A DNA stretch of 64,000 bases from assembly GCA_965197585.1 (NCBI GenBank), contig OZ240215.1, positions 1,152,001 to 1,216,000 of the forward strand, read 5' to 3'. A program made the position numbers and the translations under genes. Positions within the stretch are counted from its first letter, which is position 1. Each line of letters begins with the position of its first letter. This DNA is from Dehalococcoidia bacterium (GTDB lineage: Bacteria > Chloroflexota > Dehalococcoidia > Plut-88900). This document shows, piece after piece, positions 1 through 64,000 of this stretch. The notes beneath the pieces are model-generated. The model made no database searches. It saw only the letters and a program-made list of their open reading frames with translations, and was not told where the DNA came from.

Positions 1-607
1 CCATCGAGTTTGCGACCAGCTTGCTCCACCTCTCTCCACCCAGGTTGGTCGTGACCTTTGTGCTGTCCACGATCTCCAACAGTGTCGCCACCTCCTCGAC
101 CCTCGACGTCACCTTCCCGTCCATCTCCCCGACCCGGAACACCGTGTGCGCCGCACCGCCCGCCGCCGCCGTCCGGGTCACGTGGCCCGGCCCCAGGAGT
201 CCTACGCCTATGTTGCTCGCTATGCACCCCAAGACCCTTTCCCGACCCAATGCTCCCGCTATAGTGTCTTCGTTAATCCCATTCTGAATCGACACCGCAA
301 ACCCGTCCTCAGCGATATAGTCGCGGATCAGATGCGAAGCCCAGGCCGTGTCATAGGACTTGGTGCAGATGAATACAATGTCCGCCAGCGATTTAATAAG
401 ACTCTGCACCTCATTGATGTGCAGCGCTTGAGGACGAGAGTGGTGTTCACCCTGAGTTCCGGACACCTGCAGCCCGCCCTCTTTGATCGCATTCACGTGG
501 TCGGGCCACGGGTCTATCAAGATAACCTCTTCTCCCGCCGCCGAGATCAACCCTCCTACAAAGCTTCCCACCGCCCCCGCCCCGACAAACACTAGCCGTT
601 TACTCAC
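1..607 (-). CDS. 2-dehydropantoate 2-reductase (PanE/ApbA) family oxidoreductase, runs off the window edge
   Basis: Not in the ORF track. Manual translation from GTG at 607 gives (M)SKRLVFVGAGAVGSFVGG...IDPWPDHVNAIKEGGL...FICTKSYDT...SIQNGINE, with the GAGAVG, K(S)YD and QNG motifs; SD-like AAGGGG upstream. Confidence 0.8.
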   Translation of the reverse strand, partial: MSKRLVFVGAGAVGSFVGGLISAAGEEVILIDPWPDHVNAIKEGGLQVSGTQGEHHSRPQALHINEVQSLIKSLADIVFICTKSYDTAWASHLIRDYIAEDGFAVSIQNGINEDTIAGALGRERVLGCIASNIGVGLLGPGHVTRTAAAGGAAHTVFRVGEMDGKVTSRVEEVATLLEIVDSTKVTTNLGGERWSKLVANSM

Positions 608-665
608 CTGTATTCCCCTTCCTGGTTGTCTATCTGACCATGATCATACGATTCGAAAACCGTGG

Positions 666-1016
666 CTAACGGTGCGCCAGCATGTTTACGAGCTTCCCGT
701 AAGGGTCACGAGTATAAAACCGGCGCACACCCCAGGGCTCGTCCGTGAGAGGATAAACGATCTCGAATCCGGCGGACCGTGTCCGATCGTAGGCTGCATC
801 GACGTCATCAACTTCAATCGATAGGTTTGGCACCTGAGTACCCGATCCTCCCTCACTCGCCACGCTTAACTGCACCGGGGCTTTCGAGCCGGAAGCGAAG
901 GTCGCGATCAACCCGAGGTCCATCACTACCTCAAGTCCCAAAACATCACAGTAAAACCGACGCACGTCCTCAACCCGATCCACAGCGATGTTCGCGACAA
1001 TGCGTTTGACCTCCAT
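666..1016 (-). CDS. VOC/glyoxalase family protein
   Basis: FYCDVLGL, LSIEVDDVDAAY and EPWGVRRFYTRDPYG motifs. Confidence 0.9.
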   Translation of the reverse strand: MEVKRIVANIAVDRVEDVRRFYCDVLGLEVVMDLGLIATFASGSKAPVQLSVASEGGSGTQVPNLSIEVDDVDAAYDRTRSAGFEIVYPLTDEPWGVRRFYTRDPYGKLVNMLAHR

Positions 1017-1070
1017 CTTTATCTCGTTATCGAAAGATACGGCGACAATCCTCGGAGATCACCCACCGAC

Positions 1071-2219
1071 CTACTTCTCACCCGCCCCGAACTCCGGCAT
1101 CACCTCTTCATGGAACCGCGTCAGTTGCTCCGAGTACTCCGCCAACGGCATCCCCTCCGGCCAGTGTAGGATCACGTGCTCCAGCCCCGGGTACCGTGCC
1201 TCGTACTCCTTCAGAACGCTCACCACGTAATCGGAGTCTCCGCACAGCCACACTTTCTGGTCTACCCCGTCCTCAAGAGTTGGGACGCGGCTCGGTGCGC
1301 CGGGAGTGCCCCATGGCCGACCCTCAGCATCCGTATACCGCACCAGCCCGAAGGGCGCAAACCACTTATACCGCTCATCGTGGAACAGCCTGGCCCGCTC
1401 CATAGCCTTTTCCTGGCTCCCGTCGATATAGAAGAACAAACCTAGGGCAAGGTCCTCTCCCAGCGCCAACTCCCTCCCGACCTCCGCCGCCGCATCTTGG
1501 TACTCGTGGATGACCTGGTCCGCCAGCTTCTCTCCGGTCCCATGCACCACTCCCTTGATCCCAATTTGAGCTATGTACCGCAGTGTCCGGCGGCTCGCAA
1601 TCGGTTGCCACACGTCCACCGGCCTGTGCAGGGGTCTCGGAACCAGCGTGATGTCTTTCAGGTCATACCCACGGTATGGGACCTCGGCCGGGAGGTTGTA
1701 GTGCTTGCCCTTGTGGGTGAAAGACTCCTCGTTGAACGCCTTGAAGATGATCTCCATCTGCTCCATGAACAGCTCTTTATTGGCATCGTTGTCCCGCATC
1801 GGCGATCCGAACGTCTCGACTTCCCGGGTGTGATACCCCCTCCCCACCCCAAAGATTACCCGCCCCCCGGACAGGATGTCCGCCATTGCGAAGTCCTCGG
1901 CCAACCTGAGCGGGTGCCACATCGGCACGATGTTGAACGCGCACCCGAACTTGAGCCGCTTGGTCTGCGTCGAAAGGTAGGTGCTGAGCATCAGCAGGTT
2001 CGGGATGCACTCGTATCCCTCCCTCTGGAAGTGATGCTCTGCCATCCACAACGCGTAGTATCCCTGCGAGTCCATCTGCTTGGCGATGGCTTCCGCCATC
2101 CCGAAGCATTCCGTCAGCCTTTCGTTCGGGTATCGCCGGTCCTCTGGCGCCGTCCCATCCGCTCCCACGTTGTCCAACTCGATATGGCCCACATACAGGG
2201 ACGAGAAATGCTTGATCAT
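1071..2219 (-). CDS. LLM-class (luciferase-like) flavin-dependent oxidoreductase
   Basis: WMAEHHF, HPLRLAEDFAMADILSGGRVIFGVGRGY. Confidence 0.92.
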   Translation of the reverse strand: MIKHFSSLYVGHIELDNVGADGTAPEDRRYPNERLTECFGMAEAIAKQMDSQGYYALWMAEHHFQREGYECIPNLLMLSTYLSTQTKRLKFGCAFNIVPMWHPLRLAEDFAMADILSGGRVIFGVGRGYHTREVETFGSPMRDNDANKELFMEQMEIIFKAFNEESFTHKGKHYNLPAEVPYRGYDLKDITLVPRPLHRPVDVWQPIASRRTLRYIAQIGIKGVVHGTGEKLADQVIHEYQDAAAEVGRELALGEDLALGLFFYIDGSQEKAMERARLFHDERYKWFAPFGLVRYTDAEGRPWGTPGAPSRVPTLEDGVDQKVWLCGDSDYVVSVLKEYEARYPGLEHVILHWPEGMPLAEYSEQLTRFHEEVMPEFGAGEK

Positions 2220-2257
2220 CTACCTGGCCTCTTCAAAACGGTATCTTGGAATTTTTG

Positions 2258-3022
2258 CTAGGTTGCCATGTAGCCGCCGTCTATCGGGAACACGTGCCCC
2301 GTGACGTAAGACGCCGCATCAGTGCACAGCCACACCACCACCTCCGCTATCTCCTCCGGTTTTCCCATCCTCCCGATGGGCTGGTCGTTGTGCAGCTCTT
2401 CCTGCGGTGTGTTATTCGACTCCATTATCAAGTCCATCATCGGCGTCATGATCACACCTGGCGCCACCGCGTTCACCCGGATCCCTTGCCGAGCGTAGTC
2501 CATCGCCGCGCTCTTGGTCAGCCCCGCCACCCCGTGCTTGCTTGCCGTATATGCCGATGTCCCACTCGACGCCACCAGCCCCGCCACCGACGAAGTGTTC
2601 ACTATCGCCCCACCCCCCTGCGTCAGCATCTGTGGGAGTTCATACTTGATGCAGAGCCACACCCCCTTCAAGTTCACTCCGATCACCCGGTCCCATTCAT
2701 CCTCGGGGTATTCGTGGAACGGGATGCGGGTCCCGGTGTGGATTCCGGCGTTGTTGAAGGCTGCGTCTATCCGACCGAACCGCGACACCGTCTCCGACAC
2801 CATCCGTTGCACTTCATCGACCTTGGACACGTCCGCCGTCATCCCCCACGCCTCCCCTCCCCCACCGAAGATCAAGTCCACTGTCTCCTGCATCGGCCCT
2901 TCCATCAGGTCCACGGCCATCACCTTCGCCCCTTCCCTGGCAAACACCAGTGAAGTCGCCCTCCCAATCCCCGACCCCGCCCCAGTCACTAGGGCCACCC
3001 TGTCCTTCATACTATCGCCCAT
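2258..3022 (-). CDS. Short-chain dehydrogenase/reductase (classical SDR)
   Basis: TGAGSGIG, NNAG, YTASK; SD AGGAGG upstream. Confidence 0.95.
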   Translation of the reverse strand: MGDSMKDRVALVTGAGSGIGRATSLVFAREGAKVMAVDLMEGPMQETVDLIFGGGGEAWGMTADVSKVDEVQRMVSETVSRFGRIDAAFNNAGIHTGTRIPFHEYPEDEWDRVIGVNLKGVWLCIKYELPQMLTQGGGAIVNTSSVAGLVASSGTSAYTASKHGVAGLTKSAAMDYARQGIRVNAVAPGVIMTPMMDLIMESNNTPQEELHNDQPIGRMGKPEEIAEVVVWLCTDAASYVTGHVFPIDGGYMAT

Positions 3023-3050
3023 GTTTCTCCTCCTGTGTCATTCCTGTGGA

Positions 3051-4094
3051 TGTCAGGTAATTCGTTGACAGAATTAGGTGGATTTAAGGGTCTCCAAAGG
3101 GGTCTTTCCGTCCATTGCCTGGTGGGGTCTCTGAGTATTGTAGTAGATCAGGTATTGCTGAAGCTCGTCCTTCAGTTCCGAGACCGATTCGAAGGTTGTC
3201 CCCTCCAGCAGGTCCTCGTTCAAGGTTCTCCAGAACCGCTCTATCTTCCCGTTGGTCTGGGGCCTATAAGGGCGGGTGTAGCGGTGCTTTATGCCCAGCT
3301 CATTGAGCATCCGTTCCATGGGGTGGCCCTCGGTGTTCCTTGGGGAGGCCATCTCGGGGCCGTTGTCGGTGAGGATGGCCTCGAATTGGATGCCGTACTC
3401 CACGTTAAGGAAATTGATGGACTTCAGAGTAGCAAACATAACGGAGAGACTCTTGATGTCTCCGACCACTTCGGCCCAGGCCAGACGGGTGTAGGCGTCG
3501 ATGAGGCCCACCAGGTAGTAGCGGTGCTTGGTGCCCACGATGGTATCCCGGCTGAGGTGGTGGCTGTCCAGGTGGCCCAGCTCTCCTGCCCGGGTCTTGA
3601 TGATCTTGCGCTTCGACTGCTGCATCGGCTTTGTGAGCCTATTGAAACCGTGGCGTCTGGTGATGGCGTAGATGGTGGAGGGCTTAGGGGTGTTGTGTTT
3701 AAGGATGGGTTTGAGTATGGCATAGATCTCGTAACGGTTGGTACCGTTAAGGCGCTCGTTGATGACCTTCTGCTCAATGTAGGGCAGGGTGCGGCGGGAC
3801 TTCCACCCGGGACCCCGCTTACGGGGGAGGAAGGCGTTGTCGGAGGGGGAGAGGAGGAACCGGTTGTAGTACTTGGCGAAGGTCTGACGGCTAGTGCCGT
3901 GGAAGGAGTAGAAGTCCTGGGCGAAGCGGAAACGGGGATGCTTCCCTGCCTTGACCAGTTGATACTCATGGATGAGGAACCGCCACTTCTGAATGTAGTT
4001 CCGCTCAAGGGTGAGGTCCTTGCTATTGTCTCGCATTCTCGCCTCCAGATTGGTGTTGGCCTCTTATACCAATCTGTCAACGAATTACCTAACA
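3051..4094. mobile_element. IS481-family insertion sequence (1044 bp)
   Basis: 22-bp terminal inverted repeats with 1 mismatch: TGTCAGGTAATTCGTTGACAGA at 3051-3072 and TCTGTCAACGAATTACCTAACA at 4073-4094. TGT...ACA ends. No target duplication visible. Confidence 0.9.
3074..4036 (-). CDS. IS481-family DDE transposase (integrase core)
   Basis: GELGHLD, IDAYTR, LTDNGPE, RPYRPQTNGKIERFWRTL, YYNTQRPHQA. Confidence 0.93.
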   Translation of the reverse strand: MRDNSKDLTLERNYIQKWRFLIHEYQLVKAGKHPRFRFAQDFYSFHGTSRQTFAKYYNRFLLSPSDNAFLPRKRGPGWKSRRTLPYIEQKVINERLNGTNRYEIYAILKPILKHNTPKPSTIYAITRRHGFNRLTKPMQQSKRKIIKTRAGELGHLDSHHLSRDTIVGTKHRYYLVGLIDAYTRLAWAEVVGDIKSLSVMFATLKSINFLNVEYGIQFEAILTDNGPEMASPRNTEGHPMERMLNELGIKHRYTRPYRPQTNGKIERFWRTLNEDLLEGTTFESVSELKDELQQYLIYYNTQRPHQAMDGKTPLETLKST

Positions 4095-4128
4095 CTTACA
4101 ATTCCCATTCGGTCCCTTCTCCTCTGAC

Positions 4129-4312
4129 GAAGACTTTGTCTAACCGTCATTCTCTCCGTGTCTGGCACACTATCCGCAGGGGTGGGGCATTCCGCTCGCC
4201 CTGAGCTGGCTGAAAGTCCGCCGAGGCGGATCGAAAGGTCTCAAAAGCGGATTGGGCGGGGCGGATCGCACATCACACCGCTCATCCTGAGCTTAGTCGA
4301 AGGGTAGAGCGA
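4129..4312 (+). repeat. Composite intergenic repeat (MITE-like left end plus REP-like hairpins)
   Basis: GGGGTGGGGCATTCCGCTCGCCCTGAGC...TCGAAAGGTCTCAAAAGCGG matches 9282-9365 and 62193-62257; CCGCTCATCCTGAGCTTAGTCGAAGG resembles 21945-21980. Confidence 0.75.
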
Positions 4313-4331
4313 GCCGCACATCACGCTCCCT

Positions 4332-5240
4332 TCACCCCTCAATCCCCGCGTAGTGCAAACTCTGCCCCACAATATCCACCCCCACAAGCTCACTGTGCGC
4401 CGCCAGCAGTTGCCTAGTCACCGGCCCCGGTATCTCACTCCCAATCGGCCTCTTGTCGACCCGGGACACGGGCACGATTCTTGGGCTGGTACGGCTAAAG
4501 AACACCTCGTCGGCGGTGTACAGATCGTAGGGCTGAAGGTCTTCTTCAAGTGCCGGGATCCCGAGACTCTCGGCCAACTCGAACACCACCTGCCTCGATA
4601 CTCCCTGGAGAATGTTGTCGTCCTTGGGCGTCTTGAGAACACCGTCGTTGACGATGAACACGTTGTACCCCAGTCCCTCGGTGACATTGCCTTCCACGTC
4701 CAGCAGCAGGGGCAGTCCCTCCGGGTCGACGTCCCGTGCTTCCAGCTCAGCCAGCACGAAATTCATCCTGCTGTGGTGCTTCACCTTGGCGTCGAGCATC
4801 GAGCTGGAGTAGCTGCGCACCTTGGTGATGATGGCGTGCGCCCCGTCCATGTAAAACCTTGCAAATTCCTCGAAGTGTATCGGCTTGATAATCACGCACA
4901 CGCTCGGGGGGCCATCGACTGAATCTCCACGGGTGATTATTGGGTTTATCGCAAAGTCCCCGACTTCGTTCCGCCGATGGTCGTTCCTCGCCACTCCCTC
5001 GCGGCACACCTCTAACATCTCCTCTTCTCCGAATCCCGGGTCAACCCGCACGTACTTCAACGACCGGTACAGCCTGTTCACATGGTCTTCCAGCCGGAAC
5101 GGCACCCCTCCGAATGTCCGCCCTTGGTCGAAGACCACATCCGCCACCGCAAACCCCCGGTCGTGCGGCGGAAATAGCACCTCGCTATAAGGCACCCACT
5201 CCCCATTGAAATATGCCGTGTAATCGTTGTAGTTTCCCAT
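4332..5240 (-). CDS. PLP fold-type IV aminotransferase (BCAT/D-amino-acid transaminase-like)
   Basis: YFNGEWVP, DRGF, HVNRL, catalytic K in AKVKHH, EGLGYNVF, ILQGVSR. Confidence 0.9.
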   Translation of the reverse strand: MGNYNDYTAYFNGEWVPYSEVLFPPHDRGFAVADVVFDQGRTFGGVPFRLEDHVNRLYRSLKYVRVDPGFGEEEMLEVCREGVARNDHRRNEVGDFAINPIITRGDSVDGPPSVCVIIKPIHFEEFARFYMDGAHAIITKVRSYSSSMLDAKVKHHSRMNFVLAELEARDVDPEGLPLLLDVEGNVTEGLGYNVFIVNDGVLKTPKDDNILQGVSRQVVFELAESLGIPALEEDLQPYDLYTADEVFFSRTSPRIVPVSRVDKRPIGSEIPGPVTRQLLAAHSELVGVDIVGQSLHYAGIEG

Positions 5241-5257
5241 CTCTCTCCTCCTGATTT

Positions 5258-5297
5258 CCCCCTCTCCCTTGACGGGAGAGAGTTAGGGTGAGGGTGA
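5258..5297 (+). repeat. REP-like hairpin family A (CCCCTCTCCCTTGACGGGAGAGGG.TAGGGTGAGGGTG)
   Basis: Related copies at about 7494, 23036, 24156, 25436, 52399, 53826, 62128 (half) and, reversed, 31305. Confidence 0.85.
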
Positions 5298-5310
5298 TCC
5301 TACCCCCACA

Positions 5311-6477
5311 TTAACCAACAAATAACTTCACCGGAGCAACGGATTCGGTAGACCCACCCCCCACCAACTCAAACAACTCCACCCCCGGCTCCCGAGCCAT
5401 CCGCATCAGAAACGGCTCCGCATTCATCCACCCCTCCGGACTCCCGACTCCCCTCCGCCCAATCTCCCCCGACGCCACCATCAACGTGGCCAGCGCCGCC
5501 ACAGAGGTAGTTCCCCTCCTCGAATAGTCCTGGGCCTCGAACACCCGCCGGCAGGCCTTCCCGTCCTTCTCTCCCTCCACCCTGACCCGCACAGCCATCG
5601 GCTCATCCAGCGGCTCGATGTCGAAATACGGCTTCCCCTCCTCAGACGACAGGAACGTCATCAGAAATTCCATCGGGCTGGTCTCCAGGCCCGGAACATT
5701 CTCATATGACGTGAATCCCCACCGCACCATCGTCTCCATGAAGTCGTTCCCTTCAGCCTGGTGCAACCCGCCGCTTGCCGTGACCTCGGTCAGGCTGGGT
5801 ATCGACTGTGAGATGGTCACCGGGTCCGGAACGCCCGTGTAATACACCTCCTTCGCCCCGACTGGCGGCAGAAACTCGATCTCTTCCCTATTGGCGAACA
5901 CCCCAGGTTTTACATAATCACCATCGATAAACTGTGGCGCGAGGCCGCTGTTGATCCGAAGAAAGTGTTGTATTGCCGCCGGGTAGTTCAGCGAATAGTT
6001 CCACGAAAACCAGATATTCACTCGACGAGGGACGTCCATACTGTCACAGGCGTATCGAGCCAGCACTCCACTCAAACCCGGCATGATCCCGCATCCGGTC
6101 AGCACGGCGACTCCCTCGTCCTTTGCCTTCCGGTCCCAGTCCGGGTTGAAGAACAGCTCTTCCGCCGGTTCATGGTCGTCGCCCATGTCCACATAGTGCG
6201 TCCCTGTCTCTATCGCCGCCTCTACTACCTTCAACCCATGCAGATGATAAGGCCCGACCGCATTGAACACCGTGTCGACTTTGCTTAGCGCCTCTTTCAA
6301 CCGGACTTTGTCGTCCACGTCCAGTGCCATCCATTCCGCCCCCGTCCTCTCCGACACCCGCCGCGCCCGCTCCCCGTCCTTGTCCGCCGCTACCAGCTCT
6401 ACTCCCTTTCCCTCCTCCGCGATCTGATATGCAATCCCCCGGCCGTGGAACCCGCACCCCAGCACCATTACCTTCAT
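5311..6477 (-). CDS. Saccharopine dehydrogenase-like NAD(P)-dependent oxidoreductase
   Basis: VLGCGFHG, NAVGPY, HYVDM, GCGIMPGLS; start overlaps the upstream stop (ATGA). Confidence 0.85.
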   Translation of the reverse strand: MKVMVLGCGFHGRGIAYQIAEEGKGVELVAADKDGERARRVSERTGAEWMALDVDDKVRLKEALSKVDTVFNAVGPYHLHGLKVVEAAIETGTHYVDMGDDHEPAEELFFNPDWDRKAKDEGVAVLTGCGIMPGLSGVLARYACDSMDVPRRVNIWFSWNYSLNYPAAIQHFLRINSGLAPQFIDGDYVKPGVFANREEIEFLPPVGAKEVYYTGVPDPVTISQSIPSLTEVTASGGLHQAEGNDFMETMVRWGFTSYENVPGLETSPMEFLMTFLSSEEGKPYFDIEPLDEPMAVRVRVEGEKDGKACRRVFEAQDYSRRGTTSVAALATLMVASGEIGRRGVGSPEGWMNAEPFLMRMAREPGVELFELVGGGSTESVAPVKLFVG

Positions 6478-7466
6478 AGTCTCCCCAACAAAGGGGCCAC
6501 CTCTTCGACGTACCGACCCAGCTGCTCAGTCATGTCCGGCCCCACGAACCGCAACACGGGCGTTGTGCATCCGGCATCCACGTAGGACTGGATCTTTTCC
6601 GCCACTTCTTCAGGCGGGCCGTAAGCAACCCAAAGATCGATAAGTCCCGGGGTGACGAATGCGGGCCCGTAGTAGGAGACCAGGAATTGGTGGGCCTGCT
6701 CATAGGCGACGTCCCTGTCATTGTGTATGTTCACCATCAGGTGCAGGCACGAGTCCAAAGCCCCCGCGTCCCGACCCATCCCCGCCGCATACTCCCGTAT
6801 CCTGTCGAATCTCTCCCGGAAATCCTGCGGTTCTATCGCGTCCGTCTGCCACCCGTCCGAATGCTTCGCCACCCGGCGCAGCACCCTTTCCATCAACTCC
6901 GGGCTATAGTCACCCTTGGGGTTTACGGCCAGCCACAGCGGGACCCGGGCCTGGACGGGCTTGGGCAGCGCATCGACTTCCTCGAACTGGAAGAAACGCC
7001 CCTTGTGGGTGACCTTCTCCTCCGACCAGAGCCTCCGCAATATCTCCATCCCCTCCAGCACCCGACCCACCCTCTCCCCCGACGCCACGCCCATCACCTC
7101 TAGCTCTTGAGCGTATTGCGGCCCGTACCGGGCCGACCCGCCGTTTCAGACAGCCAGTATCGTTCGACCCCCCGACAGTACGTCCAGGCTCGCCCACTGG
7201 ATCGCCAGTTGTACGGGGTTGCGAAGCGGGAAGCTGGCCAGGCATATGGTGCCCAGTTTTACATAACTGGTACGTGCAGCAATGGCTGATAGGAGAACAA
7301 GGTAGTCGAGCCTCGGTTTGGACAGCAAATTATCCCCGACCCACACGCCATCAAAGCACCCCGACTCCTCCGCCGCCACCGCCGCATCCACCAGCTCCGA
7401 CACACTAGTCCCCCCAGACACCACAGACCTGTTGGACAAGCTTATTCCGTACTTCGCTCCAGCCAC
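6474..7466 (-). CDS. LLM-class flavin-dependent oxidoreductase with in-frame TGA at codon 107 (candidate selenocysteine; alternatively nonsense mutation)
   Basis: ORFs 7146-7466 and 6474-7097 share one frame: ...LDVLSGGRTILAV-TGA-NGGSARYGPQYAQELEVMG...; read-through gives a full-length 330-aa LLM; hairpin directly downstream of the TGA. Confidence 0.8.
7119..7135 (-). promoter_or_regulatory. Candidate bacterial SECIS hairpin
   Basis: mRNA: UGA AACGGCGGGU CGGCCCG GUA CGGGCCG; perfect 7-bp stem starting at +11 after UGA, loop begins G-U. Confidence 0.6.
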
Positions 7467-7643
7467 TATATGGTGTTCCTTCCACTAGTCCCTCCCCTCT
7501 CCCTTGATGGGAGAGGGCTAGGGCCGTAGGCTCGCTGAGGAGAGTGAGGGTGTTCCTTTAATCTAAGGACTAGCTACACAGAATGGTATCATATACCCTG
7601 GCCAGCTTCTCTAGCTCTTCATCCACAACCGGAGTCCCTCCCC

Positions 7644-8984
7644 ATGCCTGCCAACACCAAGACCCTCGACACCATAATCGTAGGCGGCGGCATCGCCGGC
7701 CTCACCATCGCCTACCGACTCCAGGACCAGGACATCCTCCTCCTGGAAAAAGAAGACTACTGCGGCGGTCGCACGCTCTCCAAACAGATGGGCGAGTACG
7801 TCTACAACATGGGCGCCCAGGTCGTTAACGGCGACGACAGCCTCGTTGCTCCCCTCGCCGACGAGCTCGGTGTCACCCGCAGCCTAATCAACAAGACCAA
7901 GCTCCCGATAATCATGAAAGGCAAACTGGTCGCCGCCTCCAACGAGCCCTCCTTCCTCTGGCAGCTTCCCATCTCTCTATCCGACAAGATCAAGCTCGGG
8001 TGGCGGGTGCTCAACCTCAGGCGCAAGTACGGCGAAGTGCGCAAGGACTTCCCCGACATCAACGACCCCGACATCGTCCACCTCAACTCCATGACCCTCG
8101 CCCAGTACATGAACCTCGAAACCGGAGACCTCCGAGACATTTGGGACACCGTCGCCCTCGCCACCACTACTACCCATGCTGGCGAGTCTTCTGCCTACCA
8201 CCCCATCAGCACCTTCCTACACTTCATGGCGAAGGAGTATTTCGTCAACGGTGGGACCTGGCAAATCACCCGTGCCCTCTGGGACCGACTTTCCGACCAA
8301 ATAGAAACTTCTGCGGAGGTCTCCAGGGTCGAACAGGGCTCGGATGGCGTCACAGTCACCTATTCCCAGGGTGGTCGAACCCACACCGTGCGCGCCCGAA
8401 AATGCGTCATGGCTGTCCCCGCGCCTGTCGCACTCCCCATAATCGATCCTCTTCCCGACTGGAAGCGCGAGGCCCTGGCCGCCGCACGATACGGCTCCAT
8501 AACCAGCGCCGGCTTCCTCCTGGACCGCAACTCCGAGGACTTTCTCGGAAAGGGTGTCTGGCGGGTCCCGACCGTGCGCAGCCACCTCGTATCCGTTACA
8601 AACCCCACCATCACCTTCCCCCAGGAGGTAAAGGACAGGACGGGCCAGGGTCTCCTGCGCGTCTATACCGCCGACGCAGAGTCCAAGCGGCTCTCCATGC
8701 TCTCCGACGGCGAGGCCCTAGAGTCCCTCATGGAAGAGCTCTACGCCGTCCTCCCCGACACCCGTGGCCACGTCATAATCGGCGCACTGAAGCACTGGGA
8801 ACACGGCGGAAGCCCCTGGCTCGTTGGTCGGCTGACCCACGTCCCCAACATCCAGGCCCCCACCGACAACATCCACTACGCCGGAGACTACACCGCCGGC
8901 TCCGGCATGGACGCCGCCGTCCACTCCGCCTCCCGAGTCCTCACCGAACTAGGCCACGGCCCCCTCTTCCCCACCCCCGCCTAA
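7644..8984 (+). CDS. FAD-dependent oxidoreductase, flavin amine oxidase/HemY-like family
   Basis: IIVGGGIAGL...LEKEDYCGGR, GAQ, C-terminal HYAGDY...MDAAVHSA. Confidence 0.85.
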   Translation: MPANTKTLDTIIVGGGIAGLTIAYRLQDQDILLLEKEDYCGGRTLSKQMGEYVYNMGAQVVNGDDSLVAPLADELGVTRSLINKTKLPIIMKGKLVAASNEPSFLWQLPISLSDKIKLGWRVLNLRRKYGEVRKDFPDINDPDIVHLNSMTLAQYMNLETGDLRDIWDTVALATTTTHAGESSAYHPISTFLHFMAKEYFVNGGTWQITRALWDRLSDQIETSAEVSRVEQGSDGVTVTYSQGGRTHTVRARKCVMAVPAPVALPIIDPLPDWKREALAAARYGSITSAGFLLDRNSEDFLGKGVWRVPTVRSHLVSVTNPTITFPQEVKDRTGQGLLRVYTADAESKRLSMLSDGEALESLMEELYAVLPDTRGHVIIGALKHWEHGGSPWLVGRLTHVPNIQAPTDNIHYAGDYTAGSGMDAAVHSASRVLTELGHGPLFPTPA

Positions 8985-9062
8985 CCCCCTATCCTATTGA
9001 GAGACCCTTTCTTGTACCAAGGGAGAGGCCGATAGGCAGTGTCCAATACCCTCTTCCTCAAC

Positions 9063-9365
9063 GAGACCTTTGCATAACCTCTCTCGGTGGGGCAGGGCCG
9101 CTCGTACTGAGGCTCTCGAAGTATGAGCGGGGGCAGGCCCCGCACTGCCAATCCGTCAAGAACGCCTACCCCACCCAACTCCCTCCACCCCATCATCCCG
9201 CCCCCCCGATCCGGCTGCAAGTGCGCCGGGGCGTAAATCCATCCCTCCTTAACTACACCTTCGCATAACCGCCGTCCCAAAGGGTGGGACATTCTGCTCG
9301 CCCTGTCGCAGATCCGCTGAGGCGGGAGTAGAGTTGAAGGGTCTCAAGAGCGGAATGGGCGGGGT
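9063..9365 (+). repeat. Composite intergenic repeat: MITE-like end GAGACCTTTGCATAAC, hairpin family B, hairpin family E with 21-nt insert
   Basis: CCGCTCGTACTGAGGCTCTCGAAGTATGAGCGG (9098-9130) nearly identical to 25389-25420 and 55387-55419. Confidence 0.8.
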
Positions 9366-9462
9366 GTCCCGCCCCCACCCCCATTCAAACAAAGAGGCCC
9401 CGAGAAAACACAAACCGTCCTCCCGGGGCCCCAATCCCCACTCAGGCCGTGAAACCCGAACC

Positions 9463-9846
9463 CTAGCTAGGAATACAAGCCGTCACCATAATCTCCACAA
9501 GCAAATCCGGCCTGTTCAACATTACCTCCACCGTCGCCCTGGGCGGCTTGCTCACAGTAAAGTGCTTGCCATACTCCTCATTGAAATCCGCAAGGTCCTC
9601 CCTCTTCGTAAGCCAGCAGTTCACCGACAATACGTTTTCCAAGTTCGTGCCCGCCGCGTCCAACACCCTTTTGATGCGCTCGATCGTGAAGCGAGTCTGT
9701 TCCGCCACACCCTCTCCCAGCTTCCCGGTATCCGGGTGCGTTCCGGTCTGTCCCGCCACGAAAACCAGGTCTCCAAATTTCGCACCTGGCGAAAGGTTCG
9801 GGTTCCCGCCCTTCATATCGACGTTGATAATTTCCTTCTTCGGCAT
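9463..9846 (-). CDS. RidA/YjgF family protein
   Basis: LVFVAGQTG, FNEEYGKHF, PPRATVEV, LVEI; start at MPKK behind SD AGGAGG. Confidence 0.9.
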   Translation of the reverse strand: MPKKEIINVDMKGGNPNLSPGAKFGDLVFVAGQTGTHPDTGKLGEGVAEQTRFTIERIKRVLDAAGTNLENVLSVNCWLTKREDLADFNEEYGKHFTVSKPPRATVEVMLNRPDLLVEIMVTACIPS

Positions 9847-9962
9847 TGCGATTCCTCCTGTATGAAATGTATTAGCCTGGGATCGGCACGAGGCCCTATA
9901 CCCCCCGCCCCGACCCAATGGGATAGTATATGAAATCCGCGTTACCGGTCTACACAAATACC

Positions 9963-11036
9963 ATGAACACCCACACCCTCCGATGCACCGCCTGCTCCCG
10001 AGACCACACCCCCGACATGCGTACCCTGCACTGCCAAGAGTGCGCCTCCCCCCTCGTGGTGGCCTATCCCTCTGATGCCGAACCTGTCCTCAATACATCC
10101 CCCGTCTCCCTCGGCGAAGGACACACCCCCGTTGTCCCCCTGCCCGCCATCGCCGACTCCCTCGGCCTGAACTCCATCTACGCCAAACTCGAATTCGCCA
10201 CCCCGACCGGCTCCTTCAAGGACCGAGGCACTGCCGTAATGCTCGCCGCCGCCCGAGAATTTGGCGTCGAGGAGATAGTCGAGGACTCATCCGGCAACGC
10301 CGGAGCCTCTGTCGCTGCCTACGCCGCCCGATGCGGCATCAAGGCCCACGTCTTCGCCCCCGACTCCGCCCCCGAGACTAAGCTCCGCCAGATCAAGGTC
10401 TACGGCGCAGAGCTACACCTAGTCCCCGGCCCCCGAGAAGCCGCCGCCGAGGCCGCCCTCGCCTTCTGCGAAGAACACAACCTCGTCTACGCCTCCCACA
10501 ACCTCAGCGCCTACTTCCTGGAGGGCACAAAGATCTTCGCCCACGAGCTTCCCGCAAACTTCCCGGACGGTCTCCCCGATCACATCGTCATGCCCGTCGG
10601 CAACGGCTCCCTCTTCCTGGGCGCGTGGCTCGGGCTTCGAGAATTGCAGCGCCACCGCGCTTTCAACACCCTCCCTAAACTCCACGTCGTACAGGCCGAG
10701 CTCGTCATGCCCTTAGTCGCCGCCTTCCGAGGCCAAACCTGGGCACCTGCTCCCGGCTCCCGAACCATTGCTGGCGGCATCTCCGTCGCCGACCCGCCCA
10801 GACTCGCCCACGTCCTCAGCATCCTCCGAGAGTCCGGCGGCGACGCCGTCGCCGTCCCCGACTCCGAAATCAAGTCCTGGCAAACATGCCTTGCCGAGAC
10901 CGAGGGCCTCTTCTGCGAACCCACTTCCGCAGCCGCTTTCGCCGGTCTCCCCAAGTCAATTGAGGCTGGCACAATCAGCCCTTCCGACACCGTCCTTGTC
11001 CCCATCACCGGCTCCGGCCTAAAAGACCCGACCTAA
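9963..11036 (+). CDS. Threonine synthase-like PLP fold-II enzyme
   Basis: N-terminal CxxC...CxxC, SLGEGHTP, PTGSFKDRG, DSSGNAGAS, EPTSA, TGSGLK. Confidence 0.85.
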   Translation: MNTHTLRCTACSRDHTPDMRTLHCQECASPLVVAYPSDAEPVLNTSPVSLGEGHTPVVPLPAIADSLGLNSIYAKLEFATPTGSFKDRGTAVMLAAAREFGVEEIVEDSSGNAGASVAAYAARCGIKAHVFAPDSAPETKLRQIKVYGAELHLVPGPREAAAEAALAFCEEHNLVYASHNLSAYFLEGTKIFAHELPANFPDGLPDHIVMPVGNGSLFLGAWLGLRELQRHRAFNTLPKLHVVQAELVMPLVAAFRGQTWAPAPGSRTIAGGISVADPPRLAHVLSILRESGGDAVAVPDSEIKSWQTCLAETEGLFCEPTSAAAFAGLPKSIEAGTISPSDTVLVPITGSGLKDPT

Positions 11037-11087
11037 TCCCGATGTTGTATCATGGCCTCCCCGACTAACCCCCACCAGGAGCCAACC

Positions 11088-12665
11088 ATGCCCACCCCCC
11101 TCCGCCCCTCCCTCGCCCCTTACGAAGCCTACCCTCTCTTCGAAGTCCTTCAGTGCACCGCCTCCCGCCTCCCCGACAAAACTGCCGTCATCGACGGTGA
11201 CCGCACCTTCACCTTCGCACAGCTTAATGCCCAGAGCGACAGCTTCGCCACCGCGCTCACCAGTCTCGGCATGGTAAAGGGCGATCGCGTCGGCCTCTTT
11301 GCCCCCAACTGCGCCGAGTTCGTTACCGCCTACTTCGGCATCCTTAAGACCGGCGCAATCGTAGCCCCGGCAAACGCCGCCTACCGCGCCCGAGAACTCA
11401 CCAACCAGATGGACAACTCCGGTGTGAAAGTGCTCGTATCTCATCAGGCCAACCTTCCCGTCGTCGAAGCCGCCCGACCCGACCTCCCCGGCTTGAAAAC
11501 CGTCATCAACGTCGGCTCAAATGCCCCCGACACCCTGAACTTTGACCAGCTTGTCTCCGAATCCGAACCCTCGCCCCCTTCCGTCACCATCGATCCGAAA
11601 GAAGACCTCGCCGCCCTGCCCTCTTCCAGCGGCACCACCGGCCTCCCCAAGGGCGTCATGCTCACCCACTTCAACCTCACCAGCAACCTCGAACAGACCC
11701 TCAATCGCCCCGGCGAGGCCTCTGCCCCCACCGATGAGGACGTCCTTTTGGTCCACCTCCCCCTCTTTCACAGCTACGGTATGACCGTTCTGATGAACAC
11801 CGCCATCGCCGCCGGGGCCACCCAGGTCCACATGGGCCGCTTCGACATGGACCTCTTCCTCGACCTCGTCCCCCGGCACCGCATCACCATGATCTTCACC
11901 GTCCCCCCCGTCGTCCTCGGGGTGGCCCAGGTCCCGGGCATCGAGTCCCATGACCTCTCTTCCCTCCGGGTCTGCCTCTCCGGCGCCGCACCCCTCTCCG
12001 AGGAGCTTCAGACCCGATTTGAACGACTGACCGGCGTCCCGACCGTCCAGGGCTACGGCCTCACCGAGACCTCACCCGTCACAAACATGGATTTCGTAGA
12101 GCTAGCCCGCCGGCGCCCCGGCTCCATAGGCCCGCCAACCGCAGACACCGATGAGAAGATCGTCGACCCCGAAGACGGTTCCCGTGAGCTTGCCCCCGGC
12201 GAGATCGGCGAGCTGATCATCCGCGGCCCTCAGGTCATGAAAGGCTACTGGCACAACCCCGAGGCCACCGCCGAAACCATTAAGGACGGTTGGCTTTACA
12301 CCGGCGACATGGCCCACATGGACCCCGACGGCTACGTCTACATCGTCGACCGGAAGAAGGAGCTGATCAAGTACAAGGGTTTCCAGGTCGCGCCCGCCGA
12401 GATGGAGGCCCTCCTCCTCGAACACCCTAACGTCGCCGACGTTGCTGTGGTCGGCAAACCCAACGAAGAGGCCGGCGAGCTTCCCAAGGCCTACGTGGTC
12501 GCCAAGGATTCCTCCCTCACCGCCGCCGACGTCATGTCCTTCGTCGCCGAACGCGTCGCCGGATTCAAGAAAATCCGCGAGGTTGAGTTCATCGAGGAAA
12601 TTCCCAAGAGTCCATCCGGCAAGATCCTCCGCCGCGTCCTCAGCGACATGGAACGGGCCCGTTAA
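11088..12665 (+). CDS. AMP-dependent acyl-CoA synthetase (4-coumarate/long-chain fatty acid CoA ligase-like)
   Basis: SSGTTGLPKGV, QGYGLTE, GWLYTGD, VDRKKELIKYKG, SGKILRR. Confidence 0.93.
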   Translation: MPTPLRPSLAPYEAYPLFEVLQCTASRLPDKTAVIDGDRTFTFAQLNAQSDSFATALTSLGMVKGDRVGLFAPNCAEFVTAYFGILKTGAIVAPANAAYRARELTNQMDNSGVKVLVSHQANLPVVEAARPDLPGLKTVINVGSNAPDTLNFDQLVSESEPSPPSVTIDPKEDLAALPSSSGTTGLPKGVMLTHFNLTSNLEQTLNRPGEASAPTDEDVLLVHLPLFHSYGMTVLMNTAIAAGATQVHMGRFDMDLFLDLVPRHRITMIFTVPPVVLGVAQVPGIESHDLSSLRVCLSGAAPLSEELQTRFERLTGVPTVQGYGLTETSPVTNMDFVELARRRPGSIGPPTADTDEKIVDPEDGSRELAPGEIGELIIRGPQVMKGYWHNPEATAETIKDGWLYTGDMAHMDPDGYVYIVDRKKELIKYKGFQVAPAEMEALLLEHPNVADVAVVGKPNEEAGELPKAYVVAKDSSLTAADVMSFVAERVAGFKKIREVEFIEEIPKSPSGKILRRVLSDMERAR

Positions 12666-12743
12666 CCTCGGTTCGGTTTATGGTAGCGCATGCCTGTGCA
12701 TTTTACATAATGGCCTTATCGACGAAGGGATACCCCTAGGCCC

Positions 12744-13922
12744 ATGCCCCGGCTCTTGGAAGTCCTACTCGTTGCCACCCGACTGGGACTCACGTCCTTC
12801 GGCGGCCCCATTGCCCACATCGGCTACTTCCGCGACGAGTACGTAGTCCGACGCAACTGGCTCACCGAGCAGCGTTTCGCCGAGCTAGTAGCCCTCTGCC
12901 AGTTCTTGCCCGGCCCCGCCAGCAGCCAGCTTGGCATGGCCATGGGTATGCGTCGTGCCGGATTCTTCGGTGCCCTTGCCGCGTGGCTCGGGTTCACCCT
13001 CCCTTCAGCAATCGCCCTGGTCCTCTTCGCATATGGTGTGGAGGAACTCGGCGGAGAGGCCACAGAATGGTTGCACGGCCTGAAGGTCGTGGCCGTTGCG
13101 GTTGTCGTCCTCGCCTTGTGGGGCATGGGCAAAACCCTCGCCCCCGACAGATCCCGAGTCACCATCGCCGTCTTGGCCGCCGCAGCGCTCCTTTTCACGG
13201 ACGGCGTGGTGATACAGCTTGCCGTCATTACAGGAGGAGCCATCCTGGGCCTCGCCTTCCTCCGCCCGACCACCCCCGCCCAATCCCCACCCCCCGACAA
13301 ACAGACCGGCGCGGGCGTCGGGGCCCTCGCCATTGTTATCTTCCTTGGGCTCCTAATAGCCCTTCCTGTCGCAAACCACTTCCTCGACAACTTCTCCCTC
13401 GCCCTGTCCGATAGCTTCTACCGCTCCGGGGCCCTCGTGTTTGGCGGCGGGCACGTCGTCCTCCCCCTGCTGGAGGCGGAAGTCGTCCCGACAGACTGGG
13501 TAACCAAGGACGACTTCCTCGCTGGCTACGGTGCGGCCCAGGCCGTCCCGGGCCCCTTGTTCACCTTCTCGGCGTATCTGGGAACAGTGTCGGGAGTACT
13601 ATCTCCTCGTTGGCTCGGAGGCCTGCTGACTCTCGGCGCGATATTCCTGCCCTCCCTGCTGCTCGTCGTGGGTGTGCTTCCCTTCTGGGAGCGGCTGCGA
13701 GGCTTCACGCATGTGCGGGGAGCGCTGTTGGGCGTCAACGCTGCAGTCGTCGGCATCCTCTTGGCAGCCCTCTACGACCCCGTCTGGACCAGTGCAATCA
13801 CCTCCCCCAAGGATTTCGCCCTAGCCGCCGCTGCGTTCGCACTTCTAGCCTTCTGGAAAGCCCCACCTTGGCTGGTAGTCCTGTTGACTGGTGGAGCCGG
13901 GGCCCTCCTTAACCTGATGTAG
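12744..13922 (+). CDS. chrA: Chromate efflux transporter (long-chain CHR)
   Basis: LGLTSFGGP, CQFLPGPASSQ, GALVFGGGHVVLP, AQAVPGP. Confidence 0.92.
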   Translation: MPRLLEVLLVATRLGLTSFGGPIAHIGYFRDEYVVRRNWLTEQRFAELVALCQFLPGPASSQLGMAMGMRRAGFFGALAAWLGFTLPSAIALVLFAYGVEELGGEATEWLHGLKVVAVAVVVLALWGMGKTLAPDRSRVTIAVLAAAALLFTDGVVIQLAVITGGAILGLAFLRPTTPAQSPPPDKQTGAGVGALAIVIFLGLLIALPVANHFLDNFSLALSDSFYRSGALVFGGGHVVLPLLEAEVVPTDWVTKDDFLAGYGAAQAVPGPLFTFSAYLGTVSGVLSPRWLGGLLTLGAIFLPSLLLVVGVLPFWERLRGFTHVRGALLGVNAAVVGILLAALYDPVWTSAITSPKDFALAAAAFALLAFWKAPPWLVVLLTGGAGALLNLM

Positions 13923-14038
13923 GACCCTACAGGCGTGTTCTCTGCTTGCAGTTGCTCTGTAAATTGACCCCTAAAATCAAGGGTGCTATCCTCAATCCCA
14001 ACTTCGTGCCGGACGCCCGAGTCCGAAGGAGGACGCCC

Positions 14039-14257
14039 GTGTACACACTGATCAGGTCCCTGCCCCTGCGCTCGCTTCTCGCCGCCCAGGCCCCGGCTCT
14101 GGCTGCCTCCTGGCTTATCGCGGAGCTCCTTTACAAGTTCGGCAGCTTCACGTTGGAGCTTGCCGCCTTCTTCGCCACCTGGTTTGTCATAGACACCGTT
14201 CTATCCTTCGCGCTCCGCTTCTTTTCTAAGCGAAAGACCGGCGACTCCCAAGCCTGA
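14039..14257 (+). CDS. Small hypothetical membrane protein (72 aa)
   Basis: GTG behind AAGGAGG; two hydrophobic stretches around IAELLYKFGSFTLE. Confidence 0.7.
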   Translation: MYTLIRSLPLRSLLAAQAPALAASWLIAELLYKFGSFTLELAAFFATWFVIDTVLSFALRFFSKRKTGDSQA

Positions 14258-14305
14258 TTCCCTACGCTCCCTTCAAATTAATCTCATCGGCTCTGGAGGA
14301 CTTGA

Positions 14306-17300
14306 ATGGCCTTTGACCAGTCCCTCCTTCGCACAATGGAGTGGCGGTGCATAGGCCCGCCACGCGGCGGCCGAGTCGTCGCCGTTACCGGTGACCCCGC
14401 CGACCCCATGACCTTCTACTTCGGCGCTTGCGCTGGGGGCGTATGGAAGTCCGACGATGGCGGCGCATACTGGCAAAACGTCTCCGACGGCTATTTCAAG
14501 ACCGCTGCCGTCGGCGCTATTGCCGTCGCAGAGTCCGACCCCAACGTGGTCTACGCCGGCATGGGCGAGTCCTGCATCCGCACCGACGTCTCCCACGGCG
14601 ACGGCGTCTATCGCTCCTCAGACGCTGGCCGCTCCTGGTCGAATATCGGCCTGCAAAACACCCGCCACATCTCCAGGGTCCGTGTCCACCCAACCAACCC
14701 TGACCTGGTCTACGTGGCCGCCCTGGGCCACGCCTGGGGCCCCAACCCCGAGCGCGGCATTTTCCGCTCCCCCGACGGTGGGCAATCCTGGGAGCACGTC
14801 CTGTACAAGAACGACACCACCGGCGCTGCAGACCTTTCCCTGGACCCCAACAACCCCCGGATAATGTTCGCCGCCCTATGGCAAGTCCAACGTTATCCCT
14901 GGGCATTGTCCAGCGGCGGCCCCGGAAGCGGCATCTACCGTTCGACCGACGGCGGACTTACCTGGCAGGATGTCACCCGTAACCCGGGCCTCCCCGAAGG
15001 CATCATGGGCCGCATAGGCATCGCCGTATCCCCTGCCAAACCGGGCCGGCTCTGGGCCACCATCGAGTCCGAGGACGCAGGCCTCTTCCGCTCCGACGAC
15101 TACGGCGACACCTGGTCCCTGGTCAGCGACAACCGAGACCTCCAGGGCAGGCCCTGGTACTACCAGCACGTCTTCGCCGACACCAAGGACCCCGACTCCC
15201 TCTGGATTCTCAACTACAAGACCTGGAAGTCCATCGACGGTGGCGCAAACTTCTTCGAGGTCACCACACCCCACGACGACAACCACGACCTCTGGATCGA
15301 CTCCAAGAACCCTCTCCGCATGATCGAAGGGAACGACGGCGGCGCTTGCGTATCTTTCAACGGCGGCGAGACCTGGTCTTCCATCTATAACCAGATGACC
15401 GCTCAGTTCTATCACGTCACCGCCGACAAACGGACCCCATACCGTGTCTACGGCACCCAACAGGACAACACTTCCGTCAGCGTCCCTTCCCGCAACAGGA
15501 AGGGCGCGATCACGTGGGAAGAGTGCCGCGTCGTCGGCTCCGGCGAAAGCGGCCACATCGCCGTCCACCCCGACAATCCAAACGTCGTCTTCGCTGGGGC
15601 CATCGGCAGCTCTCCCGGCGGTGGTGGCAACCTCCTCCGCTACGACTACGCCGCCGACCAGACCCGCATCATCACCGTCTGGCCCGAGCTATACACCGGC
15701 CTCGGCGCGAAGGAGATGAAGTACCGCTTCCAGTGGACCTATCCCATCTCCTTCTCCCCCCACAACCCCGACACCCTCTACGTTGCGGGCAACCGTCTCT
15801 TTGCCTCCCGAGACCAGGGCCAAAGCTGGCAGCTCCTCAGCCCCGACCTCACCCGCGACGACCCTTCCACCCAGGAACCCTCCGGCGGCCCCATAACCAG
15901 GGACACATCCGGGGCCGAGGTCTACGGCACAATATTCGCCTTCGCCGAGTCCCCCGTCGAGCCCGGTCTCTTCTGGGCAGGCTCCGACGACGGCCTCATC
16001 CACGTCTCCCGGGGTGGTGGGCATTTCTGGACCAACGTCACCCCTAAAGGACTGCCCGATTGGGCCCTCGTCTGCAACATAGAGCCTTCATGTCATGACC
16101 CCGCCGTAGCCTATATCTGTGCCACCCGCTACCGTCTCGACGACACCCGTCCCTATCTCTTCAGGACCGCCGACTACGGCCAGACCTGGACGCCCATCGT
16201 CGACGGCATTCCGGTTGACGACTTCACCCGCGTACTGAAGGAAGACCCGGAACAACCCGGCCTCCTCTACGCCGGCACCGAGACCTCCATCTACTTCTCT
16301 GCTGACAACGGCGATTCCTGGCACCCCCTTTCCGCCAACCTTCCCAGCGTCCCCGTCTACGACCTCACCGTCCAGGGCAACGAAATGGCCGTCGCCAGCC
16401 ACGGGCGTGGCTTCTGGATTCTCGACGACCTTCACCTCCTACGCCAGCTGGCCGAGTTCGAAGGCTCCGGCAGAGCGCATCTCTTCGCAACTAAGGATAC
16501 CCTCAGGATGCCCGGCCCCAAGGAGACCAGCGGCAAGGCAACGGCGGGCGTTTCCACCTCCGTGGGCAAGAAGTACCGCATCGCCCTCGAGACCCCCGCC
16601 ACCTACTTTGAGACTCCTCGACCCGGGCTAAAGCCCCGACGCGTTTTCCTAAATGCCGGCCAGAACCCCGAGGAAGGCGTCGCCTTCGACTACTTCCTCG
16701 AAAGCGCTGCCCAGTCCGCATCCTTAAGTATTCTCGACAGCCAGGATCGCGTCGCCGTCTCCTGCACCCCGGATTCCGAAGACACATCCCTCCCCACAGC
16801 CCAGGGCATCAACCGCTTCGTCTGGGACATGCACTATCCTCCCGGCATCAAGCTCCCCGGTGACAAGACCACCGAGGACGATGTCGCTTCCGGCCCCCTC
16901 GCCCCTCCCGGCCTCTACAAGGTGCGCCTAAATATCGATGGCGCTTTGCATGAGGAACAGTTCCGCATTGTCAAAGACCCCAACTCCGCGGTAACCGACA
17001 ACGATCTCGTCTCCCAGTTCGACCTCCTCATGCAGGTCCACGCCAAAGTCTCCGAGACTCATCTCGGACTGATCAGGCTCCGCAGCATCTCCGATCAGGT
17101 TGCCCAGTGGCGTGAGCGAGCGTTGGGGATGGGTGCAGAGGAGGCCGTGTCCACCGCCGACGAAATATTGGAAACCCTCGGCGACGTCGAAGAGCAGCTC
17201 GTCCAGACCCGGTTCAAGGGTGCCCGAGACCGGCTCCACTACCCCGTCCGACTCAATAAGAAACTCTCCGAGCTCACCAAGGTCGTCGGCGCAGGGGACT

Positions 17301-17467
17301 ACCCTCCCACCGACCAGGCCCGAGCCGTCTTCCTAGATATCTCCGCCCGCATCGATCAACAGCTGGTCCGGTTGGAAGAAACCATCCTGACCGGCCTCGC
17401 CAAGTTCAATGATCAAGTGGGTTCGCTGGGCTTAATCCCCGTGGACGTGAACACCAGCCAGCCTTGA
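14306..17467 (+). CDS. VPS10/BNR (Asp-box) beta-propeller glycosyl hydrolase-like protein
   Basis: WRCIGPPRGGRV start, repeated SxDxGxTW Asp-boxes, GNDGG, SHGRGFWILDD. Confidence 0.88.
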   Translation: MAFDQSLLRTMEWRCIGPPRGGRVVAVTGDPADPMTFYFGACAGGVWKSDDGGAYWQNVSDGYFKTAAVGAIAVAESDPNVVYAGMGESCIRTDVSHGDGVYRSSDAGRSWSNIGLQNTRHISRVRVHPTNPDLVYVAALGHAWGPNPERGIFRSPDGGQSWEHVLYKNDTTGAADLSLDPNNPRIMFAALWQVQRYPWALSSGGPGSGIYRSTDGGLTWQDVTRNPGLPEGIMGRIGIAVSPAKPGRLWATIESEDAGLFRSDDYGDTWSLVSDNRDLQGRPWYYQHVFADTKDPDSLWILNYKTWKSIDGGANFFEVTTPHDDNHDLWIDSKNPLRMIEGNDGGACVSFNGGETWSSIYNQMTAQFYHVTADKRTPYRVYGTQQDNTSVSVPSRNRKGAITWEECRVVGSGESGHIAVHPDNPNVVFAGAIGSSPGGGGNLLRYDYAADQTRIITVWPELYTGLGAKEMKYRFQWTYPISFSPHNPDTLYVAGNRLFASRDQGQSWQLLSPDLTRDDPSTQEPSGGPITRDTSGAEVYGTIFAFAESPVEPGLFWAGSDDGLIHVSRGGGHFWTNVTPKGLPDWALVCNIEPSCHDPAVAYICATRYRLDDTRPYLFRTADYGQTWTPIVDGIPVDDFTRVLKEDPEQPGLLYAGTETSIYFSADNGDSWHPLSANLPSVPVYDLTVQGNEMAVASHGRGFWILDDLHLLRQLAEFEGSGRAHLFATKDTLRMPGPKETSGKATAGVSTSVGKKYRIALETPATYFETPRPGLKPRRVFLNAGQNPEEGVAFDYFLESAAQSASLSILDSQDRVAVSCTPDSEDTSLPTAQGINRFVWDMHYPPGIKLPGDKTTEDDVASGPLAPPGLYKVRLNIDGALHEEQFRIVKDPNSAVTDNDLVSQFDLLMQVHAKVSETHLGLIRLRSISDQVAQWRERALGMGAEEAVSTADEILETLGDVEEQLVQTRFKGARDRLHYPVRLNKKLSELTKVVGAGDYPPTDQARAVFLDISARIDQQLVRLEETILTGLAKFNDQVGSLGLIPVDVNTSQP

Positions 17468-17489
17468 GACTCGACATAAGGAGCGTAAA

Positions 17490-18626
17490 GTGCCGGACCA
17501 AACCCGACAACCCCTCGCCAATATCGAACGTCTGAAAGAGCACATGGCCGCCGAGGGCCTCGCCGCCGTGGTAGCACGGTCCGGCAAGAACTTCGCATAC
17601 CTCTCGGGTGTCGCCTTCCCCGGTACCCTCGCCCGGCACCTTGACCTCGCAGACTCCCCCCGAGACGTCTTTTGCATCTGGCCTCTGGACGGCGAGCCCG
17701 TCATCATTATCAGCGCCTTGGGCGTTCCCGTCGTCGAACGAGACTCCTGGGTGGCGAGGCTGGAGGTCGTTCAGGACTACGTCGAATCACCCCGCCAAAA
17801 GCTCGCCGCCGTGCTCACCGATATGGGCGTAGCCGACGCAAAAATCGGCATGGAGGCCTCCTACGTCAACGCCGCCCGGTGGGCCGAGATGCAATCTCTC
17901 CTTCCCAACGCCCAATTTGTCGACTGCACGTCCCTCATGAACTCAGTCCGCTGGATCAAGACCGACGCCGAGGTCGCTCTCCTCAAAGAAGCCGCGGACA
18001 TCCAGGACGACGCCCACCTCGAAGTCTTCCCAACCATCCATCCCGGCGACCGGGAGAGGGACGTTCACAGCCGATTCATGAAGAGCCATCTGGAGAGGGG
18101 CTGCCATTTCGTCCACGGCGTCCTCACCTCTCACCGCAACCCCTCCATGTACCTTGGAGAGAGCGACCTTGTCATTGAGGCAGGCGACATAATCCGCACC
18201 GACTACGTTTCCTACCTCCACGGCTACCCCGGCCACCAGTCCCGCATGGCCGTCGTCGGCCAACCCACCCCCGACCAGGCCCGCACGTACGCCGAATACC
18301 GGGACATCTACCTGAAACTCATCGAAAAATGCACCATTGGCACCAAGGTCAGTGAGCTTTACTTCTTCGGCAGGGAGATGCTGCTGGCCAAGGGTTTCCC
18401 CCACAACCCCGCATCCTTTGTCGGCCACAGTGTTGGTAGCTGGTGGCACCAGCAGGAGCCCTTCCTGGTAAAGGGTTGGGACGTTGAGATCGCCGAGAAC
18501 ATGGTCCTCGCCATCGAACCCTACGTCGACTACTGGCATCTCCAGGACATGGTCCACGTCACCAAAGACGGCCCCCAAGTCCTCTCCAACCGCTTCGACA
18601 CCTCTAGCCTTTTTGTCACACAATAG
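17490..18626 (+). CDS. M24 family (Xaa-Pro peptidase/creatinase-like) hydrolase
   Basis: NFAYLSG, VRWIKTDAEV, GHSVG, MVLAIEP. Confidence 0.85.
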   Translation: MPDQTRQPLANIERLKEHMAAEGLAAVVARSGKNFAYLSGVAFPGTLARHLDLADSPRDVFCIWPLDGEPVIIISALGVPVVERDSWVARLEVVQDYVESPRQKLAAVLTDMGVADAKIGMEASYVNAARWAEMQSLLPNAQFVDCTSLMNSVRWIKTDAEVALLKEAADIQDDAHLEVFPTIHPGDRERDVHSRFMKSHLERGCHFVHGVLTSHRNPSMYLGESDLVIEAGDIIRTDYVSYLHGYPGHQSRMAVVGQPTPDQARTYAEYRDIYLKLIEKCTIGTKVSELYFFGREMLLAKGFPHNPASFVGHSVGSWWHQQEPFLVKGWDVEIAENMVLAIEPYVDYWHLQDMVHVTKDGPQVLSNRFDTSSLFVTQ

Positions 18627-18689
18627 TTCTCCATTGGGGCGCCTGGTTATAGTATAATTGTGGCAGTTGCACCTATTTAGGAGCGCACA

Positions 18690-19244
18690 ATGGTTGAAAT
18701 CAAACTCAATAACCTGACTTACGAGGACTATCTCAAGACTCCCGACGATGAGCGGTGGGAACTCCTCAACGGAGAATTGTTGATGGCAGCTAGCCCCAAC
18801 ACCGCCCACCAGACCGTGACGGGCAACATATTTTTGCACCTGTCCATATTCGTGAGGGACAGTGGATTAGGCAGGGTCTTCGTCGCCCCGTACGACGTTA
18901 TTCTCTCTTCCCATAACGTACTCCAACCGGATGTCCTGTTTGTGCCTGAAGAGCAGCGTTCAATCATTACCGCCGACAATGTTAACGGCTCCCCAGCATT
19001 GGTTGTTGAGGTGATGTCACCTTCTTCCGGGACCCGAGACCGGGAAATCAAGCGGCGCATTTACGCTCAGCAAGGAGTTGGAGAGTACTGGCTGGTGGAT
19101 CCTGTCGCATACACCATCTCCGTCATGGTTCTGCAAGGTGAACAGTTTCGGGAAGTGGGCGTGTACGGCCCGGAGGATGTCCTTACCTCTCCGGCGCTGC
19201 CGGGGCTCGCCCTTGAGGGTCGGGATATTTTCGCGGATGTTTGA
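18690..19244 (+). CDS. Uma2 family PD-(D/E)xK endonuclease-like protein
   Basis: ELLNGEL, QPDV, LVVEVMSPS, KRRIY, EYWLVDP. Confidence 0.92.
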   Translation: MVEIKLNNLTYEDYLKTPDDERWELLNGELLMAASPNTAHQTVTGNIFLHLSIFVRDSGLGRVFVAPYDVILSSHNVLQPDVLFVPEEQRSIITADNVNGSPALVVEVMSPSSGTRDREIKRRIYAQQGVGEYWLVDPVAYTISVMVLQGEQFREVGVYGPEDVLTSPALPGLALEGRDIFADV

Positions 19245-19271
19245 CCGTCCTGCGGCGACCGGATAGTGAGG

Positions 19272-20552
19272 CTAAGAAAACTCCAACGCCTCCGCCGCCA
19301 CCAACTCCGCTATCTCATCCTCGTCCAACCCCGCGAGCTCCTTCAGCACCAACTCGCTGTGCTCCCCGACCAACGCCTGCGCCCACCGCAGCTTACCCGG
19401 TGTCTTCGATAGCGTAAACTGCAGCCCGTCGTAAGGCATGGGCCCGCATTCCGTGTGTTCCAGCATGTGGAAGAACCCGAGATGCGCCAGCTGCGGGTCG
19501 TTCCACAGCTCCGACTGGCTCTGCACAACCCCCGCCGGGACCCCCGCCGCTTGCAGCCTCTCCATCAACGCCCATGCCTCGAACCCCGAAGTCCACCCCT
19601 GGATTATCTCGTCCAGAGCCGAAGAGTTCTCCAACCGCTTCCCCATCGACTTATATCTGGGGTCGACCCTTAACCCCGGCATCCCCATCGACTCACACAG
19701 CACCCCCCACTCCTCCTCCGATGTGACCGCAATCGCGCACCAGTGCCCGCCTTTTCGTATAGGCGTCTCAGGCTCGTTTTCGGGCGCGGCACAGGGATAA
19801 ATCCCGTGGGGAGCATACGCTTCGTCACTGTTGCCATTTCTGCGCATCACACGGCCTGTTGTCTGGTAGTCGAGTGCCAGCGGAGACAGGTATTGGATTG
19901 CGCATTCGAACTGGGCGAGATCTATGTGTTGTCCCTTCCCCGTCCGATCCCTGTATAAGAGCGCCGCCAAAATCGCCGCCGCCCCATTAGGCGGATTGAT
20001 GAAATCACTGTAGGCGCCGTATGGAGGCAGCGGGCTATGGTCCGGCCATCCCGTCAGGTGATAGAAACCCGCATGTGCCGCCGCCTGCATCCCAAACCCC
20101 GCAAACGCCGACTTGGGCCCCGTCTGTCCCTGCTGGCAGGCGCTGAACAGGATGATGTCTTCCTTGATCTTCTTCAAGCTTTCATAGTCCAGGCCCCACC
20201 TTTTCTTGACGACCGGGGTGAAGCTCTCCGCCACCACGTCGGGCTGCCACTCCTTCACCAGCCTTCGAATCAGGTCCTGAGACTCGGGTTTCGACATGTT
20301 CAGCCCCAGCCCGTACTTACTCGTGTTGTATATTGCCGGAAACTGGCTGCTGTTTATGCTTGATATCCCGTCCTTGCACGGCGGCGCTCCCCGGAGGTCG
20401 TCCCGCCGGGTCACCGACTCCACCCTGACAACGGTGGCCCCATTGTCGGCCAGGTACTTGATCGTGATCGGCCCGACCGCCACCCACGTGAAGTCGAGCA
20501 CCTTCAAACCTTCAAGGGCCATCCCCTTGCCCGTGTCCAGTCCAGCGCTCAC
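19272..20552 (-). CDS. CaiB/BaiF family III CoA-transferase (BbsF-like, catalytic Asp present)
   Basis: LEGLKVLDFTW, GATVVRVES, GQTGP, PYGAYSDF. Confidence 0.9.
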   Translation of the reverse strand: MSAGLDTGKGMALEGLKVLDFTWVAVGPITIKYLADNGATVVRVESVTRRDDLRGAPPCKDGISSINSSQFPAIYNTSKYGLGLNMSKPESQDLIRRLVKEWQPDVVAESFTPVVKKRWGLDYESLKKIKEDIILFSACQQGQTGPKSAFAGFGMQAAAHAGFYHLTGWPDHSPLPPYGAYSDFINPPNGAAAILAALLYRDRTGKGQHIDLAQFECAIQYLSPLALDYQTTGRVMRRNGNSDEAYAPHGIYPCAAPENEPETPIRKGGHWCAIAVTSEEEWGVLCESMGMPGLRVDPRYKSMGKRLENSSALDEIIQGWTSGFEAWALMERLQAAGVPAGVVQSQSELWNDPQLAHLGFFHMLEHTECGPMPYDGLQFTLSKTPGKLRWAQALVGEHSELVLKELAGLDEDEIAELVAAEALEFS

Positions 20553-20553
20553 C

Positions 20554-21825
20554 CTATATCACCCCCGACTCTTTCATCGACTCGAATTCCTCTTTACCCA
20601 ACCCCAACTCATCCACGAACACCTCACGGTTGTGCTCCCCCACCCCCGGCGCCCGGTGCCTGAACGAGATCGGGCACTCCGGCATCGAGATGTACCGCCC
20701 CGCATATTTGAGAGGTTGGTCGTGGCACGGCGTATCTGCCTTCAGCCAGTACCCCCGGGCCCGTAGCTGTACGTCCCCCAGTACGTCATCGACGGCATTG
20801 CATGGTGCCAATAACACCTTTTCCTGGATCGATCTGTCGAAGAGTTCTTCTCGGGTCTTTGTCATGAAGAACCGGCGGATATACTCCGTAACTGTGTTGA
20901 TTTCCTGCTGCTCCTTCTCCCCCGGCGCCGCCTCCTCATCCCATCCTCCCCACTTCTCCCAGTCCATTTCCTTCATTAGATCAGGGGCGAAGCCCTCTTC
21001 ATCCATCCACCGCACCAACCCTTCCATACGGAACCCGTGCATCCCGCCCGCCAACGTGTAGCTCACGTATCCGTCCTTGCACGGAAAGATGGCCAAAACG
21101 TCCAGGTCGCCATTCTTGTTGTGGGCCCCGTTCCGCTCGACGTTGTACCCCTCCAGTTGCGGAAACTGGCTCGCATTCATCATCGTCCAAAACACCGACA
21201 CCTGCGTAGAAACCTCAACTACCTGACCCTCCCCGCCACTATGAGCCTTCCATAAAGCACACATCGACCCAACCGCCGCCTGCGCCCCTGCGTGCAGTTC
21301 TGCCTGCGGAAACGAGATCCTAACAGGCGGCTTGTCGGGTTCGCCACTGATGTAGGCCATCCCACCCATCGCCCAGGACACTAAATCCGTCGCCTTGTAC
21401 TTCGCACGTGGCCCCGACTCTCCAAATGGCGTCATCGAAGCAACGACCAGTCTCGGGTTGACCTTGCTCAGTTCCTCGTAACCCAGCCCCACCGACTCCA
21501 TATAGTCCAGCCCCCACGACTGCATCAGAAAGTCCGTGCCCGCTGCCAGCCTCTTCAATAGGTCTGCCCCTTCGGGTTTGGTGATGTCGAGGGTAATGCC
21601 CCGTTTATTGAAGCAATACGTTTCCCAGTACCAGCTCCGGTCTGGCTGCTCTTGGCCCGGGTATAGGGGCCAGTGATAGCGCGTTGGGCTACCGCCCGGG
21701 GGCTCGACCTTTATCACGTCGGCCCCCAGATCGGCCAGCACCTTCCCGCACCAGTTGTAGCCGCCCTCGGTCAGGTCCAGCGCCCTGTATGGCCCGAGAG
21801 CCATTGAATCCCTGTCAAATCCCAT
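20554..21825 (-). CDS. CaiB/BaiF family III CoA-transferase (BbsE-like partner)
   Basis: LADLGADVIKVEPPGG, NKRGITLD, TPFGESGP, APGVGEHN; QAE in place of the usual Asp motif. Confidence 0.88.
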   Translation of the reverse strand: MGFDRDSMALGPYRALDLTEGGYNWCGKVLADLGADVIKVEPPGGSPTRYHWPLYPGQEQPDRSWYWETYCFNKRGITLDITKPEGADLLKRLAAGTDFLMQSWGLDYMESVGLGYEELSKVNPRLVVASMTPFGESGPRAKYKATDLVSWAMGGMAYISGEPDKPPVRISFPQAELHAGAQAAVGSMCALWKAHSGGEGQVVEVSTQVSVFWTMMNASQFPQLEGYNVERNGAHNKNGDLDVLAIFPCKDGYVSYTLAGGMHGFRMEGLVRWMDEEGFAPDLMKEMDWEKWGGWDEEAAPGEKEQQEINTVTEYIRRFFMTKTREELFDRSIQEKVLLAPCNAVDDVLGDVQLRARGYWLKADTPCHDQPLKYAGRYISMPECPISFRHRAPGVGEHNREVFVDELGLGKEEFESMKESGVI

Positions 21826-22102
21826 TGGCTTTCCGCCACTCCAAAGTCCGATTTCGGCGGTTAGTATATACCCTATCCCACCCCTCCCCGTCCCGCGACA
21901 CGGGCCAAAGGTACGCCGTGGCCCGAATCCATCCCCTGGAGGGGCCGCTTACCCTGAGCAGAGTCGAAGGGTCGAGCGGGGGGTGGTCCCGCAATGCCTA
22001 CCCCTCATGGTTACTCGACGCCACTCCTCCCGACACCCGTCTAGCCAACCCCTCCCCATGTTATATACTCTCCCCAACACCCCCAACAGGAGACCCCCAA
22101 TA

Positions 22103-22834
22103 ATGCCTGAACAACCCGCCAAACTCCTTCCCCTCCCCGAAAACTGGAACCGCGCCCTAGCCATCGCCGCCCACCCGGACGACCTCGAATACGGCGCAGC
22201 CAGCGCCATTGCCCGTTGGACTTCTCAGGGCAAGGAGGTCGGTTACCTGATGGTCACCAAGGGCGAGGCGGGTATCGACTCCATGCACCCCGAAGAGACC
22301 GCTCGTCTCCGAATGCAAGAGGAGATCAACAGCGCCCGAGTCGTCGGAGTCGACTACGTCGAATTCCTGGGATTCACCGATGGCGTTGTCGAGTACGGCC
22401 TACCCCTCCGCCTCGCCATCACCCGAGAAATAAGAAAGTTCAAGCCCGACGTCATCATCAGCGGCAACTACGACCTGTTTTTTCCCGGCGGCCATTTCAA
22501 CTTTGCCGACCACCGAGCTGTTGGCGTCGCCGTCCTGGACGCCGCTCGGGACGCCGACAACCGTTGGATCTTCCCCGAACTCCTTGAAGAACGCCACGAG
22601 CCCTGGCATGGCATAAAGCACATCTTCATCGCCTCCCCGCCCGTCACCACCCACTACGTCGACGTGACGGATTCCATATACAAGGGCATTGCGTCCCTGC
22701 AGGAGCACAAGGTCTACATCGACAACCTCTCCCAGGACTTCAACCCAGACGACTTCCTAAGCTTCGGCGCCGCCGCCACCGGCATGCAAGCCGGCTGCGA
22801 CTACGCCGTCGGCTTCGGCTTCATGGACTTTTAA
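22103..22834 (+). CDS. PIG-L/LmbE family deacetylase
   Basis: AHPDDLE, TKGEAG, RxxE, DHRAVG. Confidence 0.9.
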   Translation: MPEQPAKLLPLPENWNRALAIAAHPDDLEYGAASAIARWTSQGKEVGYLMVTKGEAGIDSMHPEETARLRMQEEINSARVVGVDYVEFLGFTDGVVEYGLPLRLAITREIRKFKPDVIISGNYDLFFPGGHFNFADHRAVGVAVLDAARDADNRWIFPELLEERHEPWHGIKHIFIASPPVTTHYVDVTDSIYKGIASLQEHKVYIDNLSQDFNPDDFLSFGAAATGMQAGCDYAVGFGFMDF

Positions 22835-22984
22835 CCCACGCTTAACCTGTCATTCCAAGGCTCCGCGAGGGATCTAAGGCGCAAGCCCACGTATCCTGCC
22901 ACTACCTGAATGCTACCGATCCACAGTAGTTCCGCCCCTCTCGTATTCCATCCCCGCAAGCCAGACTCCACATCCCCAGGTACA

Positions 22985-23031
22985 GAATAGGGGAGTGCGC
23001 CGTCGCCAAGCGACGGCGCACTCCCCTATTC
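22985..23031. terminator. 22-bp perfect hairpin between convergent genes (probable bidirectional terminator)
   Basis: GAATAGGGGAGTGCGCCGTCGC-CAA-GCGACGGCGCACTCCCCTATTC. Confidence 0.65.
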
Positions 23032-23099
23032 ATATCCCCCTCTCCCTTAAGGGCCCTAAGGAAGAGGGGACCAGGGTGAGAGGGTTCCCTCCCACTCTC

Positions 23100-24014
23100 C
23101 TACAACTTCGACAAATACTGATCGAAGATATCAACACCCACGAACCCGCTGTACGCCCGTTCCAGCCTCTGTGTCACGGGGCCCGGTATCCGACCGTCCG
23201 CGATCGGCGCACCATTCACACTCGATACCGGGCAAATACACAAACTGGTTGACGTAATGAACACCTCGTCCGCATTGTAGGCGTCGAACATATCCAGGTC
23301 TGTCTCCACGGTCTCGATATCCAGCTCCCGGGCCAGGTCCAGCACAGTCTGCCGGCTGATCCCTTCCAGCGTGAACCGGTCAATTGGCGTATGAATCGCA
23401 CCGTCCTTAACCAGGAAGATGTTGCTGCCCGCTCCCTCGGCCAGGTTTCCGCTGACATCCAGCAGCACTGCCCATGCCTCCGAGTCCTGCGCCTTGACCT
23501 CCAGATCAGCCAGCACCATGTTCACGTAGTTGTGCGTCTTCGCCCGAGGACTTATCGACGAAGGTGGCGTCCGACGCACCGACGGCGTGATCACCCGGAT
23601 CCCGTCCCGGTAAAGATTGGCTCTCTGTTTGAAGGGGATCGGGTCCGTATGGATTATCACCGTGGCCCCTCCGGCCTCCCTTGGGTTGTGCGACGCCGGA
23701 TCGACTCCCCGAGTCACCCGTTGGATCACCCAGTAGTCCGCCCCTTCTTCCAGGAGCGGCAGGTTCGCATTGACCACCTCGTGGGTCAGTTCCGCCATCC
23801 TGTCCTTGCTCATGCCCGGGTCGAGCCTCAGGTACTTGCAAGACCTGTACAGCCTGTCCAGGTGCTCGCGCACCTTGAATACCTGCCCGTTGAACGTCCG
23901 CGTGTTGTCGAACACCGCGTCGCCCATCTTGAATCCTCGGTCCTGAATCGAGACCTTAGCCTCGCTCTCGGGAACAATCTCCCCATTAATATAAACAACT
24001 CGTTCCTTCGTCAA
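23100..24014 (-). CDS. PLP fold-type IV aminotransferase
   Basis: TTG start behind AAGGAA; YINGEIVP, DRGF, HLDRL, RAKTHNY, EGAGSNIF, LEGISR. Confidence 0.9.
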   Translation of the reverse strand: MTKERVVYINGEIVPESEAKVSIQDRGFKMGDAVFDNTRTFNGQVFKVREHLDRLYRSCKYLRLDPGMSKDRMAELTHEVVNANLPLLEEGADYWVIQRVTRGVDPASHNPREAGGATVIIHTDPIPFKQRANLYRDGIRVITPSVRRTPPSSISPRAKTHNYVNMVLADLEVKAQDSEAWAVLLDVSGNLAEGAGSNIFLVKDGAIHTPIDRFTLEGISRQTVLDLARELDIETVETDLDMFDAYNADEVFITSTSLCICPVSSVNGAPIADGRIPGPVTQRLERAYSGFVGVDIFDQYLSKL

Positions 24015-24051
24015 CTTCGATTCCTTTCCTGCCTTGTCATTTTCTCTCTCC

Positions 24052-24215
24052 GAGACTCCTGTACAAACTGGTGCCGGACGGGCCGGGGCTGCTCGTGCTG
24101 TCGTAGATCCGCCGAGGCGGGAGCCCGTCGAAGTATGAGCGGGGCGGGGTCCCATCCCCTCTCCCTTGACAGGAGTCGTAGATACGCCGAGGCGTGAGGG
24201 ATAGGGTGAGGGTGA
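24052..24215 (+). repeat. Composite repeat: family B and family A hairpins, each carrying a 21-nt insert
   Basis: Inserts at 24100-24120 and 24175-24195 relative to uninterrupted copies. Confidence 0.8.
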
Positions 24216-24224
24216 ACTTCTCCC

Positions 24225-25256
24225 CTAAACCATCACCTCCGCCGCCCGAAGCGCGGGCATTACCTCTTTCGCAAACATCTCCATCGACGCCATCGCCTTA
24301 TCAGTCTCCAGCGCCCCGATGTCAAACTGGCAAAGCAGCGTGGTCACGTTTGCCTCATCCCGGAATGCCTGTATCTTCCGCAGGCACTCTTCCGGCGTCC
24401 CCAGCATCAACGTCGTCTCTAGGAGTTCCTCAGCGGGTGGTTCGTCGGGTAGCCGGTCTGAATACGCCCGGCCGTCGATAATCCTTTCCCTCCCCGCCCG
24501 CAGCGACCCCGCGGTCCTGCGAACGTACATCCCATTCTCGAACTGCGCCGCAATCTCCTCAGGATCGTGGGAGACATATGTGTGCCTCAGGATTGTGAAC
24601 TCCCTCGGCCCCCAGCCGTGAGCGTCGAGACTCTCCCGGAATATCCGGTTATTGTTCTTCAGATTGTCCATCGCCCCCGAACAAATCGTGTGATAGCCCC
24701 GCTCCCCGCTCAATACCATGCTCGTCGGACTGCTCCCAGCGTGCCAGAAGGGTGGATGGGGCTGCTGCAGGGGCCGGGGAAACGTCCAGGTCTTCGGAAA
24801 CTGGTAGTGCTTCCCTTCGTGGGCCACGCCGTTCTCCGACAGACACCGAGTCACGATTTCCATGTACTCGTTGAACCGCTCGAAATTCTCCTCGATCGGC
24901 ACCCCGAACCTGTTGAACTCGTAGGGCTGATAACCTCTGCCGACACCCAGGTCGAGCCTTCCGTCCGTCAGCTGGTCCGCCATCCCGATCTCCTCGGCAA
25001 GCCTGAGCGGGTGGTAGAAGGGCACCACCATCACCCCAATGCCGATACGGGCTTTCTTGGTGCGTTCCGCCAGCTTCACGGCCATCAGAAGTGGGTTGGG
25101 GCAATAGCCATAGCTAGAAAAGTGGTGCTCTGCCAGCCACACCGAGTCGAATCCCAACTGGTCAGCAAAAGCGGCCATCTCTACAGTGCGGCCGTACACG
25201 TCTTCTGCCGGCTTCATCTCCGGAGACTGGTTCAAAAAGAAGGCCCCGAATTTCAT
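24225..25256 (-). CDS. LLM-class (luciferase-like) flavin-dependent oxidoreductase
   Basis: WLAEHHF, HPLRLAEE, GRLDLGVGRGY, PRPLQQPHPP. Confidence 0.93.
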   Translation of the reverse strand: MKFGAFFLNQSPEMKPAEDVYGRTVEMAAFADQLGFDSVWLAEHHFSSYGYCPNPLLMAVKLAERTKKARIGIGVMVVPFYHPLRLAEEIGMADQLTDGRLDLGVGRGYQPYEFNRFGVPIEENFERFNEYMEIVTRCLSENGVAHEGKHYQFPKTWTFPRPLQQPHPPFWHAGSSPTSMVLSGERGYHTICSGAMDNLKNNNRIFRESLDAHGWGPREFTILRHTYVSHDPEEIAAQFENGMYVRRTAGSLRAGRERIIDGRAYSDRLPDEPPAEELLETTLMLGTPEECLRKIQAFRDEANVTTLLCQFDIGALETDKAMASMEMFAKEVMPALRAAEVMV

Positions 25257-25350
25257 ACATAATCTCCTTGCGGCTTATCTGCGCTGGAACGCCAAACATT
25301 ATAGTCACCCCCCTCTCCCCCTGTCGATTAGACATCCCCATCCCCTTGAT

Positions 25351-25665
25351 GAGACCTTTGCATGAATCTTGTCTCTTGGGGTTGGGGTCGCTCGTGCTGA
25401 GGCTCTCGAAGTATGAGCGGGGGGATGTGCCGTCCGCTCTCCCTCGACGGAAGATGGCTAGGGCGGTAGGCTTGCTGAGGAGAGTGAGGGTGATCCCTCC
25501 CCCGCAGGGCCGACTCTCGTGGTCACCCACAACCTGCCCCAATCCCGCCCAGGCAGCACCCTCTAGTCGGAGACTATGTGGAACACCCGTCTCTGGAGGG
25601 TACGCCTCCTGAAGATCGAAGTGTCGAGCGGATTTGCCCCCATGCCTGAGTTATTCAAAGGCCTC
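25351..25665. mobile_element. MITE-like element (315 bp) containing REP-like modules
   Basis: Ends GAGACCTTTGCATGAA and GTTATTCAAAGGCCTC (imperfect inverted repeats); flanks CCCCTTGAT and ATCAAGGG; no ORF. Confidence 0.6.
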
Positions 25666-25714
25666 ATCAAGGGAGGGGGACGGGAGCAGGGGGAGGGTTA
25701 TTCTCGAATAACCC

Positions 25715-26314
25715 CTAGGTTTCGATGACGCCTTTGGTGCTGGGGACTTGGGAGGCGGTGCGGGAGTCTATGCGGGAGGCGGCGTCCATCGATTTGGCGA
25801 GGGCCTTGAAGAGCGCCTCGATTTTATGGTGGTCGTTTGTGCCGGCTTCGATTTTAGCGTGGATGTTGAAGCGGCCCTCAATGGCGAATGACTCCAGGAA
25901 GTGCCGGGCCATGTCGGAGGTGAGGCCGCCTACTACGGGCTGGGTGAAGGACAGGTCGACCTGGGCGTAGCCTCGGCCGCCGAGGTCCAGGGCCACAAGG
26001 GCCAGGGCCTCGTCGAGGGGGACGAGGGCGTGGGACATCCGGACGATGCCCGTGCGGTCTCCGAGGGCCTGGCCAAAGGCCCTTCCGAGGAGGATGGCAA
26101 CGTCCTCGACTGTGTGGTGGCCGTCGGGGTCTGTGGATGACCGGGCACTGATGGTCAGGTCGAAAGCGCCGTGTCGGGCGAGCTGGGAAAGCATGTGGTC
26201 GAGCATCGGGACGCCGGTGTCGACGGTGTACTGACCCGTGCCGTCGATTTCGACCTCGATGGATATGTCGGTCTCACCGGTCTTTCGTTCGAGCAGGGCG
26301 TGTCTGTCAGCCAT
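25715..26314 (-). CDS. hisB: Imidazoleglycerol-phosphate dehydratase (monofunctional)
   Basis: RKTGETDI, HHTVED, PLDEAL, HHKIEALFKA, PSTKG. Confidence 0.97.
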   Translation of the reverse strand: MADRHALLERKTGETDISIEVEIDGTGQYTVDTGVPMLDHMLSQLARHGAFDLTISARSSTDPDGHHTVEDVAILLGRAFGQALGDRTGIVRMSHALVPLDEALALVALDLGGRGYAQVDLSFTQPVVGGLTSDMARHFLESFAIEGRFNIHAKIEAGTNDHHKIEALFKALAKSMDAASRIDSRTASQVPSTKGVIET

Positions 26315-27434
26315 TCAACTCCAAGCCAATCTCTGCGAGGGCGTCGACGAGGCGGTCGGTTTCTTCCGGCTTGCCGACGCTGATTCGGAAGCAGTTTTTC
26401 AAGTTAGGCCTATCATAATACCGGACAAATATATTGCGCTGCTTCAGCAGGTTGAAGACATGCTCACCGTTGCCTCGGGTGACGTTGCAGAGGATGTAGT
26501 TGCCCTCGGAGGGGATGGGTGAGAGGAAGTCGAGACCCTGCAGGAAATCGAAGAGCCGGGCTCTTTCCTTCACAAGGGCCTGGACGTTGCGCATCAGGTA
26601 ATCCCGGTCTAGTAGAGACTCCAGAGCGGCTATCTGGGCAAATACGCTGATGTTGTAGGGCTGCTTGATCTGGTTGAGGTAGGCACAGACTTCCGGGGAG
26701 ACGATGGCGTAGCCGATTCGAACGCCGGCCAGGCCCGCCCACTTGCTGAATGTCCTAACTACCATCAGGTTTTCGTAGTCGTTGACCAAGTCGGCGAGGG
26801 TGTGGCCTGCAAACTCGAAGTAAGCCTCGTCGATGACAACAAAAAGGCCCATTTCCAGCAGGGCTATCACCTGCTCCCGTGGGACGCTGTTGCCGGTGGG
26901 GTTGTTTGGGGAGGCGAGAAAAATGAGCTTGGTCCGTTCGTCGGTGGCGGCTTTTATGGCGTCGAGGTCAATCCCGTAATCAGATGTGCGTTCGAGCTCA
27001 ATAAGTTGGCCGCCGGCTACGTCGGTGAGGAACTTGTACATGCCGAATGTGGGGATACAGCTGAGCACTTTGTCACCCGGTTCCAAGAGGAGACGGATGA
27101 TCATGTCGAGGACTTCGTCAGAGCCGTTGCCGACGATAATGTTCTCGGTGGCGAGCCCGGCGTACTCGGCGAGGGCGGCGCGTAGGGTGCGCTGCTCGGC
27201 GTCGGGGTAGGTGTGGAGGGCCTCGCTTTCAGATATGGCCTGGAGGACGTGGGGGGAGGGACCGTAGGGGTTTTCGTTGGCGTCCAGCTTTACGGGGGTC
27301 AGCGCGACCCCAGATGAGGCTGAAGCCTCAGCGACCAGGCGCTCTACAGGGACGACGGGGGTGTAGCCCGCGAGGTGACGGAGGTCGGGGCGCATGAGGT
27401 CACGGATTGAGGGTCGAGACTTTCTCGTATCCAT
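26307..27434 (-). CDS. hisC: Histidinol-phosphate aminotransferase
   Basis: KLDANENPY, GNGSDE, SPNNPTG, DEAY, RTFSKWAGLAGVRIGY. Confidence 0.96.
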   Translation of the reverse strand: MDTRKSRPSIRDLMRPDLRHLAGYTPVVPVERLVAEASASSGVALTPVKLDANENPYGPSPHVLQAISESEALHTYPDAEQRTLRAALAEYAGLATENIIVGNGSDEVLDMIIRLLLEPGDKVLSCIPTFGMYKFLTDVAGGQLIELERTSDYGIDLDAIKAATDERTKLIFLASPNNPTGNSVPREQVIALLEMGLFVVIDEAYFEFAGHTLADLVNDYENLMVVRTFSKWAGLAGVRIGYAIVSPEVCAYLNQIKQPYNISVFAQIAALESLLDRDYLMRNVQALVKERARLFDFLQGLDFLSPIPSEGNYILCNVTRGNGEHVFNLLKQRNIFVRYYDRPNLKNCFRISVGKPEETDRLVDALAEIGLELNG

Positions 27435-27436
27435 GT

Positions 27437-28783
27437 TCAGTCTCCGGCGCTGCTAACGGAATGCTGGGCCGTGCGAACCTCCAGGGAGCGGGCGTGGGAC
27501 TCGAAGCCCTCCTGTCGGGCAATCTCGATGCCGTGGGCCAGAAGGGGGCCCGCCTCTTCTTCCGACAGGGAGATTATAGACATGGATTTTAGAAAGTCAT
27601 TAACGCCGAGGGCAGAACTATAACGAGCGGCGCCTGCCGTGGGGAGGGCGTGGCTCGGGCCTGCGACGTAGTCCCCGAGAACGTGGGGAGAGTGGTCTCC
27701 CAGGAACAGCGCCCCGGCGTTCTTGACGAGGCCGACATAGCGGTCGGCGTTGCGGACCATGAGGCAGAGATGCTCCGGGGCGTAGAGGTTGGAGAGATCG
27801 ATGGCCTGTTCGATGGATTCGGTGACGATGATAGCGCCGTTTGCGTCCATGGACTGGGTGAGTATATCCAGGCGCTGGGAGCGCTGACGGAGGCCGGTGA
27901 GCTCCGCTTCGACCCGCTCGGCGAAGGCAGGGGAGTTGGTGATAAGGATAGAAACGGAGTCGGGGTCATGTTCGGCCTGGGCGAGGATGTCGGCGGCGCA
28001 CCAGGAGGGTGAAATGTGGTCATCGGCGACGGTGACGGCCTCGGTGGGGCCCTGGATGGTGTCGACGCCGACGGTCCCGAAGACCATGCGCTTGGCCGTC
28101 TGGACGAAGACGTTGCCGGGGCCGAAAATCTTGTCCACTGCGGGGATAGACTCGGTGCCGTAAGCAAGAGCGGCAATGGCCTGAGCGCCCCCGATGGCGA
28201 ATACCCTATCGACGTTTGCGATGGCGGCGGCGGCAAGGACGACGGGCGCGATTGAGCCATCGGGACGGGGGGGAGTTACCAGAACGATCTCCCGGACGCC
28301 CGCGACTCGGGCGGGAATGGCAGTCATAAGGACGGTAGAAGGATAAACGGCGGTGCCGCCGGGAACGTATAGGCCGACCCTGTCCAGTGCGGTGACTCTC
28401 TGGCCGAGGCCGTTGCTTGTGAAATCACGGATGGTGTGCCTGGCAAGTTCGGTCTGGTAGTCCTCAATGCGGCGGGCGGCGAATCTCAGGGAGTCGGCGA
28501 CATTGGGGGGGATTTGGTCCAGGGCGGTATTAAGGTCGCTTTGGGGGATTTCGAGGGAGTCGGGGGACAGGTTGTCGATGCGGCGGAGGTAATCGAAGAG
28601 AGCGGCGTCGCCTTGGGTACGGACGTCGTCGAGGATGCGGGCGACGGCGTTGGGCAAAGAGAGGGGCTCGCCGAATACGCGTTCAATGCCAGCGGCGACT
28701 TTGGGGCTTAGAGGAGCGTCGGGGCCGCCGTGGAGCCGACCGAGGAAGCCCCGGGCCTCGGTCAAGTCGGTGATGACTCTCAA
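27437..28783 (-). CDS. hisD: Histidinol dehydrogenase
   Basis: GLYVPGG, GGAQAIAALAYGT, GPGN, QAEHD, APEHL, GDYVAGPSHALPT. Confidence 0.97.
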   Translation of the reverse strand: MRVITDLTEARGFLGRLHGGPDAPLSPKVAAGIERVFGEPLSLPNAVARILDDVRTQGDAALFDYLRRIDNLSPDSLEIPQSDLNTALDQIPPNVADSLRFAARRIEDYQTELARHTIRDFTSNGLGQRVTALDRVGLYVPGGTAVYPSTVLMTAIPARVAGVREIVLVTPPRPDGSIAPVVLAAAAIANVDRVFAIGGAQAIAALAYGTESIPAVDKIFGPGNVFVQTAKRMVFGTVGVDTIQGPTEAVTVADDHISPSWCAADILAQAEHDPDSVSILITNSPAFAERVEAELTGLRQRSQRLDILTQSMDANGAIIVTESIEQAIDLSNLYAPEHLCLMVRNADRYVGLVKNAGALFLGDHSPHVLGDYVAGPSHALPTAGAARYSSALGVNDFLKSMSIISLSEEEAGPLLAHGIEIARQEGFESHARSLEVRTAQHSVSSAGD

Positions 28784-29526
28784 GAGAGGTATTCCCCGGC
28801 GATATCAACGAACTTGTCGATGGCTTTGGCTCTAAAGGAGGCGATGACGTGGTCGGGGGCCTGTTCTTTGGCTCGGGAGAGGAGCTCCGGGCCCTGGGCA
28901 ATGACGGATGTCATCGTGCCTTCATCATCCTTAAGGTTCTGGGGCAGGGCCTTCCTTACAAAGCGCCTCAGGTGGTCCCATCCGAGGTCCATGGAAGTGC
29001 GCTCTGTCATCACGTCTTTCCAGCGGCGCAGGAGGTCGGCGTCTATGAAGGAGACGTTGACACCGGTGTCGGCGTCCTTAAGAGCCTCCAGGACGCCATC
29101 CAGATCTCGGATGCCGTTGCGTTCTCGCTTGTCCAATTCGAACTGGAGGACTCGGTCGAGGACGTTGGTGAGCGGGTCGGCGGAGGTCTTTTTGCCAAAA
29201 TAGGGGCGGTAGACACCGGCGATCCAATGTTCGTCGGTGACCAGGTGGCACATATAGCCGAGGACGAAGGCGCGGGTCTCGTGTCCGAGTTTTGCGGCGT
29301 CAGAGAGCTCAGGATAGGTATCGAAGAGGCCCTGAATGCCTTTGCCGGGCTGGTCGTTGGCAAGGTCGAAGAAGTGGGTGCGGTATCGGTCCCAGCCGGC
29401 GAGGTTCCGGACGTCGGGGGCGGTGGAGCCGAGAAGGTAGCTGCCCGAGTAGTCGGTCAGGAGGGGGTGGCCGAGGGCTCTGGCAGCGTCGTCGGCAAAG
29501 GAGATATGGAGCGAGGAGTTGGGCAT
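28780..29526 (-). CDS. Zinc-dependent phospholipase C/P1 nuclease-like protein inside the his operon
   Basis: Start at MPNSSLH; LGSTAPD, THFF, GYMCHLVTDEHW are typical Zn-ligand motifs of this fold; overlaps the hisD start. Confidence 0.7.
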   Translation of the reverse strand: MPNSSLHISFADDAARALGHPLLTDYSGSYLLGSTAPDVRNLAGWDRYRTHFFDLANDQPGKGIQGLFDTYPELSDAAKLGHETRAFVLGYMCHLVTDEHWIAGVYRPYFGKKTSADPLTNVLDRVLQFELDKRERNGIRDLDGVLEALKDADTGVNVSFIDADLLRRWKDVMTERTSMDLGWDHLRRFVRKALPQNLKDDEGTMTSVIAQGPELLSRAKEQAPDHVIASFRAKAIDKFVDIAGEYLS

Positions 29527-29530
29527 CCCA

Positions 29531-30550
29531 CTAAACCGACGTTTCCACCGGGGCGCGCCCCAGCTGTTCGAGCAGGTTGTCGTAGGTTGTGCACTTGGAT
29601 TCGAACACGTAGGTAGTGGGGAAAACGATGATGCCGTTCCCACCTGTGCCTCGGATATGGTCAACAGCGGTAATTACTTTGTCGCGCTCGACGACCATGG
29701 TGACGGCGTACCAGCCTGTCTCCCCGTCTTTGCTGAAGACCTGGGAGACGGTTGGCCCCTCAATACCTGCGATATCGGGGTGGGACTGGATGTGACCTGC
29801 GATCTGGGCGGGGGATTCCCCCTGAATATTGGCGATGATGCTGTAGTACTCGGAGGCGCGGAGTCGGGCTTCTATAAGCTCAAGGAGGATGCGGACACCA
29901 GCGAGGGCGTCGGCATCCCGGCTCAGGAGGTCCTTGTTGGCAAATAGGCAGGCCTGGGACTTCACAACCGTCCCGCCGGATATCGTCTTGAGCTGGTTCT
30001 CCCGGAGGGTGTTGCCGGTGGAAGTGATGTCGACGATGAAGTCGGCGTAGCCCATAGCGGGGGCGGCTTCGAGGGTACCACCGGCCTCGATTATGGAGAA
30101 GTTGGAGACACCGTGCTCCTGTAGGTATTTCTCAGTGAGGTGTGGGTATTTGGTTGCGACTCGGAACGGGACCCCATCCTCTTGAAATTGATGTGAGATG
30201 GTAACGAGGTCACCGGCATTAGAGACCTCTTCCCAAGTCTCGGGGACGGCGAGTACGAGGTCTGCGCCGCGGAAGCCCAGGCTTTCTACAAGTAGCATGG
30301 AGGACCCGCCATCGGGATGTGCTTCAAGGTACTGGTCCAAGCCAGCAAGGCCAATTTCTGCGGCGCCAGATTCGACCTGCTTTGGGATGTCGGCGGCGCG
30401 CTGGAAGAGGACTACGGCCCCGGGGACGGCGGGCATGGTGCCAGTGTAGCGCCGGGCGGTGACCCTCTTAACGGGGAGGCCGCATGAGTCCAGGAAATCA
30501 AGGGTAGGGTCCAGCCAGTCGGCGTTGCTGGGCAGGGCTATGCGGAGCAT
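29531..30550 (-). CDS. hisG: ATP phosphoribosyltransferase (long form)
   Basis: LRIALP, RAADIP, VATKYP, GTLEAAPAMGYADFIVDITSTGNTLRENQL, C-terminal regulatory domain (GPTVS). Confidence 0.96.
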   Translation of the reverse strand: MLRIALPSNADWLDPTLDFLDSCGLPVKRVTARRYTGTMPAVPGAVVLFQRAADIPKQVESGAAEIGLAGLDQYLEAHPDGGSSMLLVESLGFRGADLVLAVPETWEEVSNAGDLVTISHQFQEDGVPFRVATKYPHLTEKYLQEHGVSNFSIIEAGGTLEAAPAMGYADFIVDITSTGNTLRENQLKTISGGTVVKSQACLFANKDLLSRDADALAGVRILLELIEARLRASEYYSIIANIQGESPAQIAGHIQSHPDIAGIEGPTVSQVFSKDGETGWYAVTMVVERDKVITAVDHIRGTGGNGIIVFPTTYVFESKCTTYDNLLEQLGRAPVETSV

Positions 30551-30667
30551 GGTCTCGGCGGGGCGTTGTAGAACGGTCTATTCATGAGTTTATGCATGAT
30601 GAATTCTACATTAAGGCCAAAGGCCAGTAAATGAGGGCGGGGGTTGGATTGCTCCAATGACAGGTAT

Positions 30668-31000
30668 CTATTGGCGAGGCTGTGCCTCGGCGCGCTTGAA
30701 GACGCTCTCTCCATCGATCCAGACTCGGCCTTCGACGGACTTGGATCGGAGGGCGCCGGAGTCGCAGAGCTGCTGAACCCGCTGCCGTGAGACCCCGAGA
30801 AATACGGAGGCGCGCTTGATGCTGACATAGCCGGCGGGGCGTTTCCGTGCCTCGCGGCGGCGCAGGAGCTTCTTGACGGACTCCTCGGTGACACCGTCAC
30901 CAACCACCTTCAGGTCGCCCCTGTCGATGAGCCTGTGGACCCATAGGGGTTTGACATTCAGGCGTCGGGCGGTCTCCCAGCAGGTCAGGGATTGGGGCAT
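30668..31000 (-). CDS. Small basic protein with two excisionase/MerR-like HTH modules
   Basis: LTCWETARRLNV...LIDRGDL and VSIKRASVFLGVSRQRVQQLCDSGAL; SD AAGGAG. Confidence 0.7.
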   Translation of the reverse strand: MPQSLTCWETARRLNVKPLWVHRLIDRGDLKVVGDGVTEESVKKLLRRREARKRPAGYVSIKRASVFLGVSRQRVQQLCDSGALRSKSVEGRVWIDGESVFKRAEAQPRQ

Positions 31001-31304
31001 GTGGGCTCCTTTCGGAGGGAGGGTAGCACCTAGGATGTCGGGTGGCAAGGGTTGGGAATTGCATATCAGGGTACGGGTGGCAAGGGATAGGCCATAGCAA
31101 CCTGGGGTATTGGATGCAATAGGGATGAATCATGCCTGGAGAGGGGAATCCAGCCCTGCATCCACACGATCCTCTGTTCCGTCTCACAACGAACTTTCAG
31201 CAGGGCCAAGGTGAATGCGGGTCAAGGCCTGGTATCTGAGTGACACAAGGAGGAAGGGTATGAGGTGGACGACCACGGGAGTCACTCTTACTAGGTAGGG
31301 ATTA

Positions 31305-31345
31305 CCCTCACACCCCAGCCCTCTCTCGTCAAAGGGAGAGGGGAG
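31305..31345 (-). repeat. Family A REP-like hairpin, reversed orientation
   Basis: Reverse complement reads CCCCTCTCCCTTTGACGAGAGAGGGCTGGGGTGTGAGGG. Confidence 0.7.
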
Positions 31346-31375
31346 TTGTGGGAGAAGGGAAAATTGCATGGGAAT

Positions 31376-31422
31376 GAATAAAAGGCATCGGCGGGAGCAG
31401 ACACTGCTCCCGCCGATGCCTT
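31376..31422 (-). terminator. Rho-independent terminator after the RidA-like gene
   Basis: 19-bp perfect stem AAGGCATCGGCGGGAGCAG-ACA-CTGCTCCCGCCGATGCCTT ending in a T-rich run on the minus strand. Confidence 0.8.
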
Positions 31423-31461
31423 ATGTCCAGGGCGATTTATGTCCAGACGAAGGGGTGCCCC

Positions 31462-31878
31462 CTAACGGGCGCAGAGGAATTCGAATTCTACGAAGAATCC
31501 GGGTCGGGCGAGGGCGCTGATGAGTCTCAGAGTGCCTGCGGCTGGCTTCACCGCCACGTCCTTGAAGCAGTTCGCCCAAACGGCGTATATGCCTTCTCGA
31601 TTCTCAGGCGAATCCGAGTCCACGGTAATCGTCGGTTCGACGCGGATGACGTCGTCGACGGACCAGCCCTCGGCTTCGAGCATTCCGACCAGGGAGTCGA
31701 AGACGGCCTGCGTCTGTGCTACGGCATCGCCTGGGTGTCGAACATTGCCGTCGCTGTCGGCGTCGATCTGGCCGGTGAGGAGGAGGAGCTCGCTGAATCC
31801 GGAGACTTTGAGGCCCCAGTTAAATACGTGGCTGCGGTCTGGGGCGTCTGACAGTGGGAGGGGTTTTTTGGTGGCCAT
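31462..31878 (-). CDS. RidA/YjgF superfamily protein
   Basis: LLLTGQI, HPGDAVAQT, ISALARPGFFVEFE. Confidence 0.8.
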   Translation of the reverse strand: MATKKPLPLSDAPDRSHVFNWGLKVSGFSELLLLTGQIDADSDGNVRHPGDAVAQTQAVFDSLVGMLEAEGWSVDDVIRVEPTITVDSDSPENREGIYAVWANCFKDVAVKPAAGTLRLISALARPGFFVEFEFLCAR

Positions 31879-31953
31879 GGTGGGTTCTCCTTTTCGGTTT
31901 GTGGTGGTCTTTGTGAGGGGATGGCCGTGGGTGGGGAGTCAGGGCGACCGGCC

Positions 31954-33609
31954 GAGCCTGTCTCACAAGTGGGGTGGGGTGTGGCAAGAGTGAAGGGCTA
32001 GATGGGGTGTTATATGTGCAATGATCGATCACGACGACTCATGCCGGGTGGCCGATGATTGAGTTGTGCACCAGCGATGGGATGAGATTGCGGCCCCATA
32101 TGCGGGTTGTCCGGCCGTGCCATACCCGCCACAGGGTGCGCAGATTGAAGGCCGAGGCCAACAGGCCCCACTCGGCGGCCACGTTGTTGAGACCCCGCAG
32201 CAGGAACCTACGCGCCGCCTGCTGCTCTTTGATGATCCCGAAGACCGGCTCTACCAGACCCTTCCTGCGACGGTACAACTCTCTGGCTTCATCGCTGCCC
32301 ATCCAGGACCGATGACGACGCAAGGCTGTGTCGTGGGGCCCTATCTCAAGCCCTCGCCCATGTCGGCCGTCCCTCGTACACACCCCGAAGACCGGACACC
32401 CTCGGCAGATGGCCCCCGAGGCCCGGTAGAGCCGCATCGGTATCCCCCGGGTGCGCTTGATTCTGGTGAAGCGTAGCCGTTGTCCCTGTGGACAGATGTA
32501 GCTGTCGGTATCCTCATCGTAGGCGAATCGGTCCTTGTGATAGGGGCGGCCCAGTGCCCGACGCTGTGCCTCCGGCATCACAACTTTCTGCTCTCTGCGC
32601 CCACACTGCTGCAGATTGCTCCCTGAGTGATAGCCCGCATCGGCCAGCGTCGTCTCAGACCTGAGGCCGGTGGTCTCCTCCGCCCTCTGAAGCATTGGAA
32701 CGAGTTGGGAATGGTCGTCGGGATCATCGGCTACCTCTACTGCAGTGATCAACATGCCCTTCCCGCCTGTGTCGGTCTTCGTCGGCGATACCATCGCCTG
32801 TGCGTTGTAGCAGGGCGCTATCCCCCGGCGAGTCCTCATCAGACGTGCGTCTTTATCCGTGAGGTTTATCTGTCTAAGTTCGCTACGCTCCGAGAGTTCG
32901 TCCATAGCTCGGCGCACCTTCTCTCTCAGCGCCGTCTTCTCGGTCAACTCATCAGGCAGATGGGCGGGTGCGGCACCCTCACCCGTCTCGTTCTCAGCCT
33001 CCAGTTCCTTCAGCGACTGGTCCACACGCCTCAGCAGCCGCTCCAATCCTTCTCCATCCAGGGTCCTGTCTCCCGTCGCATTCGCACCCACCTTCGTGCC
33101 GTCCACAGCCTGCAGCGTCAGGTCGATAAGGTCCATCCCGAGCGCCGTTTGCACTGTGCGCTTCAGCAGTTTACGCATCGACTGGCGATTGCTCTTGTAA
33201 AACCTCCACAGCGTGTTGTGATCTGGGCGCTGCCATCCCGTCAACCATAGGTACGGCACCTGGTCACGGCAGGCCCCCTCCAGCTTGCGGCTCGACCTAA
33301 CCCCTGTCATGAATCCGTACAGCCACACCCCCAACAATGCCCTGGGATGGTACGCCGGCGCTCCCGTCCAGCTTCCATCAATGTCTACTCCCATCTCTGC
33401 CCAGTCCTCTCGATCCAATGCATCGACGAACTCCGCCACGAACCGCACAGGATGATCTTCCGGCACCATCTCATCCAGGGTCGGTGGCAGCATCCACACC
33501 TGCTCTCGTCCCATCGGTCTCAGTGGCATCTCCATAACCTCCACTCAGAGCTTCTCCCCTCCAAGTTTACCCTGATGCATAAACCTCCACTCCCTTTTGA
33601 GACAGGCTC
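31954..33609. mobile_element. IS1182-family insertion sequence (1656 bp)
   Basis: Inverted repeats GAGCCTGTCTCACAAG (31954-31969) and CTTTTGAGACAGGCTC (33594-33609). Confidence 0.9.
32039..33544 (-). CDS. IS1182-family transposase
   Basis: GAPAYHP, SSRKLE, PDHNTLWRF, AVDGTK, YNAQ, ADAGY, ICPQG, VEPVFGIIK. Confidence 0.95.
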   Translation of the reverse strand: MEVMEMPLRPMGREQVWMLPPTLDEMVPEDHPVRFVAEFVDALDREDWAEMGVDIDGSWTGAPAYHPRALLGVWLYGFMTGVRSSRKLEGACRDQVPYLWLTGWQRPDHNTLWRFYKSNRQSMRKLLKRTVQTALGMDLIDLTLQAVDGTKVGANATGDRTLDGEGLERLLRRVDQSLKELEAENETGEGAAPAHLPDELTEKTALREKVRRAMDELSERSELRQINLTDKDARLMRTRRGIAPCYNAQAMVSPTKTDTGGKGMLITAVEVADDPDDHSQLVPMLQRAEETTGLRSETTLADAGYHSGSNLQQCGRREQKVVMPEAQRRALGRPYHKDRFAYDEDTDSYICPQGQRLRFTRIKRTRGIPMRLYRASGAICRGCPVFGVCTRDGRHGRGLEIGPHDTALRRHRSWMGSDEARELYRRRKGLVEPVFGIIKEQQAARRFLLRGLNNVAAEWGLLASAFNLRTLWRVWHGRTTRIWGRNLIPSLVHNSIIGHPA

Positions 33610-33747
33610 GGGGGGTGTCCCCTACGGGGGAAGGGACTGGACCTCACCCCTGCGCAACCACGAGAGTTTGCCCCTACAGGAAAGGGCGCTGAAGGCCATT
33701 GATGGGTCTGGCAATGGTCTCACAAAGGGGGAGGTGCTTAGAGAGAC

Positions 33748-34419
33748 TCAGGTTCGTATCATGATGCCGCCGTCAATGAAGACGGGTTCGCCAGTGGTGA
33801 AGGCGCAGGAGTCGGAGGCGAGGTAGACGAGGGTGCCAGCGAGGTCCTGAGGCCTGCCCCAGCGCTGCATGGGAACGTAGCGGCGGATTTTGTCGGGGAG
33901 TGCGTCATCAGAGTCGACGATCCAGCCGCCGACGATGGCATTGACGCGGATGTTGTCTCGGGCCCACTCGAGACCAAGGGCGCGGGTGAGGTGGATGACT
34001 CCAGCCTGGGCCGCGGAGAAGGCGCTCTGATTGACCACCACGCGGGCTCCGAGGCCCGAGGCGATGTTTACTATACGTCCCCGCTGCTGTGCCAGCATGT
34101 GGCTAGCGACTGCTTTGCAGGAGAGGAACACCGAGTCCAGGTTCAGGTCTATGGCGGCGCACCATTCGTCATAGGTCATATCGGCGAGGGGTTTGGCGAA
34201 GTCTGAGGCGAGGTCGTTGACGAGAATGTCTATGCCACCGAGATCAGATATGGCATTAGAGACGGCGGCTTCGAGGCCGTCCGTGCCGCCGGGCCAGGAG
34301 ATAGTGGCGAGGGTTGCGCCGGCATTGGTAAGTGCGCCTGCGAGAGCCGGGGCATTGATGCCGCCGCGTGTTACGAGGACTGCGTTTCTGCCCTTGAGAT
34401 TGAAGGGAGCGGGGGACAT
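33748..34419 (-). CDS. Atypical SDR-fold protein lacking the catalytic and NAD-binding motifs
   Basis: SDR C-terminal pattern intact, but TRGGINAP replaces TGxxxGxG, NDLA replaces NNAG and FSAAQ replaces YxxxK. Confidence 0.8.
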   Translation of the reverse strand: MSPAPFNLKGRNAVLVTRGGINAPALAGALTNAGATLATISWPGGTDGLEAAVSNAISDLGGIDILVNDLASDFAKPLADMTYDEWCAAIDLNLDSVFLSCKAVASHMLAQQRGRIVNIASGLGARVVVNQSAFSAAQAGVIHLTRALGLEWARDNIRVNAIVGGWIVDSDDALPDKIRRYVPMQRWGRPQDLAGTLVYLASDSCAFTTGEPVFIDGGIMIRT

Positions 34420-34420
34420 G

Positions 34421-35233
<813 letters not shown>

Positions 35234-35269
35234 ATTGTGACCAGTGTGGAAGAGATTGGGTTGCGGCCT

Positions 35270-36091
35270 TTATTGGCCGTGCAGCGTAACTTCTCCGGAT
35301 ACCAGGGTTTTCAGCTCGCCTTCGGCGGTGCGTAGGAGGAGACGGCCATATTCGTCGATGTCTTCGGCGCGGCCTTCTTCCACGAAACCGAGCTTGTCTT
35401 CCCTGCGCCATTGTACACGAACGTGCTGGCCCAGGGTGACGAGATAGGAGCGCCACAGGTCGAGCAGATCGCTGCCGGAAACGGCTTCGAGATAGAGCTT
35501 TTCCAAGTGATGGAGCAGGGCGCAGAAGACTTCTAAACGGGAGACGGGTTGGCCGGCCTGCACGCGGAGGCTTGTGGCGGGCGGGGTGATTTCGGAGAGG
35601 GACTCGGCGGTCTGGTTGACGTTGATGCCGATGCCAGCGTTCACATATAGCTTGCCCTCGCGGTCCCGGTTGGAGGTGAGGAGTATACCGGAGGTCTTTT
35701 TGCCGTCGAGGAGGACGTCGTTGGGCCATTTGATGGCGGGTTTGAGGCCGGCGGCGGTCTCGGCGGCGCGGGCCACGGCAAGAGAGCAGACGATATGGAG
35801 CCGGGCGGAGACGGAGGGCGGGGGTCGAAGGATTATAGAGACTGCAATGGCGGCGCCCTTCTCGACGACCCACTCTCTGTCGAAGCGGCCGCGGCCTGCG
35901 GTCTGGTCGTCGGCGAGGATGACAGTTCCCTCGGAAGCGCCTGCCATGGCCTTCATATCGGCGACGTCCATGGTGGTGGGAATGGTGTCGTAGAAAAGAA
36001 GGTCGCGGCCCATGAAGGAAGTGTTGAGGTTGTGGCGGATGGACTCGGCGGAGAAGGATTCGGGTTCGGTGGGGTGGTGGGGGGTGGTCAA
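35270..36091 (-). CDS. birA: Biotin-[acetyl-CoA carboxylase] ligase (no HTH domain)
   Basis: QTAGRGR, IKWPNDV, KKTSGIL, GIGINVN. Confidence 0.95.
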   Translation of the reverse strand: MTTPHHPTEPESFSAESIRHNLNTSFMGRDLLFYDTIPTTMDVADMKAMAGASEGTVILADDQTAGRGRFDREWVVEKGAAIAVSIILRPPPSVSARLHIVCSLAVARAAETAAGLKPAIKWPNDVLLDGKKTSGILLTSNRDREGKLYVNAGIGINVNQTAESLSEITPPATSLRVQAGQPVSRLEVFCALLHHLEKLYLEAVSGSDLLDLWRSYLVTLGQHVRVQWRREDKLGFVEEGRAEDIDEYGRLLLRTAEGELKTLVSGEVTLHGQ

Positions 36092-37617
36092 GAAGCGAGC
36101 TCCAGGTCTCGGAGGATGGCATGGGCGGCGTTGTGGCCCGGGGCCCCGGACACGTAGCCGCCCGGATGGGTCCCGGCTCCGCAGAGATAGTAGTTTTCGA
36201 TTGGGGTGCGGTAGCTGTTCCAGCCTCGGAGAGGACGGTAGGCAAAGAACTGCTGAGGGGTCATATCCAGGTGGAGGATGTCGCCGTTGGTGAGTCCGAC
36301 CTCGCGGACGAGGTCCAAGGGCGTGACTACCTGCCTATCGATGATGGCGTCCTTGATGTTGGGAGCGTAGACGGAAAGGGCATCGACGATGAGGTCGGCC
36401 ACCTGTTCCCGGGCGTCGTCCCAGGAGCCATCGGCCAACTCGAAGGCCGCGGTCTCGACCCATACCGACATACAGTGTTTGCCCTCGGGGGCCATTGAAG
36501 GGTCGTAGACGGAAGGGATTTGCATGATCATGGAGGGGTGGTGGGGGAGGCGGCCGGCATCGGCGTCGGAGCGACCGGCCTTCACATGGTCGAGACTCGG
36601 GCACATCCTGACCCGGCCCAGGTATCCGAGTTCCCAGTCACCGCCAAAGTAGTGGCTCAGGTCCGGGGGCTCGGAGAGGGATGCGTGGAGCTTCATGGAG
36701 GCGCGCATGTTCTTGAGGGACCGGATGCGGGCCCGGAAGTCGGAGGGAAGGTGTCCCTCGTCGACGATTTCTAAAAGGGAGCGCTTGGGATCGAGGTTTG
36801 AGACTACCGTCCCGGCCCTGATCTGACGGCCGTCGATAAGCTCTACGCCGATAGCTGATCCGTTTTCAATGAGGACACGTCGGACCTCGGCGTTGGTCTC
36901 GAACTGAGCACCGTGGGATCGAGCGGCCTGCTCAATGGAACGGGGCAGGCTGCCCATGCCTCCTTGGAGGATCCCGTGGTAACGAGGATCGCCGAAGCGG
37001 GAGGTCTCCAGGCGAGCGAAGAAGAGGGGGGCGTCGTTGAAGGACCAGGCGAATAGTGCCTTGACCTGCTCGGACTCGAAGAACTGGTCGAGCATGTCGT
37101 AGGCGGAGCCGAAGAGGATACGTTCGAGGACTGCCTCGTCGTCGGTGCCCTGGACGGAGGCCATGACCTCGGCGAGGGTGGGAGGGGGAGTGAGCATATA
37201 GGGGTGAATGATGCGGGCGGCCCTTTCCCAGAAATCGACCCATTTGAGGTAAGCGTTGGCGTCCGGGGGGGAGATGCGGGCGATTTCCTCGGCGACCTGG
37301 GCGTCGTCGTTCCAGACTCGAACGGCTCGTCCGTCGGGGAAGGGGTGGATGCGTTCGGGGTCGACGGGGAGGACCTTGAGGCCGTGAGATTCGAGGTTGA
37401 GGTCCTGCACGACCTTGCCTTCGAGAAGGAGGGCGGCATAGGAATAGCGGGGAAGGCGGTAGCCGGGAAATATCTCGTCGGTGAGGGTTGCGCCGCCGAG
37501 GACGTTGCGGCGTTCCAGGGAGAGGACTCGGAGGCCGGCCTTGGCCAAGTAGGCGGCGGTGGTGAGCCCGTTGTGGCCCGCGCCTATGATGATTACGTCA
37601 TAGTCGGTGGATGGCAA
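36088..37617 (-). CDS. Phytoene desaturase-like NAD(P)/FAD oxidoreductase
   Basis: IIGAGHNGL...LERR..LGGA, GGMG, YRTPIENYYLCGAGTHPGG.VSGAPGHNAA. Confidence 0.9.
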   Translation of the reverse strand: MPSTDYDVIIIGAGHNGLTTAAYLAKAGLRVLSLERRNVLGGATLTDEIFPGYRLPRYSYAALLLEGKVVQDLNLESHGLKVLPVDPERIHPFPDGRAVRVWNDDAQVAEEIARISPPDANAYLKWVDFWERAARIIHPYMLTPPPTLAEVMASVQGTDDEAVLERILFGSAYDMLDQFFESEQVKALFAWSFNDAPLFFARLETSRFGDPRYHGILQGGMGSLPRSIEQAARSHGAQFETNAEVRRVLIENGSAIGVELIDGRQIRAGTVVSNLDPKRSLLEIVDEGHLPSDFRARIRSLKNMRASMKLHASLSEPPDLSHYFGGDWELGYLGRVRMCPSLDHVKAGRSDADAGRLPHHPSMIMQIPSVYDPSMAPEGKHCMSVWVETAAFELADGSWDDAREQVADLIVDALSVYAPNIKDAIIDRQVVTPLDLVREVGLTNGDILHLDMTPQQFFAYRPLRGWNSYRTPIENYYLCGAGTHPGGYVSGAPGHNAAHAILRDLELAS

Positions 37618-38514
37618 GGGTGTACTCCTGGTGGGTCGGCGTGGGAATGGTAAGGGGTGGGGGGAGTGGGGTCAACATGGTGTACTCGTTCGATAGATTA
37701 GTGACACGCCGGGGTTTTATTCAGTCCTCCAGAGGCGGACCCACCCAAGGCGGATGTTCCATCTTAGATTGTGGGGTTTCGGTTTCCGTTCTGTCTGTTG
37801 GGTTTTGGGTTGGCGATGGAAGAGGCCCTCTTGCCCTCTAACTGGCTTTGCATTCTCTCTTTGCGGGTGTTCCGGCTGTCGGGGGACCTGGAGAGCAGGC
37901 CCCGCCTGAGAGGGAGGGACTTACAGCCGGCCGTGCCCTTTGCTCGATTATATTCACGGACCGATCCAGGGCAGGATGTCCGTCAGAGGCTCCTTTTTTG
38001 GGCTGTATGCCACTATGGGCACGACGGGGCCAGTGATCCAGCTGTGGCCCCACAGCCTGACTAATGATTTTTCAGTATGCCGGAGCGATACGGAGCAAAT
38101 CCTCCGGCACCCCCTCGCCGTAGCGCGCTAACTCTTGCAATGCGGTCCGAACTTCGAGACGGTTCTCTATGGGGGTCTTACGGTCCGCGAGTACATCTCC
38201 TGTCACCCTTGTTGTAATCTCTCCGTGCACCCCGCCCTTGGATTCCCGACTACTCGGGAATGATGGGGTGGGGGTGACAGGAGAGGGGTGGGAGTAGAAA
38301 GCCAGGGCGTCTTTCCATCGCCTGGGTGTCAGGGAAGGGGGCACGGGACCCGGTGGGGATGAGGAGATGGCGACTTTCGCTTGTGCCGCGGGCCTGCGCG
38401 AGGGCCGTTGGGATGGGCTGAGGCGTTGAGTCCTCGGGTGGGGCCGAGTGGGCTTCCCTGGGTTTTTGGTTCCTCCTTTGGTTAGTTAGGGTGAGTGACG
38501 AGCTAGTCGAGGGG

Positions 38515-38543
38515 ATAATAGTACATATGTACACATCCGTCAA
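38515..38543 (-). promoter_or_regulatory. Sigma70-type promoter with palindromic operator (LexA-box-like) in the spacer
   Basis: Minus strand TTGACG-17 nt-TATTAT; spacer contains GTACATATGTAC (38521-38532). Confidence 0.55.
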
Positions 38544-38571
38544 GGGGTTCGTGTCACATTGGAGGGGACGC

Positions 38572-38628
38572 CACCCCATTCCGTTCTTGAGACCCTTCGA
38601 CTTCGCTCAGGGCGAACGGAATTCCCCA
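38572..38628 (-). repeat. Family E REP-like repeat, reversed orientation
   Basis: Reverse complement GGGGAATTCCGTTCGCCCTGAGCGAAGTCGAAGGGTCTCAAGAACGGAATGGGGTGG matches 62193-62257. Confidence 0.8.
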
Positions 38629-38752
38629 CACCGGTGGATGGATTCACGCCTAGGCGCACTTACAGCCGACTCTCGGCGGCCGGAATGACGGAGAGGACGC
38701 TGTCCCTCAGATTCATAGCGGGGACACGTGATGACGGGGGGTGAGGGGAGTC

Positions 38753-39001
38753 CTACCCCTCCAAAACCTCGAACGAAAAACTCTCAATCACCGGGTTAGC
38801 CAGCAGCTTCCTGCACATCTCCCCAACCTGCGCCTCAGCCGCCTCCTGAGTCCCCTCGTCCACCCTGACCTCGATATACTTCCCCGCCCTAACCTCCCGC
38901 GCCGACGCAAATCCCAAAGAATGAAGAGCCCCCAGGATTGTGAGTCCCTGGGGGTCGTTCACGGTCGGTTTCAGCGTTACGTGGACTTTCGCTAGGTACA
39001 T
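38753..39001 (-). CDS. purS: Phosphoribosylformylglycinamidine synthase subunit PurS
   Basis: LKPTVNDPQG, VRAGK, LLANPVIE. Confidence 0.96.
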   Translation of the reverse strand: MYLAKVHVTLKPTVNDPQGLTILGALHSLGFASAREVRAGKYIEVRVDEGTQEAAEAQVGEMCRKLLANPVIESFSFEVLEG

Positions 39002-39020
39002 TCCCTCGTGTCTGTGCCGT

Positions 39021-39656
39021 CTATCTCAGCTGTCCGTCCACCGTCTCCGGGCCCTGATCATAGTGTGCGTTGATGAATGATGTTATCGTGGCCTCATTGT
39101 ACTGGAACAGCGGCAGGTAATATTCCCAAGCGGCCAGGGTAATGTCCGCCGGCAACGTAGCACGCGGCGCCACTATGTAACCCTTTGGGTATCCGGGCTG
39201 CGCCATCATGAACTGCCTGAGTTGCTCCACCTCCGCTGGCGGCGCCGAGGGACGGTAGTAAGCAATTATCCCTCCGTGCTCCATGTTGTGAATCAGCACT
39301 TCATCGGGAATGATGTCGCCGTAGAGGCCCCAGCTAATGGGGGCCAGACCCTGCTCGGACCAATGCTGACCCGAGGTGGGCGGGTCGGAGGCGTACCCTG
39401 AGCCCCTGGATCCAACGGGGATGTGCTCGGCCGACGTGGACTTGAAGTAGAATTCGCCAGGGACGGTGGCCCCGGCTACCGCATCCGGTGCAGTTACTTC
39501 ATTCGTTTCATCCGGCTGCTCCGGAGTGTTCGTCAACGCAGGCGCTATCACCGTGATCACAAAGAAAAGCGCCACTCCGGCGATGATGAACCACTGATAT
39601 TTCTGCCAGAAGGATTTGCCGCTGGGCGGCCCGACCGGACCTCTACGTCTTGCCAA
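39021..39656 (-). CDS. DUF3105-like membrane-anchored protein
   Basis: N-terminal TM helix; PPTSGQHW and HNMEHGG motifs. Confidence 0.8.
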   Translation of the reverse strand: MARRRGPVGPPSGKSFWQKYQWFIIAGVALFFVITVIAPALTNTPEQPDETNEVTAPDAVAGATVPGEFYFKSTSAEHIPVGSRGSGYASDPPTSGQHWSEQGLAPISWGLYGDIIPDEVLIHNMEHGGIIAYYRPSAPPAEVEQLRQFMMAQPGYPKGYIVAPRATLPADITLAAWEYYLPLFQYNEATITSFINAHYDQGPETVDGQLR

Positions 39657-39698
39657 ATTAGCCTCTATTCGTTCCTAAGTTCACAATCAAGTATCCCA

Positions 39699-40598
39699 TT
39701 ATAGCTTTTTCCCTGTCAACCGCATGTAAGCCTCTTCGTAGCGCTCTGCGGTCTTGTTTGCCACATCATCAGGGAGGGGAGGAGCGGGGGGTTCCCGGTC
39801 CCAGCCCAGCTCTATCAACCAGTCCCTCACGTACTGCTTGTCGAAGCTCTGCTGCGACCTGCCAACCTCAAAGTCCTCCGCATCCCAGAACCTGCTTGAG
39901 TCCGGTGTCAGCAATTCGTCGATAAGGTGCAGCCGACCGTCTATTATCCCGAACTCCATCTTCGTGTCTGCGATGATAATTCCACGTTCCGCCGCGTAGT
40001 CCCGGGCGAACGCGTACACCGCTATGCTCGTGTCCCGCAGCCTGTCGGCCATCTCGTTGCCTACCATGTCCTGGACCTGCTGGTAAGTCATGTTCTCATC
40101 GTGGCCCGTTTCTGCCTTGGTCGTCGGCGTGAACAGCGGCTCCGGGAACTTCTGCGACTCTAACAGCCCCGCCGGCATCGGCAGTGTCCCTGCTGTACCC
40201 TGTCTCTTGTACTCCGACCACGCAGACCCCGTGATGTGCCCCCTCACTATGCACTCGATGTCGATCCTCTCCGCCTTCTTCACCACCATCGCCCTGTCAG
40301 ATACCTCGGTAGGCACACCCATCGCCTCCACCGCTCCGGCCAGCTCCCCCAACCCCTCCGCATCCCCCGCCATTGCGATATAGTGGTTCGGCACCAGGTG
40401 TCCCATTCGTAGGAACCAGAACGCCGACATCAGGGACAGTATCTTCCCCTTCCCCGGTATCCCGCTCGGCAGCACAACGTCGAACGCCGATATCCGGTCC
40501 GTAGCCACCATCAGCAGCTTGCCTTCTACTTCGTAGGTGTCCCTAACCTTGCCCCGGTACAGGATATTGGGCAGCGCCGAGTCTGTGAGAGTTATCAT
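39699..40598 (-). CDS. purC: SAICAR synthetase
   Basis: GKVRD, TDRISAFD, TPTTKA, ADTKMEFG, DELLTPDSSRFW, DKQYVRDW. Confidence 0.97.
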   Translation of the reverse strand: MITLTDSALPNILYRGKVRDTYEVEGKLLMVATDRISAFDVVLPSGIPGKGKILSLMSAFWFLRMGHLVPNHYIAMAGDAEGLGELAGAVEAMGVPTEVSDRAMVVKKAERIDIECIVRGHITGSAWSEYKRQGTAGTLPMPAGLLESQKFPEPLFTPTTKAETGHDENMTYQQVQDMVGNEMADRLRDTSIAVYAFARDYAAERGIIIADTKMEFGIIDGRLHLIDELLTPDSSRFWDAEDFEVGRSQQSFDKQYVRDWLIELGWDREPPAPPLPDDVANKTAERYEEAYMRLTGKKL

Positions 40599-41911
40599 TT
40601 TGCTTCACCTGTTACGCCGTTATTCAAGCCTAGTCGACGAAATACCTCGTCGACGTGCCGTACATAGAACCCGTACTCAAACAATGATTGCAGTTCCTCT
40701 GCAGGCACACGCTCCGCCACTTCTGCGTCCTCAAGGAGCAGCTTGCGGAAGTCTTTCCCTTCCGTCCAGGCCTCCAAGGAATGCTTCTGCACGACCCTGT
40801 ATGCCTCGTTCCGGTCCAGCCCCGACTCGATAAGCCGGGTCAACACCCTCTGCGAGAACACCAGCCCCCGCGTCGACTCCAGGTTCCTCGTCATATTCTC
40901 GCTATGGACCGTCATCCCTTCGATGACTCCCGTGAACAGGTCGAGACAGTAGTCCAGCGCCAGGCAGGAGTCCGGCAGAATAATCCGCTCCACCGACGAA
41001 TGGCTGATGTCCCTCTCGTTCCAGAGTGCCACATCCTCCAGCGCCGCCACAACGTGCCCGCGCATCACTCGCGCCAGCCCGCATATCCTTTCGCAAATGA
41101 TCGGATTGCGCTTGTGCGGCATCGCCGACGACCCCGTCTGTCCCTTGCCGAACGGCTCCTCGACTTCCAAGATTTCCGTGCGTTGCAGTCCTCTCAGCTC
41201 CGTGGCGAACTTCTCCAACGATGCCCCGACCAAGGCCAGGGTCATGGAGAACTCTGCGTGGATGTCCCGCTGAACTATCTGGCTCGAAATCCGGGCTGGC
41301 GTCAGGCCCAGCCTCCGGCACACCCGCTCCTCTATCTCCGGCGACACCAGGGCATACGTCCCCACTGCCCCCGAGATCTTCCCCACCCCTACCGACCCCT
41401 TCAACCTCTCCAGCCGTTCCCGATTCCGCCTCATCTCGTCGACCCACAGCGCAAGTTTCAACCCGAAGGTGATCGGCTCGGCGTGGACTCCATGCGTCCG
41501 CCCGATCATCACCGTGTCCTTGTGCTCCCGCGCCTTTGATTCAAGCGCCCTGATCAGCCGGTCAGCCTCCCCCAGCAGCAGCCCCACCGCCTCCACCATC
41601 TGCATACTCAGCGCAGTGTCCCACACGTCGGAGGTGGTCAGCCCCAAGTGCAGATACCTCGCCCCGCTCCCGACGCTCGGGTACATGGCCCGCAGGAACG
41701 CGGTCATGTCGTGCTTGGTCTCCTTCATCGCCTCGTCAAATATCGCCAGGTCGTAGGTGGCGCCACGGATTAGCTCCATCTCCGACTCGGGGATGACCCC
41801 CTCTTCCGTCCACGCTTCGCAAACAGCGACCTCTATCTGGAGCCACTTGTCATAACGGGCGTCGTCTTCCCACACCCGAGACATCGCCGGCCTTGAATAC
41901 CGAGGAATCAT
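40595..41911 (-). CDS. purB: Adenylosuccinate lyase
   Basis: MIPRY, GRTHGVHAEP, GSSAMPHKRNP, ERDISHSS. Confidence 0.97.
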   Translation of the reverse strand: MIPRYSRPAMSRVWEDDARYDKWLQIEVAVCEAWTEEGVIPESEMELIRGATYDLAIFDEAMKETKHDMTAFLRAMYPSVGSGARYLHLGLTTSDVWDTALSMQMVEAVGLLLGEADRLIRALESKAREHKDTVMIGRTHGVHAEPITFGLKLALWVDEMRRNRERLERLKGSVGVGKISGAVGTYALVSPEIEERVCRRLGLTPARISSQIVQRDIHAEFSMTLALVGASLEKFATELRGLQRTEILEVEEPFGKGQTGSSAMPHKRNPIICERICGLARVMRGHVVAALEDVALWNERDISHSSVERIILPDSCLALDYCLDLFTGVIEGMTVHSENMTRNLESTRGLVFSQRVLTRLIESGLDRNEAYRVVQKHSLEAWTEGKDFRKLLLEDAEVAERVPAEELQSLFEYGFYVRHVDEVFRRLGLNNGVTGEAK

Positions 41912-42375
41912 TACCGCTGTCCTGAGTTCAGGCGCGCCCGGTGCTCCTCGTGCGCCTTGGCAATATCCGGGTGCTTGAGCCCAAGTATCTGCGCCGCGAA
42001 GAACGCCGCGTTCCTCGCACCCGCCTTCCCTATCGCCACAGTCGCAACCGGAATCCCTCCCGGCATCTGCACAATAGCCAGCAGCGCATCCAGCCCATCA
42101 AGGTCGCTGCCGGGCAGCGGCACCCCGATTATCGGGAGCGTGGTCCAGCTGGCCATCACACCCGGCAGGTGCGCCGCCATTCCGGCACCCGCGATAATCA
42201 CCTCCAGCCCCCTCTCCCTCGCCGTTATCCCGTACTCGCGGGCCTTCTCCGGTGTCCTGTGCGCGGATATGAAGTTCAGCTCGTAGGATATTCCCAGCTT
42301 GTCCAGGATACCCGTCGTCTCTTTTGCGTAAGGCTCATCAGATGGGCTTCCCATCACTATTCCAACTAAAGGCAT
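41911..42375 (-). CDS. purE: N5-CAIR mutase
   Basis: [33 protein letters not shown]. Confidence 0.97.
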
Positions 42376-42376
42376 G

Positions 42377-43659
42377 TCACTCTCCTGCCGATACGGCCTC
42401 ACCAACGAGGCCAATGTCCTTTCGATATTGCCGCCCCTCGAACCCCACCCTCCCCACGTTGTCATATGCCCGCACCCGAGCCTCCTCCAAACTCCTCCCC
42501 CGACCCACCACGCTCAGTACGCGGCCGCCGGAAGTCTTAAGTTCTTTCGACCCTTCATCATAAAATGTTCCTGCGTGGAAGGCTAGGGTTTCTTCGTCCA
42601 GAGAGTCCAGCCCGGAGATAGCAAACCCTGTCCGGTATTTGCCCGGATACCCCCCCGAGGCCAGCACCACAGCCATCGACGCATCCCCGCTCCACTTCAC
42701 ATCCACCCCCGACAACCGGTCGTGAGCGACCGCATTGACGATTTCCACCAAGTCCGACTCCAGCCTCGGCAACACCCCCTGCGCTTCCGGGTCCCCGAGC
42801 CTGACGTTGAATTCCAGCACCCTCGGCCCGTCCTCAGTCATCATCACCCCGGCGTATAGCACCCCTTTGTAAGGGCACCCCATTGCCGCCATTGCCTTAA
42901 TGACGGGCACCGCCACCGTATCCCTCAACTCCCATGACTGCGCTTCATTCAGGAATTCTGCGGGCTGTAGCAGCCCATGCCGCCGGTATTGGGGCCCTTG
43001 TCCCCGTCCAGTTGTCGTTTGTAGTCGCAGGCCGTCACCGGCGCCGACACCGTATCCGCATCCGCAAATACGAACAGGCTCACCTCCCGACCCCTCAAAC
43101 ACTCCTCAATTACAACCCTGTCACCCGCCTCCCCAAACACCCGGCTCACCATCGCCTCGTCCACTGCCCTGTGCGCTTCCTCAACCGTTTCTGCAACGGT
43201 GACACCCTTGCCCGCAGCCAGACCATCAGCCTTAACAACCACCGCCCCCCCGACTTCCTCTACATAACGATGCGCCTCCCCAGCGGAGGAGAACCCCTGC
43301 CCCTTAGCGCACGCCACCCCAGCCCTCTCCATCACCTCTTTGGCAAATATCTTGGACGCCTCCAGTCGAGCCGCGGCCTTGCTCGGCCCAAACACCGGGA
43401 GTCCCAGCTCTTCGAACCGGTCCACGATCCCCTCAGCCAGAGGAGCCTCAGGCCCGACCACCGCAAGATCAATCCCGTGCTTTTCCACAGCCGACGCCAG
43501 CCCATCAATATCCGTCGCGGAAATGTCCAGATTCCTTGCTGCTTGTCTCGTGCCCCCATTCCCGGGCGCGGCAAACAGCTTTCCGGTTCGATGGCTTTGC
43601 GCTAGCTTCCAAACCAACGCGTGCTCCCGACCTCCGTTCCCAACAACCAGGATGTTCAC
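42377..43659 (-). pseudogene. purD: Phosphoribosylamine-glycine ligase, frameshifted near 42960 (real or sequencing indel)
   Basis: GGREHAL, KADGLAAGKGV and GPNTGGMG in one frame; EFNVRLGDPE and GGRVL in another; adding one base in AGC CCG CA GAA restores the frame. Confidence 0.85.
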
Positions 43660-43692
43660 GATAGTCTCATCCCGGTCAAAACCCCTTCTGGT

Positions 43693-45375
43693 CTACTCCC
43701 ACTCAATGGTCGAAGGCGGCTTGCTGGAAATGTCGTAGACCACCCGGTTCACCCCCGGCACCTCGTTCACGATCCGGCTGGAAATCTGTGCCAGTACGTC
43801 GTACGGCAGCCGAGCCCAGTCCGCCGTCATCGCGTCCTCACTGGTCACCGCCCGGATCGCGACTATGCTCCCATAGGTGCGAAAGTCTCCCATAACACCT
43901 ACCGTATGAAGTGGCGTCAGCACCGCGAAGCTCTGCCACAGCTTGCCGTACAGCCCGCTGGCCTTGATCTCATCCATCACTATCCAGTCAGCGCTCCGAA
44001 GCACCTCCAACCGCTCCCTCGTCACCTCCCCGATTATTCTGATGGCCAACCCGGGGCCCGGGAACGGCTGCCGGTACACCATCTCTTCGGGCATTCCTAG
44101 CTCATCCCCGACTTCCCGCACCTCATCCTTGAACAGCTGCCGCAATGGCTCGACCAGCGACAGCTTCATCACATCCGGGAGTCCTCCCACGTTGTGGTGC
44201 GTCTTGATCGTCACCGATGGTGCATCCGCCGGGGGCAGGCTCTCGATTACGTCGGGGTACAACGTCCCCTGCGCCAGGTAGTTCACTTCGCCCAACTCTC
44301 CCGCCTCCTCCTCGAACACCCGGATGAACTCCTCCCCGATGATGTGCCGCTTCCTCTCCGGGTCGGTAACCCCTTCCAGCCTCTCCAAGAATCTGTCCAC
44401 TGCGTCCACGTATATCAGGTTCAGGTTCAGGTGCCGTTCGAACACCCCCCTCACCCTCTCCGACTCCTCCCTCCTCAGCAGCCCGTTGTCCACGAAGATG
44501 CACGTCAGCTGGTCCCCGATGGCCCTCTGCACCAGCGCCGCCGTCACCGCCGAGTCCACTCCCCCGGACAGCGCGCAGATCACTTTTCCTCCGCCCACCT
44601 GCTCCCGAATCCTGTCGGTGGCCTCGGTTATGAAGCTCGCAGGCGTCCACGTCCCTCTGCAGCCGCAGACCTCGTATAGGAAGTTCTTGAGGATGTCCGC
44701 TCCGTTCGGTGTGTGCGAGACCTCTGGATGAAACTGAAGCCCGATAATCCCCCGCTCGTTCCCCAGCACTGCGACCGGTGCGTTGTCTGTGTACGCCAGG
44801 CTCGAAAATCCGGGCGGCGGCTCAGATATCTCATCCCCGTGGCTCATCCACACCGGCATCTCCAGGGGAAGTCCCTTGAAAATCGGGTGATCGACCACGT
44901 TCTGGCGCAAAACCGCGTGCCCGTACTCCCTCTTCAACCCCGACGACACCTTACCTCCCAACTGATGGGTCAGAGCCTGCATGCCGTAGCAGATCCCCAG
45001 GATCGGGACTCCGCTTTCGTAGATGTAGGCCGGAGCCATAGGCGCCGAGGGCTCATAGACACTCGCTGGCCCGCCGGAAAGAATGAATCCCCTGGGGTTG
45101 AGCTTTGCGACCTGTTCCGGCGGTGCATTGTAGGGGAGAATTTCGCAGTAAACGTGGCACTCGCGCACCCGCCGGGCGATCAGCATGCTGTACTGGGACC
45201 CGAAATCCAGGACGACAACGGACTCCGGTTGGGAGGCGCGTTCCACCTGCGCGTCGGGGTGGGGAGTCTCTGCTTGACCTACCTTACTGCCCGCTATCTC
45301 AAGGTAGGTGGAGACTTCTAGATCGTCGGTGGCCGCAACTCTGCGGCTAAGATTTGTGGCTCCCTCTTCCGCCAA
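43693..45375 (-). CDS. guaA: GMP synthase (glutamine-hydrolysing) with ~50-aa N-terminal extension
   Basis: [41 protein letters not shown]; TTG start behind AGGAGG. Confidence 0.95.
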
Positions 45376-45468
45376 GGAACCTCCTGTTGATCTCTGATTC
45401 AGACTAGCACCCGTGCTATACTGAGTCAAGGTAATTTCCGCCGTAATATCCGTCCTCCCGACTGCTCA

Positions 45469-46092
45469 ATGTCAACCTCCGGCGCAACCGACATCGAACA
45501 GGCTATCTCGATTCTTCAAAGCGGCGGCCTCGTCGCTTTCCCCACCGACACCCTTTACGGACTCGGCGCACACCCTTTCATTGAGTCCGCCGTACGCAGG
45601 CTCTACGACGCCAAAGGCAGACCCGACTCCAAACCCGTCCCTCTTCTCCTTTCCTCCGTCGACGACCTATCTCTCGTCTCCGACCAGACCGGGGGTCTCG
45701 CCCGTACCCTCGCCGAGGCCTTTTGGCCCGGTGCCCTCACTCTCGTCGTACGCTGCAGACCCGACATCCCCGGCCTCGTTAATGGCTGGGGCTCGACAGT
45801 CGCCGTGAGAGTCCCCGACCACCCGGTCCCCAGGCAGCTCGCCGCCGCCCTCGGAGCCCCGATAACCGGCACCAGCGCCAACATTGCCGGAGGCCCAAAT
45901 CCCGTCACCGCCCAGGAAGTCGCCGATCAGCTCGACGGCAAAATCGACTTGATAATCGACCGGGGCCCGTGCCTTGGCGCTCAACCCTCCACCATAGTGG
46001 ACGTATCCGGCGATAGTCCTATCATCCTGAGAGAGGGCGTAATCCCCCACACCGCTATCGAAGAGGCGTGCGGCCTTCCCGTAGCGCACTAA
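45469..46092 (+). CDS. tsaC: L-threonylcarbamoyladenylate synthase (YrdC/Sua5)
   Basis: FPTDTLYGL, KGRP..KP, FWPGALT, TSAN, PSTIVD. Confidence 0.93.
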   Translation: MSTSGATDIEQAISILQSGGLVAFPTDTLYGLGAHPFIESAVRRLYDAKGRPDSKPVPLLLSSVDDLSLVSDQTGGLARTLAEAFWPGALTLVVRCRPDIPGLVNGWGSTVAVRVPDHPVPRQLAAALGAPITGTSANIAGGPNPVTAQEVADQLDGKIDLIIDRGPCLGAQPSTIVDVSGDSPIILREGVIPHTAIEEACGLPVAH

Positions 46093-46106
46093 GCCGACCC
46101 CTGAAT

Positions 46107-47297
46107 ATGACCAAGAAAACAGTCAACGAGATCGACGTAAAAGGCAAGCGGGTCCTTGTCAGGGTCGACTTCAACGTCCCTCTTGACCCGGAGACCGGCG
46201 CCATCCTCGACGATAGCCGCATCAGGGCTTCCCTTCCCACCATTCAGCTACTCTTGGACCGGGGCACAAGTTTGGTCATTTGCTCCCACATGGGTCGCCC
46301 TAAGGGCAAAGTGGACGAAAAGCTCAGGCTCGCCCCCGTCGCCCGACGCCTCTCCGACCTCATTGGCCGACCTGTCCAAATGGCAGACGCTGTAATCGGT
46401 GATGGTGTCGCTTCCCAGGCCGAGGCCCTTTCCGCAGGCGACATCCTCTTCCTCGAAAACCTCCGCTTCGACTCCCGTGAGGAAGCCAACAACCCCGAAT
46501 TCGCCGCCTCCCTCGCCAACCTCGCCGATATATTCGTCAACGATGCCTTCGGCGCAGCCCATAGGGCCCATGCCTCTACTGAAGGTGTTGCCCACCACTT
46601 GCCTTCGGTAGCAGGCCTCCTTCTTGACCGTGAACTGAAATATCTCGGCATGGCCTCGGAAAACCCCGCCCGACCCCTCACCGTCCTCTTCGGCGGCGCC
46701 AAGATCAGCGACAAGATCGCCGCAGCCCAGAGACTCATGGAAAAGCTGGACGTCCTCCTTGTCGGTGGCGGGATGTGCGCCACCTTCTTCAAGGCCCGCG
46801 GCCAGGAAATAGGCCGCTCCATCTACGAAGAACAGAGCCTCGACTTCGTGTCGGGCATCATGGCCCGGGGGGAACAGGGGAACGTAACCGTGGCCCTCCC
46901 TATCGACGTCGTAATAGCCAAGGAGTTCAGCCCAAACGCCTCCCCCGAGACCGTCACCGCCGACGCCGTACCCACCGACTCCATGATCTTGGACATCGGC
47001 CCCAGGACCGTTTCCCTATTCAAAGATTACATAACGCGCGCCAAGACCGTCTTCTGGAACGGCCCAATGGGTGTCTACGAGTTCCCCGCCTTCTCCCACG
47101 GCACCCGAGCCATGGCCCAGGCCCTCGCAGAGTCTGACGCCGTTACGGTGGTCGGTGGCGGCTCCACCGCCGACGCCGTCGCCGCTTTCGGCCTGGCCGA
47201 CCGCATGGACCACGTCTCCACCGGCGGCGGCGCATCCCTCGAATTTCTCGGCGGCAGCACCCTCCCCGGTGTCGCCGCCCTAATGGACGCTACATGA
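46107..47297 (+). CDS. pgk: Phosphoglycerate kinase
   Basis: RVDFNVP, SHMGRP, NDAFGAAHRAHAS, WNGPMG, STGGGASLE. Confidence 0.98.
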   Translation: MTKKTVNEIDVKGKRVLVRVDFNVPLDPETGAILDDSRIRASLPTIQLLLDRGTSLVICSHMGRPKGKVDEKLRLAPVARRLSDLIGRPVQMADAVIGDGVASQAEALSAGDILFLENLRFDSREEANNPEFAASLANLADIFVNDAFGAAHRAHASTEGVAHHLPSVAGLLLDRELKYLGMASENPARPLTVLFGGAKISDKIAAAQRLMEKLDVLLVGGGMCATFFKARGQEIGRSIYEEQSLDFVSGIMARGEQGNVTVALPIDVVIAKEFSPNASPETVTADAVPTDSMILDIGPRTVSLFKDYITRAKTVFWNGPMGVYEFPAFSHGTRAMAQALAESDAVTVVGGGSTADAVAAFGLADRMDHVSTGGGASLEFLGGSTLPGVAALMDAT

Positions 47298-48505
47298 ACA
47301 AAAACCACCAGCTCATTTCTCAAGTCTCCCGGTCCACCGACTCCAAGATCGTCTTTTTGGTCATCGACGGCCTCGGCGGCCTCCCCCACCCCGACACCGG
47401 CAAAGCCGAGCTTGAGACTGCTTCAACCCCTAACCTTGATCGTCTCGCCTCCCTCTCCATGTGCGGGCTCACCGTACCCGTGGCCCCCGGAATCATCCCC
47501 GGCAGCGGCCCCGGCCACCTGGCTCTTTTCGGCTACGACCCGGTAGCGAACCTTATCAAGCGCGGGGTCCTTGAAGCAGCCGGTATTGGTATAGACCTCA
47601 CCCCCGACGACCTAGCCGTTCGCGGCAACTTCTGCACCGTCAACACCGAGGGCGTAATCACCGACCGCCGAGCCGGACGCCTAGCCTCCAGCGAGTCCCG
47701 TGAGCTCTGCCGTCTCCTCAATAACATTGAGGTGGAAGGCGCTCAGGTTGACGTTCATCCCGTCGAGTCCCACCGCTTCGTCATCGTCTTCCGTGGCCCG
47801 GGTCTCAGTGAAGACCTTGCCGACACCGATGAACAGGTCAACGGCGTCGTTCCCCCTCCCGTCCGCCCCACCCACCCCGGAGACCAGCCCACCGCCGACA
47901 TCGTCAATGCCGCCGTCGAGAAAATCAAGGATATCCTGAAAGACGCTGGAAGCCCCGCCAACATGCTCACCCTCCGGGGCTTCTCCAAGCTCCCGGACAT
48001 GCCTTCCATGTCTAAGGTTTATAAGCTCAACCCCCTTGGAATCGCCACCTATCCCATGTACCGTGGCCTCGCCCGGCTTGTAGGCATGAAAGTTATGGCC
48101 AAGGGCCCGAGGTTCACCAATGTCGTCGACGAAATGATCGCCAACTACGACGACCACGACTTCTTCTTCATCCACTACAAGGGCGCCGACACCGCTGGCG
48201 AAGACGGCAACTTCGATGCCAAGGTTCGTGCCCTGGAGGAAGTCGACGCCCCTCTAAAACAAATCATCGACCTCCGCCCTGACGTTTTCGTCATCGCCGG
48301 AGACCACTCGACTCCCGCCATCTGGGCAAACCACAGCTGGCATCCCGTCCCCTTCATGATGTGGAGCCGCTGGTCCCGCCCCGACACTGTGACCCAGTTC
48401 AGCGAACGCGCCTGCGCCCAAGGCGTCCTCGGCGAATTCGCCGCCACAGACGTCATGTCCTTGGCCCTGGCCCACGCCGGCAAACTAATCAAATTCGGCG
48501 CCTAA
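47294..48505 (+). CDS. apgM: 2,3-bisphosphoglycerate-independent phosphoglycerate mutase (archaeal/ApgM type)
   Basis: DGLGG, PGSGPGHLALFGYDP, DRRAGR, GDHSTP, HSWHPVP. Confidence 0.93.
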   Translation: MNKNHQLISQVSRSTDSKIVFLVIDGLGGLPHPDTGKAELETASTPNLDRLASLSMCGLTVPVAPGIIPGSGPGHLALFGYDPVANLIKRGVLEAAGIGIDLTPDDLAVRGNFCTVNTEGVITDRRAGRLASSESRELCRLLNNIEVEGAQVDVHPVESHRFVIVFRGPGLSEDLADTDEQVNGVVPPPVRPTHPGDQPTADIVNAAVEKIKDILKDAGSPANMLTLRGFSKLPDMPSMSKVYKLNPLGIATYPMYRGLARLVGMKVMAKGPRFTNVVDEMIANYDDHDFFFIHYKGADTAGEDGNFDAKVRALEEVDAPLKQIIDLRPDVFVIAGDHSTPAIWANHSWHPVPFMMWSRWSRPDTVTQFSERACAQGVLGEFAATDVMSLALAHAGKLIKFGA

Positions 48506-48524
48506 CCAAAAGAGAGAGGCTTCA

Positions 48525-49295
48525 ATGCCCAACACCCGACTCCCCCTAATCGCCGGCAACTGGAAAATGAACACCACCGTCGCCGAAGCCCTAGCCCTAG
48601 CCAAGGCCCTCGCCTCGAACCTGAACGGCGCACCCGGCGTAGAAGTCCTCCTCTGCCCACCCTTCATATCCCTCACGATAGTCGGCAGCGAGATATCCGG
48701 CACGACCCTCAAGCTCGGCGCCCAAAACCTCCACCCCGAGCCCAAAGGCGCATTCACCGGCGAAGTCTCCCCGACCATGCTCACGGGTCTCTGCGACTAC
48801 GTCATCGTCGGCCACTCGGAGCGGCGTGCCCTCTTCGGAGAGGACGACGATTTCGTAAACCGCAAGCTCCATGCAGCCTTGGCACATGACATAACTCCCA
48901 TCCTCTGCGTCGGCGAGACCCTCGCCCAGCGCGAGGCCAACACCACCGAAGAAGTCCTCACCCGACAGGTCATTGGCGGCCTCAAAGACGTGCCCCACGA
49001 CTCCAACTTAGTCGTCGCCTACGAACCTGTCTGGGCCATCGGCACCGGCAAAGCCGCCTCCGCCTCCGACGCCAAACAGGCCATCGCCCTTATTCGCCGA
49101 ACCATCGGCCAACAGCTTGGCAGCCAGGTCGCTGAAAGGACCCGCATCCTATACGGCGGCAGCGTCAAGTCCTCCAACATCCGCGACTTCATAACGTCCG
49201 ATGACATCGACGGAGCCCTCGTCGGAGGCGCGAGCCTCGACCCCGACGACTTCTCCGGTATCGTGTCGGCATCCTCCCAGGCCCGGCCGGACTGA
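48525..49295 (+). CDS. tpiA: Triosephosphate isomerase
   Basis: AGNWKMN, GHSERR, AYEPVWAIGTG, LYGGSV, LVGGASL. Confidence 0.98.
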   Translation: MPNTRLPLIAGNWKMNTTVAEALALAKALASNLNGAPGVEVLLCPPFISLTIVGSEISGTTLKLGAQNLHPEPKGAFTGEVSPTMLTGLCDYVIVGHSERRALFGEDDDFVNRKLHAALAHDITPILCVGETLAQREANTTEEVLTRQVIGGLKDVPHDSNLVVAYEPVWAIGTGKAASASDAKQAIALIRRTIGQQLGSQVAERTRILYGGSVKSSNIRDFITSDDIDGALVGGASLDPDDFSGIVSASSQARPD

Positions 49296-49297
49296 TC

Positions 49298-50224
49298 TTG
49301 GCCGGACTGGTCGCCATCGTCGGGCCCACCGCCACGGGCAAGAGCGCCCTCGCTCTGAATCTCGCCGAGAACCTCGGCGGCGAGATAATCAACGCCGACA
49401 GCCGACAGGTCTACCGGTACATGGATGTCGGCACCGCCAAACCCCCACCCCAGGACTTCGCCCGCGTCCCCCATCATCTCTACGACCTCGTGGACCCCGA
49501 CGAATCCTTCAACCTTGCCCTTTATCTTGAGCAGGCCAACCTCTCCGTGGACGACATCTATTCCAGGAGCCGAGTCCCCATCCTTGTCGGCGGCAGCGGC
49601 CTCTACGTCTGGGGGTTCCTGGAAGGCATGTCTATCCCCCACGTTCTCCCCAACCCCGACCTCCGAGCCCGCCTTGAAAAAGAAGCCGCCACCCTTGGCC
49701 CTCAAGTCCTCCACGACCGCCTCAACACCGTAGACCCCGACGCTGCCGCCTCCATCGACCCCCGCAACATCCGTCGAGTAATCCGCGCCCTCGAAGTCTT
49801 CGAAGTCTCCGGTGTGCCATTCTCCAAGCAGGTCCAGAAAAAAGGCCTCGACTACCCAGTCCTGATCATCGGCCTCAACGCCCCCCGAGACACCCTTCAC
49901 CCCCGCACCGACACACGCGTCGACTCCATGATCGAAGCCGGCTTCGTGGAAGAAGTCAGCGACCTGCTGGGCCGGGGCTATGGTCTGGGCTTGCCATCCA
50001 TGTCGGGAGTGGGTTATAAACAGCTCGGCTCGTACCTGAACTGCGAATGCACCCTCGAAGCCGCAGTCGAGAAGACCAAGACCGAGACCCATCGGCTAAT
50101 TCGCCATCAGTCCGCCTGGTTCAAGCCCGGAGACCCTAGAATAGACTGGTATGATATAAGCAAAGACTTCACCGGCCCCGTAACCGAACGGGTGTCAGAA
50201 TTCGTATCTGAGACGCAAATATAA
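49298..50224 (+). CDS. miaA: tRNA dimethylallyltransferase
   Basis: GPTATGKS, DSRQVY, GTAKP, VGGSGLY, RVIRALEV. Confidence 0.97.
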   Translation: MAGLVAIVGPTATGKSALALNLAENLGGEIINADSRQVYRYMDVGTAKPPPQDFARVPHHLYDLVDPDESFNLALYLEQANLSVDDIYSRSRVPILVGGSGLYVWGFLEGMSIPHVLPNPDLRARLEKEAATLGPQVLHDRLNTVDPDAAASIDPRNIRRVIRALEVFEVSGVPFSKQVQKKGLDYPVLIIGLNAPRDTLHPRTDTRVDSMIEAGFVEEVSDLLGRGYGLGLPSMSGVGYKQLGSYLNCECTLEAAVEKTKTETHRLIRHQSAWFKPGDPRIDWYDISKDFTGPVTERVSEFVSETQI

Positions 50225-50256
50225 GACCTGACTGAATAACCGGAGACCACCGCCCC

Positions 50257-51123
50257 ATGACTATCAGCTTCACCAAGATGCACGGAATCGGCAACGACTA
50301 CATCCTCATCGACGCCCGACAAGTCGAAAAAGACTGGTCCCGGGTCGCCGTCGACATCTGTGACCGCCATTTCGGCGTCGGCGGCGACGGCATCCTCCTC
50401 ATCAGGGACTCCGACGTGGCCGACTGCCGTATGCAGATCTACAACCCAGACGGCTCCGAGGCCGAGGCCTGCGGCAACGGCATCCGTATGTTCTCCAAGT
50501 ACGTAGTCGAACAGGGTGTCGTATCCGCACCGGAAGACCGGCTGGTAGTCCAGACCCTCGGTGCAGTAGGAAAGATTGAACTCTCCCGTAACAACGGCAG
50601 CGTCTCTTCCGTCCGCGCCTCCATGGGCCCGGCCCGGCTCCGCCCATCCCAGGTGCCCGTCGCCCTTTCTGACGGCCCCGCTGTCGTCAAGGACTACCCG
50701 GTAGAGCTCGGCGACCGCACCGTCCCTGTAACCTGCGTATCGATGGGCAACCCCCACGCAGTCCACTTCACCGACATTCCCGTCGACGAGTTCCCCCTCT
50801 CAGACGTCGGCCCCCGACTCGAGAATCACCCATTCTTCCCCGCACGCGTCAATTTTGAAATAGTTAACATAATCGATAGAAGTCACGTCAGAGCCCGAGT
50901 CTGGGAGCGCGGCGTCGGTGAGACCCTTGCCTGCGGCACGGGTGCTTGCGCCATTGCCGTCGCTTCCTGCCTTCACGGCCTCACCGATAGCCCCGTCAAC
51001 GTCCAACTTCCTGGCGGCTCCCTGGTCATCGAGTGGGATGGCGAGGGTGACGTGTTCCTCTCCGGCCCCGCCGAATACGTGTTTACAGGCGTCTGGGAAG
51101 AGCCCGGCGTCGGAGGAAACTAA
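50257..51123 (+). CDS. dapF: Diaminopimelate epimerase
   Basis: KMHGIGNDY, CGNGIR, MGNPHAV, ERGVGETLACGTGACA. Confidence 0.97.
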   Translation: MTISFTKMHGIGNDYILIDARQVEKDWSRVAVDICDRHFGVGGDGILLIRDSDVADCRMQIYNPDGSEAEACGNGIRMFSKYVVEQGVVSAPEDRLVVQTLGAVGKIELSRNNGSVSSVRASMGPARLRPSQVPVALSDGPAVVKDYPVELGDRTVPVTCVSMGNPHAVHFTDIPVDEFPLSDVGPRLENHPFFPARVNFEIVNIIDRSHVRARVWERGVGETLACGTGACAIAVASCLHGLTDSPVNVQLPGGSLVIEWDGEGDVFLSGPAEYVFTGVWEEPGVGGN

Positions 51124-51124
51124 A

Positions 51125-52285
51125 TTGAGGATAGCAAAAAGGCTTGATGCCATCCCGCCCTACCTGTTCGTCGCCATCAACCAGAAAATCGCTCAGAAGA
51201 AGGCCGAGGGCCATGACGTCATAAGTTTCGCCATCGGCGACCCCGACCTCCCCACCCCGCCCCACATCCTTGATCGCCTTTTCAAGGAGAGCCACAACCC
51301 CGCCAACCACCGCTACCCCGAGTCCGACGGCCTCCCCGAGTTCCGCAAGGGCGTCGCCGACTGGTACAAGTCCAGGTTCAACGTGGACCTCGATCCCAAC
51401 TCCGAAGTCATCTCCCTCATCGGCTCCAAGGAGGGCATCGCCCACGTCGCCTTCTGCCTCATCGACCCCGGTGACATTGCCCTCGTCCCCGATCCCGCCT
51501 ACCCCGTCTATTCGATGGGCACACTCTTCGCCGGCGGCGAGAGCTATCCCGTCCCCCTCATGGAGGAGAACGGCTATTTGCCCGACCTAGAAGACATCCC
51601 CTCCGAAATCCTCCAGCGTGCCAAGGTCCTGTGGATCAATTACCCCAACAACCCCACTGGCGCTATTGCCGATGTCGACTTCTACTCCCGCGTCGTCGAG
51701 TTCGCCAAGAAGCACGACATCGCCGTCTGCAACGACGCTCCCTACAGTGAGATCGGCTTCGATGGCTACCGGCCCGCCAGCTTCCTGGAAGCGGAGGGCG
51801 CCAAGGACGTTGGCATAGAGTTCCACTCCTTCTCCAAGACCTACAACATGACCGGGTGGCGGGTCGCCATGGCCGTCGGCAACGCAGAGCTCATCAACGC
51901 CCTGAACACCGTGAAGTCCAACATGGACTCCGGCCTGCCCCAGGCCATCCAGTACATGGCCCTCGAGGCCCTAGAAGGCCCCCAGGACTGCGTCGATGAG
52001 AATGTAGCCATATACCAGCGCCGCCGCGACAAACTGGTGGCAGGGCTGGCAAAACTCGGACTTCGAGTGCTGCCTCCCCAGGCCAGCTTCTATCTCTGGG
52101 CCCGTGTCCCGGAGGGCTACACCTCCGCCGAGTACTGCGCCAAGCTCATCGACGAGGTCGCCGTCGTCGTCACGCCCGGATCGGGCTACGGTCAACAGGG
52201 AGAAGGCTACATCCGACTCTCAATGTCCCTCCCTGACGACCGCATCGACGAAGCCCTCGCCCGCATAGAGTCTCTCGCCCCGTGA
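51125..52285 (+). CDS. dapL: LL-diaminopimelate aminotransferase
   Basis: TTG start right after dapF; PPYLF, IGDPD, IGSKEG, NYPNNPTG, SKTYNMTGWR; dapF context. Confidence 0.88.
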   Translation: MRIAKRLDAIPPYLFVAINQKIAQKKAEGHDVISFAIGDPDLPTPPHILDRLFKESHNPANHRYPESDGLPEFRKGVADWYKSRFNVDLDPNSEVISLIGSKEGIAHVAFCLIDPGDIALVPDPAYPVYSMGTLFAGGESYPVPLMEENGYLPDLEDIPSEILQRAKVLWINYPNNPTGAIADVDFYSRVVEFAKKHDIAVCNDAPYSEIGFDGYRPASFLEAEGAKDVGIEFHSFSKTYNMTGWRVAMAVGNAELINALNTVKSNMDSGLPQAIQYMALEALEGPQDCVDENVAIYQRRRDKLVAGLAKLGLRVLPPQASFYLWARVPEGYTSAEYCAKLIDEVAVVVTPGSGYGQQGEGYIRLSMSLPDDRIDEALARIESLAP

Positions 52286-52512
52286 CCTTGAGCTTTGTTA
52301 TCCCAACTCCCAATGGTATGAAGGGGCTTCCCCATTCCTTCTGCCTCGACGATGCCTTTGTATTCGCCCCAATTAGGGACTGCGGGGGGAGGTCCAGTCC
52401 CCTCTCCCTTGACGGGAGAGGGTGAGGGTGAGATTACTCCTAAAGAGTTGTTTAACAAACATCCCTCGCCGGATCAGACAAACGTAAGCGTGAATCCTCT
52501 CAGGAGGTCCCC

Positions 52513-53661
52513 ATAGGCCGCAGCAACTCCGTCTCCACCTACCCCTCCCCCGAGAAAGCCCTCCTCGTCGGAGCCGCCGTCCGAGGCGTCGGAGGCCTCT
52601 GGCGCCTCCAGGACTCCCTCGACGAACTCGCCCTCCTCACCAAAAGCGCCGGCGCACAGGTCGTAGGTACCATCTCCCAGCAACTCCCGAGACCCAGCCA
52701 CACCTATCTAGGCAAGGGCAAACTGGAAGAAGTTAAGACCCTGAAGGGCGAGCTTCACTACCAGACCGTCATCGTAGACGACGAGCTCACCCCTTCCCAG
52801 CAGAGAGTTCTCGAAGACAGGCTAAAAACAAAGGTCATCGACCGCACCGCCCTCATCCTCGACGTTTTCGCCTCCCGAGCCCGCACCCGAGAAGGTTGCC
52901 TCCAGGTCGAGCTTGCTCAGCATGAATACCTCCTCCCTCGGCTCGCGGGCCAGTGGAAACACCTCGAACGGCTCGGCGGGGGCATCGGCACCCGGGGCCC
53001 CGGCGAGTCCCAGCTGGAGACCGACCGCCGCCTCGTACGCAGCAAGATTCACCGTCTCAAGCAGGAGATCGAGGACGTCAGGACCCACCGCAACCTCTAT
53101 CGGGAGGATAGGCGCAGGCGAGGCCTGCCAATCGTCGCCCTCGTCGGCTACACCAACTCCGGCAAGAGCACCTTGCTAAACACCTTGACCGGCGCCGGAG
53201 TCCTCGCTGCCGACAAGCTATTCGCCACCCTTGACCCCGTCACCCGCCGCTGGCACATCGATCTCCTAGGCCAAGTCCTCCTGACCGACACCGTCGGCTT
53301 CATCCAAAAGCTCCCCGCCATCCTGGTAGCCGCCTTCCGTGCAACCCTCGAAGAGCTTGCAGACGCTGACCTTCTCCTCCACGTCGTCGACGTCGTCCAC
53401 CCCAACGCTCCTGAGCACGTCGAGGAAGTCCAGAAAATCCTCGGAGAGCTAAACCTGGCTCACAAGCCCGCCATAGTAGTTCTCAACAAGATGGACCTCT
53501 TCCCCTCCAACGGAAGTAGTCCCTCCAATGGCACCCCTGACCCCGACTGGTGGGGCATGCCCGATGACATGGTCGCCATCTCCGCCCTCCGAGGCACCGG
53601 GCTCCCCGACCTCAGAAAGCTCATAGTCGACAAACTCTCAACCACCGCCGCCGTCGTCTAG
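52513..53661 (+). CDS. hflX: Ribosome-splitting GTPase HflX, probable ATA start codon
   Basis: Open frame from ATA 52513: YLGKGK, DDELTPSQ, ILDVFA, GGGIGTRGPGESQLETDRR, GYTNSGKST, FATLD, DTVGF, NKMD; SD AGGAGGT at 52502-52508. Confidence 0.9.
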   Translation: MGRSNSVSTYPSPEKALLVGAAVRGVGGLWRLQDSLDELALLTKSAGAQVVGTISQQLPRPSHTYLGKGKLEEVKTLKGELHYQTVIVDDELTPSQQRVLEDRLKTKVIDRTALILDVFASRARTREGCLQVELAQHEYLLPRLAGQWKHLERLGGGIGTRGPGESQLETDRRLVRSKIHRLKQEIEDVRTHRNLYREDRRRRGLPIVALVGYTNSGKSTLLNTLTGAGVLAADKLFATLDPVTRRWHIDLLGQVLLTDTVGFIQKLPAILVAAFRATLEELADADLLLHVVDVVHPNAPEHVEEVQKILGELNLAHKPAIVVLNKMDLFPSNGSSPSNGTPDPDWWGMPDDMVAISALRGTGLPDLRKLIVDKLSTTAAVV

Positions 53662-53706
53662 CCCCCTCCCCCATCCAACACTCCCTCCCCCCGCCCCTTC
53701 CCCCAC

Positions 53707-53735
53707 TGTCATTCCGAGGCTCCGCGAGGAATCTA
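53707..53735 (+). repeat. REP-like family C (TGTCATTCCGAGGCTCCGCGAGGAATCTA)
   Basis: Related copies at about 22848, 59975 and 60116. Confidence 0.75.
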
Positions 53736-53969
53736 GGACTTGCCCACTCACATCTCCCACTATCTCTATGATACCGTTACACGACCCTCCCTCCAGTGTA
53801 GCCTTGGTGTTTGTGGAGGTCATATCCCCTCTCCCTTGACGGGTCGCAGATGCGCCGAGGCGTGAGAGGGCTAGGGTGAGGGTGATCCCGTCCCCAAAAG
53901 AACAATTACACAACCCCCCAATGAAACAACGCACCAACCAGTCCAAAAGTCCGCTAGGAATCACATAAC

Positions 53970-55292
53970 ATGGGCTGGCCTGAACATTACCACTCCAGAA
54001 CAGCCCCCTTGGAAGAGGCGGTCTCTCACGTATGTTCGGGGAACCGAGTCGCCATCACCCTCGGCGAAGAACCCCGCCTCCTGTCCGCAGGCCTCCAGGC
54101 CCGAGCTGGGGAGATCGAAAATGTCATCATTCAGTGTGCGGGCCCCGCTAACGAGCTCGGCTGGTTTGACCCGGGCATCGAATCCTCCTTCAACGTCCAG
54201 GTCCAGAACTCCTACCGCTACACCTATCGCCCTTTCCTCGACGACGGCCGCGCCGAGTACATGCCCTCGCTTTTCACCCTCATGTTCAAGGGCATGGAGG
54301 AGCGTGGCCTCGAAGACCAGCGCCCCGACGTATTTTTCACCGTCGTCTCCCCACCCGACCAGAACGGCTTCTGCAGCTTCGGCCACAGCCTGTGGAACAA
54401 ACGCTCCTTCGCCGCCAGCGCTCGTATGGTCATCGCGGAGGTCGACCCGCGCACAATGAGGACTTACGGCACTAATAGTATCCACGTGACGGACATCGAC
54501 TACTTCGTCGAAAACCCGGACACCGGCCCCGTGCTCTACCACTCAATCCCGGATCCTGATGACGCCGTGCGGGAGATGGGCCGCCACGTGAGATCGCTCA
54601 TCCAAGATGGCGATACCATTCAGATTGGCTGGGGCCGTGTCGGCATGTCCCTGCCCCGAGCCGGTATCTTCGACGGGAAAAAGGATCTTGGCATACACAG
54701 CGAAGTCATGGCCCCCGGCATGCTCCCCCTCGTCGAGGAGGGCGTCCTCAACGGCAGTCGTAAGACCCTGAATCGAGGCAAAGCCGTCACGTCCGCCTTG
54801 GCAGGCGCAGGTCGGGAGATGGACCTTGCCCGGAACAACCCCAAAGTCGAGGTCCGGGATGTCGACTACACCAACGACCTCCGGGTCATCTCCGCCCACG
54901 ACAACATGGTCGCCATCAATGGTGCAGCCTCCGTGGACCTGTCAGGACAGATAAACGTTGAGTCCGCCGATGGCTCCCACCCCATCAACGGCCCCGGTGG
55001 TCAACAGGAGTTCGTCATCGGGGCCCTTGCCTCGAGAGGTGGCCGTTCCATAACCGTCCTCCGCTCCACGACTCGGGACGGCCAGTCCAGAATCGTCCCT
55101 ATCCTGGACGCCGGTGCCAGTGTCACCATCCCCCGCACCCTCGCCGACTACGTGGCCACCGAATACGGCGTCGCTTCCCTCCTCGGCAAGACCACATCAC
55201 AGCGCGCCCTAGCCCTCATAAACATCGCCCATCCCAACTTCCGAAAAGAGTTGGCCATCTTCCTTAAGAAACGTAACTATTCAACTCGTTAA
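53970..55292 (+). CDS. Acetyl-CoA hydrolase/4-hydroxybutyrate CoA-transferase family
   Basis: SPPDQNGFCSFG, DGDTIQIG, LGIHSE, GPGGQQEF, TEYGVA, LINIAHPNFR. Confidence 0.9.
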   Translation: MGWPEHYHSRTAPLEEAVSHVCSGNRVAITLGEEPRLLSAGLQARAGEIENVIIQCAGPANELGWFDPGIESSFNVQVQNSYRYTYRPFLDDGRAEYMPSLFTLMFKGMEERGLEDQRPDVFFTVVSPPDQNGFCSFGHSLWNKRSFAASARMVIAEVDPRTMRTYGTNSIHVTDIDYFVENPDTGPVLYHSIPDPDDAVREMGRHVRSLIQDGDTIQIGWGRVGMSLPRAGIFDGKKDLGIHSEVMAPGMLPLVEEGVLNGSRKTLNRGKAVTSALAGAGREMDLARNNPKVEVRDVDYTNDLRVISAHDNMVAINGAASVDLSGQINVESADGSHPINGPGGQQEFVIGALASRGGRSITVLRSTTRDGQSRIVPILDAGASVTIPRTLADYVATEYGVASLLGKTTSQRALALINIAHPNFRKELAIFLKKRNYSTR

Positions 55293-55350
55293 TCTGCATA
55301 TCGCTTGGCAATTATGGGAAAATGCAGTTCCAAATACCCTCTCCTTTAAC

Positions 55351-55481
55351 GAGACCTTTGCATGAACTCTGTTGGAGGGGCCGGGGCCGCTCGTGCTGAG
55401 GCTCTCGAAGTATGAGCGGGGGCGGCGATTCGGTCATCAGGATGGCACAATAGAGGGAATGCTCAGTTACGCTAAGGTTTC
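55351..55481. mobile_element. MITE-like element (131 bp) containing a family B hairpin
   Basis: GAGACCTTTGCATGAAC ... GTTACGCTAAGGTTTC; flanks TTAAC and TTGAC (possible 5-bp duplication). Confidence 0.55.
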
Positions 55482-55553
55482 TTGACGTGAGGGGGCCAAG
55501 GCCGAAGACTCGCCGAGTAGATTGAGGGCATTCCTATTCCCCGGAGGCACGAA

Positions 55554-56321
55554 ATGACACAAACAATGACCGGCAAAGTAGCCCTCGTTACCGGAGCAGG
55601 CTCCGGCCTCGGCCGAGCCTCCGCCATAATCTTCGCCCGTGAAGGTGCCCAAGTCGTCGTCTCCGACATCGACGAGACCGGCGGCACGGAAACGGTCAGC
55701 CTGATTCGAGAAGCCGGCGGCGAAGCAACCTTCGTCTCCTGTGACGTCACCAGCGTCGAGCAGGTCGACACCCTTGTCGCCAAGACTATCGACCTCTACG
55801 GCCGCCTCGACTGCGCTCACAACAACGCCGGCGGCGGTGGAGGATTGGGCAGGCCCATGACTCACGAGGTTGCCGTCCGAGACTGGTTGCACGTAATCGA
55901 AATAAACCTGAACAGCATCTGGTACTGCATGAGGCGCGAGATTCCCATAATGCTCGAACAGGGCGCGGGGGCGATAGTAAACACCTCTTCGATTTACGGC
56001 ATCGCCGGGGCAGTCGGCACAGCCGCTTACGTTGCTGGAAAGCACGGGGTCGTCGGACTTACCAAGGCTGCCGCCCTCGAATACGCCGACCAAGGACTCC
56101 GAGTCAACGCCGTTTGCCCCGCCCACGTCCCCACCACCTCCGTACAAAAGCTCATGGATGACGACCCCGGCCTCGAGCCCTGGGTCTCGGGCCTCTCACC
56201 CTCCGGCAGGATGGGCCGCCCCGAGGAGATCGGCGAGACCGTGGTCTGGCTCTGCTCAGACGCCGCTTCCTTCGTCACCGGCCACGCCATGCCCGTAGAC
56301 GGTGGCTGGACCGCCCAATAA
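55554..56321 (+). CDS. Short-chain dehydrogenase/reductase
   Basis: TGAGSGLG, NNAG, YVAGK; close paralog of 2258-3022. Confidence 0.95.
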   Translation: MTQTMTGKVALVTGAGSGLGRASAIIFAREGAQVVVSDIDETGGTETVSLIREAGGEATFVSCDVTSVEQVDTLVAKTIDLYGRLDCAHNNAGGGGGLGRPMTHEVAVRDWLHVIEINLNSIWYCMRREIPIMLEQGAGAIVNTSSIYGIAGAVGTAAYVAGKHGVVGLTKAAALEYADQGLRVNAVCPAHVPTTSVQKLMDDDPGLEPWVSGLSPSGRMGRPEEIGETVVWLCSDAASFVTGHAMPVDGGWTAQ

Positions 56322-56351
56322 CTCCCCTCCTGAATCCCCCTCCCCTGTCCC

Positions 56352-56375
56352 GTAGGGGCGACCGGCGGTCGCCCT
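56352..56375. repeat. GTAG-type REP hairpin between convergent genes
   Basis: GTAGGGGCGACCGGCGGTCGCCCT. Confidence 0.65.
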
Positions 56376-56384
56376 CCCCGTCCC

Positions 56385-57584
56385 CTAACCCGCCACGTAC
56401 AATTCCCGCGCCTCCTCCGTCAACACCTCACATCCGTCCTCCGTAATCGCAATCGTCTCACTCAGCCCCACCCCAAACTTGCGCGGCACGCGGAACATGA
56501 TCGGCAGGTGGAACGTCATCCCCGGCCGCAGCACCTCGTCATTCCCCTCCGCGATGAACGTTGCTCCGTCCGCCCAGGTCGGCGGAAACCCGGCCCCGAC
56601 ACTGTATCCGCAGATTCCCATAAACCACATCTCATCCTCGAGCCCCGCGTACCCCTTGTGTGCGTCCCGAGCCACGTCGTGCGACGTTCGCCCGCCCTTC
56701 GCCCCCTCTATCACCAGGTCCAAGGTCGTTTTCACTGCCTCCCCGATTTTCCGAACCTCGTCCGACGGCTCTCCCAGCACTCCCGTCCTCATTATTGGGG
56801 CGTTGTACCTGTGGTAACACGCGCTGTATTCGAAGAATGCAACCTCTCCTTTGTTAAGGGCCAGCCTTCGGAATGTCGTATGGTGCCAGCTTGTCCGATA
56901 CCCGGTCGTCACAATAGGCGGTGTTGACATAAACTCACTACCACCACCGATAAGCTTCGCATACCCGACCTCTGCGAGGTCGTTGTCGGTAACACCCGGC
57001 GCTATAGCCTGCAGCGACGCATTGATCCCCTCTACCGTCATCCGACCTGCTTCCCGCATGTATTCAATCTCCGTCGCCGACTTGATCTTCCGCACTCTCT
57101 CCACGAGCCCCGAGGCATCAACGAATGAGGCGTTAGGCGCCGCTCGGCCCAATTCCTCCACCAGGCCGGGGATCGGGCCCCCGCGTGCCATCTCTATTCC
57201 CAGTCTCTTACCTCCCAGCCCCCGCGCCTCGAGCATCCCTGCCACCTTTGATGCGATCAAATCGCCTTCGTTCCAAGCAAAGCTGACTACATCCTCCACC
57301 CACCCCGATAAGATCGCCGCAGGTATCTCGCACGACGCCGTCACCACGCCCGGTTCCCCGTCCGCTGGAATCACGAGAGCCGTCAGGTTGGAGATCGAAA
57401 ACGTGTAGTACCCCGATAGATAGTGCAAGTTCGCCGGCGAGACCACTATCAACCCATCCAGCCCGTCTTTCCCCATCTCCGCCCGGACCTTGGCCACCCG
57501 CTCGTCGTACTCATCCTGCGTAAAGGGAAGTTCCTTCTCAATCGGGCCGCTCCGAAGCAATCGCATGTACTCGACATGGTCCAT
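56385..57584 (-). CDS. M24 family hydrolase, ectoine hydrolase (DoeA)/creatinase-like
   Basis: FTQDEY..R, NLHYLSGY, IKSATEI, GYSVGAGFPPTW, GMTFH, SETIAIT. Confidence 0.85.
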   Translation of the reverse strand: MDHVEYMRLLRSGPIEKELPFTQDEYDERVAKVRAEMGKDGLDGLIVVSPANLHYLSGYYTFSISNLTALVIPADGEPGVVTASCEIPAAILSGWVEDVVSFAWNEGDLIASKVAGMLEARGLGGKRLGIEMARGGPIPGLVEELGRAAPNASFVDASGLVERVRKIKSATEIEYMREAGRMTVEGINASLQAIAPGVTDNDLAEVGYAKLIGGGSEFMSTPPIVTTGYRTSWHHTTFRRLALNKGEVAFFEYSACYHRYNAPIMRTGVLGEPSDEVRKIGEAVKTTLDLVIEGAKGGRTSHDVARDAHKGYAGLEDEMWFMGICGYSVGAGFPPTWADGATFIAEGNDEVLRPGMTFHLPIMFRVPRKFGVGLSETIAITEDGCEVLTEEARELYVAG

Positions 57585-57738
57585 CTGTTCCGTTCTCCTC
57601 TCAGGCTGACGCACAGGTTCCGGGCCCAAACCAACGGCCACATTCTACACCAGCCCCCCGGCCCCACCCCGCCCTTGCTATATAATCTCCCCGAGTAATA
57701 AGCGCCCACTCGCCGACCCAAAGACAGCCTTACCCCTA

Positions 57739-58656
57739 ATGAACATCGATCACCTGACAACCTACCTGGAAGTGGTCAAACGTGGCTCTTTTTCGGGCGC
57801 TGCCAAGCATCTCGGCCTCACCCAGCCCGGCGTCAGCCAGCAGGTTCGACGGCTGGAGAATGATCTAGGTGTCCCCCTTCTCGACCGACGGGAACGACGC
57901 GTCGTCATGACCGGTGCCGGCCGCGAGTTTCACCGCTTCGCATCCCGAGTCCTCTCCGCCCGCTCCGACTTCGACGAGAAGCTCAAAGACCTAACCGGCC
58001 AGATCAGTGGCCGGCTCGCCTTGGGAGCAAGCACCGTCCCCGGCGAGTTCATTCTCCCCGGCCTCCTCGCCGGCTTCATTGCCCTCCATCCCGCCGTCGA
58101 GGCCTCCGTCGAAATCGGAGACACTAGCAACATCACCGACATGGTCCGCACCGCCGAGTGTGACCTCGGATTCGTCGGCGCCCGGGTCTCCCATCGAGGT
58201 ATAAAGCAGGAGCCCTTCCTTGAAGACGAGCTGGTCCTGATAGTTCCCTCCTCACACCGGCTTGCAGAGAAGAAGAGCATCGCCATCTCAGACTTGGGGC
58301 AGGAGCGCCTCATCACCCGTGAACGAGGCTCCGGAACCATGCAGAACGTATATGCCATGCTCGAAAAAGCAGGCTTCGACCCCCGAAGCTGGCGTCACGC
58401 CCAGGTTTTCGGGAGCACCCAGGCCATCATCTCCGCCGTGGAAGCGGGCCTGGGTGTCGCCTTTGTATCAGAGTTCGCCGCCCGAGCCCCCATCGCTTCC
58501 CAACACATCTCCGGCCTCAGGATCGAGGGTGCCCCCCTCAAGCGCCAACTATACATAACATATATCGACAGAAACTCCCCAACCCGCCTCCAAAGGGAAT
58601 TCCTCTCATTCTCCCTAACCTGGGCCAAAGAAAACAGTCCTATCCCCTCTTCATGA
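57739..58656 (+). CDS. LysR-type regulator, CysL-like/selenium-metabolism-associated type
   Basis: HTH SFSGAAKHLGLTQPGVSQQVRRLE; GASTVPGEFILP and RERGSGT motifs. Confidence 0.85.
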   Translation: MNIDHLTTYLEVVKRGSFSGAAKHLGLTQPGVSQQVRRLENDLGVPLLDRRERRVVMTGAGREFHRFASRVLSARSDFDEKLKDLTGQISGRLALGASTVPGEFILPGLLAGFIALHPAVEASVEIGDTSNITDMVRTAECDLGFVGARVSHRGIKQEPFLEDELVLIVPSSHRLAEKKSIAISDLGQERLITRERGSGTMQNVYAMLEKAGFDPRSWRHAQVFGSTQAIISAVEAGLGVAFVSEFAARAPIASQHISGLRIEGAPLKRQLYITYIDRNSPTRLQREFLSFSLTWAKENSPIPSS

Positions 58657-58657
58657 C

Positions 58658-58840
58658 AAGACCTGTGGCATATAACCTGTGCTGGCGGGGCCGCTCGTGC
58701 TGTCGTAGATCCGCCGAAGTGTGACTCTTATATAACCGTCATTCCCGTGAAAACGGGAATCCAGGGCCGACAATGCACGATTGATTAGAATAAACAAGAT
58801 GCCATATTTGGTCCCGCTCTGGGTGTTACGCACAGGTCTC
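58658..58840. mobile_element. MITE-like element containing REP-like modules
   Basis: AAGACCTGTGGCATATAAC ... GTTACGCACAGGTCTC; contains GTCATTCCCGTGAAAACGGGAATCCAG. Confidence 0.55.
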
Positions 58841-58876
58841 TAGATGGGACAGGGATAAGTTGATGGTGCAATCCAA

Positions 58877-59860
58877 ATGACCAACCCCCAACTCATACAA
58901 AACCTCCTGGCCGGAGACAAACGCGCCCTCGCCCGAGCCATCACAATCGTTGAACGCGCCGGCCCCGACGCCCGAGACCTCATCCACAGCATCAGCGCCC
59001 ACGTTGGCCGCTCCTATACCGTCGGCATCACCGGCTCCCCCGGCGCGGGCAAGAGCACCTTAGTCGATAGAATAACCTCCGACCTCAGGACCAGGGGCTG
59101 GAACGGTTCACCTGACCCAAAGGTCGGCATCCTTGCCGCAGACCCCACCAGTCCCTTCACCGGAGGAGCCATCCTCGCCGACCGCGTGCGCATGCAGCGC
59201 CACTACAAGGACCCCGGCGTCTACATCCGCAGCATGGCCACCCGAGGCAGCCAGGGCGGCCTTCCCAGGTCCACCCGAGACGCCATGAAGCTCCTGGACG
59301 TTTACGGCATGGACGTAACTATCGTCGAGACTGTGGGCGTCGGGCAGGCTGAGCTCGATATCATGGGCCTCGCCGACACAGTTATCGTTGCCCTCGTACC
59401 CGAAGGCGGCGATGCGATGCAGGCCATGAAGGCCGGCCTAATGGAGATCGCCGACCTCTTCGTCGTCAACAAGGCCGACCGCCCTGGCGCCGACGCCGTA
59501 GTCCGAGACATTTCCGCCGTCATCAGCTGGGACACCCGTCCGCGGGAATGGATTCCCAGGGTCATGTCCACCAAGGCTGTCGAGAATGTAGGAATCGACA
59601 AGCTGGTCGACTCCATAGGCGAGCACAAAGGAGCCGCGGAGAAGTCGGGGCTCCTGGCCCGGCGAAGAAGCGAACGCCGCAAGCAGGAGCTCTTCGAAAT
59701 CATCAGAGACAGAGTCGGCCAGGAAGCTCACCTCGTCATCTCCTCCAACCCGGACCTGGCCAACCTAGTCCAACAAGTCGAATCCGCCACCCTGGACCCC
59801 CACACCGCCGCCCAAACCGTCCTCCAGGCCATCCTCAACCCCAAAACCCACCCCCCCTAG
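58877..59860 (+). CDS. meaB: Methylmalonyl-CoA mutase-associated GTPase MeaB/ArgK
   Basis: GSPGAGKST, DPTSPFTGGAILADRVRM, ETVGVGQ, KAGLME, NKAD. Confidence 0.95.
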   Translation: MTNPQLIQNLLAGDKRALARAITIVERAGPDARDLIHSISAHVGRSYTVGITGSPGAGKSTLVDRITSDLRTRGWNGSPDPKVGILAADPTSPFTGGAILADRVRMQRHYKDPGVYIRSMATRGSQGGLPRSTRDAMKLLDVYGMDVTIVETVGVGQAELDIMGLADTVIVALVPEGGDAMQAMKAGLMEIADLFVVNKADRPGADAVVRDISAVISWDTRPREWIPRVMSTKAVENVGIDKLVDSIGEHKGAAEKSGLLARRRSERRKQELFEIIRDRVGQEAHLVISSNPDLANLVQQVESATLDPHTAAQTVLQAILNPKTHPP

Positions 59861-60518
59861 GACCTAGCCCCCAGGAACCGGGCCGCATCTCCTCCTCCGT
59901 AGTGGCAAACCCTCGTGGTTGCCTAGCCCCTTGACCCAAAGCACCTGATTCCAAGCCACATTACGCCCTTTATATGTCATCCCGATGCCCCGCGAGGGAT
60001 CTAAAGCGCCAGCCCACCACCCAGCTACTTGTTTGTCCCATCACTCCTGCTTCGGAGCTGAGCCCTTTCTCCAGTAGATGAGCAATCTCCCTGCCACCCC
60101 GAGCCCCCTTAGCCGTGTCATCCCGAGGCTCCGCGAGGGATCTAGGGCATCAGTCCACCACTCAACCCCTTCCCTAAAAACACCCCTCCCCCCACCCCCC
60201 AACAAACCCCCATAGCACTTCGCACTATATCTGTTATGTCTCCCACATACAGTTGAAGCACTAATCACTAGACATAAGGACACATATAACTGTTGTCAAC
60301 CTAGCCCTTTGAACTCCGGTACACCTCCCCGATGTCAGCGACGTGCAACCACCTAAACATCCTTCTATTTAGCCATGATTTCAATATCCTGACCGACCCA
60401 AGCAATTCACTTCCTGCCGGATGACCAATGCCCGAAAGAGCAAAAACGCAGTAAACTAGGGGCCATTATGTTGCGCACTGAGCTTATGTCAACGTTTTCG
60501 CGAAGTTGACGCCCCACT

Positions 60519-61163
60519 TCAACCCTCCCCTTCCCCCGGCTTCTTTATCTTGTAGTACATCCGGGGCTCCGTCCCATCGATGATGTTCTTGATTCTCGGC
60601 GCGTGTTTTATGAAGATGATCGCCGACAAGATCCCCACCGGTATCGCCGTGTCCGGGAAGACGAATACCCCGACCAACGCCGCCGCCACCGTCCCCAATA
60701 TTTGACCCGCGACCATCAGCCTCGTCAACGCGACGGTTACCAGGAACGTCGGAATCCACACTCCCGCCAACGCCGGCTCTATGAACAGAAGTACCGGGGC
60801 CGCCGTCGCTAACCCTTTGCCACCCTTCAGTTTCAGGAAGATCGAGTAGTTGTGCCCGACTATCGCCGTGATCCCTCCCACAGTCATCGCCAGCTCCGGT
60901 TCATAGCCGAACCCCACCGCCACCCCCCACCCCAGCAACAGTGCCAGCGCCCCTTTTCCCATGTCGCCCAGCAGCACCACCAGCGTCAACTTCTTCGAGT
61001 TCGTTGCCCTCAGCGTGTTCATCGTCCCGACGTTCCCCGTGCCCAGGGCCATCACGTCTCGCCCCGTGAACCGTTTTACCACTATGACTGCTGTCGGAAT
61101 CGAGCCTATCACGTAGGCCGCGATTGCGATGGGTATCAACGCTTGGATGGTGGCTTCGTCCAT
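60519..61163 (-). CDS. plsY: Glycerol-3-phosphate acyltransferase PlsY
   Basis: IGSIP, GTGNVGTMN, GHNYS, GGKGLAT, KHAPRI. Confidence 0.9.
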   Translation of the reverse strand: MDEATIQALIPIAIAAYVIGSIPTAVIVVKRFTGRDVMALGTGNVGTMNTLRATNSKKLTLVVLLGDMGKGALALLLGWGVAVGFGYEPELAMTVGGITAIVGHNYSIFLKLKGGKGLATAAPVLLFIEPALAGVWIPTFLVTVALTRLMVAGQILGTVAAALVGVFVFPDTAIPVGILSAIIFIKHAPRIKNIIDGTEPRMYYKIKKPGEGEG

Positions 61164-61306
61164 AGAACGCTCCTGTTCGAAGGGGTGCAAAATGCGCACA
61201 GGGGAGGTGGGTCATTCTAACATAGCAGCCCCGACTCCCCGCTCCCTGCCTAATTGTGGCCTCCAAACCGAGAGTGCTAACATGATGACTCGGAGGCACT
61301 TCTAAA

Positions 61307-62062
61307 ATGCGTAAAGCAAAACTCCATCCCGCTCTTTCTGTCATGGCCATAGCCGCTCTAACTTGCGTTCTTGTCGCCGCAGCATGCGGCGTGGGTGGGC
61401 AGGAGGTCGCCACCACCGCGCCCTCCCCCACCCCACCCCCCGACCCATCCGTCATCCTCCAGGCCGCCGCAGACCGCTTCCAAGCGCTCCAGTTTTTCAC
61501 CTTCACCATGACCCACGAAAACGGCGGTACACCCATCGCCTTTGGCCTTCTGATGGAAGACGTCACAGGCCAGGTTGTAGCGCCTGACCGGCTTGAGGCC
61601 GAGGTCGGTGCCTGGGCCGGTGGATTCTTCTTCGACGTCTCCCTCATCGCCATAGGTGAGGAAACCTGGCTCACCAACCCATTCACCGATGAATTCGAGA
61701 TCATAGAGAAGGGAATAGTCAGCTCAGCCCTGCTCGACCCCGCAACCGGCATCAGCGGCATCATACGAGACGCCAAGGACCCCATTCTGGAGGGTGAGGC
61801 CTCTCTCGAAGGTATCTCCACCTACCACATCACCTCGGTCATCGACTCCGGGCAGCTGACCTCCATCGCCCCCGGCGCTGAGCCCGGCCTCCCCATAGAT
61901 GTCGGTATCTGGGTCGGGATAGACGACTCCCTGGTCTACAAAATCCACATGTTCGGCCCCATGTCCTCCGACGAGGACCCCAACATCACCAGGACCATCC
62001 TCCCCTCAGACTTCGATATCCCCGCCGAAATCGAACCCCCTCCTCTCAGCTCTGATTCTTGA
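61307..62062 (+). CDS. LppX/LprAFG-like (LolA-fold) lipoprotein
   Basis: Signal peptide with AAAC lipobox; G.VVAPD, WLTNPFT, LLDPATGI; adjacent to an MFS gene. Confidence 0.7.
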   Translation: MRKAKLHPALSVMAIAALTCVLVAAACGVGGQEVATTAPSPTPPPDPSVILQAAADRFQALQFFTFTMTHENGGTPIAFGLLMEDVTGQVVAPDRLEAEVGAWAGGFFFDVSLIAIGEETWLTNPFTDEFEIIEKGIVSSALLDPATGISGIIRDAKDPILEGEASLEGISTYHITSVIDSGQLTSIAPGAEPGLPIDVGIWVGIDDSLVYKIHMFGPMSSDEDPNITRTILPSDFDIPAEIEPPPLSSDS

Positions 62063-62142
62063 CCAATTCCCCCCAATGAGGCTTTTAAGCAACTATGCCA
62101 GACAAGGCAAGGATAAAGGTCTGATATCCCCTCTCCCTTGAT

Positions 62143-62292
62143 GAAGCCCTTGCATAACCGTTATTCCCACTCCTCAGTCGGGCTCAATCCCGAGGGGTGG
62201 GGCATTCCGCTCGCCCTGAGCCGAGTCGAAGGGTCTCAAGAGCGGAATGGGTGGGGCGTCCCGCCCTCACACCAACACTTACGCAAAGCCGC
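62143..62292. mobile_element. MITE-like element containing a family E repeat
   Basis: Follows CCCCTCTCCCTTGAT; GAAGCCCTTGCATAAC ... ACTTACGCAAAGCCGC (degenerate ends). Confidence 0.45.
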
Positions 62293-62298
62293 ACCCCC

Positions 62299-63780
62299 AT
62301 GATCCGCACCCGCTCCCCTTACATCCCCATCCTCGCCGCCTGCTTCGGTGTATTCATCGCCGCCGACGACCAGGTAGTCGTCGTCACCATCTTACCCAGC
62401 ATCATGGGCGACTTCCGCCTGGGTGTCGACGACCTCAGCCAGGTCTCCTGGATCATCACCGGCTACCTCCTCGGCTACACCTGCGGCATGCCCCTTATCG
62501 GCAAGCTCTCCGACGTCTACGGCCACCGCACCGTCTACGTCTCAGCTATGCTCCTGTTCGCCGTCGGGTCCGTCCTCTGCGCCATCGCCAATGACCTCTG
62601 GCCCCTCGTCGCCTACCGGGTTATCCAGGCCGTCGGAGGAGGTGCGGTCATTCCCGTCACCATCGCCATGATCGGCCATCTCTTCCCTCCTGGTCGCCGA
62701 GCCCCCGCCCTCGGCCTACTCGGCGCCTCCGCGGAGTTCGGCGGCGTCATCGGGCCCATGTGGGGCGCTCTCCTGGACCACTTCCTCGACTGGAGATGGG
62801 TCTTCTGGATTAACGTCCCCCTCGTAGCCGCTTCCATCCTGCTCCTGCTCCTCCTGGTGCCCGGAGGAACGGGCCGGAAGACCCCCGTAGACTACCTGGG
62901 CGGCCTGTGGATCATGCTCAGCCTGGTCCTGTTTACCCTGTCCATATCCCGCTGGCCCGACTACCCACCCCTCGCCGCCGCCGGCATCGTCCTTTCCGTG
63001 GCCCTGGCCGCCGGTTTCATCTGGCGAGAAAGTCGGATTCCTTATCCCCTCATACCTCCGGCCCTGTTTCGCCGTGCCACGTTCTCCGGTGCGAACCTCA
63101 CCCATTTCCTGGTCGGGATCGGCCTCATCATCGCCATGGTCAACGTTCCCCTCATCACCGACACGGTAATGGGCAAAGAACCCCTGGAGGGCGGCCTCAG
63201 GCTGGTCCGGTTCACCGCTGCGATCCCCGTCGGCGGAATACTCGGTGGCCTTGCAGTATCGAAACTAGGTTACCGGCTCCCGACCGCCCTCGGCCTCACC
63301 CTTGCCGCCGTCTCTTTCTTCCTCATGATGGGCTGGGACACCTCCCTCACCGACCCCGCACTGACCATACACCTCGTCATCGGCGGTTTCGGATTTGGCC
63401 TCGTCATCGCGCCCATCGCCGCCGCTGCTGTCGACTCGTCCCCCTCTGCCCACCGAGGGTCGGCCTCTGGTCTCCTCACTGTCATGCGCCTTATGGGAAT
63501 GACCGTCGGCCTCGCAGCCATCGCCGCCTGGGGCACCGACCGATTCGACATCCTTGTCCGTGACATCGACCTCCCCTTCACCGACCCCGACTACATCTCC
63601 CGTGTCTCGGAGGCCGGCCTTTCCGTCTTCGAAGGTTTCTTCCTCGTCGCGTTCGTCGTGTCACTGGTAGCCTTGGTCCCGGCCTTCTTTATGAAACGCG
63701 TCCCTGCTGATGTAGAATTAGTTGAAAGTCCGCCAAGGCGGGAGGAGGTCGGGCCCGGACCCACGACACCTGCCCACTGA
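62299..63780 (+). CDS. MFS transporter, DHA2 (14-TM) type, P55/Rv1410c-like
   Basis: D..VVVTILPSIM, GYLLGY...MPLIGKLSDVYG, AEFGGVIGP.WG, WRWVFWINVP. Confidence 0.88.
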   Translation: MIRTRSPYIPILAACFGVFIAADDQVVVVTILPSIMGDFRLGVDDLSQVSWIITGYLLGYTCGMPLIGKLSDVYGHRTVYVSAMLLFAVGSVLCAIANDLWPLVAYRVIQAVGGGAVIPVTIAMIGHLFPPGRRAPALGLLGASAEFGGVIGPMWGALLDHFLDWRWVFWINVPLVAASILLLLLLVPGGTGRKTPVDYLGGLWIMLSLVLFTLSISRWPDYPPLAAAGIVLSVALAAGFIWRESRIPYPLIPPALFRRATFSGANLTHFLVGIGLIIAMVNVPLITDTVMGKEPLEGGLRLVRFTAAIPVGGILGGLAVSKLGYRLPTALGLTLAAVSFFLMMGWDTSLTDPALTIHLVIGGFGFGLVIAPIAAAAVDSSPSAHRGSASGLLTVMRLMGMTVGLAAIAAWGTDRFDILVRDIDLPFTDPDYISRVSEAGLSVFEGFFLVAFVVSLVALVPAFFMKRVPADVELVESPPRREEVGPGPTTPAH

Positions 63781-63790
63781 CCCCAGGAAG

Positions 63791-64000
63791 ATGCTCGATT
63801 TGCCAGAAAACAAACCCAACGGAGACACAACCCCCACCGATATCGCCGGCGACGCGCCTCCCGACCGGAGGGAAGCACTCTTTGCTCCGCCCCGGCGTGC
63901 CGTTGTCCCTCTTCCCGTATACAAACACAAACTGCTCAAGGGCATTTCTTCCAGGTTGCAGGCACATTTCGGCGCCTGGAGCGTAGAACGCTTTCTGGCG
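63791..64000 (+). CDS. Hypothetical protein, 5' part (runs off the window)
   Basis: ATG after CAGGAAG; frame open to the window end (MLDLPENK...); no family recognised. Confidence 0.45.
   Translation, partial: MLDLPENKPNGDTTPTDIAGDAPPDRREALFAPPRRAVVPLPVYKHKLLKGISSRLQAHFGAWSVERFLA

What the first reader, a model, noticed from the sequence alone, without database searches (positions are those of the whole stretch)
6474..7466. Candidate selenocysteine-containing luciferase-like monooxygenase (in-frame UGA plus SECIS-like hairpin)
Seen: the two ORF pieces are in one frame, split only by TGA (7146-7148). Read-through gives an intact 330-aa LLM whose stop overlaps the next gene's start, with no other sign of decay. 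Ten nt after the UGA is a perfect 7-bp stem with a GUA loop (CGGCCCG-GUA-CGGGCCG). Established: bacterial SECIS elements such as E. coli fdhF are hairpins just 3' of UGA, with the functional stem about 11 nt away and a G (often GU) at the start of the apical loop. Inference: the UGA encodes Sec near the end of a barrel strand, and I do not know LLMs as an established selenoprotein family. I recall Cys at this position in the CxASFPLR...QWASLD subfamily but could not verify it. The two other LLMs in this window have Gly there, so a GGA/TGY>TGA nonsense change or base error remains possible.
Basis: partly seen in the sequence, partly recalled or inferred. Interest (0 to 1): 0.88.

Follow-up and report, generated by a model that had tools for sequence, protein, structure and literature searches.

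The report
Selenocysteine in a luciferase-like oxidoreductase
The in-frame TGA in this luciferase-like flavin/F420 enzyme gene is almost certainly a real selenocysteine codon, kept in nine related species where all other relatives have cysteine, which would add an enzyme family not listed in a 2026 inventory of bacterial selenoproteins.

Summary

- **Gene:** minus strand, 7466..6474, a 330-codon luciferase-like (LLM, PF00296) TIM-barrel gene with one in-frame TGA (7148-7146, codon 107).
- **Hairpin:** 10 nt after the TGA lies CGGCCCG-GUA-CGGGCCG (7135-7119).
- **Sec machinery:** the genome has tRNA-Sec, SelA, SelB and a Sec-containing SelD. It also uses TGA as a normal stop.
- **Conservation:** all 9 species genomes of the genus, plus one metagenome contig, keep the TGA and the identical hairpin, down to 80% protein identity.
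- **Translation past the TGA:** the 222 codons after it are under purifying selection (dN/dS 0.01-0.16).
- **Cys in relatives:** every close non-TGA relative examined (36-66% identity) has Cys in that column.
- **SECIS style:** the hairpin matches that of this genome's SelD, SelW-like and UGSC genes. Only 0.15% of all TGA triplets in the genome have such a hairpin.
- **New point:** Sec107 co-occurs with a second conserved Cys (Cys75). The two sit at the ends of neighbouring barrel strands on the catalytic face, which suggests a redox-active Cys/Sec pair.
- **Novelty:** LLMs are not among the 119 prokaryotic selenoprotein families listed in a 2026 review.
- **Caveats:** the Sec form has a single origin, there are no compensatory changes in the stem, 3 of 58 Cys copies carry a similar hairpin, and there is no protein-level evidence.

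The parts
6474..7466 (-). Gene for a 330-residue luciferase-like (LLM, PF00296) oxidoreductase. It has a GTG start at 7466 and its true stop is TGA at 6476-6474.
   Evidence: AlphaFold2 model with pLDDT 96.6. TIM-barrel LLM fold, TM 0.75-0.82 to solved LLMs.
7146..7148 (-). In-frame UGA, codon 107, read as selenocysteine.
   Evidence: Conserved in 9 of 9 genus genomes and in L091. Aligned with Cys in all other close homologs.
7119..7135 (-). SECIS-like hairpin: 5' arm 7135-7129, GUA loop 7128-7126, 3' arm 7125-7119. It starts 10 nt after the UGA and encodes A-R-Y-G-P.
   Evidence: It is the longest nucleotide-invariant run (17 nt) in the 972-nt alignment of 8 orthologs. It has the same style as the SelD, SelW-like and UGSC hairpins of this genome. 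Background frequency is 0.15%.
7242..7244 (-). Cys75 codon (TGC), the proposed partner of Sec107.
   Evidence: Co-occurrence of C75 and C/U107 in alignment A1: both 71, one only 3 + 3, neither 42, of 119 rows. In the model it sits just after strand beta3 (70-73), next to beta4 (102-106).
6474..6477 (-). ATGA overlap of the LLM stop with the start of the next gene (translational coupling).
5311..6477 (-). Downstream gene in the same operon: a saccharopine-dehydrogenase-like NAD(P)-binding protein.
   Evidence: Pfam PF03435. It is adjacent in all 9 genus genomes.
4332..5240 (-). Next downstream gene: a class IV aminotransferase.
   Evidence: Pfam PF01063. It is conserved next to the cluster in the genus loci.
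7644..8984 (+). Divergently transcribed flavin-containing amine oxidase.
   Evidence: Pfam PF01593. It is conserved upstream in the 9 genus genomes and in L091.

Best explanation
**What it is.** The gene encodes a genuine selenoprotein. It is a luciferase-like (LLM) TIM-barrel oxidoreductase that uses F420 or FMN. Codon 107 (UGA) is decoded as selenocysteine by SelB and tRNA-Sec, directed by the 17-nt hairpin 10 nt downstream.

**How it arose.** Sec replaced the second Cys of a conserved Cys pair (Cys75 / Cys107). This pair defines a subfamily of LLMs found in Chloroflexota, Entotheonella and Alphaproteobacteria. The replacement happened once, in the ancestor of one genus.

**What is shown.**
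- The UGA, the hairpin, the Sec machinery and the Sec/Cys alignment.
- Purifying selection after the UGA.
- The position of both residues at the C-terminal ends of adjacent strands beta3 and beta4, on the catalytic face of the barrel.

**What is inferred.**
- Sec107 and Cys75 form a redox-active selenenylsulfide/selenol-thiol pair beside the (deaza)flavin. This pair would couple hydride transfer to the substrate.
- The enzyme works in an amine or amino-acid pathway with its conserved neighbours (amine oxidase, saccharopine-dehydrogenase-like protein, class IV aminotransferase).

**Confidence.** The confidence given (0.88) is for the Sec decoding. The redox-pair role alone I put at about 0.4.
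For: **Sec machinery in the genome**
- tRNA-Sec at 65.8 bits; ARAGORN calls SeC with anticodon tca.
- SelA at 449.7 bits.
- SelB wing domain at 71.9 bits in a 620-aa frame.
- SelD with its own in-frame TGA, HCAG-U-ASK.
- TGA is otherwise a normal stop: 615 of 2096 open frames of 300 or more codons end in TGA.

**Conservation of the TGA**
- 9 of 9 species genomes of the genus have the ortholog (80-100% identity) with exactly one TGA, at the same codon.
- One metagenome contig, L091 (84% identity), has it too.

**Selection after the TGA**
- dN/dS is 0.013-0.158 over the 222 codons after the TGA, with dS 0.31-1.14.
- dN/dS is 0.023-0.121 over the 101 codons compared before it.

**Cys in the same column in relatives**
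- 9 of 9 paralogs at 36-45% identity.
- 21 of 21 loci L037-L057, including the 62% ortholog of G208.
- 14 of 14 genome contigs orthologs at 51-61% identity.
- 12 of 13 metagenome loci that span the column; the 13th is the TGA copy L091.
- 120 of the 120 best public full-length proteins, at 61-66% identity.

**Hairpin**
- It is identical in 10 of 10 TGA copies.
- It is the longest invariant run of the gene.
- Its five codons show no synonymous change, while 74% of the 225 invariant-residue degenerate codons do.
- This genome's other selenoprotein genes use the same short stem plus GU-loop style:
  - SelD: AGGACCUG[GUC]CAGGUCCU.
  - SelW-like: CCGUCA[GUC]UGACGG.
  - UGSC genes: GUGCA[GUU]UGCAC.

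**Single origin**
- In the quick tree the Sec clade is one branch (SH-aLRT 100), nested among Cys forms.

**Public gene calls**
- They stop at the TGA: P0061 ends at ...GRTILAV.

**Redox-pair idea**
- C75 and C107 co-occur: 71 both, 6 one only, 42 neither.
- The model puts C75 just after beta3 (70-73) and U107 just after beta4 (102-106).
- In LuxAB, residues alpha-Ala74, alpha-Ala75 and alpha-Cys106 line the FMN pocket (PMC10696468, passage seen). The residue-level equivalence to this protein is my inference and was not tested.
- The genome has CofD and CofH, so it can make F420.
Against: - **No protein-level evidence.** The RNA evidence is only a 186-nt contig of one metatranscriptome run that covers 6839-7024.
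- **One evolutionary event.** All TGA copies belong to one clade, so the ten copies are one event that has been retained, not independent origins.
- **No covariation.** The stem is invariant, so it gives no compensatory changes.
- **Hairpin not exclusive to TGA alleles.** 3 of 58 Cys copies (L061, L063, L067; Rhodospirillaceae; peptide PGRFGP or PDRFGP) carry a similar hairpin of 6-7 bp with a GUU loop at the same offset. The G208 Cys ortholog has a different 7-bp hairpin nearby. So part of the structure follows from the encoded peptide in GC-rich DNA.
- **Thermodynamics alone.** The local fold is not exceptional (z = -1.77).
- **One damaged copy.** The ortholog in G005 is split by a frameshift near codon 230.
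- **Role and cofactor untested.** The redox-pair role, the cofactor and the substrate are inferences. The best F420-type NCBIfam model stays below its cut-off (131.4 against 166.9 bits). No distance between residues 75 and 107 could be measured with these tools.
Confidence: 0.88

Rival explanations
1. The gene is split. Translation ends at UGA107, giving a 106-residue N-terminal piece, and restarts at the in-frame GTG/ATG (codons 124/125), giving a 207-residue C-terminal piece. The two pieces then assemble into one barrel.
For: - An in-frame GTG-ATG lies 17-18 codons after the TGA.
- In the 80%-identity orthologs an AAGGAG lies 9 nt before that ATG.
- Public gene callers report such pieces (P0058, P0061).
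- Both halves would be under purifying selection in this case as well.
Against: - The TGA sits exactly on a Cys that is invariant in close relatives.
- The 16 codons between the TGA and the GTG keep their reading frame and residues while changing synonymously.
- The AAGGAG encodes the conserved K-E of (K/Q)ELEVMG.
- The organism has full Sec machinery and many other selenoprotein genes.
- The hairpin has the offset and loop type of this genome's own SECIS elements.
Confidence: 0.05
2. UGA107 is read through without selenium, for example by near-cognate Trp or Cys insertion, with the hairpin only slowing termination.
For: - The frame is kept open and selected after the TGA.
- Nothing in the DNA alone proves which residue is inserted.
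Against: - tRNA-Sec, SelA, SelB and SelD are present in this genome.
- SelA is present in the 8 other genus genomes.
- The hairpin matches the style found after the UGA of SelD and other known-type selenoprotein genes of the genome.
- TGA is a normal stop in the genome.
- Alignment of UGA with Cys is the standard signature of Sec.
Confidence: 0.04
3. The gene is a pseudogene, or the TGA is a sequencing error.
For: - One ortholog (G005) has a frameshift.
- A relative in G058 has a TGA at a conserved Trp, which does look like a nonsense change or an error.
Against: - The same TGA is found in 9 species genomes and one metagenome contig.
- It is also found in contigs from three studies.
- dN/dS is 0.01-0.16 on both sides.
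- There is no other stop or frameshift in 8 of the 9 genome orthologs.
Confidence: 0.01

Closest known systems
Bacterial SelB-dependent selenoprotein genes with an in-ORF SECIS (model case: E. coli fdhF)
   Same: - An in-frame UGA is followed at about 10-11 nt by a short hairpin with GU in the apical loop.
- tRNA-Sec, SelA, SelB and SelD are present in the genome.
- Cys stands in the same column in homologs.
- The hairpin style is shared with SelD, SelW-like and UGSC genes of the same genome.
- The fdhF details (17-nt minimal element, 11-nt spacing) are recalled, not taken from a call.
   Different: - The host protein family (LLM, PF00296) is not among the 119 families and subfamilies in Table 1 of PMC13188914 (section 7, parts 1 and 2 read).
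- The stem is a perfect 7-bp GC stem with a 3-nt loop and no bulged U.
F420-dependent LLM oxidoreductases (Mer, Fgd1, Adf; NCBIfam TIGR03619 and TIGR03560 types)
   Same: - Same TIM-barrel fold: TM 0.75-0.82 to 8qpl, 5lxe, 3b4y and 1rhc.
- The best NCBIfam hits are F420-type LLM models.
- The genome encodes CofD and CofH.
   Different: - All NCBIfam scores are below the family cut-offs.
- In the three solved LLMs whose alignments were shown, the column of U107 is Gly: Mer GIGPG, 8cbb GIGRG, 8k74 GFGSG.
- This subfamily instead has Cys or Sec there, plus a second Cys at position 75.
Bacterial luciferase LuxA (residues alpha-Ala74, alpha-Ala75 and alpha-Cys106 at the FMN pocket)
   Same: - Same fold: 1luc_A has TMq 0.81.
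- In LuxAB, residues alpha-Ala74, alpha-Ala75 and alpha-Cys106 surround the flavin pocket and affect the C4a-(hydro)peroxyflavin (PMC10696468, passage seen).
- Here Cys75 and Sec107 lie at the ends of beta3 and beta4, with almost the same numbering.
   Different: - The residue-level equivalence was not tested. It rests on numbering, secondary structure and recall.
- LuxA has no second Cys at position 74/75 according to that passage, and it is not a selenoprotein.
Sec evolved from redox-active Cys in bacterial oxidoreductases (pattern described in PMC1794560; title and abstract seen in the listing)
   Same: A lineage-restricted Sec form is nested among widespread Cys forms, in an organism rich in selenoproteins.
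   Different: Most listed families have a thioredoxin-like fold with a UxxC or CxxU motif (PMC13188914). Here the two residues are 32 positions apart in sequence, on neighbouring strands of a TIM barrel.

Membership tests
Bacterial selenoprotein (SelB/SECIS-decoded UGA) | In-frame UGA conserved among orthologs | tested here: met
   9 of 9 genus genomes, the same codon in each, plus L091.
Bacterial selenoprotein (SelB/SECIS-decoded UGA) | Cys-containing homologs aligned with the UGA | tested here: met
   9/9; 21/21; 14/14; 12 of 13; the 13th is a TGA copy; 120/120.
Bacterial selenoprotein (SelB/SECIS-decoded UGA) | Hairpin just 3' of the UGA with G/GU in the apical loop | tested here: met
   Background frequency is 139 of 95,357 TGA triplets. 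Caveats: 3 of 58 Cys copies have a similar hairpin, and there is no covariation.
Bacterial selenoprotein (SelB/SECIS-decoded UGA) | tRNA-Sec, SelA, SelB and SelD in the genome | tested here: met
   SelA is also present in the other 8 genus genomes.
Bacterial selenoprotein (SelB/SECIS-decoded UGA) | Coding constraint continues after the UGA | tested here: met
   dN/dS is 0.013-0.158 over 222 codons.
Bacterial selenoprotein (SelB/SECIS-decoded UGA) | Selenium physically present in the protein | not testable with these tools
   Needs 75Se labelling or mass spectrometry.
Luciferase-like monooxygenase superfamily (PF00296) | Pfam model over its gathering score, and a TIM-barrel LLM fold | tested here: met
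   163.8 bits against a cut-off of 27.9. Model pLDDT 96.6. Foldseek TM 0.75-0.82 to LLM structures.
F420-dependent LLM class (for example TIGR03619, TIGR03560, Mer) | Score over the curated cut-off of an F420-type model | tested here: not met
   The best is TIGR03619 at 131.4 bits against 166.9; all others are also below their cut-offs. The genome can make F420, so F420 use remains possible but unproven.
Any of the 119 listed prokaryotic selenoprotein families (PMC13188914, Table 1) | Same domain family listed in the table | tested here: not met
   There is no LLM, PF00296 or monooxygenase entry in section 7, parts 1-2. The main text of BSepDB does not mention one either. The BSepDB website and supplements could not be seen.
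LuxA-type active-site Cys (alpha-Cys106) | Residue-level structural equivalence of U107 with LuxA Cys106 | not tested
   Only fold similarity (1luc_A) and a passage on LuxAB residues. No residue mapping was available.

The most novel reading that the evidence does not exclude
The Cys75/Sec107 pair marks an unrecognised class of (deaza)flavin-dependent TIM-barrel enzymes. These would run a thiol-selenol (or dithiol) redox relay at the cofactor. In one genus the reactive Cys was upgraded to Sec, using a hairpin that already existed as a by-product of the (G/A)-R-(F/Y)-G-P coding sequence and was co-opted as a SECIS. Together with a conserved Sec in an M20 amidohydrolase of the same genomes, this would point to a selenoproteome in these bacteria that reaches well beyond thioredoxin-fold proteins.
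Probability: 0.3. Interest if true: 0.75.

Novelty: new variant of a known kind. Interest (0 to 1): 0.62.

Why it matters
- **A new host family for Sec.** Sec decoding itself is well known. An LLM-type flavin/F420 enzyme carrying Sec appears in none of the following:
  - the 2026 inventory of 119 prokaryotic selenoprotein families;
  - the three literature searches made here.
- **Annotation gap.** Public gene calls cut this gene at the TGA. The best 120 full-length public proteins in the search output reach only 66% identity. So the Sec form is effectively invisible in databases.
- **A pointer to the reactive residue.** Sec marks the most reactive residue of an enzyme. It therefore flags position 107, together with its covarying partner Cys75, as catalytic in a large, uncharacterised LLM subfamily. 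The host lineage carries about 70 LLM matches per genome.
- **Testable chemistry.** This gives a concrete handle (U107C and C75S variants, cofactor and substrate screens) on what these expanded LLM families do.

Tried and rejected
**Explanations rejected**
- **Genome-wide TGA reassignment.** Rejected: 615 of 2096 long open frames end in TGA, and the gene's own stop is TGA.
- **Independent TGA alleles in other lineages.** None were found.
  - The class-wide search covered 401 genomes, of which 38 had a match at E <= 1e-60. It gave one other '1 TGA' hit (G058), but that TGA lies on the conserved Trp of VWVGD, not on the Cys column.
  - Fragment proteins that start at Met125 (P0028, P0075, P0132) looked like possible products of further TGA alleles. 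The loci found with P0028 all have Cys. P0075 and P0132 were not traced.

**Searches that gave nothing useful**
- **Rfam.** No family matched on 6400-7650 (two chance-level hits in the intergenic repeat).
- **LuxA residue mapping.**
  - get_proteins does not take PDB chain ids.
  - Searches with sub-ranges of the protein showed only chains with Gly in that column and never LuxA itself.
  - The Cys106 equivalence therefore stays untested.
- **RNA evidence.** The metatranscriptome run X17 covers only parts of 6702-7043. I do not count this as expression evidence.

**Incomplete or faulty steps**
- The careful maximum-likelihood tree did not finish in 300 s, so the quick tree is used.
- The regular expressions were off by one column. 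They were replaced.
- The dN/dS part crashed and was redone.
- In one search two copies (L034, L044) were mis-registered by BLAST because of a one-residue insertion. L034 shows Cys by MAFFT and L044 by inspection.
- My coding-signature filter (521 candidates) did not retain the LLM gene itself. That scan is therefore a rough list and not a selenoproteome.
- Metagenome loci L093-L102 (29% identity or less) were not examined.
- Supplements and the BSepDB website could not be seen and might list an LLM entry.
Full report
**1. Observation**

- The gene lies on the minus strand, from a GTG at 7466 to a TGA at 6476-6474.
- One in-frame TGA sits at 7148-7146, which is codon 107.
- Read-through gives 330 residues with no other stop.
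- The true stop overlaps the ATG of the next gene as ATGA.
- Pfam PF00296 (luciferase-like monooxygenase) covers residues 12-301, on both sides of the TGA.
- Ten nucleotides after the UGA lies the perfect hairpin CGGCCCG-GUA-CGGGCCG at 7135-7119.

**2. The organism can decode Sec**

The single-contig genome (3.43 Mb; completeness 91.9%) holds the full machinery:

| Component | Evidence |
|---|---|
| tRNA-Sec | 65.8 bits; ARAGORN calls SeC, anticodon tca |
| SelA | 449.7 bits |
| SelB | wing domain in a 620-aa frame |
| SelD | has its own in-frame TGA, HCAG-U-ASK |

- TGA is still a normal stop: 615 of 2096 open frames of 300 or more codons end in it.
- A rough scan found many genes of known selenoprotein types with in-frame TGA. 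These are SelW-like (CTLU), Prx-like (UPYC), DsbA-like (UPWC), Trx-like (CUVNC), three UGSC genes, a CMD-like gene (ECAVU) and an FdhA-like gene (UHAP). The family names follow motifs listed in the review table and my own recall.
- SelA is also present in the eight other genomes of the genus and in G208 and G010.

**3. Comparative test of the TGA**

- The genome collection holds one genome per species.
  - A search of the 20 nearest genomes found the ortholog in all 9 genomes of the genus (80-100% protein identity).
  - Each has exactly one TGA, at the same codon.
  - In G005 the gene is also split by a frameshift near codon 230.
- One metagenome contig (L091, 84% identity, cut by the contig end) also has the TGA.
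- A sample of 401 genomes of the class gave matches at E <= 1e-60 in 38. The TGA at this column was seen only in the genus.
- The one other '1 TGA' hit (G058) has its TGA on the conserved Trp of VWVGD, so it is a nonsense change or an error.
- Contigs of public runs from three studies span the TGA. No difference is listed between 7119 and 7148, although 47 differences were not shown.

**4. What relatives have in that column**

Every close non-TGA relative has Cys:

| Set | Identity | Cys in column |
|---|---|---|
| Paralogs | 36-45% | 9 of 9 |
| Loci L037-L057 (two duplicate earlier loci), including the closest stop-free ortholog in the genome searches (G208, 62%) | 38-62% | 21 of 21 |
| Orthologs from Chloroflexota, Entotheonella and Rhodospirillaceae/Alphaproteobacteria assemblies | 51-61% | 14 of 14 |
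| Metagenome loci that span the column | 38-60% | 12 of 13; the 13th is the TGA copy L091 (84%) |
| Best full-length public proteins | 61-66% | 120 of 120 |

- None of the 120 best full-length public proteins listed exceeds 66% identity. The Sec clade appears instead as fragments such as P0061, which ends at ...GRTILAV.
- In a 119-row alignment reaching down to 29% identity, the column is C in 74 rows (7 of them Sec), G in 38, S in 5 and A in 2.
- The three solved LLMs whose alignments were shown have Gly there.

**5. Translation continues past the TGA**

- Among eight full-length orthologs, dN/dS over the 222 codons after the TGA is 0.013-0.158, with dS 0.31-1.14.
- This is much like the 0.023-0.121 over the 101 codons compared before it.
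- The codons between the TGA and the first possible restart keep their residues while changing synonymously.
- This excludes a pseudogene or a base error, and it argues against a split gene.

**6. The hairpin**

- It is identical in 10 of 10 TGA copies.
- In the 972-nt alignment, 61% of columns are invariant. The longest invariant run is 17 nt and coincides exactly with the hairpin.
- 74% of the 225 invariant-residue degenerate codons vary synonymously, but the five hairpin codons do not.
- Its form matches this genome's other selenoprotein genes:

| Gene | Hairpin | Loop start after UGA |
|---|---|---|
| SelD | AGGACCUG[GUC]CAGGUCCU | +27 |
| SelW-like | CCGUCA[GUC]UGACGG | +22 |
| UGSC | GUGCA[GUU]UGCAC | +19 |
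| Trx-like | UUUCCGC[AGUU]GCGGAAA | +25 |
| This LLM | CGGCCCG[GUA]CGGGCCG | +17 |

- Only 139 of 95,357 TGA triplets (0.15%) have a stem of 7 bp or more with a GUN triloop at +15 to +30.

Points against the hairpin as evidence:
- The stem never varies, so there is no compensatory evidence.
- The 71-nt fold has z = -1.77 only.
- 3 of 58 Cys copies (L061, L063, L067) carry a similar hairpin at the same offset.
- G208 has a different 7-bp hairpin nearby.

I read this as a structure partly given by the peptide (G/A)-R-(F/Y)-G-P in GC-rich DNA. It was then fixed as a SECIS in the Sec clade. This reading is an inference.

**7. Evolution**

- In a quick maximum-likelihood tree of 60 rows, the Sec sequences form one clade (SH-aLRT 100).
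- That clade sits inside a supported group whose 20 other rows all have Cys. The careful search did not finish.
- One Cys-to-Sec change in the ancestor of the genus is enough.

**8. Where the residue sits and what it may do**

- The AlphaFold2 model is confident (pLDDT 96.6, pTM 0.93). It matches LLM structures at TM 0.75-0.82, including F420-dependent Mer and Fgd1 and bacterial luciferase.
- Strand beta3 is residues 70-73, with a bridge at 76. Strand beta4 is residues 102-106.
- Cys75 and Sec107 are therefore the first residues after two neighbouring strands, on the C-terminal face of the barrel. From general knowledge of the fold, that is where LLMs bind their cofactor.
- The two positions covary: both Cys in 71 rows, one only in 3 + 3, neither in 42, of 119 rows. 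The rows are related, so this is not a statistical test.
- In LuxAB, residues alpha-Ala74, alpha-Ala75 and alpha-Cys106 line the FMN pocket and affect the C4a-(hydro)peroxyflavin (PMC10696468, passage seen). The near-identical numbering suggests equivalence, but I could not map residues.
- My best mechanistic guess (about 40%) is a redox-active Cys75-Sec107 pair beside the cofactor.
- The cofactor is open. The best NCBIfam models are F420-type but fall below their cut-offs. The genome encodes CofD and CofH.
- The neighbourhood is conserved in all 9 genus genomes, and in part in L091. It consists of a divergent amine oxidase, the LLM, a saccharopine-dehydrogenase-like gene and a class IV aminotransferase. 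This hints at amine or amino-acid chemistry.

**9. Comparison with what is known**

- The decoding system is the ordinary bacterial one.
- The protein family is new for Sec, as far as I could check.
  - Table 1 of the 2026 review, which lists 119 families and subfamilies, has no LLM entry (PMC13188914, section 7, parts 1-2 read).
  - The main texts of BSepDB and deep-Sep mention none.
  - Three searches found no relevant paper:
    - 'selenoprotein' + 'luciferase-like' found 2 irrelevant papers.
    - 'selenoprotein' + 'SAR202' found 0.
    - 'selenocysteine' + 'luciferase-like monooxygenase' found 0.
  - Supplements and database websites were not visible.

**10. Verdict**

- This is a real, conserved Sec codon (about 0.9) in an LLM oxidoreductase.
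- It is a new selenoprotein family within a known decoding system, confined so far to one genus.
- The catalytic role of the Cys75/Sec107 pair is a testable inference.

Noticed in passing
Own genome G000:C1:1539389-1540558 (-), outside the window; locus L108:90-1259 (-): A second conserved in-frame TGA sits in a 390-residue M20-type amidohydrolase, at U103 in GKMHA-U-GHDGH (the family and motif names are recalled). It is followed by the hairpin ACGUAGC[CGUG]GCUAUGU. The search reports '1 TGA' in all 9 genus genomes (split in G002) and in G009 of another genus (68% identity), but the codon position was not checked outside G000. G018 (50% identity) has no stop. This family is not in Table 1 of PMC13188914 as read. 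It may be another unlisted selenoprotein family.
   Followed up: partly
window 7462-7556 (palindrome at 7495-7517): An intergenic repeat carries CCCTCTCCC-N5-GGGAGAGGG. There are 64 matches to the pattern CCCTCTCCC, 3-8 nt, GGGAGAGGG in the genome. Summed contig depth in the laid runs is very high: thousands to tens of thousands in three of them and up to about 620 in the RNA run. Many loose ends start at 7493 and 7523. This looks like a multi-copy palindromic element, also common in other organisms of those samples.
   Followed up: partly
Own genome, several places (one search list): The genome is rich in selenoprotein genes of known types: SelD, SelW-like, Prx-like, DsbA-like, Trx-like, three UGSC paralogs, CMD-like and FdhA-like. 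Most have short-stem GU-loop hairpins. My scan was rough and is not a complete selenoproteome.
   Followed up: partly
L035/L036 (G005:C1:2140233-2141215): The Sec-LLM ortholog of one species is split by a frameshift near codon 230, while its TGA and hairpin are intact. This is either an assembly error or recent decay.
   Followed up: no
L038 (G058:C17:226-1194): A 45%-identity Cys-type homolog has a TGA in place of the conserved Trp of VWVGD. It is a nonsense mutation or an error, not Sec.
   Followed up: yes
L058-L071 (genome contigs): The closest Cys orthologs (51-61% identity) come from three phyla: Chloroflexota, Candidatus Entotheonella and Alphaproteobacteria/Rhodospirillaceae. They group together in the quick tree, which suggests horizontal transfer of this LLM subfamily. 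Two alphaproteobacterial loci (L064, L066) also have a class IV aminotransferase next to the gene.
   Followed up: partly
L061, L063, L067 (Rhodospirillaceae Cys orthologs): A hairpin similar to the SECIS (for example CGGGCCG[GUU]CGGUCCG at +17) follows the Cys codon. Between these three copies there are pair-preserving differences (G-U, A-U and C-G against U-G). Whether it has a function there is unknown.
   Followed up: no
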